A stretch of DNA of 64,000 nucleotides from an uncultured virus (IMG/VR IMGVR_UViG_3300020057_000339) (taxonomy: Duplodnaviria; Heunggongvirae; Uroviricota; Caudoviricetes), in the IMG/VR virus record IMGVR_UViG_3300020057_000339. One strand, written 5' to 3'. Below the pieces are notes generated by a model, which saw only the letters and a list, made by a program, of their open reading frames with translations, had not been told where the DNA came from and made no database searches. Shown here piece by piece: positions 1-64,000 of this stretch (position 1 is its first letter; the number at the start of each line of letters is the position of its first letter). A program made the translations under genes and the position numbers.

Positions 1-482
1 TCGGCGAGGACTCGTACATCGGCTCATACTCGACCATCGGCGAGAACGTGACCATCGGCGAGAACGTGACCATCGACCGGGACGCGACCATCGACCGGGA
101 CGCGACCATCGGCTGGAACGTGACCATCGCCCCGTACTCGATCATCGGCTCGTACTCGACCATCGGCAAGAACGCGAACATCAGCTGGAACGTGACCATC
201 GGCGAGAACGCGAACATCGGCCAGGATTCGAAAATCGGCGAGCACGCGAACATCGGCTCGCACTCGTACATCGGCTGGAACGTGACCATCGGCGAATACG
301 CGAACATCGGCGAATACGTGCTCATCTACGAGAACGTGACCATCGACGAGAACGCGAACATCGGCAAGAACGCGACCATCGGCAAGAACGCGAACATCGG
401 CTGGAACGTGACCATCGACGAGAACGCGATCGTCGGCCAGGACGCGACCATCGCCCCCGGCTCAATCGTCGGCTTAAAGTGA
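1..482 (+). CDS. Hexapeptide-repeat (left-handed beta-helix) protein, 5' truncated by window edge
   Basis: Frame open from position 3; over 25 tandem hexapeptides of type IGENAT/IGWNVT encoded by degenerate 18-bp repeats. Confidence 0.85.
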   Translation, partial: GEDSYIGSYSTIGENVTIGENVTIDRDATIDRDATIGWNVTIAPYSIIGSYSTIGKNANISWNVTIGENANIGQDSKIGEHANIGSHSYIGWNVTIGEYANIGEYVLIYENVTIDENANIGKNATIGKNANIGWNVTIDENAIVGQDATIAPGSIVGLK

Positions 483-490
483 TTTTTTGC

Positions 491-518
491 TTGACAAACC
501 GTGAGAATGATGTATCAT
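491..518 (+). promoter_or_regulatory. sigma70-type promoter, leaderless
   Basis: TTGACA(491)-16 bp-TATCAT(513); ATG at 525. Confidence 0.7.
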
Positions 519-524
519 TCAAGC

Positions 525-959
525 ATGAAGAACATCATCGCTGTGTGCCTCCTAGCACTTACCGCCTCCGCTGGCTCCGCTTACAACTACTGCGATTCGC
601 AGCCCAATTCTCTTGGATTGGTTGCCCATTGTGACTACACCGGCTCGCTAACGCGAATCGACAACAACCTCGGCTGTACGCTGACGAACGCAATGCCTCA
701 GTCGTTTGCACAACTGACGTGTGGCACGACCCAGTTCAACGTTCCTTTTGGTAACGGCACGTTGTGTATCAATCCGCTCGGTCAATTCGTTCGCGTCGGT
801 GGGCCGACTGCTACCGTGAACGGCAACGCAACTCGTCAGGTTGACTTGACGCTGATGCCGCTTGGCACGACGCTCCTTTTTCAGTGGTGGTACCGTGACA
901 CGAACTCTGGTGCGATCACGTTCAACACCTCGAATGCAATGGCTTGTACACTGGACTGA
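525..959 (+). CDS. Secreted protein with Planctomycetota-like C-terminal domain
   Basis: Signal peptide MKNIIAVCLLALTASAGSA; motifs YCDSQPNS, GNGTLCI, FQWWYRD, FNTSNA. Confidence 0.65.
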   Translation: MKNIIAVCLLALTASAGSAYNYCDSQPNSLGLVAHCDYTGSLTRIDNNLGCTLTNAMPQSFAQLTCGTTQFNVPFGNGTLCINPLGQFVRVGGPTATVNGNATRQVDLTLMPLGTTLLFQWWYRDTNSGAITFNTSNAMACTLD

Positions 960-1036
960 CCGCTATTAGCACACTGGTCGTCATGCAGGGGTCTTATTAA
1001 CCTCAGGGCTAGGTTCAATTCCTAGATAGCGGACCA
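960..1036 (+). tRNA. tRNA-Ile(UAU), atypical
   Basis: Acceptor CCGCTAT/ATAGCGG+A+CCA; anticodon stem GGGGT/ACCTC, loop CT-TAT-TA; T arm CTAGG-TTCAATT-CCTAG. Confidence 0.75.
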
Positions 1037-1042
1037 ATACAC

Positions 1043-1127
1043 GGGGACATGGCGGAATTGGCAGACGCTCATCACTTAAAATGATGTGCCTAACGGCGTG
1101 TCGGTTCGATCCCGACTGTTCCTACCA
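1043..1127 (+). tRNA. tRNA-Leu(UAA)
   Basis: GGCGGAATTGGCAGACGC D arm; CATCA-CTTAAAA-TGATG; long variable arm; GGTTCGATCCC; CCA end. Confidence 0.93.
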
Positions 1128-1135
1128 ACTTTTTC

Positions 1136-1164
1136 TTGACTAGCTCGCTTTAGCGAGCTATGAT
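1136..1164 (+). promoter_or_regulatory. sigma70-type promoter with palindromic spacer
   Basis: TTGACT-17 bp-TATGAT; TAGCTCGCT-TT-AGCGAGCTA inverted repeat at 1141-1160; ATG at 1171. Confidence 0.7.
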
Positions 1165-1234
1165 ATCAGCATGCGTAATCTCGCCGGTCAATCCAAAGAA
1201 ATGTGCGACGAATCAATAACTTTTACTCAAAATC

Positions 1235-1513
1235 ATGACCAATAATACTTATGAGCGAAATAGCGTCAACTTCGCTGGTATACTCACTGTTCTGTTCATC
1301 GGCCTCAAGCTAACGAACTTCATCGACTGGTCCTGGTGGTGGGTACTCTCGCCACTCTGTATTCCGATCGCGTTTGTGCCTGGAACTCTCTGCGTTATAG
1401 GCTTCATCCAACTTACTCTTAATATCAATAAGTTTCTCTTAGGCTACTGGTGTATCGCTTCCGTGCTTAAAAGTAAGCTCAAGTCGTCTTACAAAAAATT
1501 TCGCGAACTCTGA
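1235..1513 (+). CDS. Small phage membrane protein
   Basis: Hydrophobic; LFIGLKLTNFIDWSWWWVLSPL motif typical of small phage membrane proteins. Confidence 0.7.
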   Translation: MTNNTYERNSVNFAGILTVLFIGLKLTNFIDWSWWWVLSPLCIPIAFVPGTLCVIGFIQLTLNINKFLLGYWCIASVLKSKLKSSYKKFREL

Positions 1514-1572
1514 TGCAGACCTTTTTACCATTTCCAGACTTTCAGTCATTGCCATATGTGTGGCCAACATAA
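1513..1572 (+). pseudogene. Internally deleted remnant of a pyrimidine-dimer glycosylase-like (MSMEG_6728-type) gene
   Basis: MQTFLPFPDF-QS-LPYVWPT*: resembles the recalled N- and C-terminal motifs of that family joined directly. Confidence 0.5.
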
Positions 1573-1643
1573 TTAGTCCTGGATCTACCGCCAAAATTTG
1601 AAAATATACTTGCACTTCGCTTGAAAAGTGATATCATAGAGAC

Positions 1644-1754
1644 ATGAAGGTCAAAACCGCTTTCTGGGCATTCGTCATCACCTACATTATATGGTGGTGT
1701 GCTTGCATGGTCGGTCTTTTCTTCATCGTCAAGGCTTTGATCGGGAGCAACTAA
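1644..1754 (+). CDS. 36-aa membrane peptide (not in ORF track)
   Basis: MKVKTAFWAFVITYIIWWCACMVGLFFIVKALIGSN*, preceded by TTGCAC(1610)-16 bp-TATCAT(1632). Confidence 0.6.
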   Translation: MKVKTAFWAFVITYIIWWCACMVGLFFIVKALIGSN

Positions 1755-1820
1755 TGAGCGTTGCCGAAGCTCTTTTCTATTTCAAGTCACCACATCAACG
1801 TGGCGAGCATGTAAACAAAC

Positions 1821-1907
1821 GGAAGGTACCGCTGAATGGTCGGCAACTGGTTTTGAATACCGGGGGGATCGCAAGGTCCGGGGTTCGATTCCTCTGCCTC
1901 TCCGCCA
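1821..1907 (+). tRNA. tRNA-Ser(UGA)
   Basis: CTGGT-TTTGAAT-ACCGG anticodon arm, long variable arm, GGTTCGATTCC, G73+CCA; acceptor stem appears to have a bulge. Confidence 0.85.
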
Positions 1908-1915
1908 AAACAATT

Positions 1916-1992
1916 CGAGCATCAGACTCATGGTGGGTCGCCTGTTTTGGAAACAGGACATTAGGTTGGTTCAATTCCAACATGCTCGACCA
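1916..1992 (+). tRNA. tRNA-Pro(UGG)
   Basis: CGAGCAT/ATGCTCG+A+CCA; CCTGT-TTTGGAA-ACAGG. Confidence 0.9.
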
Positions 1993-2033
1993 AAACAATG
2001 GGACCGTGTGCGGACGGTTAATAGCCCATACGC

Positions 2034-2108
2034 ACTCCTATGATGTAATGGACAGCATCTTTGTCTTCTAAACAAAGCGTCCAGGTTCGAATCCTGGTAG
2101 GAGTACCA
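2034..2108 (+). tRNA. tRNA-Arg(UCU)
   Basis: ACTCCTA/TAGGAGT+A+CCA; TTTGT-CTTCTAA-ACAAA; GGTTCGAATCC. Confidence 0.93.
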
Positions 2109-2117
2109 ACTTTTTAC

Positions 2118-2146
2118 TGGACAACGTGACAGTCGCGTGATACTAT
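2118..2146 (+). promoter_or_regulatory. sigma70-type promoter, leaderless
   Basis: TGGACA-17 bp-TACTAT; ATG at 2152. Confidence 0.65.
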
Positions 2147-2151
2147 AGAAC

Positions 2152-2649
2152 ATGAAGATCATCAAACAGGACATGCTTGCTCTCACGGATGGCGTTCTCT
2201 TCCATCAGGTCAACTGCCAAGGCATCATGGGGGGCGGCATCGCCTACGCACTCGCCAAGAAGTTCCCAGGTCTTGAAAAAGAATATCAAGATTGTATTGC
2301 CAAGTGGATTAAGTCAGTAGATAACGAACGTCTCAGTGGTTATCTTACAGAAGACCTTGCTAACGACGTGATGCTTGGCAAAACGTTCATGTGGACGGTA
2401 CCTAATCACAAGTACCTCAAAATCGCAAACGTTTTTGGCCAAGGTTACATTTCCTCTAGGTGGCGAATGACTAGCTACGATGCCACGGCAAGAGCCTTTG
2501 AGTCGCTTGCTCCGAAACTTGACAAAGATGTTCCTCTTTACTTCCCCTTCAAGATGGGATGCGGCCTTGGCGGCGGAGAGTGGGGTATTTACTTGGCCAT
2601 TATCGAACACTATTTCCCTGATGCCATAATCTGCCAACACAATATTTGA
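2152..2649 (+). CDS. Macrodomain protein (ADP-ribose hydrolase-like)
   Basis: HQVNCQGIMGGGIA, IANVFGQ and FPFKMGCGLGGGEW motifs. Confidence 0.9.
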   Translation: MKIIKQDMLALTDGVLFHQVNCQGIMGGGIAYALAKKFPGLEKEYQDCIAKWIKSVDNERLSGYLTEDLANDVMLGKTFMWTVPNHKYLKIANVFGQGYISSRWRMTSYDATARAFESLAPKLDKDVPLYFPFKMGCGLGGGEWGIYLAIIEHYFPDAIICQHNI

Positions 2650-2661
2650 TGTGGCACACAC

Positions 2662-2750
2662 GCGGGTGTGGTGGAATTGGCAGACACGCGGGACTTAGGA
2701 TCCCGTGCCCCTAAAAAGGCTTGCAGGTTCGATGCCTGTCACCCGCACCA
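2662..2750 (+). tRNA. tRNA-Leu(UAG)
   Basis: GCGGGTG/CACCCGC+A+CCA; CGGGA-CTTAGGA-TCCCG; long variable arm. Confidence 0.93.
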
Positions 2751-2775
2751 AACACTGTAAGAAAGAGTAAAGCAA

Positions 2776-3555
2776 ATGGTTAATCTATCCGATTTCAAGG
2801 TCTCTCACTATCCCGATGGTCACAAGCACATTGTGTCAACGATGGATCTCAAGGGCTCCACTACACTTAGTGCTAGTATCCGTAATTTCGACGACCTCTT
2901 CTTGATCGCTCAGGTTTTGGAGATTCACCCGGAGATCAGGCACCTTCAAGTCAATTACTTGCTGGCTGCTCGCTGTGACCGCCGCTTCTCCCCTGGCGAG
3001 GCTATCGACATCAAGATTGTATGCGATTACTTGTGTAGCCTTCGCCTCGAAACGATTGATGTCGTCAAGCCGCACAATCCTGTGGCATTGAAGAAATATC
3101 TGCCCAATGCCAGTATTGTCGAGCCCACGATCCGACTTGTGGACTTGGCTCTCAAGGATATTGGCGACGACAACGTTTGTTTCGTGTCGCCCGATGCCGG
3201 TGCTGCGGCCTGGGTCAGTAAGCAAATCCCACTCAACGGCGATTTAGTGCAATGCAGCAAGCGTCGTGACGAAAACGGCAAGGTTGTTGGCACGGAAATA
3301 AACACCACCTCCACTAACGTTTGTATGTACGATAAGTTCGTGATTGTCGATGACCTTTGCGATGGCGGTCGCACTTTTACAGAGATCGCGAAAGCAATTC
3401 ACTTGCGTTCTCCGAAGGCAAAGGTATACTTGGTCGTAACGCATGCGATCTTCTCGAATGGCCTTGCCGTCTTTGACGGCAAGATCGAGCGAATCTACTG
3501 CACGGACAGTTTTGCAACATTTGACGACCTGATGATTAGGCAACTAAAACTATGA
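2776..3555 (+). CDS. Ribose-phosphate pyrophosphokinase-like (candidate ADPR-PP synthetase, Adps)
   Basis: YPDG, ARCDRRF, SPDAGA, IVDDLCDGGRTF, VTHAIFS motifs. Confidence 0.88.
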   Translation: MVNLSDFKVSHYPDGHKHIVSTMDLKGSTTLSASIRNFDDLFLIAQVLEIHPEIRHLQVNYLLAARCDRRFSPGEAIDIKIVCDYLCSLRLETIDVVKPHNPVALKKYLPNASIVEPTIRLVDLALKDIGDDNVCFVSPDAGAAAWVSKQIPLNGDLVQCSKRRDENGKVVGTEINTTSTNVCMYDKFVIVDDLCDGGRTFTEIAKAIHLRSPKAKVYLVVTHAIFSNGLAVFDGKIERIYCTDSFATFDDLMIRQLKL

Positions 3556-3740
3556 ACGATCTAACGCTAGAAAACTTTCACGAAAAGACGGGGTTCCGTT
3601 TTCGTGTTAGCAACGAGAAGCTTAAGCCTAGAAAGCCTGAAGAGGTTTGTGTACTTGTCATAATAGTTACGATGTTGTTTTGTCTTCCTGTAATATTGTT
3701 CATGGTCTGTAAATCTTTTAATGACTACATCTCCCAATGA
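3552..3740 (+). CDS. Chimeric short ORF: internally deleted copy of the 7662 gene 5' end plus a hydrophobic tail
   Basis: 3552-3616 nearly identical to 7662-7726; 3618-3637 identical to 7806-7825. Confidence 0.5.
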   Translation: MNDLTLENFHEKTGFRFRVSNEKLKPRKPEEVCVLVIIVTMLFCLPVILFMVCKSFNDYISQ

Positions 3741-4570
3741 ATACTCATCCGCTTCATAGTATCGACTGGTACAAGGCCGACCACCGTCGCCAATACCCCG
3801 AGGGCACGAGCCTCGTTTTCTCGAACTTCACCCCGCGATCCTCACGGATCGACGGAGTGGAATCCGTGGTATTTTTTGGCCTTCAATACTTCATTCAAAG
3901 ATTTCTTGCTCACGAGTGGGATGTCAACTTCTTCTCGCGACCTGTTGAAGAAGTGGTCGCGAGGTACAAGCGTCGTGTAGACAATGCTCTTGGCAAGGAT
4001 ACCGTCCCGATGGATCACATCAGGGCGTTGCACGCCCTGGGATATCTGCCGGTTCGAATTCTCGCACTACCAGAAGGTAGTCGAGTTCCGATTGGGGTAC
4101 CTCCGGTAGTCATTCACAACACGCACCCGAGCGGCTTCTGGCTCCCGAATTACCTCGAAACGATTCTGTCTGCGACGCTCTGGCAACCCTGCACGTCAGC
4201 CACGATCGCGGCAGAATACAAGAAGGAATTTGTGCGAGCGGCGAAAGAGACCGGAGCTGACGTTGGTTTTACTTCCTTTCAAGGTCACGACTTCTCGTTC
4301 CGTGGCATGCCCGGTATCGAAGCTGCCTGCACGAGTGGTGCGGCTCACCTTTTATCCTTTGTCGGATCGGACACCGTTCCAGCGATTGACTTCCTTGAAC
4401 AGTATTACGGTGCCGACTCCGACAAAGAGCTTGTCGGATGTAGCGTGGCGGCAACCGAACATTCTGTCGCCTCTTTAGTATCAATGGATAGGGCAGCTAT
4501 CATCACTTCTGTAGAAGAAGAGTGGAATGAAGCGTCACAAACTTGGAAGTTCATTAGATCGCTTCCTTGA
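3737..4570 (+). CDS. Nicotinamide phosphoribosyltransferase-like (NadV/Namat), N-terminal half
   Basis: DWYKADHRRQYP, NFTPRS, VFFGLQY, HDFSFRG, ATEHSV motifs. Confidence 0.88.
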   Translation: MNTHPLHSIDWYKADHRRQYPEGTSLVFSNFTPRSSRIDGVESVVFFGLQYFIQRFLAHEWDVNFFSRPVEEVVARYKRRVDNALGKDTVPMDHIRALHALGYLPVRILALPEGSRVPIGVPPVVIHNTHPSGFWLPNYLETILSATLWQPCTSATIAAEYKKEFVRAAKETGADVGFTSFQGHDFSFRGMPGIEAACTSGAAHLLSFVGSDTVPAIDFLEQYYGADSDKELVGCSVAATEHSVASLVSMDRAAIITSVEEEWNEASQTWKFIRSLP

Positions 4571-4585
4571 TAAGTTATCTTTTGC

Positions 4586-4614
4586 TTGACATTCCGAACA
4601 CTCCGTTGTATACT
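4586..4614 (+). promoter_or_regulatory. sigma70-type promoter between the two NAMPT halves
   Basis: TTGACA-17 bp-TATACT. Confidence 0.75.
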
Positions 4615-4625
4615 AATACATTACC

Positions 4626-5402
4626 ATGACTCGAAAACGAATTCGCACTCTTAACGAACACGAAAAACTCTTCTATGGCGAATTAGAGTATTTCAAGCGT
4701 CTACTTAGTGTCTACCCTACAGGCATCGTTAGTGTCGTATCAGACACTTGGGACTACTGGGGTGTTCTAACTACCATCCTCCCGCAATTGCGGGAGGAAA
4801 TCATGGCCCGAAATGGTAAGTTGGTGATTCGACCGGACTCAAGTCCTAAGACGCCACTGGAGATCATTTGCGGAGACCCTGACGCCGCACCCGACAGTCC
4901 GGAATTCAAGGGATCTGTTGAAGTACTTTGGGAGCTTTTTGGCGGCGTCACGAATGCCGCAGGCTTCAAGGAATTGGATTCGCACATCGGTCTGATCTAC
5001 GGCGACAGCATCACCTTGCCTTTGGCAAGAAAGATCAATCAAGGGCTTAAGGCTAAGGGCTTCGCAAGCGTAAATTGGGTCGCTGGTATCGGCAGCTACA
5101 CATATCAGTATGTAACTCGCGACACATTTGGTTTCGCGATGAAGGCCACCTTCGGTGTGGTTAACGGCGAGGAACGAGCCATTTTCAAAGACCCCAAGAC
5201 AAACAAGGGGGCTTTCAGCAAGAAGTCTGCCAAGGGACTGATCGCTGTCTACGAAGCTAATTTCGGCAAGTCATTTGGGATGCGACAGGAAGCTTCGTGG
5301 GAACAGGTCAACTCCTGTGCCTTCCAACTTGTTTACGAAAACGGCATGCAATACAACACAACTACGCTCGCTGAAATCCGAGCCCGACTTAACCATGAGT
5401 GA
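4626..5402 (+). CDS. Nicotinamide phosphoribosyltransferase-like, C-terminal half
   Basis: YPTGIVSVVSDTWDYW, VIRPDS, GLIYGDSIT, TRDTFGFAMKAT, KKSAKG motifs. Confidence 0.88.
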   Translation: MTRKRIRTLNEHEKLFYGELEYFKRLLSVYPTGIVSVVSDTWDYWGVLTTILPQLREEIMARNGKLVIRPDSSPKTPLEIICGDPDAAPDSPEFKGSVEVLWELFGGVTNAAGFKELDSHIGLIYGDSITLPLARKINQGLKAKGFASVNWVAGIGSYTYQYVTRDTFGFAMKATFGVVNGEERAIFKDPKTNKGAFSKKSAKGLIAVYEANFGKSFGMRQEASWEQVNSCAFQLVYENGMQYNTTTLAEIRARLNHE

Positions 5403-6465
5403 TCTTCTTGTACTTGTTGTGGAGATTGACGAAGTACATCCGCATCCTAATGCGGATAAGCTTGAAATTGTGAAAGTTGGTGGTTGGCAGATTGTCTCTG
5501 GCAAGGGCAATTATGTTGTCGGTCAGCTAGCCGTCCATGTTCCGCCCGATGTTATGGTGCCAAAGGACCGGGCTATTGCCTGGGGTGTACGCGACTATCT
5601 TTCGTGGAACAAAGACGCCACTAGGGGTCGCGTCAAGGCCGTGAAGCTACGCGGTGCTCCTAGTTTTGGCTTCCTCGCTCCTGTGCCGGGTGATGATCCT
5701 ATTGGAACGAATCTGGCCGAATATCTTGGCATTGAAAAATACGAAGAGCCCGAAAGTACGTCGCCGGGACAGATGGCCCGCAATCATCCGCTCTTACATA
5801 CGTACACGGATATTCAGAATCTTCGCAACTTCCCGGATCAATTGAATTACGGAGCACCGTTGATTCTGACGGAAAAGATTCATGGCACGAATAGCCGCGT
5901 GGGCTGGGTTCGTTCCTCGAACGAGATAGGCAATGACTACCTTGAAAGGATTGCTGGTACTCACCGCACGCAACGTAAGATTGAGCAGTCCGGAGTTTAC
6001 GGTCTACCTTTCGAGCTTTACGATAAGGGCCTGAATACCTTGTACGATATCCTGACAACCACGAGCGTACCAGGACACATCGACTCCATTCTCGTCTTCG
6101 GCGAGATCTTCGGTCCTGGCGTACAGGATTTGACTTACGGCAAAGAAAAGGCGTGGCGTATTTTCGACATCGCGATCAACGGCACTTACCTGCCCTGGGC
6201 GTACGTCAAGGAAATCTGCGTTCAATGCGAATTACCGATCGTCCCGCACATAAACCCTGCTGTTTACACTTTCAAGGAATTGTGTGAACTAGCGGAAGGC
6301 GACAGTGTGTTGTCGCCCGGTCAAATAAAAGAGGGTATAGTTGTCCGTCCAATGGACGAAGAGACTTGGGGCAAGGGAGATCTTGACCCGCATCCGAAGC
6401 GTCGTATTTTCAAGGTCATTAGTCATGATTACCTGACCCGTAAGGGCGGAACCGAGCGTCATTGA
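5395..6465 (+). CDS. RNA ligase, DRB0094/Rnl2-like, with N-terminal OB domain
   Basis: HPHPNADKLE N-terminus; TEKIHGTN, FGEIFGPGVQ, FDI, EGIVVRP motifs. Confidence 0.88.
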   Translation: MSDLLVLVVEIDEVHPHPNADKLEIVKVGGWQIVSGKGNYVVGQLAVHVPPDVMVPKDRAIAWGVRDYLSWNKDATRGRVKAVKLRGAPSFGFLAPVPGDDPIGTNLAEYLGIEKYEEPESTSPGQMARNHPLLHTYTDIQNLRNFPDQLNYGAPLILTEKIHGTNSRVGWVRSSNEIGNDYLERIAGTHRTQRKIEQSGVYGLPFELYDKGLNTLYDILTTTSVPGHIDSILVFGEIFGPGVQDLTYGKEKAWRIFDIAINGTYLPWAYVKEICVQCELPIVPHINPAVYTFKELCELAEGDSVLSPGQIKEGIVVRPMDEETWGKGDLDPHPKRRIFKVISHDYLTRKGGTERH

Positions 6466-7550
6466 TGGATATGAAGCTTCCTATTCTTTATCATAAAGCC
6501 AAGGGCGGAGATCTTCGTCAATGGCGAGTTTGGGCCAAAGGCGACACGATCATGACCGAGTATGGTCAGGTTGGCGGCAAGCTTCAACAAAGCTTGAAAA
6601 AGGCTATCTCGAAGAACGTAGGACGTTCGAACGCCACGACGCCTGATGCACAAGCCCAGGCGGAGGCTCAATCACTCTGGAGCTTTAAAGTCGAGAGAAA
6701 GTACAGTGAGACGAAGGAAGGGGCTCAGGAGGAGTTACGCCTTCCGATGTTAGCTCATAAGTACGAGGATAAGAAGAAGAACGTCTCTTTCCCAGCTTTC
6801 GTGCAACCCAAGCTAGATGGCGTTCGCTGTTTAGCTGAATGGGAAGGTAATAAGGTCGTTTTGACCTCGCGAGCGGGCAAGCCATACAAGATGCCGCCCG
6901 TTCAAGAGCAGCTTGAAAAGTGGTTGCCCCGCAACATGGTTCTTGATGGCGAGCTTTACTATCACGGCCTATCATGCCAAACGGTGACTTCGCTCGTCAA
7001 AAAGTGGAAGCCCGGCAGTGAGCAGATTATCTACAACGTCTATGACGTGCCGGTTTGTGACGAAGGCGATGAAACACTCACTTTTGAAGAACGTACACTC
7101 AAGCTGAATTCGATCGCGGAATTCAAAAATGTCAAACGTGTACCTACTTTTAAAGTCGCATCACACACAGAGCTAATGACTCTGTACGGTCTATTCGTCC
7201 AAGAGGGCTATGAAGGTGCAATTCTACGTCTTGGTCATGGACAATACCTTTGGGGATATCGCTCTTCTGAGCTTCTAAAGGTAAAGGAATTCCAAGATGC
7301 CGAATTCCTCGTTGTCGATGCTCGTGACGGTCGTGGCAAGATGACAGCGTGCGTCGTGTGGACCTGTCAAAGTAATGGTGGACTTTTCGAATGCACGATG
7401 AAGGCTACCATGGACGAACGTCGCCGCTTTTATGCGGAACGCAAAAAGTACATCGGTAAGAAGCTCACCGTCCGCTACTTCGACCTCACGGACGACGGTA
7501 TTCCCCGTTTCCCTGTAGGTGTCGTATTCCGTGATTCTAAGGATCTGTGA
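6462..7550 (+). CDS. ATP-dependent DNA ligase
   Basis: PMLA, QPKLDGVRC, LDGELY, EGYEGAILR, LLKVK, GIPRFP motifs. Confidence 0.92.
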   Translation: MMDMKLPILYHKAKGGDLRQWRVWAKGDTIMTEYGQVGGKLQQSLKKAISKNVGRSNATTPDAQAQAEAQSLWSFKVERKYSETKEGAQEELRLPMLAHKYEDKKKNVSFPAFVQPKLDGVRCLAEWEGNKVVLTSRAGKPYKMPPVQEQLEKWLPRNMVLDGELYYHGLSCQTVTSLVKKWKPGSEQIIYNVYDVPVCDEGDETLTFEERTLKLNSIAEFKNVKRVPTFKVASHTELMTLYGLFVQEGYEGAILRLGHGQYLWGYRSSELLKVKEFQDAEFLVVDARDGRGKMTACVVWTCQSNGGLFECTMKATMDERRRFYAERKKYIGKKLTVRYFDLTDDGIPRFPVGVVFRDSKDL

Positions 7551-7661
7551 AACACTCAATGCCCTGAGTAAGTTTAGACTATAATCACCCTTCCTACGAA
7601 TTCGAATTTCAGATAGACGCTAGAAACCCAACCCGTCATAATAGTTACATGGAGACACAAC

Positions 7662-8027
7662 ATGAATGATCTAACGTTAGAAAACTTTCACGAAAAGACG
7701 GGGTTCCGTTTTCGTGTTAGCAACGAACAGTTCGCACGTATCGAAGCTGGTACGTTTACACGAGAACAGGCATTTGCTGAGTTTATTGCGGCTGGTGGAG
7801 CCGATAAGCTTAAGCCTAGAAAGCCCGAGGTTCCTGATTCGGTCTATCTTTGCGATGGCTTGACGATCGCAAATTTCTCGGAAAGAGTGCAGGCGGCTAC
7901 GGGCGTGGTCCGTAGATTTCGCATGAGTCGTGAACAATGTCAACGACACAAGGACGGCACGCTCACTCGTGAGCGGGCATTACAAGAAGTTATCGCTGCT
8001 ATCGCAGCCAAGGAAATAGTAGTATGA
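7662..8027 (+). CDS. Hypothetical protein with two internal repeats
   Basis: LTxxNFxE..RFRxSxEQ..R...GTxTRExA occurs twice; promoter TAGACG(7614)-17 bp-CATAAT and GGAG SD upstream. Confidence 0.75.
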   Translation: MNDLTLENFHEKTGFRFRVSNEQFARIEAGTFTREQAFAEFIAAGGADKLKPRKPEVPDSVYLCDGLTIANFSERVQAATGVVRRFRMSREQCQRHKDGTLTRERALQEVIAAIAAKEIVV

Positions 8028-8395
8028 ATTTGAACGTAGTGATTTTGCAAGGTAATTTGACGGCTGATCCTGAGATCATCGGTCCAGAAAAGAACGTGGC
8101 TCGTTTTACCATCGCCGTGAACACCGGATTTGGTGACAAAAAGGAAACGGCATTCGTTGATTGTGTGGCCTTTGGTAAGCAGGTCGATACGATCAAGGTT
8201 TACTGCACGAAGGGTAAACAGATCATCGTAAAGGGCTCTATTCATCAGAACCGCTGGGAAACGAAGGATGGCGATAAGCGTTCTAAGCTTGAAATGATTC
8301 TCGACAGCTTCGGCGGATTCAATTTCGTCAGTGGTGGACCAAAGAGCGACGAACCTCCTGTGGAGGCGGCTACGAGCGAAGGCAAGCTGTTCTGA
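8024..8395 (+). CDS. ssb: Single-stranded DNA-binding protein
   Basis: NVVILQGNLTADPE, FTIAVN, FVDCVAFGK, KGKQIIVKG, acidic tail. Confidence 0.92.
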   Translation: MNLNVVILQGNLTADPEIIGPEKNVARFTIAVNTGFGDKKETAFVDCVAFGKQVDTIKVYCTKGKQIIVKGSIHQNRWETKDGDKRSKLEMILDSFGGFNFVSGGPKSDEPPVEAATSEGKLF

Positions 8396-8414
8396 TCCTT
8401 TAGATCAAGTTTTC

Positions 8415-8455
8415 ACAGGGGCGTGCTTGACAAGAGCACGCCCCTGTTGTATGAT
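8415..8455 (+). promoter_or_regulatory. sigma70 promoter embedded in a 13-bp hairpin (terminator-like)
   Basis: ACAGGGGCGTGCT-TGACAAG-AGCACGCCCCTGT; TTGACA(8427)-17 bp-TATGAT(8450); ATG at 8462. Confidence 0.75.
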
Positions 8456-8461
8456 AAAGCA

Positions 8462-8878
8462 ATGAAGAAGCTCATCATCTTTCGTGGGCCGAGTGGCTCA
8501 GGCAAGTCCACCGCCGCTAAAGCACTCGGAGGTCTCCACTTTGAGGCAGACGAATTCTTTATGCGGAGCGGCACGTACGTTTTTGAGGCCAATAAGCTGA
8601 GTCAAGCTCACGCTGACTGTCAACGTCGTGTTCGTGAAGCTGTCAGTAGCGAAAAAGAACTGGTGGTCGTGTCGAACACGAGCATGACTCGCTGGGAATT
8701 AACTCCGTACCTTCAAATGGCTAAGGAATTTGATTACGAAGTCACAATTTATCGAATCAAGGGTCCGTGGGACGCCAAACTATTCGCGTCCCGAAACACT
8801 CATGGTGTAACCAAAGAGATTGTTCAAAGGCAAATCAACAAGTATCAGCCGCTTGAAAGTGAACAAGAATATGCATGA
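8462..8878 (+). CDS. P-loop kinase (AAA_33/polynucleotide kinase-like)
   Basis: RGPSGSGKST Walker A; FEADEFF; VVVSNT; RNTHGV. Confidence 0.85.
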   Translation: MKKLIIFRGPSGSGKSTAAKALGGLHFEADEFFMRSGTYVFEANKLSQAHADCQRRVREAVSSEKELVVVSNTSMTRWELTPYLQMAKEFDYEVTIYRIKGPWDAKLFASRNTHGVTKEIVQRQINKYQPLESEQEYA

Positions 8879-9164
8879 CGATGATGAAGAAGAAGATGTC
8901 ACACCGCAACAAAGTCGGTGCTGGACGTGCAGACATGGCATGACGTTGCAAGAGAACGACGTGCAAATTTTCATGCAGCCAGAAATGATACAGGGCAATC
9001 CGTTCGACGGTGACAATGCAGAAAGTCCCGGAGTTTCTCAAATCTCGATTGACATCCAGAAAGTGCGATCGGTGTGTTTCTGGCGTTCGCAGCCCGGTCA
9101 GTCGATTGTATCACCGCTCGTCTTTAATGTCGTTACGGAGTGTAGTCGTTATGAAAAGAATTGA
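8871..9164 (+). CDS. Hypothetical protein, Cys-containing
   Basis: Overlaps both neighbours; CWTCRH..C..C. Confidence 0.6.
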   Translation: MHDDDEEEDVTPQQSRCWTCRHGMTLQENDVQIFMQPEMIQGNPFDGDNAESPGVSQISIDIQKVRSVCFWRSQPGQSIVSPLVFNVVTECSRYEKN

Positions 9165-9579
9165 ACAATTTCGTGGCGAATACGCCTTCCTGAGTAATTT
9201 CTACAGATGTAATGTAAGTTATGAGGGACTAATTTATCCTTCTAGCGAACATGCTTTTCAAGCCGCCAAGACCCTGAACATGGAAGCAAGGCGAGCATTT
9301 ACACAACCTTTAATGGATGCAAGCCTCTCTAAACACCTTGGCAGAGCACTGGTATTACGTCCCAATTGGGACAAGATCGTTGTAATGGAAGATATACTTG
9401 TAAGTAAATTTTCAGAAGAAGTGCTTAAGGACGCTCTTGTCGCCACTGGCGATGCCGAATTGATCGAAGGTAATACCTGGGGCGATACGTTTTGGGGAGT
9501 CTGCAACGGCAAGGGAAGTAATTTTCTGGGTAAGGCTCTCATGAATCTGCGAAAGAAGTTGACTACGTCCACGACGTAA
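9151..9579 (+). CDS. NADAR (YbiA-like) family protein
   Basis: FLSNFY, SSEHAFQAAK, LRPNWD, LIEGNTWGDTFWG, GSNFLGKALM. Confidence 0.92.
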   Translation: MKRIEQFRGEYAFLSNFYRCNVSYEGLIYPSSEHAFQAAKTLNMEARRAFTQPLMDASLSKHLGRALVLRPNWDKIVVMEDILVSKFSEEVLKDALVATGDAELIEGNTWGDTFWGVCNGKGSNFLGKALMNLRKKLTTSTT

Positions 9580-9587
9580 GGTATAAT
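9559..9587 (+). promoter_or_regulatory. sigma70 promoter with palindromic spacer, leaderless
   Basis: TTGACT-17 bp-TATAAT; TACGTC-CAC-GACGTA; ATG at 9593. Confidence 0.75.
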
Positions 9588-9592
9588 GACAC

Positions 9593-10825
9593 ATGGAACA
9601 TCTTGAGCTTTGCCGCCGCATTCAAGCGGTTGGTGGCCACCCCCTTGTGGTTGGTGGGGCCGTCCGCGATCACGTAATGGGTCGCGAGTCGAATGACGTG
9701 GATATTTGCGTCATTGGCCTGACGATGCCGCAGTTGCTTGCAGCCTTTCCAGAAGGCGATGCCGTAGGTAAGGATTTTCCTATCGTTATCGTTGCGGGTA
9801 TCGAAATTGCCCTAGCTCGTACAGAACGCAAGGTCGGTGCTGGTCACACGGGATTCGTCTGTGATACGGGCGGCATCACGATTGAACAAGATTTGTTCCG
9901 TCGTGACTTGACGATTAATGCTATGGCTATGGAACCGTTCACGGGTGAGATTATCGACCCGTTCGGTGGTCGTAAGGCAATTGCTGAAAAAAGACTGGCT
10001 CCCGTCAGCAAGCACTTCGTTGAGGATCCGTTGCGTGTGTTGCGTGCCGCAAGGTTCGCGGCCCAACTCGGATTCCAGTCTACGCAAGAGCTTATGAATA
10101 TGTGCCAATTCTTGCGTTTCGAGCTTCCCACGCTCGCTGGCGAGCGTGTTTTTGAGGAGCTTATGAAGGCGTTACGTTCGGCCAAGCCGAGTGTATTCTT
10201 TGAGGCACTTCGAGACTTCCAATGTTTGGCAGAAGTGTTCCCAGAAATCGCTGCTCTGGCTGGACGAGTCCAACCAGAGAAGCATCACCCGGAGGGTGAC
10301 GCATTCGTTCACACGCTTCTAGTCGTGGATCGAGCACGCGAACTCGGGGCGGATGACGCCACGATGTTTGCTGCATTGGTCCACGATCTAGGAAAGGCCG
10401 TGACTGACGACGATAACCTACCGCACCATTACAATCATGAGGCGTTGGGTATACCATTGGTACATAAATTCTGTGATCGTTTAAAGGTGCCCAACGCACT
10501 CAGAGATGTTGGTGTGGCTACGTCACGAGAGCACCTGAATATCCATCGTTTCGATTCCTTGAGGTCTACGACAAAGGTACGACTCCTTGATCGACTGGGG
10601 GCCGCTCACGGCAACACGCTAATTGAATGCGTTACGCTTGCTTCGCAGGCAGACGCTCAGGGGCGTGGACCCGACTTTCATGACAAGCCCTATCCGCAGC
10701 GTCAAGCTGTGCTAGACGCTGCGGATAGATTCCGCAGCGTGAAGGGCGATCAGTTCGCTAATTTACGAAATGGCGAAGCCATTAAGCAAAAGATGGAGCA
10801 AGCACGAGTAAAGGCACTCGCATGA
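9593..10825 (+). CDS. cca: tRNA nucleotidyltransferase (CCA-adding) with HD domain
   Basis: VGGAVRD, DVD, DLFRRDLTINAMA, EDPLRVLRAARF, HHPEGD, LVHDLGK. Confidence 0.92.
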   Translation: MEHLELCRRIQAVGGHPLVVGGAVRDHVMGRESNDVDICVIGLTMPQLLAAFPEGDAVGKDFPIVIVAGIEIALARTERKVGAGHTGFVCDTGGITIEQDLFRRDLTINAMAMEPFTGEIIDPFGGRKAIAEKRLAPVSKHFVEDPLRVLRAARFAAQLGFQSTQELMNMCQFLRFELPTLAGERVFEELMKALRSAKPSVFFEALRDFQCLAEVFPEIAALAGRVQPEKHHPEGDAFVHTLLVVDRARELGADDATMFAALVHDLGKAVTDDDNLPHHYNHEALGIPLVHKFCDRLKVPNALRDVGVATSREHLNIHRFDSLRSTTKVRLLDRLGAAHGNTLIECVTLASQADAQGRGPDFHDKPYPQRQAVLDAADRFRSVKGDQFANLRNGEAIKQKMEQARVKALA

Positions 10826-11883
10826 AAGACTACATACTTTATCAGAAGCTCATTCGCGAGGTAGACGAAGGTCGTGTCAACGTCTCACGAACGGGCGACC
10901 TCGCGATCTTCAAATACACCCAGGACACCCACATCCAGGGTCTCTGGAACGACACGAACCGTCAGGCTCGCGGCATCATCTTCCGTTCCGATGGAACGTT
11001 AGTGGCTCGCCCCTTTCCGAAGTTCTTCAACCTCGGAGAAGTCTCCGAGACGATGATGGAGAATCTTCCGTGGGATGAAGAGATCGAGATCACGGAAAAG
11101 GTGGACGGCTCATGTGGTATCGGATACTTCTTGACGGGTGACGTGTCGTGGTCACTGGCGACCCCCGGTAGCATGGAGTCGAATCAGGCAAAGATGGGCA
11201 CTCAGATCTTGAATGCTAACTATCCTACGCAATTGCTGCCGAAGGACTGCACGCCAATCTTCGAGATTATCTATCCAGAGAACCGAATCGTCGTAGATTA
11301 CAAGGGCGAGACGTTCCTGTGTCTACTCGGTGTCATCGAGCACGGCGGGACGGAATGGCACCCCATGCGAGTTGACCAACTCGCAGAAAAGTGTGGCTTT
11401 AAGCGGCCCCGCCGCTACAATCTGGACTTACGTGGCGACATTCCTTTCGAGGATAACCACGAGGGATACGTCGCTCGCTTTGCGAGCGGTCGTCGTGTTA
11501 AAGTCAAATCACCGGCCTACCTGCGTGTCCACCGACTCCTGAATTACATGAGCCCGAAGGGGGTCATCGAGCTTATCCGTGGCAAGGAATACGGCGTAAC
11601 GCTTCGCGAATTGCCTCATGGTATTCGACAGGACTTCGACGACATCCGTGCTTACGTGCAGACTATGCACGACAAGCTGCGTATCGAGACTGAGGATATT
11701 GCCGGTCGCATCCCTGATGCAGATCGCAAGACGCAAGCTCTCTGGATCCAGGCAAACACGCCCAAGACCTTAACTGGTATTGTCTTTGGTCTATTAGATA
11801 AGAAGAAGATGATAGACAATATCTGGAAAATTGTCCTTGAAAAGGTTAAGGATGAAAAAGGCAAGCCCGTCACGCAAGAATGA
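10822..11883 (+). CDS. T4 Rnl1-like RNA ligase
   Basis: ARGIIF, ARPFPKFFN, EKVDGS, FEIIYPENRIVVDY, EGYV, VKVKSPAY. Confidence 0.9.
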   Translation: MKDYILYQKLIREVDEGRVNVSRTGDLAIFKYTQDTHIQGLWNDTNRQARGIIFRSDGTLVARPFPKFFNLGEVSETMMENLPWDEEIEITEKVDGSCGIGYFLTGDVSWSLATPGSMESNQAKMGTQILNANYPTQLLPKDCTPIFEIIYPENRIVVDYKGETFLCLLGVIEHGGTEWHPMRVDQLAEKCGFKRPRRYNLDLRGDIPFEDNHEGYVARFASGRRVKVKSPAYLRVHRLLNYMSPKGVIELIRGKEYGVTLRELPHGIRQDFDDIRAYVQTMHDKLRIETEDIAGRIPDADRKTQALWIQANTPKTLTGIVFGLLDKKKMIDNIWKIVLEKVKDEKGKPVTQE

Positions 11884-11915
11884 ATACTACATTTCTACCA
11901 GCTGATAACATTGAT

Positions 11916-12073
11916 CAAGTCGGGGCAGGATATGCCCACGACGCTAAATGGACGCGGAGCGGGCGTAAGACTCCCCTGGGAGCAACCCGTGTTGAAACGT
12001 CAAGCCAACCGTACAGCGACGAAAGTCGCCTAGCCGGAGAATCCCCGTGCCTTTAGGTCGGGGAGCATGTCAA
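11916..12073 (+). mobile_element. Orphan IS200/IS605-family right end / TnpB omega-RNA-like element
   Basis: Structured 3' region ending GAATCCCCGTGCCTTTAGGTCGGGGAGCATGTCAA; hairpins GGGCA-GGATA-TGCCC, CTCCC-CT-GGGAG, GCGAC-GAAA-GTCGC; no tnpA/tnpB ORF. Confidence 0.7.
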
Positions 12074-12104
12074 GTAAACTAAGCAACCTCATTAAGAAAG
12101 CTAC

Positions 12105-12587
12105 ATGGTAAATAAAACGGTATACTTGGCTGGTCCAATCAGTGGTCTCACGTATGACGAAGCTACAGAATGGCGTCAAGACGCACAAGAAGAGCTTGCT
12201 AAATCAGGCATCAAGGCCATTAGCCCGCTCAGTTCAGCGGTGCATCTACGTCATCACAAAGGTCTATTAACTGATTGTGAAATCGTACCTGGACTTGAGT
12301 GTGCGGTGCGTGCCATGAGTACGCCGACTGGTGTTGTGACTCGTGACAGGTTTTATTGTCTCAATACTGATGTCATGATTCTCAATTTACTTGGCTCGAA
12401 AAGAGTTTCTATTGGATCAATGGTAGAAGTCGGCTGGGCCAATGCCCGAGATATTCCTATCATCTTAATCATTGAAGAGACTGGCAATACACACGAACAT
12501 GCATTTGTCACCGAATGCTGTCAGTTTCGCACGACCAATATCGCAGACGCCCTGTACGTCGTGAAGGGTATCTTAGGGGAGTACTAA
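12105..12587 (+). CDS. Nucleoside 2-deoxyribosyltransferase-like / nucleotide N-glycosidase
   Basis: VYLAGPI, RD..D, SIGSMVEVGWA motifs. Confidence 0.82.
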   Translation: MVNKTVYLAGPISGLTYDEATEWRQDAQEELAKSGIKAISPLSSAVHLRHHKGLLTDCEIVPGLECAVRAMSTPTGVVTRDRFYCLNTDVMILNLLGSKRVSIGSMVEVGWANARDIPIILIIEETGNTHEHAFVTECCQFRTTNIADALYVVKGILGEY

Positions 12588-12687
12588 AGACACCTACAGT
12601 TTTTTCAAGATTGATGCACGCATGAATTGGTTTGATGAAGTAGACTATGGTACACCACACGATACTCTAACAGTAGGACTAGAAGAC

Positions 12688-13347
12688 ATGACTAAAAAGA
12701 CCCCCCATGCCTCTCCAGTGTTCATTGCACTGTCAGGTAAGAAACAAGTTGGTAAAGATAGCTCAGCTATGTTTATCAAAAAAATACTTGAAACAACCGG
12801 AAAACGCGTAGTCATTACTTCGTTCGCCGACCCTCTCAAGAATATGTGCATTGACATCTTGGGCTTGAGTTCTGCGGAAGTCTACGGCACTGACGTACAA
12901 AAGAACGAACGCTCCCCCATTCTATGGGATGGATTCACTCTCGACGTTCGCTTGAAATATAGTATAGAAATTGACCCACTTGATGGTAAACTACTGCCGC
13001 GAACTGGTGCCATGACTAATCGTGAAGTGCTTCAAGTGATGGGTACTGACATCTTTCGTGCGATTTACGATCCAGTATGGGCTAAAGCTCCATTTAACCG
13101 CGATTGGGGCACTGACGTAGTAATCATAACGGACTGTCGCTTTCCTAACGAAAAGAGCGTGACAGAAGAGGCGGGCGGCGTCATCATTAGACTGGAGAGG
13201 TCTACGGGCTTTAAAGATAATCACGCAAGTGAAACGGCCCTAGATAACGAAGTGTTTGAGAACACGTACCAGAACAATGGTTCATTCGATGACCTTGAAA
13301 ACTATCTACGCTCCGTCTTGAAAAAATATGGTTTGATCAATGACTGA
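12688..13347 (+). CDS. Deoxynucleoside monophosphate kinase
   Basis: SGKKQVGKD, SFADPLK, REVLQVMGTD, ITDCRFPNE, HASE. Confidence 0.9.
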   Translation: MTKKTPHASPVFIALSGKKQVGKDSSAMFIKKILETTGKRVVITSFADPLKNMCIDILGLSSAEVYGTDVQKNERSPILWDGFTLDVRLKYSIEIDPLDGKLLPRTGAMTNREVLQVMGTDIFRAIYDPVWAKAPFNRDWGTDVVIITDCRFPNEKSVTEEAGGVIIRLERSTGFKDNHASETALDNEVFENTYQNNGSFDDLENYLRSVLKKYGLIND

Positions 13348-13537
13348 TACACAACACGAACCCAATATCGCACTGTCCGGGGATGAGGCACGCATTTTAA
13401 TGGCTGCCCTTCGTACAACTAACGTCGGTGCTCCAATCGGAGTTACCGTTAACCTTTTCCTGGCCTTGTCTGTTCTCAGCCAAGTCCAACCACCTGTGCA
13501 AAAAGTACAAGGAAACATTTCAAATGAAGATCGTTGA
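13340..13537 (+). CDS. Hypothetical protein
   Basis: Fills the operon gap, overlapping both neighbours. Confidence 0.55.
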   Translation: MTDTQHEPNIALSGDEARILMAALRTTNVGAPIGVTVNLFLALSVLSQVQPPVQKVQGNISNEDR

Positions 13538-13961
13538 ATTGATTGATTCGATGGCATTTTCTCACCGTCCTGCTGACGGCATCAGTGTTGGCGTCGCAGT
13601 GATTGCTAGCGTCGCCTATATGTCAGTCGGCTTCGTGCGTGCTGGCGACTGCTTCAACCGCAAGTTGGCCCGCCACATTCTGGCTCAACGTGTTGTGAGT
13701 ACGATTGAAGGCAATAACAACGTCAAGTTTGTCGGCGTCGTGGAGCACCTGTCGGACAAGGTAGATGCTCGTGCAGTTGTGCGTGAATTCCGCAAGGTAT
13801 TCAAGCCCGAACACGCTTGTACGGACCCGACGTTTTCGAATGTTGACAAGCTTGGCAATGTTGCCTTCCGTTGCCCGATGGCACGCGACGATCAGTGGGC
13901 AAAGATCGTTGGTATGTTTGACGAAGCCGTGAAGGCAGTTAATACACAATGCGTATCGTAA
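13524..13961 (+). CDS. Hypothetical phage protein
   Basis: ORF in operon; GDCFNRKLAR motif reminiscent of small phage proteins. Confidence 0.65.
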   Translation: MKIVELIDSMAFSHRPADGISVGVAVIASVAYMSVGFVRAGDCFNRKLARHILAQRVVSTIEGNNNVKFVGVVEHLSDKVDARAVVREFRKVFKPEHACTDPTFSNVDKLGNVAFRCPMARDDQWAKIVGMFDEAVKAVNTQCVS

Positions 13962-13962
13962 A

Positions 13963-14048
13963 ATGAAAAATCAATTCCAGTACGATTCATGCAGAAGGTT
14001 CGAATAGAACCTAATGGGTGCTGGAGTCATTTGCGTTCAGGCGACTAA
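13963..14048 (+). pseudogene. Remnant of an HNH endonuclease N-terminus
   Basis: Frame reads SIPVRFMQKVRIEPNGCW, like the RFxxKV..GCW start of phage HNH proteins; ATG is out of frame. Confidence 0.45.
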
Positions 14049-14080
14049 AAGAAAATATTACGAAAAGATGAGGAATAAAA

Positions 14081-14680
14081 ATGCGAATCATGGTGTTTGA
14101 CAGTGAATCGGGCGGATTAGATTCCAAGGTACACTCAGTGTTCTCGGTTGGTGCTCTTGTTGGCGATCTTGAAACTGGCGAGATTATTTCTCAGTTTGAA
14201 TCTCTGCATAAGCTGCCGTCTATTGAAGACTATAAGTTTACGCCAAAGGCCATCGAAATTCATGGCATTACTCCGTCACAAGCCTTCTCAGAAGGGGAAA
14301 CAACGGAAGTAATCCAGAGTAAATTCGTAGACATGTGGCACGATAATGGTGCTCAGATCATGGGCGGTCACAATATAGCATTCGATATACGAATGTTGGC
14401 GTATGGTATTTATGGTATCGAGCCTCAACAATTTGAAGCCAACTTCACGTACCGTTACGTTGACTCTATGCCCCTCATCCGATTGTTTGCTGGCAGTGAA
14501 GCAATCAAGAGTGGAGCAAGTCTGTCGCAGACAGTGAAGGCTCTCAAAATCGACATGAGCTATCTTGGCAAGAGTAAGTTCCACGCTGCTCTATATGATT
14601 CTCATTGTTGTTTTCAAGTGCTGCACAAATTCCGCAAGGTCTTGTCTCAGCCGGATGTCATTGAAAGACTTGTGAAGTAA
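14081..14680 (+). CDS. DEDDh 3'-5' exonuclease (DnaQ-like)
   Basis: FDSESGG, GHNIAFD, HAALYD motifs. Confidence 0.88.
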   Translation: MRIMVFDSESGGLDSKVHSVFSVGALVGDLETGEIISQFESLHKLPSIEDYKFTPKAIEIHGITPSQAFSEGETTEVIQSKFVDMWHDNGAQIMGGHNIAFDIRMLAYGIYGIEPQQFEANFTYRYVDSMPLIRLFAGSEAIKSGASLSQTVKALKIDMSYLGKSKFHAALYDSHCCFQVLHKFRKVLSQPDVIERLVK

Positions 14681-14741
14681 TGGACGATACAGCTTCTTGT
14701 GGCGACATCGCTAGACCAAGAACACCTTTGAAGCTATAAAA

Positions 14742-15227
14742 ATGAATTACCGCTATGATAGTCGTTCCGAAGATCAGTTCAAGAAGGACATTAAGTCTAG
14801 GACGAAAGAAGAGCGTGCGTTGTTCATTATGTGGCTAGATTTGGTCGAACGCACCAGTGGCGTTCGGCCAAAGTATACTGATACCGGCTGCGGTCAAACT
14901 GGCGAGCTACTGACAGACAAAGAAGTGTCCATGGATCCCGACTTTAATGTTGAGGGTTATGGTAAAGTCGAAGTCAAGTTTTCAAAGCCACTACTGGATA
15001 AGTTCTTTCACTTGAAAGCTTCTCAAGTAAAGTCATACCTGCGTGATGGTGCAATCATCCTGATGATCAATGGATCTAATGAAGACGTACCACGCTATAC
15101 GATGCTCAAGCCTGCGGCCCTCCAAGACATTATAGATACATGCAAGATTATTCCGTGGACAGGTTTTGGCTCCAAGATGTCATATAAAATACCTGTAAAT
15201 AAGTTTGTGTGGAGACCTCTCAAGTGA
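14742..15227 (+). CDS. Hypothetical protein, possible PD-(D/E)XK nuclease
   Basis: PDF...VEVK motif. Confidence 0.55.
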   Translation: MNYRYDSRSEDQFKKDIKSRTKEERALFIMWLDLVERTSGVRPKYTDTGCGQTGELLTDKEVSMDPDFNVEGYGKVEVKFSKPLLDKFFHLKASQVKSYLRDGAIILMINGSNEDVPRYTMLKPAALQDIIDTCKIIPWTGFGSKMSYKIPVNKFVWRPLK

Positions 15228-15805
15228 AGTTTGACATCATCCTGCCGTCAGTCGGCAGGCTCAGCCTGTTTCAAGCTGTCGAATCAGTCCTACATCAAGA
15301 TTATAAAGACTGGTGTCTTTGGATAGTGTGTGACGGTATGTCACGCCTAGAGCACATTGTCGATAGTCCACAAGTGAAGGTCGTTAACTCAGACGTGCCC
15401 TGTCACGAAGACTTCGGTGCCTGGGCTCGCAATAAAGGTGCGGCGTTAGGTTCTAATCCCTGGATTGCGTACATCGACGACGACGACGTGTGGCTGCACA
15501 ACCATCTTTCTACTTTTTCAAGCATGCTTGAGGAGAATCCTCAAGCAACTATGTTAAGAACTGTTGGACGCTCATTTTCATGGAGACGTAAATCTCCACG
15601 CTCGAAACAGGTCAATCGTAGAGTGGGCCAAACAAACAGTACGGATATCTTGACGGTTGGCATGGCACACACGCGAGCACTTTTTCAACTCACTGATGGC
15701 TGGCAGCCATCAGATAATCACGATAAACTATTATGGCAAACAATGCAAAGCCTAGGCGGGCTATCAAACGTAAGCGAAACGGTGACGTTCGAGTTCGCAC
15801 GCTAA
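15224..15805 (+). CDS. Glycosyltransferase family 2
   Basis: IILPS, VESVLHQ, ARNKG, AYIDDDDVW. Confidence 0.85.
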   Translation: MKFDIILPSVGRLSLFQAVESVLHQDYKDWCLWIVCDGMSRLEHIVDSPQVKVVNSDVPCHEDFGAWARNKGAALGSNPWIAYIDDDDVWLHNHLSTFSSMLEENPQATMLRTVGRSFSWRRKSPRSKQVNRRVGQTNSTDILTVGMAHTRALFQLTDGWQPSDNHDKLLWQTMQSLGGLSNVSETVTFEFAR

Positions 15806-15843
15806 TGTGGTCGCTGAAAACTACTTTCTAAAGGCGTTTAACA

Positions 15844-17100
15844 ATGAAGATCATTCAATTACAAGCTGAAAACATCAAGCGACTTAAGGCTATTGACATT
15901 ACCCCCACTGATAACGTAGTAGTTATCAGTGGTAAGAATGAAAATGGCAAAACTTCTGTGCTTGACTGTATCTATCTCGCACTCGAATATAGGGCAGCAT
16001 CCAAGAGTAATCCGCAGCCAATACGTCGTGGCGAGAAAAGTGCCGTGACGACTTTGGATCTGGGCGACTATATTGTGACTCGTCGTTTTACTGAGGGCGG
16101 CAGCACTTTAGAAGTTCGTACGCCAGAAGGCAATAAGGTGTCGTCTCCTCAAAAACTACTTGATGGAATGATTGGTGATCTTTCATTCGATCCATGGGAG
16201 TTTGCTAGAAAAACCGAACAAGAGCAGCGTACCATGCTGGCCGACCTCTTGTTTAAGATTACGGATGGCAAGTTGAACTTGGCGGACTTCGACGCCCGCA
16301 TACAAGCGGCCTACGAATCTCGCACCGATGCCAACCGTGAACAGAAACGTCTGGCTAGTTTGTTGGCGAATGTTCGTCCACCAACAGATCAAGATCCAGT
16401 AGAAGAATTGTCTAGCCTAGATCTCACCGTCTCTATCACGGAGGGCGTGGCAGTTAATCAACGCATCAAGGACTTGCAAGCTGAGAACGAGCGTGTTACC
16501 AAGGCGTCCGCAGATGCCCTCCGCGAGATTCAAAGACTACAGGCAGTAGTGAACAATTCCGCCATGATCATGGGAGCGAACACCGCTGAGCTTGGTAAGA
16601 CAGAAGTTATTGACGTTACGTTTTTGCAAAGTCAACTCAAGGACATTGAGAACAACAATCGCCGTGCTCGTGAAGTTATCGAGTATCGTAAGCTACGCAA
16701 GGCACTAGAAGGTGTAGACGCTAACATCACATCGCTGAACGCAAAGATGGAACTGATCGAGATTGAAAAGGCGGAAGCTCTAGAAGCTGCCCCCTTGCCG
16801 GTCAAGGGCTTTACTATCAATGCCGAAGGTGTGCGTATTATCAATGAAGACGGTACAGACGTACCGTTCTGTCAAGCTTCTGCGGCACGCAGACTAAAAA
16901 TCTCGCTTGCTATCGCGATGGCGTCCAATCCAACTTTACGTGTCATTCGCATTACAGACGGTTCGCTACTGGATGACGAGAGTATGGCGGTTATTAATTC
17001 TATGGCCGTTGACAGTGACTTTCAGATCTGGATTGAATACGCCTCACGCAACTCCGAAGATAGAATGGGTGTTTACATCGAAGATGGTCGCGTTGCGTGA
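15844..17100 (+). CDS. SMC/SbcC-like coiled-coil ATPase
   Basis: ENIKRLK, GKNENGKTSVLD Walker A, long coiled coil, C-terminal DGSLLD. Confidence 0.85.
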   Translation: MKIIQLQAENIKRLKAIDITPTDNVVVISGKNENGKTSVLDCIYLALEYRAASKSNPQPIRRGEKSAVTTLDLGDYIVTRRFTEGGSTLEVRTPEGNKVSSPQKLLDGMIGDLSFDPWEFARKTEQEQRTMLADLLFKITDGKLNLADFDARIQAAYESRTDANREQKRLASLLANVRPPTDQDPVEELSSLDLTVSITEGVAVNQRIKDLQAENERVTKASADALREIQRLQAVVNNSAMIMGANTAELGKTEVIDVTFLQSQLKDIENNNRRAREVIEYRKLRKALEGVDANITSLNAKMELIEIEKAEALEAAPLPVKGFTINAEGVRIINEDGTDVPFCQASAARRLKISLAIAMASNPTLRVIRITDGSLLDDESMAVINSMAVDSDFQIWIEYASRNSEDRMGVYIEDGRVA

Positions 17101-17134
17101 TTAGTGTAATCCTTACTTGAAGAGGGCTTGTCTC

Positions 17135-17512
17135 ATGGCAATCAAAATCAATTGGGACCGAGTAAAGCAACTACACGCCGAGCTAGAATCAGATGGCTGG
17201 AAAAACCAGGATAGGGTTATCTTTATCCTGATAGAAAAGGGCGGTAAATCAAAGAAGGTTGTAGTGCAATACAACGAACTACTCAAGTACTTCTGGAATT
17301 TAATCGACAGCGAAGACTTTCATGTGGTAACCTTTGTAGTGCAAAACATAGAAGGACAAGTACTATATCGGCACCGCCAAATAGTGGGTAACGAAGAAGT
17401 GCCAAACGGCGGCAATCTCGACGTGATCTCTCACTGGGCTGCTCTGACAAGCGACGAAAAGAACACGTACATTACAATGCTAGTCGCACAAATTGACTCT
17501 TATGAACGATAA
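17135..17512 (+). CDS. Hypothetical protein
   Basis: ORF with GAGG SD, preceded by TTAGTGTAATC motif. Confidence 0.65.
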   Translation: MAIKINWDRVKQLHAELESDGWKNQDRVIFILIEKGGKSKKVVVQYNELLKYFWNLIDSEDFHVVTFVVQNIEGQVLYRHRQIVGNEEVPNGGNLDVISHWAALTSDEKNTYITMLVAQIDSYER

Positions 17513-18014
17513 AACTTTAGACTCTTTGCCAAAATGTGAATGGGACGCACTGATCAGTGCTATTATACGTCCATTCCTTTCGTACACAAAAAAAGATCCA
17601 CTAATTACGTACGAAGACCTTCAACAAGAGGCATGGGTTGGCCTGCTTAGTGCAGTCAAAAACTATGACTCAACAAAAGCTAAGTTCACGACCTTCGCTT
17701 ATTTATATATGCGTGGACGTATGCTACGCTATGTTCTTGAAAAGACTCGCGTCTCCGTGAATCGTTTAGAGTTTGACGCTACGCTCGAACCCGGCTATGT
17801 AGACAACTCACCCGAAGAAAGCGAGCTTATGGCTTCTATTTTTAGTGCGGTTGCGGAAGAGCCAAACGCACACTTCTTAATCGAGCACTATGTCAAAGGC
17901 AAGTCGTTTCGAAAGATAGCGGAGTCAAGTGACATCTCACATCAGGGTGTGGCTATGCATGTCAAACGACTCGTCAAGTTGCTGGAAAAGAGATTGAGTC
18001 ATGAAAACGCCTAA
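17502..18014 (+). CDS. RNA polymerase sigma factor (sigma70 regions 2 and 4)
   Basis: EDLQQEAWVGLLSAVKNYD..AKFTTFAY; C-terminal HTH SFRKIAE. Confidence 0.85.
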   Translation: MNDKTLDSLPKCEWDALISAIIRPFLSYTKKDPLITYEDLQQEAWVGLLSAVKNYDSTKAKFTTFAYLYMRGRMLRYVLEKTRVSVNRLEFDATLEPGYVDNSPEESELMASIFSAVAEEPNAHFLIEHYVKGKSFRKIAESSDISHQGVAMHVKRLVKLLEKRLSHENA

Positions 18015-18213
18015 GACTATCACTCTTATTGAATGCGGCAAGTGTCGCGGCTGTTACTACGGCGGACAAGTGAAGATCATCCTTAATCCAGGTTCAGAAA
18101 GAGAACAGCCAGATGAAATCTACATCATCACCCGCAAGGTCGCTCAATGCCCAACCTGTAAACAGGGAGATGATCGAACGCATGGTGGCAGACGCAACAA
18201 ATATGAATACTGA
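18001..18213 (+). CDS. Small zinc-finger protein
   Basis: CGKCRGC and CPTC motifs; overlaps neighbours. Confidence 0.6.
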   Translation: MKTPKTITLIECGKCRGCYYGGQVKIILNPGSEREQPDEIYIITRKVAQCPTCKQGDDRTHGGRRNKYEY

Positions 18214-19141
18214 AACGTATATTGCGATCAAGGACTTGAAAGCTGGTCGTTACCGACAGATCTTTCTTGTTCAAAAGGTTACGCAAAATGAAGCCATGCT
18301 AACGACCTCTGGCAATAGATTCGCCAAGGCAACGCTTCGAGATATTACTGGAGAAATTGAAGGTGTCGTATGGAATTACGACAGCACCTTAGTTGAAGGT
18401 CAGTATTATCGTATGGCAGTAGAGTTAAAACCCTACAAGGACGATCTAGAGTTCTCTGTAGACGCCAGTAAGGTCGTTGAGGTAGATACGCCCCTCAATG
18501 TTCACGACTATGTGAAGGGCATGAGTGACGCCGCTCTGGCTGCGTGTGCAGCAGACGTTGAAGAAGCCTTCGAGACAATGACCGATGAGCACTACCGCAA
18601 TGTCGTGGGTAACGCTATTCATCGTCTCGATATGCTACACGCTCTCAAGACGAGCCCCTATGGCTTGAGCGGCCCCCTGGCTTATCGCGGCGGTCTTTTA
18701 GTACACGTCGCTGGCTCGCTACGATTAGCCAAGGTGATGGCCGTACAGGCAAAAGAATCTGAAACCCCCCTGAACATTTCACTGGTCATGGCAGCCTGTA
18801 TCTTCCGCAACATCGGCTGGCACACGTCAACCTGCTATGTGAATGGCCACCTGCGTCCGAAGGACGCATTCTATATGACGGGTATTAATCGTGCAAGTGC
18901 CCGCTATGTGGATCATCTAATGATTCACGTTGAGAATGACCTTGAAATAGAAGTGCCGGAAGCTAAGAAGCAAGCTCTTGAAAACTCTTGCAATGAAATA
19001 ACAGACATCAAGACGATTGAAGGTCGTATCGCAGCATCAGCCGATTCCATGATGAACTTACTTCACTTCGGTGGAGACGCACTGCGAAGAAAGACTAAGG
19101 GTAATTGGACTAACGAGTTGTTCACGGGACATAATGTATGA
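18203..19141 (+). CDS. YhaM/Cbf1-like OB-fold + degenerate HD-domain protein
   Basis: LRDITGEIEGVVW OB fold; AYRGGLLVH; IFRNIG where LHDIG is expected. Confidence 0.75.
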   Translation: MNTETYIAIKDLKAGRYRQIFLVQKVTQNEAMLTTSGNRFAKATLRDITGEIEGVVWNYDSTLVEGQYYRMAVELKPYKDDLEFSVDASKVVEVDTPLNVHDYVKGMSDAALAACAADVEEAFETMTDEHYRNVVGNAIHRLDMLHALKTSPYGLSGPLAYRGGLLVHVAGSLRLAKVMAVQAKESETPLNISLVMAACIFRNIGWHTSTCYVNGHLRPKDAFYMTGINRASARYVDHLMIHVENDLEIEVPEAKKQALENSCNEITDIKTIEGRIAASADSMMNLLHFGGDALRRKTKGNWTNELFTGHNV

Positions 19142-19737
19142 ATGCTCGGCTTGATGCTTTTCAAGAACAGATGTCTTCGTGCGGATCTTGCGACCTATGC
19201 AAAACCCGCACAAAGGTTGTATTCGGATCGGGCTCACACGAACCATTGATTTTGATTGTTGGCGAAGCCCCTGGCGAAGAAGAGGACTTGGAGGGCGTTC
19301 CTTTTCTGGGAAAAGCTGGACAAAAATTAGACTCAATCCTTAGTTACCTTGGCGTGACACGTCAAGATGTCTATATCACAAACACGGTTCTATGTCGTAC
19401 ACCTAATGACAGAACGCCTCGAAAAGAAGAAATGGACTCGTGTAAATGGCGGCTCGACCTACAGATCAGGTTGCTGCGTCCCAAGTTAATAGTATTGCTT
19501 GGACGATCTGCACTTGAACAATTTAAAGGCGAGCCAATTAAGGGTGCATTGAATCGGTTTTTTTTTGATAAGCTGTCCAATAAAGACGGCTGGCTGAATT
19601 ACACTGTAGATGGCTACGCTTCCAAGGTTATTGTGACTTACCACCCATCGTTTCACTTGAAAAGTCCTGAAAAGGCTTACCGTGAAACGCTGTCACACTG
19701 GCGAAAGATCAAGTATTGGGTTGAAGAACATGGATAG
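19138..19737 (+). CDS. Uracil-DNA glycosylase family 4
   Basis: CxxCxLC, VGEAPG.EED..G.PF.G.AG, TNTVLCR, TYHPS. Confidence 0.92.
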   Translation: MNARLDAFQEQMSSCGSCDLCKTRTKVVFGSGSHEPLILIVGEAPGEEEDLEGVPFLGKAGQKLDSILSYLGVTRQDVYITNTVLCRTPNDRTPRKEEMDSCKWRLDLQIRLLRPKLIVLLGRSALEQFKGEPIKGALNRFFFDKLSNKDGWLNYTVDGYASKVIVTYHPSFHLKSPEKAYRETLSHWRKIKYWVEEHG

Positions 19738-20506
19738 ACTCGAAGCCACTCGCCACGCCGGGGAAATCAATCGCATGGCTATTGAATTAGGATTTAGCCA
19801 TGCCGTTCCGGGCACAACTCTCTTAGAGATTAACGACGCGATAGAGCAACACTTCGCTATATTTGGATGCGTACCAATCTTTAAAGGCTATCGCGGATTC
19901 ACAGGAGTCTGCTGCTTATCGCCTAACGATGTTATCGTACACGGCGTCCCGAACAACTACGTTCTAAAAGACGGCGATCTACTCACCGTAGACGTTGGCT
20001 GTAGCTATGAAGGATGGTGTGTGGACTCTGCACGCACCCGCATCGTTTCTGATGTAACACACCCTACATTTTTTCCTTTTCAAGAACGTCTCATTACTGC
20101 CGTAGAGAGTGTATTGGAAGCTGAGATTTCTGTGCTTAAAGATGGCGTTAGTTTACTTGAAATAGCTAAAATTGCTGAGGCTAGAGCCACTGCATTAGGC
20201 GTCAATATATGTCTTGCTTGGGGTGGTCATAAGATAGGGCGAACATTACATGAAGTGCCCTTTATCCCCAATGGAATAGATAGATCGCTCTCTAAGATTA
20301 AGCAGTGGCAACTTGAAAGAGAGTATGCTGCGTATAAGTTTAAGACCGGCGATATTATTTGTCTCGAACCAGTTGTGACATTCGGATCAACAGAGTTTGT
20401 GATTGGTGATGATGGCTGGACGGCACGCTCTAAAGACGGATCATTGGTTGCTCATTCGGAACGATGCTTGCTCGTGTTAGATAGTGGCCATGAGGTCATT
20501 TCATGA
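19730..20506 (+). CDS. map: Methionine aminopeptidase type I
   Basis: FKGYRGF, SPNDVIVHGVP, VDVG, DSART, GHKIG..LHE, LEP, AHSE. Confidence 0.92.
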   Translation: MDRLEATRHAGEINRMAIELGFSHAVPGTTLLEINDAIEQHFAIFGCVPIFKGYRGFTGVCCLSPNDVIVHGVPNNYVLKDGDLLTVDVGCSYEGWCVDSARTRIVSDVTHPTFFPFQERLITAVESVLEAEISVLKDGVSLLEIAKIAEARATALGVNICLAWGGHKIGRTLHEVPFIPNGIDRSLSKIKQWQLEREYAAYKFKTGDIICLEPVVTFGSTEFVIGDDGWTARSKDGSLVAHSERCLLVLDSGHEVIS

Positions 20507-20578
20507 ATATTCACTTGACAACCGTGCGTCATGTTGTCAAGATTGTAAGTACACAAAGACACCTGACCAGTTTATAGA

Positions 20579-21196
20579 ATGGATCAATCGAGTATGGAAT
20601 CATCAACACAAGAATCAGTGATAATCACGCCCCAAGATCAAGAACGCTGGCCCTTGCTTGAAGGTGCGTCGCAACCATGTAGCTTACCCATCAATGATAC
20701 TGATGCAGCCGTCATTGGCAAAATGGATGCTGTCCTTGATGTGCTTGGAGAACAAGCCGCAGGTTTAGCCGCCGTACAGGTGGGCTATCCTAAACGGATC
20801 TTCTTGCTTCGCGAAAAGGGCGTGAATCGTGCATTCATTAATCCGGTAGTTATCTCGCGTAGTCGCGAGACGAAGAAGGACGGCGAAGCATGCCTGTCAC
20901 TTCCTGGATTTAGTGCAATGATTAAAAGACCAAAGCAAATTACTCTTCAATATCACGAGCTTGACGGCGAGGTCAAGACGGAAGTATTCAAGGGTTTTTG
21001 GGCAAGATGTGTGATGCATGAAATGGACCACTTGAATGGTACGATCATTGCTCATCACCTTGAGAATGAAATGTCAGCACAAGTTAGCCAAACGAAGTTT
21101 GGCATGAAGCTTACCCCCCACCGTCGCAAGGTTATTGCGGATCGTCGTGCCCAAAACAAGAAAACAAAAGCTTCTCGTAGGGCCAATAGAGGATGA
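20579..21196 (+). CDS. def: Peptide deformylase
   Basis: GLAAVQVG, EACLSLPG, HEMDHLNG. Confidence 0.93.
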   Translation: MDQSSMESSTQESVIITPQDQERWPLLEGASQPCSLPINDTDAAVIGKMDAVLDVLGEQAAGLAAVQVGYPKRIFLLREKGVNRAFINPVVISRSRETKKDGEACLSLPGFSAMIKRPKQITLQYHELDGEVKTEVFKGFWARCVMHEMDHLNGTIIAHHLENEMSAQVSQTKFGMKLTPHRRKVIADRRAQNKKTKASRRANRG

Positions 21197-21199
21197 TAG

Positions 21200-21889
21200 A
21201 TGCAAAAAAGTGAAGTCCGATTTGTTCCCGCTCAACCAGCACCAGGACAAGAAGAGTATCAAGATTCACTAGATCGAAACATTATCACTATTTGTAACGG
21301 CTATGCCGGTACAGGAAAGACATTCTTGGCGGTCAATAAGGCATTGACCATGATGATGAATGCCCCCAAAAGAGGCGGCATTCAACGTATTGTGATCGTT
21401 CGTCCATATATTCAATCCAATACTGGAGAAAAACTTGGTGCTCTGCCGGGTACAGTTGATGAAAAGGTGACGCCGTATGTTCTAGGTCTAAGAGACAACA
21501 TGCGTCTTATGTTTCAAAATGAACAAGACATTGACAACATCGTTCGTGACAAGTTTGAGTTCACGGTCTTAAGTCTGTGCCGTGGACGCTCATTCAACAA
21601 CTGCTTCATTATCGTAGAGGAAGCACAAAACGTTCCTCTGGATGGTGACGCTATGAAGATGTTACTTACTAGAGTTGGTAAGCATTCCAAGCTAGTAATT
21701 GCTGGCGATATGGATCAGTGCGACATTCGTCCAGAAAATAGTGCTTTGATTGAGGCAATCAACATACTGGATGGGGTACCAGGAGTGGGTGTAATCTCAA
21801 TGGAGAATATTGAGACGGTTCAACGCTCACCAATCGTTAAGGAAGTTCTTCGTAGATACGAAGCATACAGAAGTCAGGACTTACCGTAA
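21200..21889 (+). CDS. phoH: PhoH family ATPase
   Basis: GYAGTGKTFLA, LGALPG, RGRSF, EEAQN, LLTRVG, GDMDQCD. Confidence 0.92.
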   Translation: MQKSEVRFVPAQPAPGQEEYQDSLDRNIITICNGYAGTGKTFLAVNKALTMMMNAPKRGGIQRIVIVRPYIQSNTGEKLGALPGTVDEKVTPYVLGLRDNMRLMFQNEQDIDNIVRDKFEFTVLSLCRGRSFNNCFIIVEEAQNVPLDGDAMKMLLTRVGKHSKLVIAGDMDQCDIRPENSALIEAINILDGVPGVGVISMENIETVQRSPIVKEVLRRYEAYRSQDLP

Positions 21890-22455
21890 TGGCAAGACGT
21901 GTTGTTCAAGAATGTGATTTAACCAAGCAGGAATATGATCCCGCCGATACAGTCACGTTGGTTATAAAGAAAAGTGGCAAGAAGACTGGTCGCACATACG
22001 AACTCTCTGCGGCAGCAGCCGCAAAACTTGAGCAACAGCTTGTCTCAGGCGACTTGTTGCCTGAGGGCTGGGACTTTGTTGGCGGTGCCCGCCAGAGCCA
22101 TTCCGAAAATCCAGGTCAGCGTACACTTGCCGACCTGGATGAAGACGATGCTAGTTTTGTTGCTGCAAAGAAACGAGAGATGGTCGATACAAGTCCTCGT
22201 GAAATATCAGAAGATCAAGATATCATTTTGCCAGGAATGGCAGTAGATGGTAGTAAATGTTTACACATCAATAAAAGTCCCATCAGTATAACCATGGAGA
22301 ATGGTAAACGTCATATCTACCGTACGTGTAGAGACTGCCGTAAGCGTATCAATGAAAAAACAGTAGAAGAAAAGACGGCGTTCTTGAGTGCAAAGGCTCC
22401 AGCCGACACCCGAGAAGGTCACAGTCCAGTAGCTCGAAAGAAGAATGAATCATGA
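21889..22455 (+). CDS. Hypothetical protein with Lsr2-like N-terminus and Zn-binding C-terminal part
   Basis: MARRVVQECDLT..DTVTL..TYELSAAAAAKL; CLH..CRDC. Confidence 0.55.
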   Translation: MARRVVQECDLTKQEYDPADTVTLVIKKSGKKTGRTYELSAAAAAKLEQQLVSGDLLPEGWDFVGGARQSHSENPGQRTLADLDEDDASFVAAKKREMVDTSPREISEDQDIILPGMAVDGSKCLHINKSPISITMENGKRHIYRTCRDCRKRINEKTVEEKTAFLSAKAPADTREGHSPVARKKNES

Positions 22456-22982
22456 AGAAAATTGTAACAGTGTTGGTATTTTGTGCCGCTCTCTCAAGCG
22501 GCTTCGTATCGTGCGTCAACACCGGAGGGATTGGAGTTAAGCCGCTTGAAGAGATGACCGAGCTTGAATACGGCAAGTGGAAGCTGTACATTCAGTTGGG
22601 CGTGAAGATTGGTTCTAACCGCATTCTACAGGAGGGCCTCGTCACTCATAATCAACTCGGTGTTGTGGCCGCAATCATTGATGGCATTAAGGGCGAACCC
22701 ATTGCCGGTGGAGTGAAGTCCTTGATTGTTCCGGCTCTTCGTAAGGCTGGCTTTGATAATGATGAAGTTGAATTCATCTTGCTTGTTGTCGAACAAGAAT
22801 TGCTAGCTCGTGGTGCCCTGGAATGGTTGAATCCCGAGACGCATATGCTTGAACTCTCGCCACGTACCCAAGAAGTACTGACTATTGTTGCTGACGCTCT
22901 ACGCACTGCTGGCGTAGTCACGCCAGTCGAGCAAGCACGGGCCACGGAAATGAAGGCTGACTTCTGTCGTTTGGCACAATGA
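22452..22982 (+). CDS. Secreted or lipoprotein-like hypothetical protein
   Basis: MKKIVTVLVFCAALSSGFVSC signal-like N-terminus. Confidence 0.65.
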   Translation: MKKIVTVLVFCAALSSGFVSCVNTGGIGVKPLEEMTELEYGKWKLYIQLGVKIGSNRILQEGLVTHNQLGVVAAIIDGIKGEPIAGGVKSLIVPALRKAGFDNDEVEFILLVVEQELLARGALEWLNPETHMLELSPRTQEVLTIVADALRTAGVVTPVEQARATEMKADFCRLAQ

Positions 22983-23485
22983 TCACGGTCTTCGTTACCA
23001 AAGATGGTTACTATGTTGCTGGGGAAGGCGTTGAAGCTAGCTTCAAATGCACCCCGGCAACGGATGAACGTGGCCGTCCTATCTTTAATGAGATTCACCA
23101 CACCTATAAGGTGTTGTTTCTAGCCCTCAAGGAAGTGGCTCGAAAACAAGGCATTCAGGGTGACGTGATGGTATACAACGACTCGCGAATCATAGATGAA
23201 CTCAACAGTCAGGTCTCGCCGCTCGACGATACTTGTCGCAGGTGGCAACAAGCTATTCGTCGTGAATTGGTGCCCACTATTCGATCGCTCGTCTTCTTTC
23301 GCAAGAAGACAGCCGAATATGTTAAGGCAAAGGTTAGGGACGGGGAGGTTCTATTGGCTCCCAAGGACCACTCAAAGGTTAGTGAGTTGGCTGCCAAACT
23401 AGATGAGATAGATAAAGATCAAGCACGCTCATTAAAGAGACGTACTATCAACCGCTTTAAAAGAATGTGGAAAAATGAACAGTAA
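22979..23485 (+). CDS. Hypothetical protein, possible degenerate RNase H fold
   Basis: VMVYNDSRIIDELN resembles the RNase HI DS motif; other acidic residues not evident. Confidence 0.5.
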   Translation: MITVFVTKDGYYVAGEGVEASFKCTPATDERGRPIFNEIHHTYKVLFLALKEVARKQGIQGDVMVYNDSRIIDELNSQVSPLDDTCRRWQQAIRRELVPTIRSLVFFRKKTAEYVKAKVRDGEVLLAPKDHSKVSELAAKLDEIDKDQARSLKRRTINRFKRMWKNEQ

Positions 23486-23714
23486 TGACAATGGACTCAC
23501 GCTGGATCGTATTCTGCGTGAACGCTTGGAGCAATTCAATGTACCACAGGAGGTGCGTGCAAGTCTCAGGACTGAGATCATGTCCTTCTTTGGACGCCCA
23601 GAACGTAAACCCTTTGGTGCGTGCGTAATGACGCCCGAAGCGAGTGTAGCTGCGGACAAAGAAAGGGTCGAGAAGCGAGGCGATCCTAACAACGCCAAAC
23701 CAAACATCGTGTAA
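23475..23714 (+). CDS. Hypothetical protein
   Basis: Last ORF of the + arm, overlaps the previous gene. Confidence 0.6.
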   Translation: MNSNDNGLTLDRILRERLEQFNVPQEVRASLRTEIMSFFGRPERKPFGACVMTPEASVAADKERVEKRGDPNNAKPNIV

Positions 23715-23718
23715 ACAA

Positions 23719-23743
23719 TCGGGGCCGCTTATCGCGGCCCCGA
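23719..23743. terminator. Terminator hairpin between convergent arms
   Basis: TCGGGGCCGC-TTATC-GCGGCCCCGA perfect 10-bp stem between convergent stops. Confidence 0.8.
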
Positions 23744-23749
23744 GTGTTT

Positions 23750-24049
23750 CTATTCTTGCTTCTTATCTTCTAGCCTAAGTAGAGTATTATTCATTGAATC
23801 AAGACAGGTAGTTAGCTTGGCGAGCAACTCTGTGTTACCCTTAACGAGACAAATATATTCCATGATCATCTCTTTGTAGTTGGCAACTTGACCAGACTGA
23901 TAAGAGTCTGCTGCACGCTCAAGCTCTGTGATACGCACGTCAGCGTCCTTCTTGTTCTTCCATAGAAGCCACAATAGTCCACCAAAAGCCGCACCAGTAA
24001 AGCCGTAGCTTTCAATTAATGTTTTTGCCGTGTCTAATACAGCGTCCAT
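23750..24049 (-). CDS. Membrane protein, holin-like
   Basis: One N-terminal TM segment (YGFTGAAFGGLLWLLW) then coiled coil; follows virion genes. Confidence 0.55.
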   Translation of the reverse strand: MDAVLDTAKTLIESYGFTGAAFGGLLWLLWKNKKDADVRITELERAADSYQSGQVANYKEMIMEYICLVKGNTELLAKLTTCLDSMNNTLLRLEDKKQE

Positions 24050-25434
24050 TATGTTACTTTCAGTCTCACAGTACTGATACCTCTTTGTGGACCAAGATAC
24101 TCTACAATAACATTGCACAATCTTTGGCCGAATCGTACAGAGTTTGGTGGCACAGGAGCCAATGGTAAATAACCAAAAATATTGAGCACTTCGCCACTGT
24201 TAACATCAATAATAGATTGTCCATGTGCCGTATTAATGGGAGATGCTGAATCTCTAACAGTAGAAAAAGCATTGCCGCCAATAATTTTAAATGTTTGACC
24301 CCAAATATCATTAATGCGAATCTCTATGTTAACTTGTTGAGCAAGTTCGCCAGCAGTTTTTTCTAGCGAAGCCGCATACAAAATCTTATAAAGGCCAGGA
24401 ACAAGAACTTGAATACCACTGCCAGCAATAGACTTTAAAAATCTATCTGGTACTGATTGTGATGGATCTAAAAACGGCACATTCAAGCCGGTTTCAGTTA
24501 TTGCATTTGAAGCAAAGATATTAAAAAACTGAGATACACCAGACGCAGTACGTATTGCAACCGTTCCAGAACCACCACAGTGTAACCAAAGTGTTGGTAT
24601 ACCGGCAGACTTGGCGGCAATCATGTTTTGTCCAGTGATAGACGCAACAAAAGGATTGTCAAGATTCAAACCATGACTCATCAAGACAAGAGTGCCTGGC
24701 TTTTGAAATTCTGTTGGAGATCTAAGTAGACCTAACATTTCAATATGTCCCAAACTATCTTCTGCGGTTTCAAGACGTAATGGTACAGCAGTCTGACCAG
24801 AGATTAGTACAGGTCCGCCATCAAGTGATCTTGTGATGATAGAGCGGCCAGCTACGTACGCCTGTTGTAATGTTGTAGTGCTACTAGCAATCATTTGAGC
24901 AACGTTGCCCGAATGTGCAATCGGCCAGAAGCCATCATTGAATGGTCCGCCAGTATTTGAGTGACTAGCTTTTACATACCAAGCTTGATGAGGACCAAAC
25001 TCGTAATGTAGGACGCCGCTATTATTAAAAACGCTTATAACAGTATCGCTATTTGTTATAACGCCAATGTCGCTATTAAGACTTAAAAGCGTTAAAGTGC
25101 CGCTTGCAGTAAGACGCAAGTCTCCTCTTGGTGTCTCAATATACGCAGCTTCTAATACTGGTTGTGCTGCATTGCCACCAATTTCCAACGGAAAATTATT
25201 CCCGCCATTAAAAGAAAATGAAAAAGATGGAGCATGTGCATTATAAAGTCCCTTGCCCGTATCTAATCTAATGATACCAGAATTATCAATAAGTGAACTA
25301 TGAAATATACCACTGTCCATATGTACATGAGCGAATGGACGTATCGCTCCGGTAAAGCCACCATTACGCATCTCCGCACCCAAAGATGCAGAGCCACTAA
25401 CTTGCGGCCACAAATCTCCTACTTCTCTTGCCAT
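24049..25434 (-). CDS. Probable virion fibre/structural protein
   Basis: G/S-rich beta-type sequence; N-terminal module shared with 25501 and 26201 genes; C-terminal BclA/C1q-like pattern (VLVPGLYKILY). Confidence 0.6.
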   Translation of the reverse strand: MAREVGDLWPQVSGSASLGAEMRNGGFTGAIRPFAHVHMDSGIFHSSLIDNSGIIRLDTGKGLYNAHAPSFSFSFNGGNNFPLEIGGNAAQPVLEAAYIETPRGDLRLTASGTLTLLSLNSDIGVITNSDTVISVFNNSGVLHYEFGPHQAWYVKASHSNTGGPFNDGFWPIAHSGNVAQMIASSTTTLQQAYVAGRSIITRSLDGGPVLISGQTAVPLRLETAEDSLGHIEMLGLLRSPTEFQKPGTLVLMSHGLNLDNPFVASITGQNMIAAKSAGIPTLWLHCGGSGTVAIRTASGVSQFFNIFASNAITETGLNVPFLDPSQSVPDRFLKSIAGSGIQVLVPGLYKILYAASLEKTAGELAQQVNIEIRINDIWGQTFKIIGGNAFSTVRDSASPINTAHGQSIIDVNSGEVLNIFGYLPLAPVPPNSVRFGQRLCNVIVEYLGPQRGISTVRLKVT

Positions 25435-25500
25435 TATTTAAGTCTCTTTATAAGTAGTTGTGATGCACCAACACCAGTAATTATTATTGCCATTTTCATT

Positions 25501-26199
25501 TCAATATATTTTCTTCATCATAAAAGATGATCCATATTGAACTTGAGCACCAGTAGAGCCGCCAGTCAAATCATCAACCATGATTCTATAAACATAACTA
25601 TCAAAAATGGGCATAATATGAAAACCATTGGCTGTGGCTGGCCATACAGTACCGTTTCCGTCTATCCCCATTGAAGCGAAAGAGCGTGTTCCAGCAACTT
25701 CAGTAAAACCACCACCATTATCTTCTTCAAGCCAAATACTTATGCTAGCGTCACGACCCCATCCACCATCATCTTGTGCCGTTACACGCCATTCCAATTC
25801 ATAAGTTCCGTCTTCCTTAACGCCAATCTCAGAACCAGCACCACCAAGAAGAAAAAGATTCACATGAGTATTAACTTGTGTTGTGGACATAATAACTGGT
25901 GTGCCGCCGCCACCAAATACATGTGTACCAGTGCCATCAGCGTCATAAATTTGTACTACGATCGCCGTAACAATTGGTCTTACAGGCCCATTGTTACGAT
26001 TTAGATCTAAACGTCTATTACCATTATTGTAAGTAAGAACGCCAGATGAACCGCCATCATATAGATTAAGAGAACGTAAATGCACGTCATTCACTGGCAC
26101 AGTCGGAGCGGCACCATCATATGTATTACGACCAATGGAAGCTTTGATGCCACTTAATGGCATCATGTCTCCACGCAACAAAAGATGTAAACTTACCAT
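25501..26199 (-). CDS. Probable virion fibre protein
   Basis: Shared N-terminal module; C1q-like pattern IGVKEDGTYELEW. Confidence 0.6.
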   Translation of the reverse strand: MVSLHLLLRGDMMPLSGIKASIGRNTYDGAAPTVPVNDVHLRSLNLYDGGSSGVLTYNNGNRRLDLNRNNGPVRPIVTAIVVQIYDADGTGTHVFGGGGTPVIMSTTQVNTHVNLFLLGGAGSEIGVKEDGTYELEWRVTAQDDGGWGRDASISIWLEEDNGGGFTEVAGTRSFASMGIDGNGTVWPATANGFHIMPIFDSYVYRIMVDDLTGGSTGAQVQYGSSFMMKKIY

Positions 26200-26200
26200 A

Positions 26201-26971
26201 TTAGAATCCTGAAATTACAACTCTGCCAGCTTGAGCGGTGTTAAAAGTCACAGTAACAGTATTGCTATCTGTAATTGCAATCGCATCGGGAATAATTGAT
26301 AGACGTGGAGAACTTGCATCATAAACATCTACAGATACATCTGTCGTACCAAGATTGTGAATGACGGTCCAAGTTACAAATGCACCAAAAGTTTGGGCAA
26401 ATGCTCGCAGTAGTGTATTACCGGCGGTGATCGTTATTACTTGACCAATAATATCAACAACGACACCAGAGGCACCAACAACACTTACCGATCCTTGAAC
26501 TTTTGTACCATTGAAGTCAGTCAATTCATTAACAACAGATCCATTGAAGCCTTGTGGTGGGAATCTCCACAGGCCAGATAGACCTAGATGATCAACGGCA
26601 AAATTGATTGGGCTTGCACCAGCAGTGTCAAAGATAGCAAGGAAGCCGCTCGCTTGGGTCGCTAGGTCGATATTGCCAGTAAGATTAGCACCACCAAATA
26701 CACCAACGGATGTAACAGTTCCGGCACTTGTAACCAAGTTATTGAACGTACGACCTCCATCAATAGAGATCTGAAACGCACTTGCGGCTTGGCTATATCT
26801 AAGGACGCCTGATTGACCCGTCATAGGATCGTGCCAGACGCCAGAGTTCATATGAATATGACCAAACGGCGTTAGCGTGGTTATATCAAATGCATCGCCT
26901 ACGCCACCGTTCACGCCCAAGTGTGCTTGACCACTACTACCGGGAATGAGATCGCCATTTAGTCTTACCAT
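26201..26971 (-). CDS. Probable virion fibre protein
   Basis: Shared N-terminal module; C-terminal HNLGTTDVSVDVYD domain. Confidence 0.65.
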   Translation of the reverse strand: MVRLNGDLIPGSSGQAHLGVNGGVGDAFDITTLTPFGHIHMNSGVWHDPMTGQSGVLRYSQAASAFQISIDGGRTFNNLVTSAGTVTSVGVFGGANLTGNIDLATQASGFLAIFDTAGASPINFAVDHLGLSGLWRFPPQGFNGSVVNELTDFNGTKVQGSVSVVGASGVVVDIIGQVITITAGNTLLRAFAQTFGAFVTWTVIHNLGTTDVSVDVYDASSPRLSIIPDAIAITDSNTVTVTFNTAQAGRVVISGF

Positions 26972-26995
26972 GATGTTCCTCCAAATATGATTACA

Positions 26996-27388
26996 CTAAA
27001 CAATCACAATACGTCCAGATTGTGGAGTATTGAAGATTAGTGATACTTGTGTAGTATTCTCAATAATGATATCGTCAGGCATCATGGCACGTCTAGGGGA
27101 GCCATTATCGTACACCTGAACAAGTACATCCAAAGTACCTAATCCATGCGTAAACAATCCACTTGAAATAGAAGAAAAGGAATGTGCGAACTTGCTCGTT
27201 ACGCCTGATGCACCCGCACCGTCGATAACAATCTGGTTGCCGCCAGCGGCAACTACAATGCCGTTGACGCCAGTGAATGAAACAGTCGGGCCAGTCTGGC
27301 CGTTGATAGACTGGATGCCGGATGTAGACCCGCCGCCCCCACCGCTTGTGCCCCCGCCAAGGCTGACAATGCCTCCTATGCTGACCAT
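26996..27388 (-). CDS. Probable virion protein
   Basis: IQSINGQTGP fibre-like motif; C-terminal THGLGTLDVLVQVYD domain paralogous to 26201. Confidence 0.65.
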   Translation of the reverse strand: MVSIGGIVSLGGGTSGGGGGSTSGIQSINGQTGPTVSFTGVNGIVVAAGGNQIVIDGAGASGVTSKFAHSFSSISSGLFTHGLGTLDVLVQVYDNGSPRRAMMPDDIIIENTTQVSLIFNTPQSGRIVIV

Positions 27389-27822
27389 TACGCAAACTCA
27401 AGAACTCTGACATCGCAAGTCGAGTCAGAGACGCCGTAAAGGGTTACGTTCGTGGTTCCCTGGCAGTCAATTGCTATCTTTTCATTTACAGCAATTGGGA
27501 AACCATCAATAGTAGTGACACCAGATAATCCGATATACAGTATACCTGGACCAGCGTTGTGCAAAACAAGAGCACGTCTATTCTCTAGGGGGTTTAGTGG
27601 CAGTGCTATTTCGCTTGAAACAGATATGGCCTGCTGACGCAATCCAATCGACACCGAGAAGTTCTCGGGATTGAGAATGACGGTACCTTCGCCACGACGG
27701 GCACGAAGGTCCGTGCGTTGATCAGGAATCGGAAACGTACCATCTGGAAAGTTATAGACCGGCGACGGTGCTAGGTGAGGAGTTGTACCTGAGCCAATAA
27801 TTGTGCTGTATTCTAAGGACAT
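27388..27822 (-). CDS. Probable virion beta-sandwich protein
   Basis: RRALVLHNAGPGILYIG..GFPI; paralogous to 27850. Confidence 0.6.
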   Translation of the reverse strand: MSLEYSTIIGSGTTPHLAPSPVYNFPDGTFPIPDQRTDLRARRGEGTVILNPENFSVSIGLRQQAISVSSEIALPLNPLENRRALVLHNAGPGILYIGLSGVTTIDGFPIAVNEKIAIDCQGTTNVTLYGVSDSTCDVRVLEFA

Positions 27823-27849
27823 GGGCTCCCCTTTAAAGGGATTGTGTCA

Positions 27850-28296
27850 TCAGTAAGCGATAATAGTTACCGACGCACCGGCACCATCTGCTCTGGCCCA
27901 AATGTCTACGTTACACAAGAATGGAAGCTTTACTTCGTTGAACGTGTTGTTCGCCGTAGGTGGATTGATCTGGAAACCACTGGGTGCAATGACAGCAGTT
28001 GAGTTTGGGCCAATGTAAACAGAGCCCGGTCCTTGATTTTTAATCATCACTTCTCGCTGTCTAGGTAACGAGCTAATGCCCGGTCCCCAGATTCGCACAG
28101 GAGTTCCCGCCAGCGACACACCAGAGACGGCAAAGGCATCAACCGAAGTCATGTCTTCGGGGTTGCCAATCATTACCTGCATTCCGGTGCGAACACCCTC
28201 GGAACCAAGTTGAGTGCCACGCTGAGAAGGTGGAAGAATTGCACGAGTAAAAGGCAATGTTCCACTGCCTACGATTGATGCTACTATTGAGGTCAT
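27850..28296 (-). CDS. Probable virion beta-sandwich protein
   Basis: QREVMIKNQGPGSVYIG..GFQI; paralogous to 27388. Confidence 0.6.
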   Translation of the reverse strand: MTSIVASIVGSGTLPFTRAILPPSQRGTQLGSEGVRTGMQVMIGNPEDMTSVDAFAVSGVSLAGTPVRIWGPGISSLPRQREVMIKNQGPGSVYIGPNSTAVIAPSGFQINPPTANNTFNEVKLPFLCNVDIWARADGAGASVTIIAY

Positions 28297-28351
28297 ACTG
28301 AACTTCCTTGAAAAGGTACAAAAACGATACCCGACCTTAGATGAATACACT

Positions 28352-28374
28352 AAGGCCCGCTTTTAGCGGGCCTT
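28352..28374 (-). terminator. Terminator hairpin after thyX
   Basis: AAGGCCCGCT-TTT-AGCGGGCCTT. Confidence 0.75.
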
Positions 28375-28399
28375 GAAAGAACGTCAATTAGACTATAAA

Positions 28400-29029
28400 T
28401 TAAGCATATTCAAATGCCTTCAATGACATGTCAAACCGACCAGTGTCTTTAACTAAACGCAACATTTGTTGAGCGATTGTCCGAATCTCTAGCTGAGCAT
28501 GTTCGTTATTTCTCAGTCCTTGGAAGTGCATAAAGGAACGAAAGTTAAAACTCACATCAAGCACCAACTGATTAGCGTAAGGAAGAATGAAGCGTGCGGA
28601 TTCTTTAGCACGTTTTTTGTCAATGCCTTGTTTTTCAAGCTCACGCACATAACGGTGGTATTCCACATAGCATTTCTTTATGCTACACTCAAGATCATCT
28701 CGTGATTCTTGAGACCAGTCTTGTGGCAGATAATATTTGTCTTCTTTGAGTTCCTTGTAACGAGCAGATTCGGCATTCACACTAACACCGATGCGATGCT
28801 TAATGATATGAATGTGACTTGCGGTATCACAAGTGACAAGAAAATGCAATTGACTTTTTTCAAATGGTGTGTGATGACCTGCCTTAGCAAGAGATTCAAG
28901 TAGACGACCCATACGCCCACGCTTCTCGTCTGTAAGATCGCGGCTTGTACTAGTCCACGCAGACAGAGCATGTGACTCGTCACCACCATAATGTCCGATC
29001 AGTTCTACTACGTTAGTGTGCTGAGTCAT
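28400..29029 (-). CDS. thyX: Flavin-dependent thymidylate synthase
   Basis: GHHTPFE, KHRIGVSVNAESARY, ESARFILP, NFRSFMHF..LR..HAQLEIR. Confidence 0.93.
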   Translation of the reverse strand: MTQHTNVVELIGHYGGDESHALSAWTSTSRDLTDEKRGRMGRLLESLAKAGHHTPFEKSQLHFLVTCDTASHIHIIKHRIGVSVNAESARYKELKEDKYYLPQDWSQESRDDLECSIKKCYVEYHRYVRELEKQGIDKKRAKESARFILPYANQLVLDVSFNFRSFMHFQGLRNNEHAQLEIRTIAQQMLRLVKDTGRFDMSLKAFEYA

Positions 29030-29298
29030 ACAATGATGTCGCTGAGTACTTCATCGAGCTTGGATGCGAGTACTTTTAATACCTCTTCGGCATCAAAGGC
29101 ACGAGCGATCACCACCTCAGCCGTGTATCGACCATTAAGCTCAACACGATCGACTCCATCGGTGTCCATCACGGCCTTAATAAACTTCGCTTCGACTGAC
29201 TTAATTGACTTACTAATGGAAAGCATGAAACGATATTTGATTTCGTTACCCTGCTCGTCCCTAGCGAAGATCATAACGTACTTTTGTGTGTTCTGCAT
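29026..29298 (-). CDS. Hypothetical protein, leaderless
   Basis: MQNTQK start 6 nt after TAGACA-16 bp-CATAAT on the minus strand. Confidence 0.6.
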   Translation of the reverse strand: MQNTQKYVMIFARDEQGNEIKYRFMLSISKSIKSVEAKFIKAVMDTDGVDRVELNGRYTAEVVIARAFDAEEVLKVLASKLDEVLSDIIV

Positions 29299-29332
29299 GT
29301 CTATATTATGACCAAGATCAGTCTCATGTCTA

Positions 29333-31294
29333 CTAGATTTCACAAGATGAACCATCACAAAACTTAGGAGCTACTACATCACCCTCTGAAACATTGTCAA
29401 AGATAACGGCCTTCAAGTCCTTTGACATTTCAAGATACTGCTCTTTTGTAATAGTTTCATACGGAGCTTGCACGTAGCCATGCTCTGAAATTGGCAAGAA
29501 CGAAATGCCTTTGAGCGAGTCTTCATATAGCTCAAGAACGTGCTGAATATCTTCCTGCTCTTCTGGCTTGAAAGTCACAGTGATTGACACTTGGTTATCA
29601 GCCCAGTAACGTTGGTACGCAACTGCATTGGCAACCTGCTCCCAGATCGACACGTCGTCCTTCGAACGGACAAAGAACTCTTCGTGGATAGGGAATTCAA
29701 TACAGACCGTGTTCGCCTCTTGGCCAACAGCGGCTTCAATCTTATAGCCAGCTACGCGGGCAGCTTCAACTAAAGGCGAAGACGTGCCAACGCGGATTCG
29801 CCTGATGTAATACTCGGAGTGCGGGTAATGAATGCCGGGCGGCTCACCAGCAAGCAAGCTGATAGTCCCACTGGGCTTGACGGAAGTCTTCTTAATTGAC
29901 TTGGGTACACCAAGCCAATTAGAATACTGAATGTCAAGCCCAGAGATGAATTCGTAACCCTTGTCACACCAACGCAATACTTCACGACGACCGTGTCGTC
30001 CAAACGCTTTGATGATGCCGCTCTGACTCAAACCGATACGACGGTTTCTAGCCATCACAGAGTTCGTCTCTGCCCAGTGAGTCGGAATCAGGGTGACGGT
30101 CTTTGCGTACAGGTATGCAATCTTGAGAGTTTCCACATACTCGTCGAGACTTTCATGTCTCGACGGGAACGTTTCGACAAGAGTACAGAGTTCGTACTGA
30201 TGGAGAGTCTGCTCTAAGCACGGGTTACCACCAACGGCTTCACGATCTGCCCAGTCGGCAGGATCCTTCATGCGTCCGTATGCACGAGCATTGTCAAGCC
30301 ACATATATCCCGGCTCGCCGTTGGTAGCTGTCTGACGAGCGTGCCAAGCGTAGTCCATACCTACGGTAGCGAAGATAGAGTTGTTACTTGCCCATCTGTG
30401 GTGAGCTAGCTTCTCTTTGTCTTGCTTTAAAAGGGCAAATGTCTCGTCGGTTGGATCGCCGAATACGATCTCTGCGGAGCGACGAACGTTGCCCGCGACA
30501 ACACAACGGCCAATGAGATTGCCGATGTCTACGATATCTTCTGATGATAGCGTCTGGTCTGTCTTTGCGTCCAGCACCTTGCGAATGTCCTGCAACATTT
30601 CAATCAATGGTTGAGGTCCACTTGCAGTACCGCCAAATCCCTTGATGGGCGATCCTTCTGGACGAACTAAACTAAAGTCAAACCACGGTCCTGGCGTGCC
30701 ATGAATGTACGCCTCTAACATAAGTCGCAATGCTTCGACCCAGCCTTCGCGAGTATCTGGCACAACGAACGGCTCAGCCTGATTGACTGTCACGCCCTTC
30801 ACTAAGAGTTTGCCAGCACCCATCGTATCAAAGCCAACACCGACACCAACCATACTCATGTCCATAATGAACGTGAATGGCTTAATAGGATCGGTGGCGA
30901 GATCTTTCGTGCTAACGAAGGCACAGTTGTTGAGGGCCGCACCACCACGCTCTTGAACGTATTTAGTGCCCATCGCCCACAGGCCACGGCCCGGAGGAAG
31001 AAACTTGAACGTCCACATCAACTCGAACATACGCTTAGCGGTACGTTGAGCCTTTGCTTCATTCCAAGGTAAATGATTACGCTTGCAATGGTTACGCTGA
31101 ATGCTGAACGTGCCTTCAACTACACGACGACACGTCTCCCAGTATTCCTCTGAACGACTTTCGTTTTCAATGGCACGGGCATAAGTCCGTTTAAAAGTAA
31201 AATAACCCAAGCTGCCCCATTGAGGCTGTTTACCACGGTACTTGGCTACAAACGAATCGGGGAGTGTGAAAGAAGGTGTGGCGATATCAAACAT
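29333..31294 (-). CDS. nrdJ: Class II (adenosylcobalamin) ribonucleotide reductase, monomeric RTPR type
   Basis: PPGRGLW, LNNCAF, GNVRRSAE, NPCLEQ..ELCTLVE, VKPSGT, C-terminal CDGSSC. Confidence 0.93.
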   Translation of the reverse strand: MFDIATPSFTLPDSFVAKYRGKQPQWGSLGYFTFKRTYARAIENESRSEEYWETCRRVVEGTFSIQRNHCKRNHLPWNEAKAQRTAKRMFELMWTFKFLPPGRGLWAMGTKYVQERGGAALNNCAFVSTKDLATDPIKPFTFIMDMSMVGVGVGFDTMGAGKLLVKGVTVNQAEPFVVPDTREGWVEALRLMLEAYIHGTPGPWFDFSLVRPEGSPIKGFGGTASGPQPLIEMLQDIRKVLDAKTDQTLSSEDIVDIGNLIGRCVVAGNVRRSAEIVFGDPTDETFALLKQDKEKLAHHRWASNNSIFATVGMDYAWHARQTATNGEPGYMWLDNARAYGRMKDPADWADREAVGGNPCLEQTLHQYELCTLVETFPSRHESLDEYVETLKIAYLYAKTVTLIPTHWAETNSVMARNRRIGLSQSGIIKAFGRHGRREVLRWCDKGYEFISGLDIQYSNWLGVPKSIKKTSVKPSGTISLLAGEPPGIHYPHSEYYIRRIRVGTSSPLVEAARVAGYKIEAAVGQEANTVCIEFPIHEEFFVRSKDDVSIWEQVANAVAYQRYWADNQVSITVTFKPEEQEDIQHVLELYEDSLKGISFLPISEHGYVQAPYETITKEQYLEMSKDLKAVIFDNVSEGDVVAPKFCDGSSCEI

Positions 31295-32510
31295 GGAAAA
31301 AACGTCCTGGATGCAAAATTTGGTGGCCCGGCCCAGCCGAGTCCTTGTGCTTAATGTAATCCTTGATCAACATACTGCCGAGAATTGCGTTGCTAGAATC
31401 ATAACAACCGAAACCAGTCATCATGTATTGATTGGGGCGATTTGGTACCGGACCAATCAATGGCTTATCATCTTTGGTGCCACAGAAAACACCTGACCAG
31501 ACATGACTGAACTTAGAATGTTTTAAGACTGGAAAAGATTCGATGGCGAATACACGAAGTTTTTCATACACCGCAGGACTAATCTCTCCATCGTATACGA
31601 GACCTTCTTGTCGGCCTCGCACAGACTGTCGCATGCCTCCCATAAGGAAACGACTCGCGTACTGACGAAATCGCTCCTGACCATTATTGCATGAAATGCT
31701 CATAGCCGGGAGCGTCTGTGCGGCGTCGTTTTCAAGATAATCGGTAGCAACTACTTGCTCTCTAAATGGAATAAGCACATCCGCAAATTCTGGTAGTAGT
31801 CTACTCGTGTATGCACCAAGACAATACACTACTTGTTTGGCTCGAATGGTGCCACGATGACGAATTAAAACAGTTAAACTTCCATCATCGTTCGCAAGTA
31901 CAGATTCTACCTGAGTGTTAGTAAAGACACGAGATCCGTTTTTTTCAACAGTATCTCGCAAGCCATTCACAACTTTGTATGGATTGTACGAAGCTTCATT
32001 AGGAACAAACATACCACCTACGAAATGTTTAGCTGGTACTAGTAAATTTAACTGTCGTCTCGAAAGAATTGGACAGTCGATCCTACGCACCTGTTGAATA
32101 AACCATGATTCACGTTCAAGTAACGCCATCTCTTGATCGTTCATAGCAAGTCTTAGACCACCAGTTTCACGAAGGTCATGATCAAAGGATAGTGCTCGTA
32201 ACCCTTTCAAGAAACGACAGTTATTGTCGCTAACGAAATTCAGATACTCTTCACCATCTGGCATTTCATGAAAGAGCTTGCTACCGCGTAGCATAAGCTG
32301 TCCCATGCCACGACCGGACCCATGAAACCCAACAGAGTTTTCTTCAACGAGATATGTATTGACCATGCCGCCATTGACAAGATTATGAAGCAAGCTCACC
32401 CCGGCGAGTCCGCCACCGATGATGAGCGTGTCAACATTCTTTATTAATCCAGACGTGAGTTCACGCTTGGTTGGGCACGATTCAAACCACAAATTTGCGT
32501 GTTTGACCAT
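31287..32510 (-). CDS. FAD-dependent oxidoreductase (DadA/PuuB-like)
   Basis: IIGGGLAG, GFHGSGRG, WSG..TKDDKPLIG. Confidence 0.85.
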   Translation of the reverse strand: MVKHANLWFESCPTKRELTSGLIKNVDTLIIGGGLAGVSLLHNLVNGGMVNTYLVEENSVGFHGSGRGMGQLMLRGSKLFHEMPDGEEYLNFVSDNNCRFLKGLRALSFDHDLRETGGLRLAMNDQEMALLERESWFIQQVRRIDCPILSRRQLNLLVPAKHFVGGMFVPNEASYNPYKVVNGLRDTVEKNGSRVFTNTQVESVLANDDGSLTVLIRHRGTIRAKQVVYCLGAYTSRLLPEFADVLIPFREQVVATDYLENDAAQTLPAMSISCNNGQERFRQYASRFLMGGMRQSVRGRQEGLVYDGEISPAVYEKLRVFAIESFPVLKHSKFSHVWSGVFCGTKDDKPLIGPVPNRPNQYMMTGFGCYDSSNAILGSMLIKDYIKHKDSAGPGHQILHPGRFFHV

Positions 32511-32511
32511 G

Positions 32512-32805
32512 CTACAGCAATTCTTCTAGCGATACATCAGGCGACGCCCGAGCCTCATCATTCATAGCCCTGAGAACTTTACGAATGTCTGCTCTCGTTG
32601 GTTCAAAATACCTACGATAGTTCCTTGCGACGCAAGCGTCGCAAGTGTCAGTCATTAACAAAATAGACGAACCGTCTTTCGTCTTGAATTCTTGTTTATC
32701 ACGAGACACTGTATGATCCAATGGACGGGTCATACGTGTCTGCAAGCATTGCGGGCACGTAAACATCTTCTTGTCTACAGGAGGTCCATCACCAATGCGT
32801 CTCAT
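32512..32805 (-). CDS. Small zinc-binding hypothetical protein
   Basis: CPQC and CDAC. Confidence 0.6.
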   Translation of the reverse strand: MRRIGDGPPVDKKMFTCPQCLQTRMTRPLDHTVSRDKQEFKTKDGSSILLMTDTCDACVARNYRRYFEPTRADIRKVLRAMNDEARASPDVSLEELL

Positions 32806-33182
32806 CTGCTATCACCGCTTCCACCAAGAGTTCCTTTTGATGCACGAGCAGCAAGCTTGTCAAGATTGCATTGAGCGACTTCACCCATATCAAGATCAAG
32901 TTCTTTGCATAGGGCGGCAAGATACCACATAACGTCGCCAAGCTCTTTGGCGATAGCCATCTTATCTTCTATTGATACTGCACCATCTTTATCACGAATA
33001 ATCTTCTTGATTTTTTCAGCTACTTCACCAGCCTCTCCACATAATCCAAGAGCAGGATAAATGTAGTTTTCACAATGTGCGGTCCCACCAACACTATTTG
33101 GACTGACCCCAACAAAAGGATAAACTGCGGTAGCGGCGGCAAGCTTTTGATACTCTTGAAAAGTAAGGCGGAATGTATTCAT
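32802..33182 (-). CDS. MazG-like nucleotide pyrophosphohydrolase
   Basis: LGLCGEAGEVAEKIKK..ELGDVMWY..NLDKL..GSGD. Confidence 0.9.
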   Translation of the reverse strand: MNTFRLTFQEYQKLAAATAVYPFVGVSPNSVGGTAHCENYIYPALGLCGEAGEVAEKIKKIIRDKDGAVSIEDKMAIAKELGDVMWYLAALCKELDLDMGEVAQCNLDKLAARASKGTLGGSGDSR

Positions 33183-33523
33183 CACTCTTCCTTCTTCGTA
33201 TCGGGGTTCCACTTAATCCAACCGTTGTTACGTAGCCACTTACCTTCGTCGTCCTTGCGACTCGGGAACAGCGTTTCACCCTTCTTGTGCTGTCCAAACG
33301 CCAAGCGAGACTTGCAAGGAATGCTCAAGCAGTGGAGTTCATAAAAATCGTTGTCCTTAATGTTGCGGACAACAAAACGCAAATCTTCGTTGCCGCAGAC
33401 GCCACACTTCGTCTCTTCAAAGACTTCTTGAAATGTAGAAATCTGTCGGAAGAGATCTTTTTGGGACTTCTCGTCAAACTCTGCGGCGAGACGACCACTC
33501 TTGCTTGTATATGTAATCTTCAT
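33182..33523 (-). CDS. Hypothetical zinc-ribbon phage protein
   Basis: CGVCG..FYELHC...C..LAFGQ. Confidence 0.65.
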   Translation of the reverse strand: MKITYTSKSGRLAAEFDEKSQKDLFRQISTFQEVFEETKCGVCGNEDLRFVVRNIKDNDFYELHCLSIPCKSRLAFGQHKKGETLFPSRKDDEGKWLRNNGWIKWNPDTKKEE

Positions 33524-34227
33524 GAATTATCCTTATCTGTCTGTGCTCGCAATTCCTTCTTGCGGGCGTCACGTTCTTGGGTGGCGGTCAACTTGACCGC
33601 CTTCGGTTTCTGTTCGTTTAGCCATCCCATGGCTTTCTGACCTTCGTCAACCGTCAATTCGCCAAGCTCAAAGACAGAGCTATTGCGATCTTTACTAAGA
33701 ATAGCTTCGAGCACTTCGGCGTTCGTAACGCCACGAGACTCACAAAGCTTTTCAATAGCCTTCACAACCTGTGTATCAACTTTCTTATTCGATGAGGCCG
33801 CAATTTGTTCAATCGCACCGCCATCAGTAAAGCCAACCTCTTCCGACGACAGGATACCAATGTTCAGGGCCTTGCGAAGACAACGAGCTTCCGCACGAGA
33901 CTCGGCCACCGCCGTTGGATACTTCATGTACTTCTCTGACGTATTCGCCGAGTTACAGTCAGCCGCTCCAACCCACCAAGTACCATCAGAAAACTCAACC
34001 GTATACACAGCCTGCATGATGCCAACTGATCCGGTCTGGTCCTTTGTGATGAAGTTGAGTCTACATTCACTGCGAATCATGCCAGCGTCTTGAGCGAGAC
34101 GTTGTAGACCACGCAAGTATACAACTCGCATCTCCCTATTCTCTTCTTTTCGAGCACCAATGTCGGCAGGTTGAAGTTGGTCTTCCCAGTTAGTGCCGTA
34201 TCGGGGTAGCTTGGGTGTGATAGTCAT
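33520..34227 (-). CDS. Possible single-strand annealing protein (Rad52/Sak-like)
   Basis: GLQRLA and AVAESRAEARCLRKALNI..SSEE motifs. Confidence 0.55.
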   Translation of the reverse strand: MTITPKLPRYGTNWEDQLQPADIGARKEENREMRVVYLRGLQRLAQDAGMIRSECRLNFITKDQTGSVGIMQAVYTVEFSDGTWWVGAADCNSANTSEKYMKYPTAVAESRAEARCLRKALNIGILSSEEVGFTDGGAIEQIAASSNKKVDTQVVKAIEKLCESRGVTNAEVLEAILSKDRNSSVFELGELTVDEGQKAMGWLNEQKPKAVKLTATQERDARKKELRAQTDKDNS

Positions 34228-34943
34228 GAAATGATTGTCTTGGCCTGTTGCGTCTCTTGAAAAAAGAGACAGAGTTGATCATATACCCGCTGACAGCGAG
34301 CTTGCGATACAGAATTGGACTTGTCCTCGATGATCATAACGCGATAGCCTGCGGCATTCAAATGCTGTGTGAGGCGTGCGTACCGTTCTTCGAGTCGATG
34401 TTGTTGTTGTTCTCCATAGATACTAATCGGGAAGATAAGCTCTACGACCACCTTCCTGTCCTCTAATATTATGTCAGAGACGTGATCGTTCGTCAGTCGG
34501 ATTCCTGTAGAAACACGTTCCCTGCTTGCAAGGAACGTGGACAACTTCCTTCCAAAGTTCGAAAGCTCGCCTGGCTCCGGCCTGTGAGCATCTTGAAGGC
34601 GTGCCAGTACGGCACTACGCTTCTTACTTGTGCTATCCGCCCATTCTTGGCGACGCAATTTACATAACGCAGCCTTCTGATCTTTACCTCTATCGGACTC
34701 CCAAAACTCTTTCGTGCCCGTCGATATCTTTTCGCGAGCCTCGCCCGTATGATGACTGCCAGTTCTCTGATGACCAGTAGTCTCAATGTGTTTACGTTGA
34801 GCGTCACTCTTACTTCTACGGGCGACGCCCAACTTTTTCATATGATAATACAGGGTAGACTTTGACATGCCTACATGAATAGCCATTTCATCCAACGACA
34901 TAGTGTCGTAGAGTTGTTGCAAACTTTGATGCGTCAATTTCAT
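34224..34943 (-). CDS. HTH/NUMOD3-like + Vsr-like endonuclease-domain protein
   Basis: N-terminal HTH, HHTGEAREKIS repeat, SDIILEDRKVVVE..GYRVMII. Confidence 0.55.
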   Translation of the reverse strand: MKLTHQSLQQLYDTMSLDEMAIHVGMSKSTLYYHMKKLGVARRSKSDAQRKHIETTGHQRTGSHHTGEAREKISTGTKEFWESDRGKDQKAALCKLRRQEWADSTSKKRSAVLARLQDAHRPEPGELSNFGRKLSTFLASRERVSTGIRLTNDHVSDIILEDRKVVVELIFPISIYGEQQQHRLEERYARLTQHLNAAGYRVMIIEDKSNSVSQARCQRVYDQLCLFFQETQQAKTIIS

Positions 34944-34953
34944 AGTTTGCGGT

Positions 34954-35640
34954 TCATCTTTTGACTCTATCCCAATTGATGCGAAGCTTGAGTCTTGCCG
35001 CTTCTGTTTTCAATTGAAGGGGACTGGCCCGATACTTATTGACACAAAACTGCAAACCACAATTCTCAACGTCTCGACGGAAACGTTCGGTCATGCCACG
35101 TCTATCGGATTCAGAGCCCTCAAGTGGCAAAAACCAAGGTTCGCCATTGCCAAGAGCTTCTGTCATTTGAGCGTCTTGCTCTTGCTGGAAACGTTGTTGA
35201 CGTTCGGCATCCTCAGCACGAATCGCATTGCCGTTCGGCGTGCCAACGGTCTTTTCACGTTTCTCAATCGTCTTACGCAATTCAATCTCTTTCAGTCTAA
35301 GATTAGCAGTAGCCTCAGCGTCACGAGCTTTGCCTGTCTCGCTAATAATACGCTCTTCGTTGCCTTCAATCATGTCGATCTCTAGGCGTTTATACAAACG
35401 TCTAGCATCATCTTGATTTTCAACACTGAACTCCTTTTTATAGAAGTCAACATCGGCAGCACCCAATCCAAGCTTTCTTTCGAATGCTGTATTACTTGAA
35501 AGCTGTGCAACCATCTTCAAGAATTCAATACGCTGTGGCATTGTCAATGCAGGACGATCACGTTTGCGGGTCTTAGAACCCTCTTGCCATGCACGCTTCT
35601 CACGTTCAGTGATCTCGTGCGGCTTTTCATTCTCATTCAT
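34954..35640 (-). CDS. Hypothetical protein
   Basis: 228-aa charged helical ORF with GGAG SD. Confidence 0.7.
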   Translation of the reverse strand: MNENEKPHEITEREKRAWQEGSKTRKRDRPALTMPQRIEFLKMVAQLSSNTAFERKLGLGAADVDFYKKEFSVENQDDARRLYKRLEIDMIEGNEERIISETGKARDAEATANLRLKEIELRKTIEKREKTVGTPNGNAIRAEDAERQQRFQQEQDAQMTEALGNGEPWFLPLEGSESDRRGMTERFRRDVENCGLQFCVNKYRASPLQLKTEAARLKLRINWDRVKR

Positions 35641-35648
35641 ATTTACTC

Positions 35649-36668
35649 CTAGAAAAGAAACTCGTCAGCACGTCTGAACAAGTTGGGTTCAGGCGACTGT
35701 AGATGGTAGTCGTAACGACACATCTTGTCTACTAGCTGATCGAAGTCGCACTCAGGATACCAGTTCAACTTCTTTCGGGCCTTGGAAGAATCGCCCAACA
35801 ATACTTCAACATCCTTGGGGCGTTTGAATGCAGGATTGATTCGATAAACCTTTTCAGGATCGAGTTCAAACCAGTTACAGCAGGCGTCAAAGAACTTACG
35901 CACAGAGTGCGTGCTGCCTGTTGCAATTACGAAATCGTCTGGGGTGTCTAGCTGCAACATGCCGTGCATCGCCTTGACGTAATCGCCAGCGAAGCCCCAG
36001 TCACGTTGAGCGTCCATGTTGCCGAGTTCTACACAATCCTGCAAGCCCCATTTGACGCGAGCAAGGTTGCTTGTGATCTTTCGTGTGACGAACTCCTCTC
36101 CACGAAGCGGAGACTCGTGATTGAAGAGAATGCCACAGGCGGTGTACATACCAAACGAACGGCGATACACATGAGCAATATTGTAGCCGAAGACTTTGGC
36201 AGCCGCGTATGGCGACTCAGGCTCCATAGGAGTGTTCTCGTCCAAGCTCACAACCTTACCATTGTGAATTGGGTTGCCGAACTGTTCGCTTGAACCAGCA
36301 AAGTAGAAACGACAGTCTGGCTTCACTTGCTTCAAAGCCTCAAGGCAATTCAAAACACCGAGGCCGGTCATTTCGCAGGTGGCGATAGGATACTTCCAGG
36401 ACATCGCAACATGGCTCTGTGCGGCCAAGTGATAGAACTCGTGCGGTTGGAATTGACGCACGATGTCCTGGAGGCTTGAAATGTCAGTAATGTCACCATC
36501 AACAATATGAAAGTTTGGCGACCCTATTAAAGTACGTAATCGAACTAAGTTTGGGGTCGATGTGCGACGACGAATACCTACAACTCGATAACCCAAGGAC
36601 AAGAGATAATGCGACAAGTACATTCCGTCTTGACCGCCAACACCACTAATTATAGCAGTCTTGTTCAT
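35649..36668 (-). CDS. gmd: GDP-mannose 4,6-dehydratase
   Basis: GVGGQDGMYL, LAAQSHV, SSEQFG, SPYAAAK, GILFNHESPLRG..FVTRKI, RDWG. Confidence 0.95.
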   Translation of the reverse strand: MNKTAIISGVGGQDGMYLSHYLLSLGYRVVGIRRRTSTPNLVRLRTLIGSPNFHIVDGDITDISSLQDIVRQFQPHEFYHLAAQSHVAMSWKYPIATCEMTGLGVLNCLEALKQVKPDCRFYFAGSSEQFGNPIHNGKVVSLDENTPMEPESPYAAAKVFGYNIAHVYRRSFGMYTACGILFNHESPLRGEEFVTRKITSNLARVKWGLQDCVELGNMDAQRDWGFAGDYVKAMHGMLQLDTPDDFVIATGSTHSVRKFFDACCNWFELDPEKVYRINPAFKRPKDVEVLLGDSSKARKKLNWYPECDFDQLVDKMCRYDYHLQSPEPNLFRRADEFLF

Positions 36669-37186
36669 GCTTGTAATCTCCGAATCCAACTCATAAAATC
36701 GTCAAACCCCATGCCGCTTTTAGCTCTATTACAGATTTTACAACAAGATACACAGTTCTTCTTGGTATATCCTTTTGAATTATCTTTTCTATCAATACCA
36801 CTATGAACAAAAGCACCATTCATGCGTCTTGTATTACGCATATTATTGGGTGGCGATCCACAATAGTAACAACTTGCACTTGTAAGAGTGTCAAATGATT
36901 TATCACTTAGACGCCAACAAAAACCACGACTTTTGGCACCACGCTTATAACCATCTAAAACAACATTTCTGGCAGCACGACCATGTGGAAGCTTCTTAAA
37001 TTCACCAAGTAAACAGCCACAGCTTTTAGTATGACCACTAGTCAAATGATTTGTAGCTTGCCAAGTCTTTTTGCCACAATCACAGTAACATAGACGACAC
37101 ATAGCACGTCCAATTTTCTTGACTTTGTTACTTGCGACAAGTCTACCAAATCTTTGACCGTCAACGTCTATTAGTGTTCTACCCAT
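36665..37186 (-). CDS. HNH homing endonuclease
   Basis: GQRFGRL, CYCDCG, TKSCGC, CYYCG, GIDRKD..GY...NCVSCCKICNRAK. Confidence 0.85.
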   Translation of the reverse strand: MGRTLIDVDGQRFGRLVASNKVKKIGRAMCRLCYCDCGKKTWQATNHLTSGHTKSCGCLLGEFKKLPHGRAARNVVLDGYKRGAKSRGFCWRLSDKSFDTLTSASCYYCGSPPNNMRNTRRMNGAFVHSGIDRKDNSKGYTKKNCVSCCKICNRAKSGMGFDDFMSWIRRLQA

Positions 37187-38135
37187 TGTTCTGTCTATAC
37201 CATTCAATTGTGCGTCGCACAGTTTCTTCGATCGGTGTGGTTGCTTCCCAGTGAAGCACGTTCTTGGCTCTTGAAACATCTAGTGATCTGCGTGGTTGAC
37301 CATCTGGCTTAGTATGATCCCATTTGACATTGGAAACATAACCACCAATTTGCTTTACCAACTCGGCTAACTGCTTGATGGTAATTTCTTGACCAGTGCC
37401 AAGATTGATGGGATCTGGCCCCGTATTCTTTTGAACGGCAATTGCAATCGCTTTGGCACAATCACCGGCATACAAAAACTCGCGAGAAGCAGATCCTGTG
37501 CCCCATAAGGTCACAAGTGGGGCACTAACTGAGTAGATATCTACATACTCTCTTTGTTGATCAGCTTCTTCAAACTTGCGAATCAAAGCTGGCACAACAT
37601 GAGAGGAATAAGGATCGAAATGATCGTGCTCACCGGCCATATTAACCGGCACTAGATTAGTGACGTTTAAACCATACTGCTTATGGTATGCAATACCAAG
37701 CTCCACAATCGTTTTCTTGGCAATGCCATATGGAGCATTGGTCTCTTCGGGATAGCCGATCCATAGATCACTCTCTTGAAATGGTACCGGCGTGTTCTTG
37801 GGATACGAGCAGACGGTACTCAAATTCACAAGCTTCTTTACGTTAGCGAGGCGACACGCCTCGATAACGTTAAGACCCATCTGCAAGTTCCCATACATGA
37901 ACTTACCTGGATTGTCTTTATTGATGCCGATGCCACCACAAATTGCAGCAAGATGAACAACCGTACTTACCTCGTGGATAACAAGATAACTCGCAATTGC
38001 CTTAGCGTCTTGGTCAAGTAAGTTCAAAGAGTTACTTGATGGGGTCATCACTTCATGACCGTCGGCACGTAAGAGTGGAACGACATGTTGACCTAAAAAT
38101 CCAGACGAACCAGTAACTAATGTCTTGGCGTTCAT
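37179..38135 (-). CDS. fcl: GDP-L-fucose synthase
   Basis: TGSSGFLG, HLAA.CGGI, STVCSYPK, YGIAKK, SHVVPALI, WGTG...REFL, KPDGQPR. Confidence 0.92.
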   Translation of the reverse strand: MNAKTLVTGSSGFLGQHVVPLLRADGHEVMTPSSNSLNLLDQDAKAIASYLVIHEVSTVVHLAAICGGIGINKDNPGKFMYGNLQMGLNVIEACRLANVKKLVNLSTVCSYPKNTPVPFQESDLWIGYPEETNAPYGIAKKTIVELGIAYHKQYGLNVTNLVPVNMAGEHDHFDPYSSHVVPALIRKFEEADQQREYVDIYSVSAPLVTLWGTGSASREFLYAGDCAKAIAIAVQKNTGPDPINLGTGQEITIKQLAELVKQIGGYVSNVKWDHTKPDGQPRRSLDVSRAKNVLHWEATTPIEETVRRTIEWYRQNNG

Positions 38136-38659
38136 AGTGGCTTTCTAGCAATTAGACGAACGATTGTCGGGTTCGCCAAGTGATGTGCAGGGTTTTTAGT
38201 ACAGCATTCAGATGGCGTCAAATCACCTGCCACTTCGAGACCATAGGTCTCGATGAGCATCTTCAAGCAATTGGGGGTGAAACGCCAGTAGTCATCCGGG
38301 TAACCATGAATAGGAAATGAAAACACGGTAGCCAAAAAGAAGTGACCACCGGGCTTTAGGACTCTCGCTGCGTTTTCAATGAACGTCCAAGGGTTGCGAA
38401 CGTGTTCAAGGGTGTCTAACGATACAACGACATCAAATGTGTTATCTTCAAAAGGAAAGGCGTTGTCTTCGCTGGTTACGAGATCAACGCCAGGGCCTTC
38501 ACGCATGTCAATGCCGAGATAGCTATTGACAAACTTTTCGACTACTGGTCGCAAGGCAATCTGTTCTTGGCCGGGCACAACAAAACTACCAATCTCAAGT
38601 AGCTTACCATTCAAAAGATTGTTACGGGCTACAACCCAATCTCGATTATGAACGTCCAA
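38132..38659 (-). CDS. SAM-dependent methyltransferase
   Basis: LLEIGS, GIDMREGPGVD, FDVVVSLDTLEHV, HGYPDDYWRFT; probable TTG start after GGAG. Confidence 0.85.
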   Translation of the reverse strand: MDVHNRDWVVARNNLLNGKLLEIGSFVVPGQEQIALRPVVEKFVNSYLGIDMREGPGVDLVTSEDNAFPFEDNTFDVVVSLDTLEHVRNPWTFIENAARVLKPGGHFFLATVFSFPIHGYPDDYWRFTPNCLKMLIETYGLEVAGDLTPSECCTKNPAHHLANPTIVRLIARKPL

Positions 38660-39227
38660 TGAACTGCTCCGGTGTAATAACACCCATGATTTCGTTACGA
38701 TTCTTACAGAAGAAGTCCCAGGTGTAATCGCCATCAATTGAGTGATACTCGACCGGATCGACACCACGCTCAATCAACCCACATCCATAATCAGTGTCCA
38801 CAACACGCATAATTAAGTCCCTACGATCCGCTCGCAGCTTTGCAAATGCCTTCCACACGTCCCCAGTCCATGGTTTGCCACTAACACCTTCTCGCAGTTG
38901 CTCATACTCTGCCGAAGGCAAGCAGTCATGTACTATAATTATGCCACCTTCGTTTAGGTATGTCAATGAATTTTCCATATCTCTTTGCACTTGCTCTTCA
39001 AGATGTAAGCCGTCAATAAAGATTAAATCATAATATTGATCACAATGATTCTTGAAAAAGTCGTCGGAGGTAGTATTAAACACAGCTTGCCCATTAGGAT
39101 CAACACTATGTTTAACATCTAATGGCGGCAAGCTGTTGAATGTTTCTTGTTCCAGTACACCAATTTCAAGATACGACTTGTAGTCGCGTGCCTCAATCAG
39201 ATGACGAATGATATCGTAGCGTTTCAT
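38646..39227 (-). CDS. SAM-dependent methyltransferase (Methyltransf_24-like)
   Basis: YLEIGV, SVDP, DLIFIDGLH, GGIIIVHD, WTGDVWK. Confidence 0.85.
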   Translation of the reverse strand: MKRYDIIRHLIEARDYKSYLEIGVLEQETFNSLPPLDVKHSVDPNGQAVFNTTSDDFFKNHCDQYYDLIFIDGLHLEEQVQRDMENSLTYLNEGGIIIVHDCLPSAEYEQLREGVSGKPWTGDVWKAFAKLRADRRDLIMRVVDTDYGCGLIERGVDPVEYHSIDGDYTWDFFCKNRNEIMGVITPEQFIGRS

Positions 39228-39228
39228 G

Positions 39229-40077
39229 TTAATAAGGGACTTCTTGTACATACGGCAGATACACGTTCTTGCTATACGCAAAAAACATTGCCGCCCGCGT
39301 TTGGCCCATATCCTTAGTGAATGTGTCATAGTGATTCATGTATCTTTCAAGGTTGGGCCACTTGTCACGCCACATCTGCAAGAGCGGCTGATGATCAAGA
39401 CCATTGGGCATTGACATATAGCCGTCGTATGCATGGTGAATCGCACCACTCTTCATAGTGGTGTTGTGCTCATGGTGGCAGAACGCACGTTGATCGACTA
39501 CGACAGATCCGCCCTCCAAGAAGGCACGGAGAGCAAAGTCCATGTTCTCGTAGCACGCCTTCCAGCGTTCGTCAAAGTATCCAATCTTGTCGAAAACGGT
39601 ACGTGGCCAATACTGAATGGTCAACTCTTGAACTAGGTTGGGAATAAGGACGCCATCTTCAATAGCACAAGGCGAACGCTGGTGATCCAGAGACGAGTTG
39701 TCGGACACTGGGCAGATCTGATAGATCTTGGGGTCGGCATCAAGCACAGACATAAGTCTTTCATCAAGTCCTTGTGGGAAGATCACATCTGATGTGACTA
39801 ATGACACATACTTGCCGCGAGCCATATTGGCTAACAGGTTGATACCACGACTAATGCCAATGTTTTTGTTTAAACATAATGAACTAAAGCCATATTTTTT
39901 AGCAAGTGTATTCGTTAACTCTTGATCACTATTTTGATCAATAAGAAAAATTTCACTACGCAAACTAGAGCTTCTATTTTGTGCTAAAGAATCAACAGCA
40001 TTAATATACGCACGAGTCGCACCTGCATCTAGGCTGGGATTGTAATGCAAAACCCCGTACGTCACATCATGAAACAT
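39229..40077 (-). CDS. Glycosyltransferase family 2
   Basis: IDQNS, NIGISRGIN, TSDV, IGYFDERW..YENMDFALR. Confidence 0.8.
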   Translation of the reverse strand: MFHDVTYGVLHYNPSLDAGATRAYINAVDSLAQNRSSSLRSEIFLIDQNSDQELTNTLAKKYGFSSLCLNKNIGISRGINLLANMARGKYVSLVTSDVIFPQGLDERLMSVLDADPKIYQICPVSDNSSLDHQRSPCAIEDGVLIPNLVQELTIQYWPRTVFDKIGYFDERWKACYENMDFALRAFLEGGSVVVDQRAFCHHEHNTTMKSGAIHHAYDGYMSMPNGLDHQPLLQMWRDKWPNLERYMNHYDTFTKDMGQTRAAMFFAYSKNVYLPYVQEVPY

Positions 40078-40621
40078 ATACAACCTCCAAACGATTGTGC
40101 GTCCTGATATTATCAATCCAATGAATAAAATCAATATAGTTCATGGTGTTTTTAGCTCTATTGCATAGCGTACAACAAGGGACAACATTTTTGACAGTAT
40201 ATCCTATAGCACTATCAATTCTATCAATACCATTATAAACAAAGTCACCATAATTTCTTCCAGTATGTTTGACTCTAGAGGGTGGCGAGCCACAATAATG
40301 ACATATGCCACTTGTTAGCTCGTCAAACTCTTTGTCGGTAATTTTCCAAACAAGAGCACGTTTCTTAGCACTGCTTTTGTAATTTCTTAAGACTTCATTT
40401 CTTGAGGCGGTACCAAAAGACAATTTTCTACCACCGCCTTGCTTACAGCCACAACTTTTGGTGCCGCCGCTTATCAAGGCATTTGTCTCGACCCAAGAAT
40501 CTTGCCCACAATCACAATGACATAGACGCTGCAATTTTCTATTACGACGTTTACGAGTTATGTTAGTAGCCGTCAAGCTACCAAACTTCTTGCCGTCAAG
40601 GTTTTGAATTCGTTTGTGCAT
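40067..40621 (-). CDS. HNH homing endonuclease
   Basis: Paralog of 36665: GKKFGSL, CHCDCG, CHYCG, GIDRID, CCTLCNRAK. Confidence 0.85.
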   Translation of the reverse strand: MHKRIQNLDGKKFGSLTATNITRKRRNRKLQRLCHCDCGQDSWVETNALISGGTKSCGCKQGGGRKLSFGTASRNEVLRNYKSSAKKRALVWKITDKEFDELTSGICHYCGSPPSRVKHTGRNYGDFVYNGIDRIDSAIGYTVKNVVPCCTLCNRAKNTMNYIDFIHWIDNIRTHNRLEVVYVS

Positions 40622-41256
40622 TATTTGATAAGTCGAATGATCGTATCATTAGCAGCAGCACCGGGCGTACGCACATACTCCACCTTGACTTGACATCCCA
40701 ATGTACCTAGGAAGGTCATGAACTTGTCGTGAGCGTAGGTGTTCCAGAAGTAAGTGCAGCCGTTCTCGTCGGGATCCGACTCCTTGATTTCGTCGTCTGG
40801 CCCATTGGCTAGATCGACGAACAGAACGATGATTGCCTCTTTGGAAGCAACACGATAGACTTCCTTAATCGCCTGTTCATAGCCTTCGCCAAGGTGCTCA
40901 ATTATGTGTCTGGCGATTACTATATCAAACGCACTATCTTGAAATGGAAGACTCTGGATGAAGCCTTCTTGTAGTTTAATTTCGTCGCCGTAGAGTGCTT
41001 GAGCGTGAGCCAGCATCTTCTTAGTGCGATCCAAGCCAGTGTACTGGCAGTCGAGTCCGCGTCCCTTAAACACTTCCCAGTTGACACAAGAACCACAGGC
41101 AACGTCTAACACAGTCGGTTGTTGGTATTCAAAAAGTAGGGACGCCAAGCGATGACGACCACGATTGTTCGTGCCCGTGTTGTGATTACGTAGGAACACC
41201 GAGATGTGCTCTTCGGTCATGAAGTCGTGATTGTCGCGTCTAGTTTGGTAGTCCAT
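40621..41256 (-). CDS. SAM-dependent methyltransferase
   Basis: VLDVACGS, GLD, LPFQDSAFD..RHIIEHL. Confidence 0.85.
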   Translation of the reverse strand: MDYQTRRDNHDFMTEEHISVFLRNHNTGTNNRGRHRLASLLFEYQQPTVLDVACGSCVNWEVFKGRGLDCQYTGLDRTKKMLAHAQALYGDEIKLQEGFIQSLPFQDSAFDIVIARHIIEHLGEGYEQAIKEVYRVASKEAIIVLFVDLANGPDDEIKESDPDENGCTYFWNTYAHDKFMTFLGTLGCQVKVEYVRTPGAAANDTIIRLIK

Positions 41257-41611
41257 GTTGTACTCGCATGAGATCATGAATCCATAGATCGAATTCTTGT
41301 GTGGTGAGCGTGCCTTTAGCTCTGTTACAGATGGCACAGCACGAGACTACATTACTCTTGATGTATCCGAGACGATTGTCAACTCTATCAATGCCATTGT
41401 AAAACAAATGGCCATAGTTTCTGCCGTTGTTTTTGATGTTGCCGGGAGGTCTACTGCAATAGACACATGATCGAGATATCAGTGCATCAAATTCACAGCG
41501 TGTCAATTCCCAAGCCAGTCCCTTAGATGCGGCACGAGCGATGTATGACCGCCATACTTCATTGCCAGAAGCTCTACCAAACTCAAGTGTTTTGTATGTG
41601 CGTACCATCAC
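41240..41611 (-). CDS. HNH endonuclease lacking the N-terminal domain
   Basis: CVYC, NGIDRVD..GY..NVVSCCAICNRAK. Confidence 0.8.
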   Translation of the reverse strand: MMVRTYKTLEFGRASGNEVWRSYIARAASKGLAWELTRCEFDALISRSCVYCSRPPGNIKNNGRNYGHLFYNGIDRVDNRLGYIKSNVVSCCAICNRAKGTLTTQEFDLWIHDLMRVQHGLPN

Positions 41612-42141
41612 TTAGAGCAGATTACATACATCTCTAAATTCGCTCTGTCAATTACGGCAACCGCTGGCGAGTCAACGAACGTGATGTCCTTGAAGCCACA
41701 CAACGTCAGAAGCCTGTGCATGGCCTTCTTGTCGAAGAGGCACTGGTGCTGCCCGTTAGATACAACCCAATCCGAGTAGCTACCAAATGGAGCGTTGACG
41801 CTGGATTCTGCTCTGGCCCATTGAGGGAAGTTGAAGTAAAGCCAAACGATCTTCTCGAAGTCCGGCACCTTGATCTCTAGTGTGCCGCCCGGTTTCAGGA
41901 CTCGACGCCACTCAGCAAGAGCAGCCATTGCTGTCTTGGGATTGAGCGGATTCGATAGTTGTGGCTCGTACTCACCGGCTCGAAAGTGTTCGAGAATGTG
42001 GTAAGCCAGGATCTGATCTACCGAATCTTCCTCGTACGGCAGTGCCGAAACATCGGCCTTGAGGTCTGCCGAGGGATGATCGTAATCAATGTTGACGTAG
42101 CCTTCGCGGTTGTCGCCGTGTGATGCTAGATTCAATCTCAT
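41608..42141 (-). CDS. SAM-dependent methyltransferase-like
   Basis: RLNLAS, GYVNID, HILEHF, EWRRVLKPGG..VPD. Confidence 0.82.
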   Translation of the reverse strand: MRLNLASHGDNREGYVNIDYDHPSADLKADVSALPYEEDSVDQILAYHILEHFRAGEYEPQLSNPLNPKTAMAALAEWRRVLKPGGTLEIKVPDFEKIVWLYFNFPQWARAESSVNAPFGSYSDWVVSNGQHQCLFDKKAMHRLLTLCGFKDITFVDSPAVAVIDRANLEMYVICSK

Positions 42142-43100
42142 AGCAATCCCACTTCCTTAAAGATGTACTCGAAACGATGGTACCATTGATGGTCACGAAG
42201 CATACGGTCACGACCCGCTTGAGCAATTACCTCTCGCTCCTCTGGATTGGCAAGATAGTATTGTGTCTTCTCAATCAACTCTTGAACGTTTTTGGCAATG
42301 ACTATTTCCTTGTCTGGTACAAAGTAAGATTCAAGATCGTCTGCTGGCGTACTAATCTGAAACCCTTGACACTGAGGAATTTCGAAGTGCCTGCCCTTAA
42401 TCTGTGGCATCGTTCCATGATGCCATGGATTCGACAGATTCAAATTGACACGCGACTGATTGAATACGCGAATCACTTCTTCAAAGTCCTTCGCGTAGCC
42501 ATGCCAGTTGGCATAACCATCCCAGTAATTACCAAAGATGTCAACGCGGATACCAGCGTTCATAATGGCATCCACGATCTCTGAGCGTAGAAATTTGCCA
42601 TTCGGCATCTGACCATGCTTCTGGCCAACAAACGTAGCGTCGTACATATACGCCCACGGATTCGCCTTATACGCCGGGGAACCAGCCCACTGTGACTTAA
42701 TAACTTTCAAGCCATTCTTTTCATACCAAGGAATAGTGGCAGAATGAGTAGTGACAAAGTGACTCACGCGGTCACGACGCGGGAAGATCCAGTTCTGGAA
42801 ACGCCAGCTTGAATCTGCATCAAATTGAATAACGGGAACATCACGCTTTAATGCCAATTTAGCAATACACTCTGGCAAATCTAATGATTCATTAAAGGCA
42901 AAGTGAATAATGGCATCAAATGCCGTAGTGCATAGTTCGTCAACAGCAATATTAGAATAGTCTGGATAATAAATTTGAAGTTCTATTTTATGAGATAAGC
43001 AAAATTCCTTCAATCCAGCTTCAAAATTCCAATATTCGTAGCTATCGCCCTCTAGTGATTTGCCATAGTTGAATCTTAGTCCACAATAAAGTAATTTCAT
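42138..43100 (-). CDS. CgeB-like glycosyltransferase
   Basis: ATFVGQ, SRVNLN, IKGRHFEIP, IAQAG..HQWYHRF. Confidence 0.82.
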   Translation of the reverse strand: MKLLYCGLRFNYGKSLEGDSYEYWNFEAGLKEFCLSHKIELQIYYPDYSNIAVDELCTTAFDAIIHFAFNESLDLPECIAKLALKRDVPVIQFDADSSWRFQNWIFPRRDRVSHFVTTHSATIPWYEKNGLKVIKSQWAGSPAYKANPWAYMYDATFVGQKHGQMPNGKFLRSEIVDAIMNAGIRVDIFGNYWDGYANWHGYAKDFEEVIRVFNQSRVNLNLSNPWHHGTMPQIKGRHFEIPQCQGFQISTPADDLESYFVPDKEIVIAKNVQELIEKTQYYLANPEEREVIAQAGRDRMLRDHQWYHRFEYIFKEVGLL

Positions 43101-43774
43101 TATACTTCGCCACGAACAACGCTAGTTCCCATGCCATAAATATACAATCTTTCTGGTATTTTATAGAAATGAAATCCATTAGCGATAGCTCTTTGCCACA
43201 AATCCCAGTCTTCGCGACCCAATAGTAAACGGTCGGTACTGTAACCACCCAGAGAATCAATAGCTAACTTACGAATTAACGCTGAGCCGTGACATACAAC
43301 ATTCTCACGCGGCATCGCAGCAGCAATTGCCGCGTGGGTTTCGTATTGCCCAATCTTGAAACAGTTAGGAGTTAGCGTACCAGCATAATTATCCCATACT
43401 TCACAAAATACAAAATCCGTATTCTCGTTCTCTAAAAGGAAGTTGCGTTGCAGTTCAAGCTTACAATCCATCCACTGGTCGTCAGCATCAAGGTAGGCAA
43501 CCCATTGACCCGTACAGCGAGCTAGACCAAAGTTCTTAGCCATTGCCAAGCCTTGCTTATGGGAACGCTCATGAATCTTAAGACTTAAAATATCCCTATA
43601 GGGCTCAGCTATCCATTTCGTGCCTTCACGACACTCATCAAGCACTAAAACAGTTTCAAAATTTTGATACGTCTGTCGAGTTAAAGACTCAAGAGCAGCT
43701 TGCAAAAGCATGTCGTGCTCATGATCGTTGCTGTGACAGCAAACCAAAATACTAATCTTGTCAGACTCTTTCAT
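43100..43774 (-). CDS. Glycosyltransferase family 2
   Basis: LESLTRQTY, GLAMAKN, AYLDADD, EDWDLW. Confidence 0.87.
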   Translation of the reverse strand: MKESDKISILVCCHSNDHEHDMLLQAALESLTRQTYQNFETVLVLDECREGTKWIAEPYRDILSLKIHERSHKQGLAMAKNFGLARCTGQWVAYLDADDQWMDCKLELQRNFLLENENTDFVFCEVWDNYAGTLTPNCFKIGQYETHAAIAAAMPRENVVCHGSALIRKLAIDSLGGYSTDRLLLGREDWDLWQRAIANGFHFYKIPERLYIYGMGTSVVRGEV

Positions 43775-43860
43775 GTGGAAACAACTTTTTAAGATCGTCG
43801 AACAACGGTGCCCATACATATGATTACTTGAAACAACATCTTGTCCAGCACTATCTGGAA
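43775..43860 (-). pseudogene. C-terminal remnant of a CgeB-like glycosyltransferase
   Basis: SAGQDVVSSNHMYGHRCSTIL parallels QGQEHCLKNHTYRNRCSAIL at the end of the upstream gene. Confidence 0.5.
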
Positions 43861-43863
43861 TAA

Positions 43864-44730
43864 TTACGGGAACATCCTAGTCAAAATGGCCGAACATCTA
43901 TTCCTGTAGGTATGGTTCTTCAAGCAATGCTCTTGGCCCTGAGTGGCAATTCTCTTGGAAAGACTTTCTCCCACAGAAAACATTTTTGGAATATTGCCAA
44001 CGAGATGGTTTTCGTCTTGAAATGAAATGAAGTGCTCAAGATCATTGCCAATGGTATGCAGGGCCGAATCTTGTACACTGAGGAGCACACTACACGCCGC
44101 CATGGTTTCGGTGCATCTCATGGGTAATAAACCACCCCCTCCACCAGCAACATCATTTACAACATAATGAGATCTAGCTATCTCATCAATGTACTGCTCT
44201 CTAAACACGCCATGCAAAAAATCTGTTCTTGCTGCCGGACAATATTGTCTAATTAGATTGTAAAGGTGGCGACGTTCTGGTCTATCAGAACCTATGATTA
44301 GAAAGTCACGAACCTTTTCTTGATAAGATCTAAAATGCAACTTCTCATCGGCGGCGTATGGCAAGTACATTCCATCGTAGATCATATTGGCGTTTGCCAT
44401 AAAGTTAACATCAAAGCCAAACATGTTATTGATTGCTCGCCAACGATCAGGATAGAGTGCGGCATCAAAAAACCAGCTAGCTCGCTTGCGTGACCGTACA
44501 TTCATTAGCTCTGTATAGACGGGATCGCCATCGCCGCATTCAAGAAATAAGAATAAGTCCCAGTCTTCTTCTAAGACCTTCCGTGAGCCCTCTAGTCTCT
44601 CTTGTGTCTGATAGTAGTTACCATATGGAACAGCTTCGTGCCCAAGTTCTTGAAAAGCACGAACGACGCAATCCCCAGTCGCCCAGCCACGAGACTGAGG
44701 AATTCCTCTGTATGAAACTAGAATACGCAT
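43864..44730 (-). CDS. CgeB-like glycosyltransferase
   Basis: YLPYAAD, MRCTETMA, IATQGQ..NHTYRNR. Confidence 0.78.
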   Translation of the reverse strand: MRILVSYRGIPQSRGWATGDCVVRAFQELGHEAVPYGNYYQTQERLEGSRKVLEEDWDLFLFLECGDGDPVYTELMNVRSRKRASWFFDAALYPDRWRAINNMFGFDVNFMANANMIYDGMYLPYAADEKLHFRSYQEKVRDFLIIGSDRPERRHLYNLIRQYCPAARTDFLHGVFREQYIDEIARSHYVVNDVAGGGGGLLPMRCTETMAACSVLLSVQDSALHTIGNDLEHFISFQDENHLVGNIPKMFSVGESLSKRIATQGQEHCLKNHTYRNRCSAILTRMFP

Positions 44731-44732
44731 TG

Positions 44733-45062
44733 TCATGCCGAAAACGACTCGCCGCATCCACAGCTTTTAACTGCGTTAGGATTGATGAACTTAAAACCAC
44801 GATTCATTAAAGTGTTCTCAAAGTCAACACTCATACCACTAAGATACAAAAAACTCTTTGGATCACAAACAACTGTAATGCCGCCATGTTCATTAACTTG
44901 ATCTACTTCATTCACAGTGTCATCGAATTCTAAAATATAGCTAAAGCCCGAACAGCCGCCTCCTCGCACTCCTAAACGAAGGCATGTATTTTTTGAAAGA
45001 TTCTGTTCTAACATAATACGATCTAATTCTTTAATAGCACTCTCTGTTAAAGTTATTGACAT
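44733..45062 (-). CDS. A-type Fe-S cluster carrier (IscA/HesB family)
   Basis: ITLTESA, GGGCSGFSY, NPNAVKSCGCGESF. Confidence 0.93.
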   Translation of the reverse strand: MSITLTESAIKELDRIMLEQNLSKNTCLRLGVRGGGCSGFSYILEFDDTVNEVDQVNEHGGITVVCDPKSFLYLSGMSVDFENTLMNRGFKFINPNAVKSCGCGESFSA

Positions 45063-45078
45063 TTATAGCCTCCTTTAT

Positions 45079-46359
45079 TTATACACGAATAAATTTCACA
45101 TTGGCCTGAAACGACTGAATGTCTTTTCCGCCAGCATATGTAACGCCACTTCGTAATGCTCCCTGATATCGTTCAATTAATTTTTCAACTGACTCTCCAA
45201 TATCAAGATATCGAACACTGCCCTCGGGACATGTACCGGCTTTCATACCACGCCATTTGTCCTGTACGTAACGACTGGCCATACCGGCATATACTTTTTT
45301 GGCCACACCATCAACATGCACAATTTCTGCTGCTGATTCTGGACAACGAGCAAAAATAGACCCGGCCATCACAGCGTTCGCACCAGCAGCAATTGCCTTA
45401 GTGTAATCAGCGGGTTCTCGAATACCACCATCACTGATCATTGGCATGCCAAAATCACGACATATAGCGGTCATTTTAGCAATAGCAGAAAATTGTTTCT
45501 CTGTACAACCAGCAGTATTTTTTGTTTCACATGCCAAGCCTTGTGCAATACCTAATTTTATACCATCAACATAATCATTAAAATATGGTATAGCTTCTGG
45601 ACAAACAAAATTGCCAACAATAATTTTTGTTGTTGGACTAAATACTTTGATGGCCTTAGCGGTGTCTAGCACGCCAGAACTAAAACCATGTGCAATATCA
45701 ATAACTACTATAGTTGCACCTGCACGAATTAATTTTTTTGCCAATTGCACTTGAACGTCTCCGACGCCAACCGAAACGGCAATATGCTCTAAGTAACTAG
45801 CCATGGATTTTGCAGATTGTATAAGTATATCATCGGGTGCGGCACGATGCATAATGCCCATAGCACCATATTTACTAAGTAAAATACAAAAATCAGCATT
45901 AACAACAGTAGACATGTTTGAGGCGACCAAAGGCACATTAAGCCAAACGCCACGACAAATCTCGCTTTTTGTATCTACATCAAGTCTAGATTGACATTGA
46001 TTAAATGACTGTTGAATTGCTATATCTTCAAAACCTAATGAGCGTGGCATCAAATCAGATCGTAATCTATATTGTCCAGACGAGCGATCAAAGAAAATAA
46101 AACCGCTTTTTACAGCCTGCATAGCTACGGACTCTAATTGTTTATGTAATTCACTATGGTCAACGTCTGATGCACACAAATGTAAATTATGGGCGAGATT
46201 ATTTAATTTGTCTCCATCAATATAATGAACTTGTTCAACATTGGTCAATGGGCGTTGCAATACTTGCTCCATCACAACTCTATGTTGTCTGCGATATTCT
46301 ATACCGTCATGCACTAAAATATAACCGTGTTCATCGAATGAATAACCCTTACGAATCAT
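45079..46359 (-). CDS. IMPDH/GMP reductase-family protein with N-terminal HNH-like domain
   Basis: QHRVVME..VHYIDGDKLNN, then LGFEDI, PLVASNMSTV, DIAHG, SDGGI, KAIAAGA..VMAGS, YAGMAS, PEG. Confidence 0.85.
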   Translation of the reverse strand: MIRKGYSFDEHGYILVHDGIEYRRQHRVVMEQVLQRPLTNVEQVHYIDGDKLNNLAHNLHLCASDVDHSELHKQLESVAMQAVKSGFIFFDRSSGQYRLRSDLMPRSLGFEDIAIQQSFNQCQSRLDVDTKSEICRGVWLNVPLVASNMSTVVNADFCILLSKYGAMGIMHRAAPDDILIQSAKSMASYLEHIAVSVGVGDVQVQLAKKLIRAGATIVVIDIAHGFSSGVLDTAKAIKVFSPTTKIIVGNFVCPEAIPYFNDYVDGIKLGIAQGLACETKNTAGCTEKQFSAIAKMTAICRDFGMPMISDGGIREPADYTKAIAAGANAVMAGSIFARCPESAAEIVHVDGVAKKVYAGMASRYVQDKWRGMKAGTCPEGSVRYLDIGESVEKLIERYQGALRSGVTYAGGKDIQSFQANVKFIRV

Positions 46360-46425
46360 TTAAGCCTTCCTTTTCTTTCTGATAAATTCTCTGTCGTCAA
46401 GACGACATGAGGATCACACACTTTT

Positions 46426-47094
46426 CTAGCCATGTAAAGCTCTGAGTTGTGCCGGGTCAATATTATCATTCTCATCATATGTGGCACCAATAAAATATCC
46501 AGGCGTCATTGGAGTAGGAAATGGAACACCCGGCCAAATATTGGTATGAAAGTCAGCATGATTCAAAGTGTCGTGCTTAACAATAGGCCAGACAATTTCC
46601 TTTAGAAAATCTTGATCAATCTGCCATCGAGATTCACGAGCCTGAGCCCATTCAATAGCGTGTCGAGACAGCTCAGAAAACAGTCCTTTTTTAATTCCAA
46701 ACATTCCACCAAGTATCGGCACCGAATGATGAAAGTGACAGTGCATAGTATGAAATGATTTGTCACTAGCCAACCACTCGTTAACTGCAAGCTTTTCTCG
46801 CAAAGAAAGACGAGAGTCGCAATCACGACTAATCATGACTTCTACATCATTTTCACCGATAGGGCTAAAGCGATACAACATCATACGCCAATCACCCGGC
46901 TCATCCACGCAAACAACCTCAACATTATCTCTAGGGATAAGCAATTGCTTAATAGTGTCGCTCGGTACTGACTGACCAACATAAAAACGACAGGTCCAGT
47001 CTGGAAATAGTGTACGTGCGAGTTCAATATTTTTCATTGCACCAACAAGATATTTTGGATCATTCCCCCAAAGACAGAATGATATGACTTTCAT
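46426..47094 (-). CDS. Putative glycosyltransferase-like protein
   Basis: ISFCLWG..PKY..G, SRDCDSR, ILGGMFG, DQDFL: pattern recalled from glycan clusters. Confidence 0.65.
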   Translation of the reverse strand: MKVISFCLWGNDPKYLVGAMKNIELARTLFPDWTCRFYVGQSVPSDTIKQLLIPRDNVEVVCVDEPGDWRMMLYRFSPIGENDVEVMISRDCDSRLSLREKLAVNEWLASDKSFHTMHCHFHHSVPILGGMFGIKKGLFSELSRHAIEWAQARESRWQIDQDFLKEIVWPIVKHDTLNHADFHTNIWPGVPFPTPMTPGYFIGATYDENDNIDPAQLRALHG

Positions 47095-48245
47095 TTGTTT
47101 GCCAATGTCCAATCGTAGATTTGCATCAACTGTCCTGTCACGGTACTTGCTTCAAAGTGTCGCATAGCACGGCGACGGGCTTCGCGACCGAAGTGCTGTC
47201 GTAGACGAATAGTAGACCTCTCGTCTTCCGTCGCGAGTTCAGGATTGGCAATAAGCTGCATTAGTACGTCACGATAAGCTTCGTGATTGCCAACAGGAAC
47301 AACAAAGCCACTTTCAGCAAGGATCTCAGACTGACCGTTATAGATCATACTCTCGTGTGACACCACCGGCAGACCATGCATCATGGCTTCCTGGATGTTG
47401 CACGGACAGCACTCTCCATCATGACGAGCGTGAGCGTAAATGTCAAGTCCCATATAGAATTTTGACAGTTCATCGTCTTTGACGATAGGGCTTGAAAAGC
47501 AAACGTTCTTAATGCCTAGCTGACGCACCGTATCGTGCCAACCCTGACAAGGATTTACAACAATGTAGTAGGCGTTCGAATAGACATCTTCAATAGCCTT
47601 AAACGCTCTTAGAGAGATAGGATCAAAGTTGTCTGCTCGACCTACACGTCCAAGTATAACTGCATTATGAGGTAGCTTGAAAGTTGAAAGAAGGTGTTCG
47701 CGACATACTTCCTTGTTCTCTGTCGTAACGTCGAGTACCGGCACTTCAATCGGGTTGTATAATACCGGACCATCGACGCTACCGGCACCCAAGGCGGTGC
47801 TGCGAATGTACTGGGAGATATAGACGTTAACGTCGATCTGCGGTTCAGGTGCATTATCTTTAAAGCCGAAGATGTTAGTCTCTATCCACTTCGCCTTGGG
47901 TGCCATGTAGCGAAAGGCTGGCCATTCCGTGTAGCCGCTGCGATGGACGTGCATAATCTGTGGGTCGATCTGCTTTAAAACGTCGTAGAGGTTGTCCGAC
48001 TCTGGCAGGTAGGGGGCTTGCCGACCCTTCTTTCCAGGGGTCCATTGGTATGGAATTACGTGGTCATCGCCTAGCCATTGTTTCACAATAGCTAGACGAT
48101 TGTTCGCCAGATCGCCCTCGCGATAGACGATAAACGGTTCGTACTTCTCGCTCTTGGCGAGGTACTTGCAAAATAACTGACAAGTTCTGTCCGTGCCAGA
48201 AAATCCGACAGTTTTCGCGTGATGTACAACTCTAATCTTTTCCAT
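47091..48245 (-). CDS. Glycosyltransferase family 4 (GT-B)
   Basis: GRVGRAD, DIYAHAR.DGE..NIQEAMMHGLPVV. Confidence 0.85.
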   Translation of the reverse strand: MEKIRVVHHAKTVGFSGTDRTCQLFCKYLAKSEKYEPFIVYREGDLANNRLAIVKQWLGDDHVIPYQWTPGKKGRQAPYLPESDNLYDVLKQIDPQIMHVHRSGYTEWPAFRYMAPKAKWIETNIFGFKDNAPEPQIDVNVYISQYIRSTALGAGSVDGPVLYNPIEVPVLDVTTENKEVCREHLLSTFKLPHNAVILGRVGRADNFDPISLRAFKAIEDVYSNAYYIVVNPCQGWHDTVRQLGIKNVCFSSPIVKDDELSKFYMGLDIYAHARHDGECCPCNIQEAMMHGLPVVSHESMIYNGQSEILAESGFVVPVGNHEAYRDVLMQLIANPELATEDERSTIRLRQHFGREARRRAMRHFEASTVTGQLMQIYDWTLANK

Positions 48246-48708
48246 GACCTTGATATCCTTGAAACTTGCGGCGTCTATCGCGAGCACAGAGTTTACAATA
48301 ACGTCTATTGCGTCCATCTATGCCTGTATTTTCTAACGTAAATTCATGACCATGACTACAATGTGTTTTCCTCAAGTTGACAGCATGAAGACTGTTGCCA
48401 CGCATGACATTTCCTACTCGCGTTACAAGCTCCATATGATCTGGATTGACACAAGAACGCATTCGACATAGATGATCTACACATAAGTTATTAGAAATAA
48501 TACCCCTATGATATTCGTAGCTTAATCTGTGTGCGAGCACAAAACTCTGTCGAATGCCAACTGTGCCATATCCAAGCCTGTTAATATATCCCGTATAGAG
48601 CCAACACTCTGTTTCGTATTTGCCGTCTTCGCCAAATACTCCGCTACACTTATTGATTCTATTCAATAAGCGTGTTATGGGATTAGTTGCAGGACGACCA
48701 GTTCTCAT
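48232..48708 (-). CDS. HNH endonuclease
   Basis: CWLYTG..GYG, LAHRLSYE, DHLCRMRSCVNPDHME, THCSHGHEF. Confidence 0.9.
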   Translation of the reverse strand: MRTGRPATNPITRLLNRINKCSGVFGEDGKYETECWLYTGYINRLGYGTVGIRQSFVLAHRLSYEYHRGIISNNLCVDHLCRMRSCVNPDHMELVTRVGNVMRGNSLHAVNLRKTHCSHGHEFTLENTGIDGRNRRYCKLCARDRRRKFQGYQGHGKD

Positions 48709-48713
48709 ACGGA

Positions 48714-48887
48714 TTACAGATATTTCTTCACGATCTTCAAAAGTGTCTTTTGATTTTCTTTTGCCATTTCAGGCTCCTCCATACAATCCTCTTCAAACAT
48801 GCCCTTCCAAATGTCGTAATCTACTTCTTGAACAAGTTCGCTAATCATTTTCATGATTTGCTTATCTGTCATTGTTTTCTTGTTCAT
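48714..48887 (-). CDS. Small hypothetical protein
   Basis: MNKKTMTDK start overlapping the upstream stop. Confidence 0.5.
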   Translation of the reverse strand: MNKKTMTDKQIMKMISELVQEVDYDIWKGMFEEDCMEEPEMAKENQKTLLKIVKKYL

Positions 48888-49258
48888 AGTGATGCACAGC
48901 CGGAAGCTGCCATTGAAGAGTAGCCTGAGTTGCCGAACAAGAAGCCTCGCGTCCACGTCCAATTGTCTTGGATGTATTGCGAATACTCCTGCTCGTCAAG
49001 CTCTAGCTCCAGATCGAGACACTGATCCACCATCAAGATGGTGCGATCGTATTCCTTCAAGTGATTTTGTGGCACTGACAACGAAATGCTAGTGTGCTCT
49101 AGCGGATTTGCCGTCACCTTCGCAAGACGCTCCGTCAGTAGTTCAATGGCCTTCTTTTGATAGCCAATCACTGACTCGTTGTAGATCTCTTCGTGCTTCT
49201 TGCGGTTCTCGCGGAGGCGGGCAAGGATGAACAACTTGTCGAATCGTAGACTCTTCAT
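48884..49258 (-). CDS. Hypothetical phage protein
   Basis: Coupled ORF; PQNHLKEYDR..IQDNWTW. Confidence 0.65.
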   Translation of the reverse strand: MKSLRFDKLFILARLRENRKKHEEIYNESVIGYQKKAIELLTERLAKVTANPLEHTSISLSVPQNHLKEYDRTILMVDQCLDLELELDEQEYSQYIQDNWTWTRGFLFGNSGYSSMAASGCASL

Positions 49259-50340
49259 GATACTATCTCTCTGTAAATGGTTTCGAGTTTGTGCATACAG
49301 ACGCCAACCTCGTATTCTGCTTGGGCCTTACGTCTACCTAGTTCACCCATGATGTTGCGAGAACGCTCATCGTCGATCAGGGCCTTCAAGGCTTCCGCAT
49401 ATTCGCCAGGAGTGTTGTTCACAACAAAGCCGGTACGGCCATTGTCTACAAGCTCCGTCTGTGACTGGAACACGCCCATACCCGGCACACTTGGGGTGGC
49501 GATATGTGTGATAACTGGTTTGCCATGGATCATGGCCTCAGCAATGTTCACGCCAAAGGTCTCGCCATCCGCTCTGGCATGCGTGTAAATGTCCACGCTG
49601 TTATAGAATGTGCTTAGAACCAAGGGACTTGTTGTTGGTTCGATGACGTAGAACGGGATCTCATGGCGTGCTAGATCGTCGATCATGTTGGACGGCGGAG
49701 CAACCACCAAGAACCTAACGTCGTGTCCCACCATACGTAGTAGGCGAACAGCATCAACACTCACTGCGTTGTAGATGCCGTTGTCTGGACGACCACAGCG
49801 ACCCACAACAATCGCCCCCTCGGCCTTCCAACGCTGACTAATTGCCAGCACGTCGCCCGTACACGGCATCTCAACAGGGTTGTTCACGAAGTCAAAGCGG
49901 TCTGGCTTGACACCAAGCTGCTTGATGGTGTTCTGCATGAGCCATTTGCTCATGAACAGTGACTTGTTAATCTTTGGATTACCGTCGTAGAAGCCAAACA
50001 CGTTAGTCTCTACGAAGCGTGGCACCTGGATGTGGTGTCCAGGACTCGGAAACTCGTGATAGCCGCTACGGTAGACATGGAAGATGTCAGGCTTGAAATC
50101 GTCGATGACAGCCTGCAACTCGTTTGCGTTGCTGTGTCCGTGCGTGTCTACGCTGTACAACTTGCCACCACAAACCATGGCGGACTTCTGAAACTCTTCT
50201 CGACGAGGATGAGTGCCACCAGTGTCGTATACTACGGCTACTTCAAAATGCTTCGGGTCAGCGTGTTCAAAGAACAACTGACACGTCTTCTCAGTTCCGC
50301 CCAACCCAAGGTGACGCAGATAGTGAAGAACTTTGATCAT
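49255..50340 (-). CDS. Glycosyltransferase family 4 (GT-B), paralog of 47091
   Basis: GGTEK, GRCGRPD, DGETFGVNIAEAMIHGKPVI. Confidence 0.88.
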   Translation of the reverse strand: MIKVLHYLRHLGLGGTEKTCQLFFEHADPKHFEVAVVYDTGGTHPRREEFQKSAMVCGGKLYSVDTHGHSNANELQAVIDDFKPDIFHVYRSGYHEFPSPGHHIQVPRFVETNVFGFYDGNPKINKSLFMSKWLMQNTIKQLGVKPDRFDFVNNPVEMPCTGDVLAISQRWKAEGAIVVGRCGRPDNGIYNAVSVDAVRLLRMVGHDVRFLVVAPPSNMIDDLARHEIPFYVIEPTTSPLVLSTFYNSVDIYTHARADGETFGVNIAEAMIHGKPVITHIATPSVPGMGVFQSQTELVDNGRTGFVVNNTPGEYAEALKALIDDERSRNIMGELGRRKAQAEYEVGVCMHKLETIYREIVS

Positions 50341-50705
50341 TGTGCTCGTTCAAAATACTCTTTCCGCTTGTCAAACGGAAGGGCGTTAAATACTTCGACA
50401 GGGTTGTGACATATAAGACTGTCCTCTAAGAAGAGCGAGTAAGCCTTTTCATGCTTCAAGGCGTCGCGTACAAGACTCATCTTCGCAAGGTCATGCTCTA
50501 GAGCAACGATACGTTGCTTCGCGGCATGGGATTGTGATGCTACCCAACTGCCAATATACGTAGGTAGCTCAAGTCTATTGATTTCACTTTGAAGCTTGAA
50601 TACTTCGCCACATTTATCTCGAAAAAGTTGAAATGTTTCACGCTCTCTGCGATAGAGCTTGGAAGCAAATACCTGATACCACAATTTCTTAAAAATCATA
50701 ATCAT
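50337..50705 (-). CDS. Hypothetical protein
   Basis: ORF coupled to the downstream gene. Confidence 0.55.
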   Translation of the reverse strand: MIMIFKKLWYQVFASKLYRRERETFQLFRDKCGEVFKLQSEINRLELPTYIGSWVASQSHAAKQRIVALEHDLAKMSLVRDALKHEKAYSLFLEDSLICHNPVEVFNALPFDKRKEYFERAQ

Positions 50706-50732
50706 CCTCTAGTCTTACGACATCACTCAGTT

Positions 50733-50883
50733 TCGATCGCGTGCTTCAAGTGTCCATTGAAATTATGACCGCTTCCATTTCTTGCCAGCTTGCATAGTGG
50801 CAATCCATTCGTCACGCGGTGGGGGGCTCTTGAAGTCTTCGAACTCGATCGCGTGCTTCAAGTGTCCCCTGAAATTATGACCG
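50733..50883. repeat. 39-bp direct repeat (50733-50771 and 50845-50883)
   Basis: TCGATCGCGTGCTTCAAGTGTCC(AT/CC)TGAAATTATGACCG occurs twice with 2 mismatches. Confidence 0.85.
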
Positions 50884-51605
50884 AAGAACTCGGAAATGGC
50901 CGAGTAAGTCTCGTAATTGTTCGCAGACTTGTTGCTGTTCTCGATCGAACCGGGTCTTTGAGTGTAAATCGTGAGCACCTGGGGGATCACATGACCGTGA
51001 TAGCCCAGGGACATGAAATACAGCCATAGCCAGTAATCAAACGCTGATCGGTATTGTTCGGAACGAGCGAACATTAAGTCCCAGTCTAGCGACTTCTTGA
51101 AGGCCGGATCATTCCGCCAACACACTTGAGGGCCTGCCCAACACTCACGACTCATTAGTTCAAAGTCGAAGGGCGGCTTAATGCCACCGCCAAGTGAAAC
51201 GCCATGATCGTCGATGACATGAATGCCAGCATATCCGAAACCAATCTTGCGACCGGCGTGCATGCCGCTGGTCGCAAAGCTCATGTGCTTATGAAACTCA
51301 GCAGTAGTAGTCGGTGCGTGGTAATCGTCTGCGTTGCTATTGATCACGAAATCGCCAGTGGCACTCTGCCAAGCTCTTAGCCACGACGTACCGTACCATT
51401 CTCGTGTTGGCCAATAAAGATACTTGACTCGCAAGTCAAACTCGGCCCACTTCCTACCAATGATGTCATCGGTGCCAGGAGAAGCGGGATTCATAACAAC
51501 GATCTCGAAGTCGGGATCAGTTTGCTTTTCAAGCAAGTCGGCAATATGCCGGTCAAGATAGTGGCCAGCATCATAGGTCGAGACAAGATACGATAGCTTA
51601 GGCAC
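50763..51605 (-). CDS. Glycosyltransferase family 2
   Basis: SYLVSTY, QTDPDFEIVV, NSNADD, DYWLWL. Confidence 0.8.
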   Translation of the reverse strand: MPKLSYLVSTYDAGHYLDRHIADLLEKQTDPDFEIVVMNPASPGTDDIIGRKWAEFDLRVKYLYWPTREWYGTSWLRAWQSATGDFVINSNADDYHAPTTTAEFHKHMSFATSGMHAGRKIGFGYAGIHVIDDHGVSLGGGIKPPFDFELMSRECWAGPQVCWRNDPAFKKSLDWDLMFARSEQYRSAFDYWLWLYFMSLGYHGHVIPQVLTIYTQRPGSIENSNKSANNYETYSAISEFFGHNFRGHLKHAIEFEDFKSPPPRDEWIATMQAGKKWKRS

Positions 51606-51635
51606 GTAAACGCCTTTCTGAATTGCGTTTAAGTC

Positions 51636-52643
51636 TCATACGTCTAATTGATTGTGAAAGAATGGAACGGGCGGTTGTGCTTGGCCCGTTTGATTAAGCC
51701 ACATAGTTCCAAATTGTTCTCCAGCAAGAACTTTGGCGTAGAATGGATCTTCACGCCAATGCATTGTGTCGCTTTTACGATCAGTCCAAGCGTGCCACAT
51801 TGAATGGGTTTCCATCACGCTAGGATGTTTGCCATCAAAGTACAAAATCGGCTCAGTATTAGCGAACCAATCCTTGACTTTTTGATCGAACTTCTTGTTG
51901 GCTGCTCCGTGAGCGACCAATTCCTTACCATAGTATTCCTGCTTAGCAGTCATGATCTCGTCCATATTACTACGTGCATACCCATAATGATAGATGAAGA
52001 AATCATTCAAATTATAGCGGCGATGCCAGTACTGTGGATTGAAATAAGTATCGTTGCCAGCGGGGTCACATACTGTTGGGTGGCCAATATACTTCATGCC
52101 ACGTACATACTTAAATATTCTTTGATGTAATGGATTCCATTCGGGTCCAGGTTTGGCAATATGATGAAAGTCACGATAAAAATGCAAAAACGCCGGAATC
52201 CACTCTTGTACATGTGGATTCAATTCGATCGCACGACGGAGCCGAATGATGTCTTCTGGACGATAGATTTCGTCAGCATCATTAATCAAAATCCAATCAC
52301 CAGGAATGGACATATCCAAGAACGTCTGCTTCATCTCTTCCAAGTTTTTCCAATGCTTGTTGATAGAGATGATAACAACCTTTTTCTTGGGGTCGTGATT
52401 CGCTTTGAAATCCGCTAGGATTTCACGGGTCTTGTCGATCGAATGCCCATCGGGCGTCGATCGAGGGTTGTTTGCGACCGCCCCTTCGATAACTAGGATG
52501 CGGTCTACCTGATCATAGATCGAACGCAGAACCAAGGGGGCAAACTCTTCTTCGTTCAGCATCTGAATACACTGTACCAATCGCGGCTTGCGATTCACTC
52601 GCTCCGCAATCGACTTCATTTGCGGTTCATAAAACTGATTCAT
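51636..52643 (-). CDS. Glycosyltransferase family 2-like
   Basis: NEEEF, SIDKT, WILINDADE, IYHYGY. Confidence 0.8.
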   Translation of the reverse strand: MNQFYEPQMKSIAERVNRKPRLVQCIQMLNEEEFAPLVLRSIYDQVDRILVIEGAVANNPRSTPDGHSIDKTREILADFKANHDPKKKVVIISINKHWKNLEEMKQTFLDMSIPGDWILINDADEIYRPEDIIRLRRAIELNPHVQEWIPAFLHFYRDFHHIAKPGPEWNPLHQRIFKYVRGMKYIGHPTVCDPAGNDTYFNPQYWHRRYNLNDFFIYHYGYARSNMDEIMTAKQEYYGKELVAHGAANKKFDQKVKDWFANTEPILYFDGKHPSVMETHSMWHAWTDRKSDTMHWREDPFYAKVLAGEQFGTMWLNQTGQAQPPVPFFHNQLDV

Positions 52644-52984
52644 TCTACATCATCCTCTTTACCTAGCTTACGTCCTGCTTCACTCTGCTTATTACTAACG
52701 CGACCGCCAATCATTTCATTATAGTCTGCCTCGCTAGGAATACCCGGCGGACGCACACCTTTCTTGGCACCCGGTCTGAACTGCCAAAGTGGACAAATCT
52801 TAGATGTACAGGCAACTACATCAGCACGGCAGCCACCCATGCAAGACAAACAAAACAACTGAATGGCGGCGGTACGACTACGTTGATAATCCGCCTTAAG
52901 ACCGCGTTTCGGATGCGAAACACGCATCTCGTTTTCAAGACGATTTGTTAAATTATACTTAGCTATTCTCTTGGACGATTTCAT
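52640..52984 (-). CDS. Small Cys-rich phage protein
   Basis: AIQLFCLSCMGG...V..C....CPLW.FR. Confidence 0.65.
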   Translation of the reverse strand: MKSSKRIAKYNLTNRLENEMRVSHPKRGLKADYQRSRTAAIQLFCLSCMGGCRADVVACTSKICPLWQFRPGAKKGVRPPGIPSEADYNEMIGGRVSNKQSEAGRKLGKEDDVE

Positions 52985-54194
52985 TGAATCTCACGGCTCC
53001 TGTTTGTTTCCACATATCGAGCATCGTATGAATTGGTTTCGTAATTATAGACGAAATACGTCTGTAGTCATGCTTCCGTCCAACAAGCTTGGCGTTCTCA
53101 CGCCGCGTCAAAACAGACCTCCATTGTTCTTTATTGGAATCGTCAAGCACTCCTGCTTTGTCTCCATTGCGAAGGAAATGAAAGTTACGCATAGCCATGG
53201 CCATTTCTGGAACACATGGCTCGAAACACTGTTCGACACCAGTGTAAAGTCCTGGATCACTATGAGGCGTATCAAAGAAGTATGTTGGCATACCACCATA
53301 TACGAGAGCATTATCACGAGTCACGAAATCCGCCATACCACCAGCGGCATTTGTGATTACTGTCTTGCCATATCCAAGAGCATCAAAAACGGGGATACCC
53401 CATCCTTCGGCACGAGAAGAACAAACGTAAGCGTCACCACGAGCATGAAGACTATGAATCTCGTCATCGCTCATTGTGAACACTAACGGCAACACGGGCG
53501 GAAAACGATCAGCAGGAATGCGGCAACGTTGACGAATATTCTGAATGTACTGCTTAACTTGCTCTTGCTCATTATTCCGTCCAGACATCTGAATGTACGT
53601 TTTAAGAACAAGCAAAACTTCGTCTGGACGGTCCCAGAAGGCCGCATTATAAGCACGTAACAGGGCATCAATCCCCTTCTTGTTACTCAACTGACAGATG
53701 TTGTAGAACACCGTGCGGTCGCCAGCGTGCTCAAGAATATACGGCTCGTACTGCTTGGCGTATACATCTTCGTCACATGGAAGACCGCACACAACAATAG
53801 GCTTAACCACGCCAGAGTTAAACATCGCTTCTGCGTTAGATTTAGATGGCACCATCAAGAAGTCAAACTCATTGGCCTTGGCCGCCCAAGACAACTGCAT
53901 ATGACTGCTTTCTAAGAACGTATACAATCCATTCAGGATGCCAGGAATTGGTACAGCCTCGACATTACACGTTGTCATCTGAATAGCTACATCAACACCT
54001 TGCAAGTCACGTTGCAAAGCATCGGTCAGCCAAGACTCAGCCACGAATTTTTGACCAGGATCTAGCTGATCATATTTGAGTGCTCGTGCCGTCACAACCA
54101 TACTATCGTCTTGTAAGAGTGTACGCAGAAAGATACGTGAGGCGGTTGCGAATCCACTAAAATCCAATAGCGGGCCAGTGAATAGTAATTTCAT
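52959..54194 (-). CDS. Glycosyltransferase family 4 (GT-B)
   Basis: SGFATAS, KKGIDALL, SRAEGWGIPVFDALGYG. Confidence 0.87.
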   Translation of the reverse strand: MKLLFTGPLLDFSGFATASRIFLRTLLQDDSMVVTARALKYDQLDPGQKFVAESWLTDALQRDLQGVDVAIQMTTCNVEAVPIPGILNGLYTFLESSHMQLSWAAKANEFDFLMVPSKSNAEAMFNSGVVKPIVVCGLPCDEDVYAKQYEPYILEHAGDRTVFYNICQLSNKKGIDALLRAYNAAFWDRPDEVLLVLKTYIQMSGRNNEQEQVKQYIQNIRQRCRIPADRFPPVLPLVFTMSDDEIHSLHARGDAYVCSSRAEGWGIPVFDALGYGKTVITNAAGGMADFVTRDNALVYGGMPTYFFDTPHSDPGLYTGVEQCFEPCVPEMAMAMRNFHFLRNGDKAGVLDDSNKEQWRSVLTRRENAKLVGRKHDYRRISSIITKPIHTMLDMWKQTGAVRFNEIVQENS

Positions 54195-55990
54195 ACAAAC
54201 TCCTGCGACTTCTTCGTCGGCGGCTTATCACTCATTTCAAGTCGCACTTGATCACGCGTCTTGCTAGCACTTGATTGCTGATTACCGATCGAGACAAATT
54301 GCTGCATGAGTTGATCGCGTGTTACGCCCTGTTGAATGTGAGAGATCCACATCTTGGCCCCTTCGGTATCCACCGAAGGATACTTAAGAATGTTCAAGTA
54401 TAGCCAATTCACAAACTGCTCATCGCTAAGGTTAGCCGGAACAGGAATACTACGCACTTCGTCAACCTGAGCGATGGGACTATCCCATGTGTCGGCACGA
54501 TCCAAAATTTTGACATTATCCAACACGTACTCCCACTGATGCCACAACTCATCCCAGTTGTAGTTTTCTTCAACGCATTCACGAGCCTCGTTACTAAGTG
54601 CCGCTAGACGCACTGGATCCTTAATCATGTTACGCATTTTAAGTGCTAGATCAGCGATATCAGGCAACGCCCTCTTGCATGAAGTTTCAGGTTCATAATA
54701 GTATCTATCAACGTTAATTACTTCACCACCCTTGTGGCACGTATAATTACGTTCAGTGATATCAGATTCCTTGAAATGAGAATAATCAGGGTAACGGCCC
54801 TTCTCTCGCATGGCAGTGTAATCCATAACCAAGGCTGGGACACCACAAGCCTTGGCTTCTTGAATAGGCATGCCGTCGCCTTCACAAATAGAACACTGAA
54901 CGTAAATGTCCATCAGATTGTATAGCTTAGCTAGATCGTTGCGGTCGAAGCCACCAAGCGTGCTCGGCGGCGAAGCGTCCGTCTTGCCGCAATAACAGCA
55001 CGGTAGCTTAATGCGTCCACCTGCTTGAACCGGACGACCAAAGAGGTTGGCGGCAAAAGTGATAGACGGCTGCTTACAAGAATCACAATAGAGAGATTGT
55101 AAGACGCTACCGCGAATGCCCTTATGATGATTGGCCATCCACTCATAACGATCTAGGCGTGCTACGTGACGAGGATAGTCATATGAATGTATGTTGTCTG
55201 GCCAACACGAATGAATGAGTAATACAGCCTTGTCAACTTGTGACTCGCCCTTATACTTATTCTTCATTAACGCAAAAGCGTCAATAAGATCGGGATAGAG
55301 TTTGCGACTTTGATTACGCATAACGGTACCAATAACAGGTACGTCAGCGGCCAAATTCCAGTGTTCGCGACTCGTCTTCTTGTCAGTTGGCTTGAAAGAG
55401 TTAATGTCTACGCCAGGACGCATCGGCTTCGGGAAAATCTTCATGGCACGCTTGCCGTTTGTAGCTAGCGAAGATTGGCGACGCAACGTATGAATGCCAT
55501 AATCCGAATACGCCAAAACCATGTTGGCGTTTTCATATGACTGAATCCACTCTTCTTGTTGAGGTTCAGCGTCAACCGTTGGCATTACAAGCCACTTGTA
55601 CCATGGGCGAAAGATGTTACGTTCTTGGAATTCAAGCATCCACCAGTCACGAATATCAATAACGATATCCGGCTTAAAATCAACAAGAGCGTAAGCAAAC
55701 TTGTATTCACCAAACTGATTAGTGTTCTGTCCGCGTGTACGTGGGTGCGGATTTTGCTGTTGATAAACTTGATTCTCTTCATTAGTGGTTGGCATCACGC
55801 CATAAAAACGCCAACGACCAGCAATAAACTCTTGTACACGAGGATCGTCCTGACGTGCATACGAGCCAAGCTCAGCAATTTCATACTTGCCTGTAGCGGC
55901 TAATCGAGGCAACAGCTCACGATAGTAGGTTGAAAAACCAGTATTCAAAAAACTAGCTTCACCAACAAATAGAATTCGTTTCTTATACAT
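54191..55990 (-). CDS. GT-B glycosyltransferase with Zn-ribbon insertion and DUF4214-like C-terminus
   Basis: RNQSRK, EGDGMPIQEAKACG; CDSC..CCYC; SDEQFVNWLYLNIL..D.EG...W. Confidence 0.82.
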   Translation of the reverse strand: MYKKRILFVGEASFLNTGFSTYYRELLPRLAATGKYEIAELGSYARQDDPRVQEFIAGRWRFYGVMPTTNEENQVYQQQNPHPRTRGQNTNQFGEYKFAYALVDFKPDIVIDIRDWWMLEFQERNIFRPWYKWLVMPTVDAEPQQEEWIQSYENANMVLAYSDYGIHTLRRQSSLATNGKRAMKIFPKPMRPGVDINSFKPTDKKTSREHWNLAADVPVIGTVMRNQSRKLYPDLIDAFALMKNKYKGESQVDKAVLLIHSCWPDNIHSYDYPRHVARLDRYEWMANHHKGIRGSVLQSLYCDSCKQPSITFAANLFGRPVQAGGRIKLPCCYCGKTDASPPSTLGGFDRNDLAKLYNLMDIYVQCSICEGDGMPIQEAKACGVPALVMDYTAMREKGRYPDYSHFKESDITERNYTCHKGGEVINVDRYYYEPETSCKRALPDIADLALKMRNMIKDPVRLAALSNEARECVEENYNWDELWHQWEYVLDNVKILDRADTWDSPIAQVDEVRSIPVPANLSDEQFVNWLYLNILKYPSVDTEGAKMWISHIQQGVTRDQLMQQFVSIGNQQSSASKTRDQVRLEMSDKPPTKKSQEFV

Positions 55991-56664
55991 TATGCCGCGT
56001 CCTCAAGGGCTCGTTTGATTCTGGTCTTAAGGCGGGTCTCTTTTTTGGAAACCGCCCTTCTTGAAATATGAAGAATGGCCGCTATCTGTTCTACAGAGAG
56101 ACCACCCAGTATGCGTCTATGAAGGATGATACGATCTGTCTCGTCCCTTACAACACTGTCCAATAGATCCCTGATCGAGAAATCATTCTCAATACCGTCT
56201 ACCGTGATATCTTCTTGTACTTGTGTATAGTGTCTACGACTATAGGTGATACGCAAGTCGCGAGCATGATCTGCATCGAAATTGCGACCATACTTGTTAG
56301 TTAACATAACTGCGATCTCTTCGTCACTTTGTCCTTTTTCGTGCAATTTTGACGCCATAGACGCCAAGGCGGTCGTTCTAAAATCAACTGTCAATACACC
56401 AAGAAAACGAGCCGCCTCGTTAAAGATCGCGTTTCGAATGGAGTTTGTAACAAACGACTTGATGTTAGTACCAGATGAAGGATCATATGCTTTAACCGCT
56501 CGTAAAACAGCCATATCTCCAACCTGATACAAGTCGTTGATATCAAGCGTCGCAGATGAGCAACAGGCACGTTTAGCAATGTAGCGAACAAAGGGATGAT
56601 ACTGTTCAAGAATCTGTGCTACTGTGTCGTCAGATACATCAACCATCATGTCTAAGTCCTCCAT
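55990..56664 (-). CDS. RNA polymerase sigma factor
   Basis: DLYQVGDMAVLRAVKAYDPSSG..SFV...IR; C-terminal HTH SVEQIAAILHISRRAV. Confidence 0.85.
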   Translation of the reverse strand: MEDLDMMVDVSDDTVAQILEQYHPFVRYIAKRACCSSATLDINDLYQVGDMAVLRAVKAYDPSSGTNIKSFVTNSIRNAIFNEAARFLGVLTVDFRTTALASMASKLHEKGQSDEEIAVMLTNKYGRNFDADHARDLRITYSRRHYTQVQEDITVDGIENDFSIRDLLDSVVRDETDRIILHRRILGGLSVEQIAAILHISRRAVSKKETRLKTRIKRALEDAA

Positions 56665-56697
56665 CCATCATTATAATGACACCAATCAACATAACCG

Positions 56698-56913
56698 TCA
56701 CTTAGTTTTTCGTTTTTGTGTGGGAGGAATTCGTCTAAACCACATGAGCGGCACAGAGAATGGATAAAGTGGTTCCCAGCCGTTTTTTGATCGTGCGTTA
56801 ATTGCTTTCTTGATGATGACATTAAGATCTTCAACCTTTGCCATCCCCAATTCAACAAGTTTGCGTTGATCTTCCGTGAGACCAATATCTTCAAAATCGT
56901 ATTCGTAATTCAT
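56698..56913 (-). CDS. Small hypothetical protein
   Basis: Coupled to the dnaE stop; GWEP motif. Confidence 0.55.
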   Translation of the reverse strand: MNYEYDFEDIGLTEDQRKLVELGMAKVEDLNVIIKKAINARSKNGWEPLYPFSVPLMWFRRIPPTQKRKTK

Positions 56914-59900
56914 TTAAGTCTTTCCACAACGTCGGCGATCAGTGAGCCACGATCATCAACTTTACCTTTAATACGAATGACATTGCCAGATTCCAAAAGC
57001 CCTTTAGATAGAGCAAATGTTCTTGGAAAAACGACGATGTTGTCCATTTGATAGGTATTGTCACGAGCTGTCACAAAGGCCATGTCATCACCCTTCTTGG
57101 TTGTAATTTGACGTACGCTATCAACACATACGGCAATCTCGAAAGCCATATCAGCAGATGCGTTCTTCACCAAGTCCACGCACTTGTGGCGGGCTTTGTA
57201 GATGTCGGCTTCGCTACCACTAAGTGAAATACCAAGATAAAACTGCTCCCAGGCAATGCGTTGAGCCTTACTATCAAAGAGTTCGCCAGCATCGTACTCT
57301 TGTAATAGCTCACGAATTGTAGCACGACGACGTACGTTCGGAATTGTCACGCCATATTTCTCTTTAATCTGATCGACCTTGTTGTCATCGGACAATGATT
57401 TCACGAAACGCACCCAATCAGTGACATCAGTTTCAATTTGCATCAACCGCGTCACAGTCTCGCGTTCCTTGTCGGTCAAGTTATCAAGCAACTTCAAACG
57501 TGAAACGCCACGAACGCGATTTTCTTGCACGTCATCAAGTGCTCCACCTTTAATGAACGCCATCATAGTGGCACTCGTTACCTTACTCTTGGTGGTCGCC
57601 CACTTCCAGATGATCTCGTCGAAAGTCTTGAGGCCCTTCGACAACTTGATCATGTCGCCCACAGCGGCCACGCCAACACCCTTGAGGGCTGTGAGACCGA
57701 AAGCGATATGCCTGTCTGTGACCACATCGAAGTCTTTATTTGCATGCGTAATACGAGGCGGTGTGACTTCGATACCAAATAGTTTGGCATCGTACACCAA
57801 ACCACTCAGTTTCTCGGCTTCGCCGTCTGAATTCGAAAGCTTAGCACACAAGAACTCAACCGTATAGTTGGCTTTGAGATAGGCAGTCTCATAAGCCATC
57901 AAAGCATAACCGACACCGTGAGATTTGTTAAATCCATACCCCGCGAACTTGTCGATGTAGCTCCAAATAGACAGAGCAATGTCAGGGTCAATCCCGTTCT
58001 TGCTACATCCAGCCGTGAAGATTTGTTCCCACTTCTTCATCTCTTCGGGCTTCTTCTTGCCCATCGCCTTACGCACCTTGTCGGCGTCGATCAAAGACAT
58101 GCCAGCAAGTACACGACAGATCTCAATTACCTGTTCTTGATACAAAAGACCTGAATAGGTATTCTTGAGAATAGGCTCAAGAGCAGGATGAATGTAGGTC
58201 GGATCCCCCCCCTTCATCTTCACGTCGCGATATTGAGTTGCCATACCAGAGTCAAGCGGACCAGGACGAATAATACTACATAAGTCACTTAGCTGTTCTA
58301 TACTTTCCGGCCTAAGATTCTTGCTCCATGTTCTACCAAGCTGCTTTTCGATCTGGAAAACACCAACCGTAAACCCCTGACCAATCATGGCGTAGGTAAT
58401 CGGATCGTCCAGAGGCATAGAAGAGCGAGAGATGTCAATCTTGCGACGCTCAGCAACCAAATCCATGGTCACCTGAATGTCATCAAGTGTATTCAATCCC
58501 AAGATATCCAACTTAAGCAGATTCAAAGAATCGACCGTGTTCATGTCCCAACCGAAAATTAGATCGCCATCCTTTGAACGAGTCAGAGGATAGGCACTTT
58601 CGTCAAACGGAACGTCCGAGATCACAACAGCAGCAGCATGCAAACCAGTTGACTTGTAGCAACCTTCGAGGGCACGAGCGATGGTGAACCATGGCTTGTA
58701 CTTCTCGGCGTATTCTTTGAGTTCCTTGACGGACTCGATAGCCTCATCCAGACTGATAGCAACGTGCTCGTCGTTCTTCGCGGGAACCAACGCGGTGATC
58801 TTGTTGGCCTCATCGAACGGCATGTCATACACACGAAACACTTCCTTGAGCACGGCTCTCGCTTGCAAGCCATTGAAGGTTACAAGCTGAGCAACGTTGC
58901 CAGCACCGAAACGATTGCGAACATACTCCAAGACCTTCTGACGCTTCGAACGTGGCACGTCCGTGTCGATGTCAGGCAATCCACCACGCCCCTTGTTCAT
59001 GAAGCGTTCCCAAATCAAGCCGTACTGGAGTGGATCAATGTTGGTAATCCCGAGGGCGTAACTCACAAGGCTACCACCAGCAGAGCCACGGCCACGCCCG
59101 AGTAAAATTTCCTTGCTGTGAATCCACGAGATCACGTCGTGAACGATGAGGAAGTAGTCAGAGAACCCCATTTCGCGAATGTCATTCAATTCACGATCGA
59201 GACGATCCTGATAGTCTTGTTCTGATCCAGCAACCTTGAGAATACGAGAAAGCCCATCGTTGGCAATCTCAACCAAATACTCATCAGAAGTCTTGCCATC
59301 TGGCACGAAAGCGTACTTAGGTAAGCGTCTCTTGTTAATGTCAATCGTGACGTTACAACGCTCAGCAATCTCATTCGTAACATCAAGCTCAGCCTCTTGT
59401 AGACCAGCCGCAAGCATTTGCTCGCGAGACTTGATGTAGTATTCTTCGTGCGAAAAGTCAGTGTACGTGAGCTTACTGTAGGCATTCTCGCTCATAGCCA
59501 GCAACGTCTTATGAGACTCCGCGTCATGCTGATGAACGTAGTGAACGTTGCCGGTCGCCACGGTCTTAATGCCATACTTGAGTGCCATAGTACGCAAGCG
59601 ACTATTGATCTGTTCTTGCTGCACTAAGCCAGTAGATTGCACTTCGAGGAAGAAATGAGATTGATCGTAGATCTTCAAGAAGCGACGTACCATGCCCTCG
59701 GCTTTAAAAATAGCTGCGGGCTCAACGTCATTGCCATCCTCAGTGGGCTTATCATACAGGTACCTTGCAATCACACCATCAAGGCTACCGCCAGTCAAAC
59801 AAATCACACCCTCTTTGTACTTTTCAAGCAACTTAAAGTCAACACGGGGATTGTAATAATAGTTAGCTTCGCTATTCGCCTCCGAAACAATCCTCGCGAT

Positions 59901-60197
59901 ATTCTTCCAACCTTCGTCCGTCTCTGCCAACAGAATCAAATGCGAAACTTGTCGCACCTTTTGAATACGTAGCTGCTCAGCGTCCTCACAGAAGAAAATA
60001 TCAACGCCAAGAATAGGCTTTAGTCCAGCAGTCTTGGCCTGCTTGTAAAACTCAATCGCATTAAAAAGATTGGAATAGTCTGTTAGTGCGACGGACGTTT
60101 GTCCCAAGTCTTTGGCACACTTAATGATGTCCTTGACGTTGGCCGATCCATATAGCATCGACGCCTTCGAGTGAACGTTTAGGTGAGTGAAATTCAT
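56910..60197 (-). CDS. dnaE: DNA polymerase III alpha subunit
   Basis: PHP domain; GRGSAGGSLV, PDIDTD, HAAAVVI, KLDILGL, YQEQ, GYGFNKSH; C-terminal OB fold. Confidence 0.96.
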   Translation of the reverse strand: MNFTHLNVHSKASMLYGSANVKDIIKCAKDLGQTSVALTDYSNLFNAIEFYKQAKTAGLKPILGVDIFFCEDAEQLRIQKVRQVSHLILLAETDEGWKNIARIVSEANSEANYYYNPRVDFKLLEKYKEGVICLTGGSLDGVIARYLYDKPTEDGNDVEPAAIFKAEGMVRRFLKIYDQSHFFLEVQSTGLVQQEQINSRLRTMALKYGIKTVATGNVHYVHQHDAESHKTLLAMSENAYSKLTYTDFSHEEYYIKSREQMLAAGLQEAELDVTNEIAERCNVTIDINKRRLPKYAFVPDGKTSDEYLVEIANDGLSRILKVAGSEQDYQDRLDRELNDIREMGFSDYFLIVHDVISWIHSKEILLGRGRGSAGGSLVSYALGITNIDPLQYGLIWERFMNKGRGGLPDIDTDVPRSKRQKVLEYVRNRFGAGNVAQLVTFNGLQARAVLKEVFRVYDMPFDEANKITALVPAKNDEHVAISLDEAIESVKELKEYAEKYKPWFTIARALEGCYKSTGLHAAAVVISDVPFDESAYPLTRSKDGDLIFGWDMNTVDSLNLLKLDILGLNTLDDIQVTMDLVAERRKIDISRSSMPLDDPITYAMIGQGFTVGVFQIEKQLGRTWSKNLRPESIEQLSDLCSIIRPGPLDSGMATQYRDVKMKGGDPTYIHPALEPILKNTYSGLLYQEQVIEICRVLAGMSLIDADKVRKAMGKKKPEEMKKWEQIFTAGCSKNGIDPDIALSIWSYIDKFAGYGFNKSHGVGYALMAYETAYLKANYTVEFLCAKLSNSDGEAEKLSGLVYDAKLFGIEVTPPRITHANKDFDVVTDRHIAFGLTALKGVGVAAVGDMIKLSKGLKTFDEIIWKWATTKSKVTSATMMAFIKGGALDDVQENRVRGVSRLKLLDNLTDKERETVTRLMQIETDVTDWVRFVKSLSDDNKVDQIKEKYGVTIPNVRRRATIRELLQEYDAGELFDSKAQRIAWEQFYLGISLSGSEADIYKARHKCVDLVKNASADMAFEIAVCVDSVRQITTKKGDDMAFVTARDNTYQMDNIVVFPRTFALSKGLLESGNVIRIKGKVDDRGSLIADVVERLK

Positions 60198-60874
60198 TTG
60201 AGTCTGTCTGGATTTACGGACGACTTGTTACGATGTCCGTAATCTGTTTTCGTGGCCTTATTGATTGTCTTGCCGGGCTGACGGTCCTTCGATGTATTGC
60301 GTGTTCTGCTCATACGAGCCAACCGATCGTTGTTAGCTTTCTGTGAACGACTATCATTATAGCCGCCCTGTCCGTCATAGTTGCCTGTACGTACCGGCTC
60401 GATACCATGACGATCCCACAAATCACCAACACGCATTCTAGTTTTGATACCAGGAGACGACGGGTAATTCAGAACAGAGTCATCAATAGCGGTTAGCTTA
60501 CAGTCGCACATCTTTCCATCCACTACATGATTACACGCAATGTAACCCTCGTCAACCAAATTCGGCAAATCGGCCAGCGATCCTGTAACGTTCACAAATT
60601 CATCATTACTGGGACCAAAACAGACGTGTAGTTGCTTGCCGAGCGTCGAGATTAGACTCAAGTGACCATGCTCGCAACGATAGCCTTTCGCTTGACTAAA
60701 CACTGTTGCACCACCCACAATCGTAATGGCAGAATGTTCTGGCTTGCAATCAGGACACACCTTCTTCATCTTAGGAATATCCGATTCAAGTTTCTGCTCC
60801 TGACTCCTATTCATGACCAATTCGGTAACGTGTGAGCGTTTCCAGCACATAATACGTACTACTGATTTCGACAT
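60194..60874 (-). CDS. Cys/His-rich hypothetical protein
   Basis: CWKRSH, CPDC, CEHGH, CNH..CDC. Confidence 0.65.
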   Translation of the reverse strand: MSKSVVRIMCWKRSHVTELVMNRSQEQKLESDIPKMKKVCPDCKPEHSAITIVGGATVFSQAKGYRCEHGHLSLISTLGKQLHVCFGPSNDEFVNVTGSLADLPNLVDEGYIACNHVVDGKMCDCKLTAIDDSVLNYPSSPGIKTRMRVGDLWDRHGIEPVRTGNYDGQGGYNDSRSQKANNDRLARMSRTRNTSKDRQPGKTINKATKTDYGHRNKSSVNPDRLK

Positions 60875-60875
60875 A

Positions 60876-61454
60876 TCACTCCTTCTCATCCCAAATGTGA
60901 TCAATCAAACCCCACTCTAAAGCCTGTTCGGCGTCAAAGTAAGTGTCGCCAGATTTTTTACAAAGACCTAGCCAAAACTTAGAAGTTTTGTTACTGTGTT
61001 TACCCATCAATTCACCCCACTTGGATCCCATAACTCTATAGTGCCTTAAGTCCAATTCAAGCTCATCAACTCTTTTGGCACCAAATTCTTCCCATGACTC
61101 ATGAACCATGAAAAAGGTATTGGGAGTAGCATAGCGATGTCCTTTTTCGCCTGCGGCAACAAGCAGTGGTGCCGCAGACATACACTTGCCAATGGCTGTA
61201 GTATAAATGGGACTCACTAATGTACGACATACATCATACAGGGCAAACATATCATATTCAGATCCACCAAACGAGCCTACAAAAAGTTCAATTGGCTTAT
61301 TTGAATATTGAGACTCCATTAAATATAGACCTTTAATGACAGCACCAATACTGCTGGCATCAACGTCGTCAAACAAGAACACTTTTCGATTGGTAATGTC
61401 AACGCCATATTGAAAGTATGCGTCAATCAGATCTTTTGAAATTCGTGCCATCAT
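60876..61454 (-). CDS. ClpP-like protease
   Basis: SFGG, GKCMSAA (Ser), FMVHE (His), DTYFDAEQALEWGLID (Asp). Confidence 0.88.
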   Translation of the reverse strand: MMARISKDLIDAYFQYGVDITNRKVFLFDDVDASSIGAVIKGLYLMESQYSNKPIELFVGSFGGSEYDMFALYDVCRTLVSPIYTTAIGKCMSAAPLLVAAGEKGHRYATPNTFFMVHESWEEFGAKRVDELELDLRHYRVMGSKWGELMGKHSNKTSKFWLGLCKKSGDTYFDAEQALEWGLIDHIWDEKE

Positions 61455-62419
61455 TCCGTCTTGAACTTTCCCGTCCACTTAGATGCACACACTTCCGTAT
61501 CGCAAAGCGACTTACACTTCCAAGCCCAACGCTGAGAGAAGTCTTCGTTACTACGAACAATACGATCAATCCAATTGGTGTCTTGAATCTCATGAATCTT
61601 TTTAACTGTCGAAATTTCTGTCTCAGCATCCTCTTCCGCTGTAAAAGCGATAGTAATGGGGGTGCTGGTAAAGTAGTCGAAAGTCAACATGACATTCTTG
61701 TATTTGTATCCCTTGTTGTTCACGTCTTCAATGAACTCTTTACGGCTCGCCATTGAATAGATCTTTACTTGAATGTCTTCGCGACACTCAGCATAACTTT
61801 GTACCCAAGCACCACTCTTATAGTCGATGATGTGAATCGTTTCGGGATCTTCTTCGATCACGAGATCCATAATGCCGATCAGAGGAACGTCCGTGCCTGT
61901 AAGCTTGATATTAAAGGAATACTCAGTGCCGATAGGAACGCCCTTCGCGTCCCGAAGCATCTTGTCCCAAATGCCATTTCTATACTTCTTAATGGTCGTC
62001 TCAAGCATACTGACCGAACCATCAAACAGGTTCCGTGGACAGCCCGTTAGATCATCAAGCTTCTCTTTAGAGATGCCACATATATCGCCCTGCTTATATG
62101 GACAGGTATCACAGTAAGGCTTCTTGTCATGATAGTCTTTAGTCTTCGCCCAGACTAGAGGTGACTCCATAATCTCAGGCTGACCATTGCGGTCTAACGT
62201 AGCAAGTTCACCAGCATACCCCCTGTACAGACGACTCATCCAATCTGTATCATTTTCATTAGCAAGATTCTCCAAGACATCATGCAATAAAGATCCATGT
62301 ACCGCCCCCCAATTTGTCTTAAGCTTTAGACCAGGGCAATTATAGGTAAGCCAGTATTTAAACTTACACATGTCATACGTCTTGATACGGCTAGGTGAAC
62401 ATGATTTGAGTTTTAGCAT
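61451..62419 (-). CDS. PD-(D/E)XK nuclease (RecB/Cas4-like)
   Basis: SPSRIKTYDMC, GSLLHDVLE, GIMDLV, IIDYKSG, Q..IY, terminal Cys. Confidence 0.85.
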   Translation of the reverse strand: MLKLKSCSPSRIKTYDMCKFKYWLTYNCPGLKLKTNWGAVHGSLLHDVLENLANENDTDWMSRLYRGYAGELATLDRNGQPEIMESPLVWAKTKDYHDKKPYCDTCPYKQGDICGISKEKLDDLTGCPRNLFDGSVSMLETTIKKYRNGIWDKMLRDAKGVPIGTEYSFNIKLTGTDVPLIGIMDLVIEEDPETIHIIDYKSGAWVQSYAECREDIQVKIYSMASRKEFIEDVNNKGYKYKNVMLTFDYFTSTPITIAFTAEEDAETEISTVKKIHEIQDTNWIDRIVRSNEDFSQRWAWKCKSLCDTEVCASKWTGKFKTE

Positions 62420-63459
62420 CCTACACCCTTGAAAATGAGTTGAAGTTGTTCGATAGAAAGTTCGCCGCAGTCGTGCGATCCATTAAGATCAACTTGATGA
62501 ACGTTAAAGATGTCACCAACAACACGCTTAAGTCTCGTGAGTCCCTTGTCACCGGCATCGTTTTCATCGTCATCATAAGCGACGTACACGTCAGTAATGC
62601 CATACTTAACCAATAGAGTTCTGTGGTTGACACAAAATGTCGTTCCGAGGGTCGCTACCCAGTTATGAATGCCGGACATTTCCAGCTTCATGCCATCAAG
62701 CGGCCCCTCTACTACGATCATCTTCCTCTGCTGACCCATAAAACGCTTTGCTCTATTGAGATTGAATAGCAATGAACTAATCAAAAGTTCGCCACGCTTT
62801 GGCCATAGATTATAGTTGCGACCATGAATCCATTTGCGATACTCGGTACCCTTCTCAGTGAAGTATTTCTCTGAATGAATAGTACGGCCACTATAGCCAA
62901 CCAAGAATCCATCATGGTCTCGAATCGGAAACACTACACGATCATGCATGAATGTTCCAGGACGTTGCCACAATCCAGCGTTGTAGTCTCTTAGTACTTC
63001 CTTGCTAAAGCCACGCTTAATCAGGTACTCGGGATCCATCTGCAAGAAACGCAGATTATCCTCCTTGAGTGGTTCATGTGTATGAAGTGCCGTTCCACGA
63101 TAAAGATTCTCGGGCGGGGCTGCGACTTGAGTTACGTCAATACTCTTCTCAGATAGACGATCATGAATCCACTTAGAAGTGCCGAGAAAATTGATGCCGA
63201 GAATGCTACCTACAAGACCAAAAATGTCGTTGCCTCGTGACTCTTCGCAGTGATGAGTCCAACACACCCACCTGCCGAGACCTGGACGCCAACTAAAGGC
63301 GGTGGGATTATCACGATTTCCACCATGTTGTTGACACTTGCAACATGACTGAATAAGACCATCTCCACGATCGGTATAGTTGATTGCAAGCTTATCAAGT
63401 AGATAAGTAATGTTGCGATTTGCGTGATTACGTAAAGCCACTTTTTCGTTTTCAGTCAT
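62413..63459 (-). CDS. DNA primase (DnaG-like)
   Basis: Zn-binding N-terminus; RVVFPIRD..GYSGR; VVEGPLD; YDDD TOPRIM. Confidence 0.9.
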   Translation of the reverse strand: MTENEKVALRNHANRNITYLLDKLAINYTDRGDGLIQSCCKCQQHGGNRDNPTAFSWRPGLGRWVCWTHHCEESRGNDIFGLVGSILGINFLGTSKWIHDRLSEKSIDVTQVAAPPENLYRGTALHTHEPLKEDNLRFLQMDPEYLIKRGFSKEVLRDYNAGLWQRPGTFMHDRVVFPIRDHDGFLVGYSGRTIHSEKYFTEKGTEYRKWIHGRNYNLWPKRGELLISSLLFNLNRAKRFMGQQRKMIVVEGPLDGMKLEMSGIHNWVATLGTTFCVNHRTLLVKYGITDVYVAYDDDENDAGDKGLTRLKRVVGDIFNVHQVDLNGSHDCGELSIEQLQLIFKGVGC

Positions 63460-64000
63460 CTTCATCATCGGCACCCTTTCTCTTGGAGGCTACGTCACGA
63501 CTCTTCTTAAACTGATCTAACCGCTTTTGACGCTCTTCATTGAAGTTCACGGTACTAAGGCCGATCTCTTTGAAATCACCACAACTCAAATCAGCGTCAA
63601 AATTGATGTGACCAGTCGGTGTACCCGCACCATAACGGGTAACAAATACTCGTAAATAGTGAGAACCATTGCCGTCAAACGCTCTTTCATCATCTGTCTT
63701 TCTTTTAAGGTAACTCACCGACGTAACGTTTTCGCTAATACGCTTACCACCAGCAACACACTTGATGCCTTCGTCAACCTCATTATTTGTCTGACCAAAC
63801 GCCAGACAAGGAATGTTATACTTCTTCATCGTGTCATGTAACAACGCTACGTTGATACCGTGCATCTGCCACTCAGCTAAATTATGATTAGCCTTAAGTT
63901 CAGAAACGGTCGCCAACTTAATGTAGTCGTAGACTACTAAACACTGTGCATTCTTTGTAGTGCGGTCTGGCTTAACGTCTTTTAGAATCCAGCGACGTAG
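63452..64000 (-). CDS. DnaB-like replicative helicase, C-terminal part (truncated by window)
   Basis: VYDYIKL Walker B near 63930; FGQTN; TRYG; adjacent to primase. Confidence 0.75.
   Translation of the reverse strand, partial: LRRWILKDVKPDRTTKNAQCLVVYDYIKLATVSELKANHNLAEWQMHGINVALLHDTMKKYNIPCLAFGQTNNEVDEGIKCVAGGKRISENVTSVSYLKRKTDDERAFDGNGSHYLRVFVTRYGAGTPTGHINFDADLSCGDFKEIGLSTVNFNEERQKRLDQFKKSRDVASKRKGADDEDD

Follow-up and report, generated by a model that had tools for sequence, protein, structure and literature searches.

The Namat gene in the DNA analysed here (the window: 64,000 nt of an uncultured Caudoviricetes virus, IMG/VR record IMGVR_UViG_3300020057_000339) is split into two genes, and by comparison with related alleles the gap between them is what a homing-endonuclease (HNH) cassette left behind after losing its nuclease. 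Probably the two products form a working (N+C)2 Namat of NARP1 that originated from invasion by this cassette and later loss of the nuclease, with assembly helped by docking of an added tail and an added leader. The locus is composed as follows.

2152..2649, plus strand: macro-domain-like gene, candidate Adpp (ADPR-1''-phosphate phosphatase of NARP1-AP); phrog_335 'phosphatase', E 4.8e-27
2776..3555, plus strand: PRPS-like gene, presumed Adps, 259 aa; phrog_619, E 5.6e-45
3737..4570, plus strand: Namat N half (Namat-N), 277 aa, with clamp-loop Arg, nicotinamide-binding residues and ATEHS His; 264 bits to PDB 9w5x
4469..4567, plus strand: putatively cassette-derived tail, 33 residues; 29-row alignment
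4535..4585, minus strand: putative HNH relic, with the stop of an antisense endonuclease gene and the 16 codons preceding it; register and stop as in locus L348
4586..4614, plus strand: sigma-70-type promoter-like site TTGACA-17-TATACT before the C half; 11/12 consensus
4626..4676, plus strand: putatively cassette-derived leader, 17 residues with a basic start; 5-row alignment
4626..5402, plus strand: Namat C half (Namat-C), 258 aa, with RPDS, GDSI and the clamp motif GSYTYQYVTRD; 237 bits to 9w5x

The gene content of the window is that of a phage (DNA polymerase, primase, ligases, ribonucleotide reductase, 5 tRNAs). The nearest record is G001, a 152-kb virus record which is 96% complete. NARP1 is described as a PRPS-like gene (Adps) before a Nampt-like gene with a clamp motif (Namat) (bioRxiv 10.1101/2024.02.11.579819; PMC12774641), NARP1-AP as having a macro-domain phosphatase in or beside the operon (bioRxiv 10.64898/2026.01.28.702374). 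The window resembles NARP1 in that its PRPS-like gene (2776-3555) lies near Namat and precedes it, and the macro-like gene nearby may correspond to the phosphatase of NARP1-AP. The sequence-only reading had the NAMPT-like gene follow the PRPS-like one; the order stands, with a 62-codon ORF (3552-3740) in between. The PRPS-like product reaches 66.9 bits against TIGR01251, below that model's cut-off of 113, and a PDB search returned no Adps chain among the matches. Its motifs RCDRR, PHN, SPDAG, SKRR and VDDLCDGG, assigned by eye, may correspond to Adps features, which comprise the ADPR-site residues R87, H121, D161, D212, D213 and D216, the catalytic K185 and a remodelled PP loop (PMC13586617). 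The macro-like gene is preceded by a promoter-like site (2118-2146), and its product shares 30% identity with that of the gene adjoining Namat-C in L348. A Pfam search of this product gave no match at 0.01 and no Macro model; we take it to be macro-like from its motifs.

That two ORFs in separate frames encode one NAMPT-like enzyme, as had been claimed, is borne out by the ORF calls and by model PRK09198 (465 positions), of which Namat-N and Namat-C cover the consecutive segments 4-238 and 240-462. Namat-N ends with SVEEEWNEASQTWKFIRSLP followed by TGA TAA. After an intergenic gap of 55 nt with the TTGACA-17-TATACT site, Namat-C begins in another frame with MTRKRIRTL; tandem stop and promoter-like site were both found as described. 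The break, however, had been placed directly after ATEHSV and actually lies 33 codons downstream. The split is biological and not an assembly error, because the IMG/VR contig L001 has the same junction and the contigs of 4/4 runs span it. In L001 stops, gap and start are identical to the window, with two synonymous changes in the extensions. Positions 4560-4630 are covered by one contig each in runs X3, X8, X11 and X12 (contigs, not raw reads), with no continuous ORF and no indel or joint listed there. The split is thus carried by these four further runs and one 98%-identical contig, and 90% protein clusters hold 8 N-half and 5 C-half proteins. A frameshift or assembly error as cause of the split was rejected on the same grounds.

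Aligned to PDB 9w5x, whose numbering agrees with the Namat of PMC12774641, Namat-N corresponds to residues 12-260 and Namat-C to residues 256-488. Namat-N retains D13, Y15, R40, F189, S190, R192, D215, A242 and the ATEH His, the clamp-loop stacking Arg40 of Namat being aligned with its R37. Namat-C retains R306, D308, G360 and D361, with A362 replaced by Ser, and shows the Namat-specific clamp-helix motif GS-aromatic-x-x-x-aromatic-x-TRD (PMC12774641) as GSYTYQYVTRD at C-half positions 156-166. Hence both halves have kept their family motifs, as stated before, and since the active-site residues are divided over both halves each active site needs both. A second C-half copy was not found in G001, which has one C-half match only. 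The characterised Namats of NARP1 are in contrast single chains in the available descriptions.

The window differs from L016 by 12 synonymous and 7 non-synonymous substitutions, corresponding to an omega of about 0.18 (P 2e-4; 19 changes in this one pair, without transition correction). Both halves therefore look to be under purifying selection, and together with the retained mapped active-site residues this indicates that they are not decaying. Tail and leader are unchanged in 7/7 variant proteins. Taken together Namat is here probably a working two-chain enzyme, as the sequence-only reading had inferred.

The tail is predicted to form a helix followed by a beta-hairpin. It carries the motif V-E-E-x-[FWY]-[DN]-E-x4-W, whereby E261 is conserved in 29/29, W270 in 28/29 and V259 in 26/29 rows of the alignment; the C-terminal ends vary freely in length. 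In the leader motif R-[IT]-R-x-L-x-E-x-E-x-L the positions R5, R7, L9, E11, E13 and L15 are invariant in 5/5 rows, two of which are near-identical. Net charge is negative in 29/29 tails and positive in 4/4 leaders (counted without the L175 leader). Complementary charged extensions had been proposed for the window, and this stands for the leader, whose first 9 residues carry +4, and for an acidic patch EEEWNE, but the whole tail has a net charge of only -2. Both extensions sum up to 50 residues, with ..KLFYGELEYF at the join of leader and core. GC3 is 0.36 in the tail and 0.35 in the leader compared to 0.58 in the gene core, and the insert is AT-rich compared to the GC-richer surrounding gene.

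The window-type tail is common to 28 protein clusters on divergent cores, 25 of the 28 tail-bearing proteins being known as protein only, with DNA context for the rest. When tail and leader of the window were used by themselves, word searches returned P0002 and the window's own proteins and nothing else, a tail profile search of 1.84 billion representatives gave 4 matches that are repeat-like or unrelated, and a tblastn comparison of the tail region with cultured phages showed no clear tail match in the best 40 of 599 records. Two loci, L092 and L085, have tail and leader within one continuous chain. The AlphaFold2 model of the 75-residue insertion of L092 (mean pLDDT 73; alignment of 11 rows, some misaligned past the Trp) consists of a helix (5-17), two strands of the tail (22-28 and 33-36), one strand of the leader (44-48) and a further helix (52-71). 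The model, which gives strands and not their pairing, is compatible with a tail hairpin to which the leader adds its strand. A fold search with it matched helix pairs only (best Z 4.5) and was uninformative. The two peptides probably hold the Namat halves together.

The assignment of the gap to a lost nuclease is based on the minus strand, where 4585-4535 reads AKDNLSRKRSNELPSL*, i.e. 16 residues and a stop. The register matches the C-terminal end of the antisense nuclease in L348, WALDNLRKGRKIPDPLPLS*, and both stops correspond to one and the same TCA codon within the tail. The motif score of the relic against five nuclease C-ends is reached by 2 of the 127,948 8-mers in the six frames of the window; the second one, at 9961, lacks the PLW context. 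The chance of such a match anywhere in the 217-nt insert is about 0.003, in a test made after the relic had been seen. The place of the Trp codon is taken by the TTG of the -35 box, which abuts the relic, and the deletion thus ends at the promoter. G001 has no member of the phrog_1035-type nuclease family. The relic together with the intact nuclease in homologous alleles suggests a gene in pieces of the type that is fractured by a free-standing homing endonuclease.

Within the first 10 kb, four further plus-strand sites of this kind each precede an ATG by 5-6 nt. With a distance of 11 nt the putative promoter at 4586-4614 fits this style of the phage. No Shine-Dalgarno-like run was found before ATG 4626, and the C half would have a short-leader transcript to itself. 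The earlier notion of two separately promoted halves holds for the C half, as a consensus promoter is located directly in front of this half only. In L348 no consensus promoter precedes the C half, so the promoter may have arisen in the lineage of the window.

Related loci display the nuclease in several states. In L308, the cultured planctomycete Zavarzinella formosa DSM 19928, the nuclease gene is intact within a split Namat. A PRPS-like gene comes first and is followed by an N half with a window-type tail, by a nuclease gene (215 aa) that overlaps both halves, and by a C half beginning with MKTRIRELTEQEKLAYGEL. The nuclease is in sense orientation in L308 and antisense in L348, where it is likewise intact (220 aa) and 44% identical to that of L308. 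The L308 nuclease and, read with TAG=Q, that of L028 belong to phrog_1035 'endonuclease VII'; a Pfam search of these two gave no match. L091 has a frameshifted antisense copy, with TTGACA-17-TATAGT before the C half. The nuclease of L175 is internally deleted, its minus strand keeping only the two ends, which correspond to L348 nuclease residues 6-29 and 195-211. L104 has a gap of 7 nt and no nuclease. Other tail types at the same site come with weak HNH, GIY-YIG-like or NUMOD4-HNH matches.

The same split, which the sequence-only reading had suggested to look for in relatives, was found there. Among viral sequences the pattern VxATEHSVA[STC] gave 41 matches, 37 of them NAMPT-like, with 29 continuous genes and 8 that stop 34-44 residues further on (one is the window's kin). 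In metagenomes 70 of the 118 matches are NAMPT-like, of which 48 are continuous, 2 are cut by the locus end and 20 stop; the latter comprise 6 kin of the window and L128, which stops inside the core. Like L263, L128 therefore falls outside the counts of cassette splits. Species genomes yielded 41 matches with 27 continuous genes and 1 split. For VxATEHSVM, 119 of the 120 loci examined (of about 830) are continuous and one has a frameshift. A profile including the tail, which enriches for splits by design, listed 120 proteins, 31 of which end 32-59 residues after A[TS]EH, 28 of these 31 with the window's tail type.

The nearest relatives of the window's core are two uncut genes, with identities of 80.6% and 77.6%; no other split allele exceeds 69%, and the core forms one group with those two genes (99 SH-aLRT). 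Other tail-bearing cores have uncut neighbours of up to 97% identity. A core tree was calculated with the insert removed (quick, unrooted, LG+G4, 74 rows out of 288 cores, excluding loci with less than 200 residues upstream such as L169, L175 and L180). The tail label needs 22 changes on this tree, 13 of them forced by starred branches, and a single clade of tail-bearing cores is rejected (p-AU 6e-39). A label-shuffle control, as low in 185/500 cases, is uninformative because the uncut rows were chosen as nearest neighbours of the split rows; the spread is hence argued from starred sister pairs and the AU test. As the tail-bearing cores are not one clade, tail, nuclease and leader seem to travel as one cassette. 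The unrooted tree is compatible with repeated gain or with gain and reversion by recombination, whereby homing would be the simpler reading since the nuclease is present.

Comparable arrangements are known. In phage Aeh1 nrdA is split by mobE, and the oppositely charged tails carried by nrdA-a and nrdA-b are reported to be essential (PMC3045599). The likeness to nrdA-a / mobE / nrdA-b comprises a gene that a free-standing HNH nuclease has cut, a distribution of the active-site residues over two chains, and added, oppositely charged C- and N-terminal peptides, in Aeh1 without splicing. In contrast, the window concerns a different enzyme with reversed polarity (acidic tail, basic leader) and a lost nuclease, and its peptides are a family on many divergent cores rather than the single case of Aeh1, which is also where peptide function has been shown. 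Pectobacterium phage CB7 encodes NAMPT as CB7_244 / HNH CB7_245 / CB7_246, unspliced by RT-PCR and proposed to assemble from two chains (PMC7344957; one sentence there mislabels CB7_202, which its Table 3 assigns to NrdA). Enzyme family, upstream PRPS-like gene and the loop of the break are shared with the window. The CB7 nuclease however is sense, of another kind and still present, and the tail is helical like those of L039 and L063 and unrelated to the hairpin tail. The CB7 study is older than NARP1 and included no activity test. The halves of 'fractured genes' with split inteins flank a free-standing nuclease, which the gp41-7 locus has lost (PMC2677866); those halves are rejoined by trans-splicing, whereas the window has no intein motif. 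The words 'split', 'endonuclease' and 'intein' are absent from the main text of the NARP1 preprint (bioRxiv 10.1101/2024.02.11.579819).

We propose that a homing cassette made up of tail-coding DNA, an antisense HNH gene and leader-coding DNA invaded a NARP1 Namat gene and substituted for the short loop that follows the catalytic ATEHSV. A later deletion would have removed the nuclease gene except for its last 16 codons, whose overlap with the tail and the tail's stop would explain their survival, and the gap promoter would drive the C half. The separate chains may then assemble to an (N+C)2 enzyme whose active sites are composite. In it the leader, a basic strand, would join the acidic tail hairpin as third strand and thereby aid assembly. 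Adps and the split Namat would rebuild NAD+ from ADP-ribose and nicotinamide, countering an NAD-depleting defence.

The halves could also assemble by their native barrel and dimer surfaces, with tail and leader as passengers or serving the nuclease (overlap, stop, translational coupling). The loop after ATEHSV does take many unrelated insertions in continuous genes, and the 3' ends of the tails overlap the nuclease gene. Moreover the charged pair is absent from the group D splits (L039, L063, CB7), which have no basic leader; charged ends are thus not needed for every split at this site, CB7 being the one tested for splicing. However, the VEE..E..W motif persists whether the nuclease is sense, antisense or lost and for the most part lies upstream of the overlap, and the Aeh1 tails are essential (PMC3045599), so we regard passengers as unlikely. 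Seemingly even less can be said for a dead gene that was broken by the insertion and left as recent pseudogenes. Anti-defence genes are dispensable on many hosts, but the omega value, the mapped active-site residues, all kept, the homologous tails of 28 clusters on divergent cores and the promoter-like site directly before the C half make this very improbable.

Restoration of one polypeptide by RNA splicing, by ribosomal bypassing as in T4 gene 60 or by protein trans-splicing can hardly be expected, although the gap is close to the 50 nt of gene 60, the continuous tail-leader form L092 exists and charged ends are reminiscent of split inteins. Bypassing is opposed by two in-frame stops in the C frame, by the missing match to the take-off codon CCT before the ATG and by a gap fold that is not unusual (z -0.57). 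Against splicing stands the lack of an Rfam match in 13 loci, a weak argument as the likely intron of L028 was missed too. Trans-splicing is disfavoured as neither a Hint family match (Pfam, E 0.01) nor an HN-[CST] junction was found. The free length of the tail ends and the unspliced NAMPT of CB7 (PMC7344957) argue against any rejoining. As separate candidates, a split intein was rejected because Hint halves, nucleophile block and C-terminal HN + C/S/T are lacking and the extensions amount to 50 residues, and a group I intron because L001 has no Rfam match and the gap measures 55 nt. The latter is too short for a ribozyme core. Accordingly, no intein or intron family matched; the lack of intein motifs had been noted before.

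Coming back to the two-chain enzyme derived from a cassette, the window represents its end point, where 16 antisense codons are all that betrays the cause. The sequence-only reading had recognised neither this cause nor the precedents of Aeh1 and CB7; of the outcomes it had named as refuting, a continuous ORF, a split not shared by relatives and decaying halves were not observed. Alleles with an intact, a decayed or a lost nuclease and fused alleles stand side by side at the Namat site. A literature search, with subscription journals mostly outside its scope, turned up no report of a split Namat that lacks its nuclease and none of the hairpin-tail family. As far as this search reaches, an end state in which the nuclease is gone but its relic can be traced, the series of decay stages, the occurrence of the tail family on divergent cores and the intact allele in a cultured bacterium are new. 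Surveys of NARP1 which require a full-length Namat will miss such phages. From one enzyme, PMC3045599 proposed that nuclease-derived tails are perhaps a general way to neutralise gene fragmentation; this idea becomes testable by swaps of tails and leaders, since a homologous peptide pair occurs on 28 clusters with all states side by side.

A wider reading is tentative and on balance doubtful. Tail and leader might constitute a portable, self-sufficient heterodimerisation tag (a hairpin plus a strand of the partner chain) that is carried between Namat genes by the HNH nuclease. The element would then neutralise itself when the protein assembles, which would be a third way next to introns and inteins, in a full life cycle of invasion, decay, nuclease loss with a permanent two-gene enzyme (window) and re-fusion (L092, L085). 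If so, the tag would join unrelated proteins too. An intact allele is within reach in the cultured strain Z. formosa DSM 19928.

Namat genes with added peptides also occur at loci of other contigs, as follows.

L092, 745-969, and L085, 1706-1900: uninterrupted Namat genes with tail and leader in a single chain
L104, 203-1118, reverse orientation: second tail type, without nuclease, the halves being separated by a 7-nt gap
L308, 908-4011 (Zavarzinella formosa DSM 19928 assembly): complete split NARP1 cassette, nuclease intact

The one-chain form of L092 and L085 would represent either a re-fusion following loss of the nuclease or a source of the two peptides. L054, L113, L116 and their kin exhibit a related, shorter loop. 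Among the flanking genes seen in Z. formosa, no resemblance to phage structural genes was found.

Namat is interrupted at further sites. In the phage represented by L028 and L048 the nuclease frame is open when TAG is read as glutamine, and this phage appears to use TAG in this way. After SRDSLG its Namat is interrupted a second time, by a stretch with a LAGLIDADG-like ORF; an Rfam search of this interruption gave no match, and it is probably a group I intron missed by Rfam. Intein-like insertions are located away from the loop, after RPD in the Namat of L019 and after GSY in that of L063, a gene also split at the loop.

The window has several further features.

2152-2649, plus strand: macro-like gene shortly upstream of the PRPS-like gene, tRNA-Leu in between
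3552-3740, plus strand: ORF of 62 codons, flanked by the PRPS-like gene and Namat-N
7662-8027, plus strand: ORF with a partial copy at 3552-3740
491, 1136, 8427 and 9559, plus strand: near-consensus sigma-70 sites, each just 5-6 nt upstream of an ATG
45082-46359, minus strand: single ORF fusing HNH-like and dehydrogenase parts (phrog_19902 and phrog_9582)

If the macro-like gene product is an ADPR-1''-phosphate phosphatase, the module would be NARP1-AP. A homologue follows Namat-C in L348, the locus with an antisense HNH at the split site.

The 62-codon ORF is an incomplete copy with an internal deletion and varies from strain to strain: L097 and L302 match the window, L127 is longer, the contig of run X8 skips 3558-3671, and in L001, which shares the junction, the ORF was not found at the corresponding place.

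The short spacing of the sigma-70 sites to the ATGs suggests leaderless transcripts in this phage; inverted repeats overlap the sites at 1136 and 8427. In the fusion ORF, the HNH-like part (E 9e-20) comprises the first 100 residues.

Follow-up and report, generated by a model that had tools for sequence, protein, structure and literature searches.

A probable right-end deletion scar of an IS200/IS605 tnpB element with a complete omegaRNA scaffold in a large phage

A remnant of 175 nt in a large phage genome (11899..12073, + strand) is very probably a recent and immobile right-end deletion scar of an IS200/IS605 tnpB element, which carries a complete scaffold that has no target. The remnant consists of the last 52 tnpB codons and the right end, and the left end and the rest of tnpB are deleted. 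Positions refer to the window, which is the whole stretch of 64,000 nucleotides that was analysed. The preliminary description of this locus had proposed an internally deleted IS200/IS605 element that retained the whole omegaRNA scaffold, and this is borne out by the scaffold pairs that are kept (35 of 36) and by the homology to an intact element (L028). Among the three fates offered there, which are loading of a nuclease in trans, a decoy and an inert scar, the inert scar fits best. An ordinary recent scar is the most likely reading because no guide target was found.

Origin of the remnant from a tnpB element

The window belongs to a large phage and carries tRNA genes, RNA and DNA ligases, nucleotide and sugar enzymes, and DNA polymerase III alpha. 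The nearest record (G001) has 151,810 bases and is 96% complete; 99% of sampled words are common to both, and the locus lies on its reverse strand. The remnant is located in a long run of + strand genes. A T4 Rnl1-like RNA ligase gene (10822..11883, +; PF09511, E 1.3e-18; phrog_562), whose stop codon overlaps the ATG at 11880, lies upstream. A nucleoside 2-deoxyribosyltransferase-like gene (12105..12587, +; PF05014), which abuts a native spacer directly, lies downstream. The sequencing runs with the locus are labelled as microbial mat, freshwater, hypersaline lake, and estuary metagenomes.

The letters given in the preliminary description are correct, with TTGAT at 11911-11915, TCAA at 12070-12073, and the quoted 20-mer behind it at 12074-12093. 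The IS200/IS605 right end recognised there is real, and its terminal hairpin is matched by phage and plasmid records in BLAST, several of them under tnpB genes. The hairpin region is matched by 9 of 10 phage records and 10 of 11 plasmid records, and most matches stop at or beside 12073. The exceptions are the tenth phage-type match (listed twice), which runs 8 nt further, and the eleventh plasmid match, which lies in the 3' coding part of tnpB. A lack of similarity to tnpB-associated right ends, which would have spoken against the proposal, is not what was found: window 11901-12073 aligns to L028 4973-5145 without gaps at 85% identity over 173 nt, and the similarity ends at TCAA. L027 and L028 are identical copies of an intact tnpB-only element of 1388 nt in another phage. 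The element splits a phage ORF (L028:3642-5320) and encodes a compact TnpB of 410 aa with a predicted CTAC motif.

The sequence had been regarded as non-coding, which does not hold for 11901-12056. This part codes for the tail of TnpB, with 42 of 51 residues (82%) identical to P0003, a full-form TnpB of 410 aa. Among the best 120 of 3116 homologues of P0003, the nearest is 80% identical, the next are 53-58% identical, and those with a named organism are cyanobacteria. The tail belongs to an in-frame fusion ORF of 58 aa (11880..12056, +) that joins the start of a native ORF to the TnpB C-terminus and has no nuclease domain. This ORF, used as protein query, gave one match among 37 candidates, which is a TnpB, and it has no Pfam or PHROG match.

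The right end (12039..12073, +) consists of the guide GAAT, the subterminal hairpin, and the cleavage site TCAA; GAAT and TCAA are invariant in 13 of 13 aligned ends. The hairpin (12043-12063) has GAAT (12039-12042) at its 5' foot, and the last base of TCAA is 10 nt from its 3' foot. The ends of IS608 exhibit the same GAAT, hairpin, and TCAA 10 nt from the hairpin foot (PMC3201880, PMC5934647). IS608 also has a left end (AAAG/TTAC), whereas the remnant has none and its nearest relative L028 has AGAG/CTAC.

The phage that carries L028 (G007) is distant from the window phage, with DNA polymerase pieces that are 29-49% identical, and no Y1 transposase was found in G007. The matches to its DNA polymerase III alpha fall into six separate pieces (G007:128464-135134), which suggests introns or inteins.

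Insertion site, target motif and flanks

The element had been described as starting right after TTGAT. The homology to relatives runs from 11901 through TTGAT instead, and the boundary lies at 11898/11899, which is 20 nt upstream of the first conserved helix. TTGAT (11911..11915, +) falls within the tnpB codons for Ile-Asp (ATT GAT here, ATC GAC in L028) and is not a boundary. It differs from TCGAC of L028 by two synonymous changes, is not conserved in relatives, and occurs 281 times in the window on both strands. As a target motif it is replaced by a predicted CTAC, and TGAT is predicted by none of nine relatives' left ends. The putative TnpA target and TAM, CTAC (11895..11898, +), is native phage DNA with the left junction directly after it; the target of ISDra2, in contrast, is TTGAT (PMC8612924).

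In this family, the target is read by a tetramer at the base of the hairpin in the left end (PMC3201880, PMC5934647). A left-end rule was built on the IS608 pattern, with two pairs taken from PMC5934647 and the last pair and the fixed A deduced from AAAG/TTAC and GAAT/TCAA. With this pattern, which was widened after the sequences had been seen, a left end is recognisable in 9 of 13 relatives, and the predicted tetramer is present 15-17 nt upstream in all nine (TTAT, TAAC, TTAC, TCAC in five, and CTAC in L028). The left-end guide AGAG of L028 predicts CTAC, which is found 16 nt upstream of AGAG. When the flanks of L028 are rejoined at the CTAC cut, one frame is open and both other frames contain stops. 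The search for an empty site of L028 gave seven matches, of which two are the element itself and five are unrelated. The CTAC target is carried over to the remnant from this 85% identical relative, the left end of the parent element itself being unseen. The TAM of TnpB equals the transposase target in published systems (PMC8612924, PMC10690162), and we assume this equality for CTAC here.

All nine left ends begin with C, and base 11899 of the window is also C. This C may be the first base of the left end, of which at most one base would be kept. No left-end hairpin pattern was found near the remnant. A TnpA cut at a false right end within tnpB was also considered for the junction and rejected, as a longer copy of the element has bases other than TCAA ahead of this junction.

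Vacant alleles exist, as the preliminary description had anticipated (L003, L107, and runs X1, X7, and X8), but in the sister phages they read CTAC|GTATTG, with no TTGAT at the junction. In the sister phages L003 (95-97% identical) and L107, the match to the window extends through the CTAC at 11895-11898, breaks off there, and resumes at 12105. A small native phage ORF, which is 65 aa long in the sisters, begins at 11880; its first six codons (11880..11898, +) are identical in L003 and L107. Between the junctions, L107 has 174 nt that complete the 65-aa ORF, a spacer of 27 nt, and 330 nt with a paralogous 75-aa ORF; part of the spacer is missing in L003. In the window, the native spacer that separates the two small ORFs in element-free sisters is located at 12078..12104 (+; 27 of 27 bases identical in L107 and in run X8). 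The downstream gene is joined straight to this spacer, and the 330 nt including the second small ORF are absent. The four bases 12074..12077 (+) are GTA and one unexplained A.

In the empty site CTAC is followed by GTATTG, and the window flank after TCAA begins with the same GTA. The frequencies in the window are 0.0029 for the CTAC junction and 0.014 for the GTA flank, and a double match is unlikely by chance, with the caveat that the junction had been seen before the left-end rule was derived. The two matches to the empty allele point to an insertion after CTAC, followed by loss of the left end and most of tnpB. The second flank deletion also ends at a CTAC, and neither of the two flank deletions is a clean microhomology join. 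The two small ORFs (65 and 75 aa; L003:5059-5494, L107, and L004:5279-5515) are tandem paralogs and are lost in the window allele. They have no PHROG or Atlas match and no family was found for them; one homologue is present in a more distant phage.

An element bounded by TTGAT and TCAA, that is, a mobile PATE or MITE, would be consistent with the position of TTGAT, 4 nt before the first helix, and with the report that PATEs often encode omegaRNA (bioRxiv 2023.03.14.532601). PATEs are likewise gene-less IS200/IS605 derivatives whose omegaRNA needs TnpB in trans, and no protein gene is left in the remnant apart from the 52-codon tnpB tail. However, TTGAT lies in tnpB codons, the left-end hairpin is absent, and the empty alleles have no TTGAT at the junction. 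PATEs have both ends and can be mobilised, whereas the remnant has one end and is present as one copy in G001. We regard this explanation as extremely improbable; without a left end, the remnant is not a PATE.

The deletion scar probably formed as follows. An IS200/IS605 tnpB element, from a clade whose named members are cyanobacterial, would have inserted just 3' of CTAC at codon 7 of the small phage ORF, with TnpA presumably supplied from elsewhere. A deletion then removed the left end and all of tnpB except the last 52 codons, as comparison with relatives shows. Native DNA behind the right end, which comprised the body of the small ORF and the second small ORF, was also lost, before or after the insertion. 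As a result of the flank losses, the guide position is now GTAA followed by phage spacer DNA. Excision has been reported to need both ends (bioRxiv 2023.03.14.532601), and the scar, having no left end and hence no excision by TnpA, cannot move or recreate a target. Transcription of the scaffold probably occurs by read-through along the run of + strand genes, and should a cognate TnpB be present, the RNA could bind it. The parent nuclease should be unable to attack the scar allele, since the motif no longer adjoins the sequence that it once guarded. No sigma-70 promoter or terminator was found on the + strand at 11500-12700, and the phage encodes its own sigma factors.

Scaffold, guide and nuclease partners

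The predicted omegaRNA-type scaffold (11919..12073, +; the 155-nt conserved part) is complete, with a structure that rests on covariation among relatives. It consists of a hairpin (11919-11942), nested stems (11951-12001), a GNRA hairpin (12016-12029) that was read off the sequence and lies outside the consensus structure, and the right-end hairpin. The first conserved helix at 11919 is close to the start proposed before (11916). The multi-hairpin claim gains nothing from single-sequence folding, which is not above chance (z -1.13; -0.83 for the DNA hairpin), but is upheld by the relatives. Two-sided changes are present in 22 of 33 predicted pairs across 13 aligned ends, and 95.1% of paired cells can pair, compared with 79.2% in shuffles (0 of 500) and 34-43% in slid controls; these figures are generous, as the sequences are related to one another and the alignment scored is the one that had yielded the structure. 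The window retains 35 of 36 scaffold pairs. A pseudoknot of three pairs exhibits no covariation at all in the alignment and is not demonstrated.

The covariance-model check that had been suggested gave a divided outcome. Rfam gave nothing at gathering score; its best hit (RT-7, E 0.25, 14.9 of 116.8 bits) was taken as chance. The family model R1, which was built from 12 ends with L028 included and the window left out, scores the window at 154.4 bits over all 178 positions and a held-out intact element at 157.2. The omegaRNA or reRNA of ISDra2 (PMC8612924) and AmaTnpB (PMC10278001) likewise overlaps the tnpB 3' end and stops at the right-end cleavage site, with the flank as guide, which is the would-be guide in the remnant. 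The conserved part of 155 nt is inside the omegaRNA range of 79-466 nt reported there. Unlike those elements, the remnant has neither tnpB nor a left end, and its guide mismatches the empty site.

The first 16 bases of the guide comprise 12 bases of native phage spacer and mismatch the L107 empty site at 11 of 16 positions. The window, L107, L004, and pieces of G001 and G002 contain 1666 CTAC-adjacent sites, of which the closest mismatches the guide at 6 of 16 positions. The earlier statement that the guide has no match elsewhere in the window is in agreement with this search, in which no target with CTAC and guide was found in this phage or its sister. The proposed BLAST of the flank for a target was unproductive, with only matches of E at least 4 in phages and plasmids. 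No guide target was found in phage, sister, and public phage and plasmid records, which is the range that was searched. Near-matches to the first 14 nt of the guide at five other sites of G001 and G002 (1-2 mismatches) were rejected, as they have no CTAC, stand in other contexts, and no longer agree with the guide by base 15. Shifting the register on the empty allele leaves 3 of 16 mismatches, which are confined to the first four bases, but puts AATC at the TAM position; this alignment was rejected as well. ClpP matches of ~32% identity are uninformative about the host.

It had been claimed that no nuclease gene is present, and tnpB is indeed absent from the window (84 ORFs scanned; tblastn). 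The genome-wide search for tnpB that had been advised found one in G001, which is distant, IS607-like, and ~13.5 kb outside the window; no Y1 transposase was found in G001. In the RuvC motifs of the G001 TnpB, the residues D, E, and D are intact. This TnpB shares 35% identity with P0003, and its junction is G-rich and IS607-like (compare PMC10690162). Its right end scores 27.6 bits on R1, compared with 154.4 for the window; the 5' fold is common to both and the terminal hairpin is not. Judged from these sequences, cross-loading of the remnant scaffold by the G001 TnpB is unlikely, and a literature search on the use of non-cognate scaffolds gave nothing useful. Loading in trans, as formerly suggested, finds neither a cognate nuclease in the phage record nor a target. 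The guide RNAs of TldR are also phage-borne TnpB-derived RNA (PMC10705468). TldR is a nuclease-dead TnpB, whereas the window has no TnpB-family gene, the motifs of the G001 TnpB are intact, and no promoter target was found.

The G001 tnpB itself (L008:934-2240, which is G001 147844-149150) starts ~40 nt after a tRNA-Met gene, with no recombinase gene between them. G002 has the empty site of this tnpB behind a G run, and the element flank matches it in 15 of 16 bases; given this match, the product of the G001 tnpB could serve as a homing nuclease directed at sister phages. In addition, G001 has no counterpart of ~135 nt of native DNA upstream of its tnpB.

A functional reading is that the remnant serves as a stand-alone omegaRNA, which would be trimmed from a read-through transcript, loaded by a TnpB of the host or a co-infecting phage, and cut an unseen target. 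The simplest target would be a sister allele with CTAC directly before the bases from 12074. It has been reported that TnpB trims the 5' end of its RNA out of longer transcripts (PMC10278001) and that compatible effectors can use stand-alone omegaRNAs in trans (PMC10691335). Both reports count in favour of this reading, as do the complete scaffold and the longer identical-ended copy in the same sample type. If the flank deletions preceded the insertion, they would imply that such an empty allele once existed and was perhaps removed by drive. However, an allele joining 11898 to 12074 is absent in four runs, three metagenome matches to the spacer, and the viral collection, phages and plasmids gave only the E at least 4 matches, and the TnpB of the phage itself is as divergent as noted above, both in protein and in right end. 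The stand-alone omegaRNAs of OMEGA systems also have a scaffold with no effector gene, but they are described as mobilised and as sharing a genome with a compatible effector (PMC10691335), whereas the scar is immobile and accompanied by the distant IS607-like TnpB only. We consider this role very unlikely.

Alleles in metagenomes and significance of the locus

The alleles were compared in contigs of four runs (X1, X5, X7, and X8) from 20 listed. Runs X1 and X7 have scar and empty alleles, X8 has only the empty allele, and X5 has the scar, which places the scar allele in three of the four runs. In X1, the contig depth is 39.3 for the scar and 13.4 for the empty allele; X1 is possibly the source sample, and depth is not genome share. 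In the mat metagenomes X5 and X7, a loose end of tnpB is present upstream of 11899, which reads in frame G-H-V-H-D-R-D-E-N as in P0003. Since this loose end is in frame and no differing letters occur in the shared part, we conclude that the same element also exists as a longer copy and that the scar is of recent origin. One X5 contig spans 11899 to 12504, which suggests that the longer copy is at the same site in X5. A further near-identical end with a different flank is present in X7. An exact-pattern scan gave no match in viral contigs for the internal 20-mer, the guide, or the upstream tnpB loose end, and none in genome contigs for the subfamily motif.

The branching of the assembly graph at 11899 in X5 and X7 could also arise from an assembly chimera of phage and tnpB element. 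We give this very little weight, as two metagenome contigs (L108 and L109) carry the same sequence, identical over 6023 nt, and X5 contigs cross both junctions (11411-11928 and 11899-12504).

Some observations stand against the reading as a deletion scar. Only 20 nt separate the breakpoint from the first helix downstream of it, and the scaffold has suffered no damage; the youth of the scar explains the intact scaffold and not the position of the breakpoint. The fusion is in frame, which has a chance of 1 in 3. The allele is present in three of the four runs, its contig depth in X1 is higher, and the flank deletions are not clean microhomology joins.

The position of the breakpoint just outside the scaffold would be consistent with a selected lock or decoy, in which the scaffold is kept for cheap immunity to the homing element or to soak up the TnpB of a competitor. 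The guide that no longer fits the empty site and the presence of the allele in three of four runs also favour it. Any deletion that parts the motif from the flank gives immunity, however, and the scaffold is unnecessary for this. No sign of age or purifying selection is present, as the scar is identical to the longer copy where compared, and the loss of the two small ORFs could equally explain any advantage. We find selection of this kind very unlikely. An RNA decoy kept by the phage, in which a target-less omegaRNA from a phage operon would bind and waste cognate TnpB of the host or of a co-infecting phage with the element, while the allele itself would be immune to drive, is likewise very unlikely. 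RNA-based anti-CRISPRs are known. If true, the decoy would be their TnpB counterpart, caught arising with all three alleles in one community, and titration of TnpB by the scaffold would represent a novel type of defence against RNA-guided homing. In the literature covered, no one-ended omegaRNA was found as TnpB decoy in a phage.

Gene-less carriers of omegaRNA are already in print, as PATEs (bioRxiv 2023.03.14.532601) and as stand-alone omegaRNAs (PMC10691335), and the deletion scar as such matters little since such remnants have been described. The three alleles (empty, longer, and scar) occur together, and this could reveal how TnpB drives come to an end in populations of phages. The locus also points to the compact TnpB P0003 with a predicted, testable CTAC motif.

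Other features of this phage were observed. A nicotinamide phosphoribosyltransferase-like gene is present at 3737-5402 in two overlapping ORFs (277 and 258 aa), which together with a neighbouring phosphoribosyltransferase and a NADAR gene is possibly an NAD salvage set, split or frameshifted. The region 5275-11883, near tRNA genes, has two RNA ligases, a CCA/poly(A) polymerase-HD protein, and an AAA_33 kinase-like ORF, and looks like a tRNA repair cluster. Glycosyltransferases, methyltransferases, and GDP-sugar enzymes occupy ~20 kb at 35649-55990, where an IMPDH ORF with a weak N-terminal HNH match and a free HNH gene are also located. Hexapeptide-repeat genes are many at 48-482 and in L020 (G001 133-152 kb) and are variable between G001 and G002.
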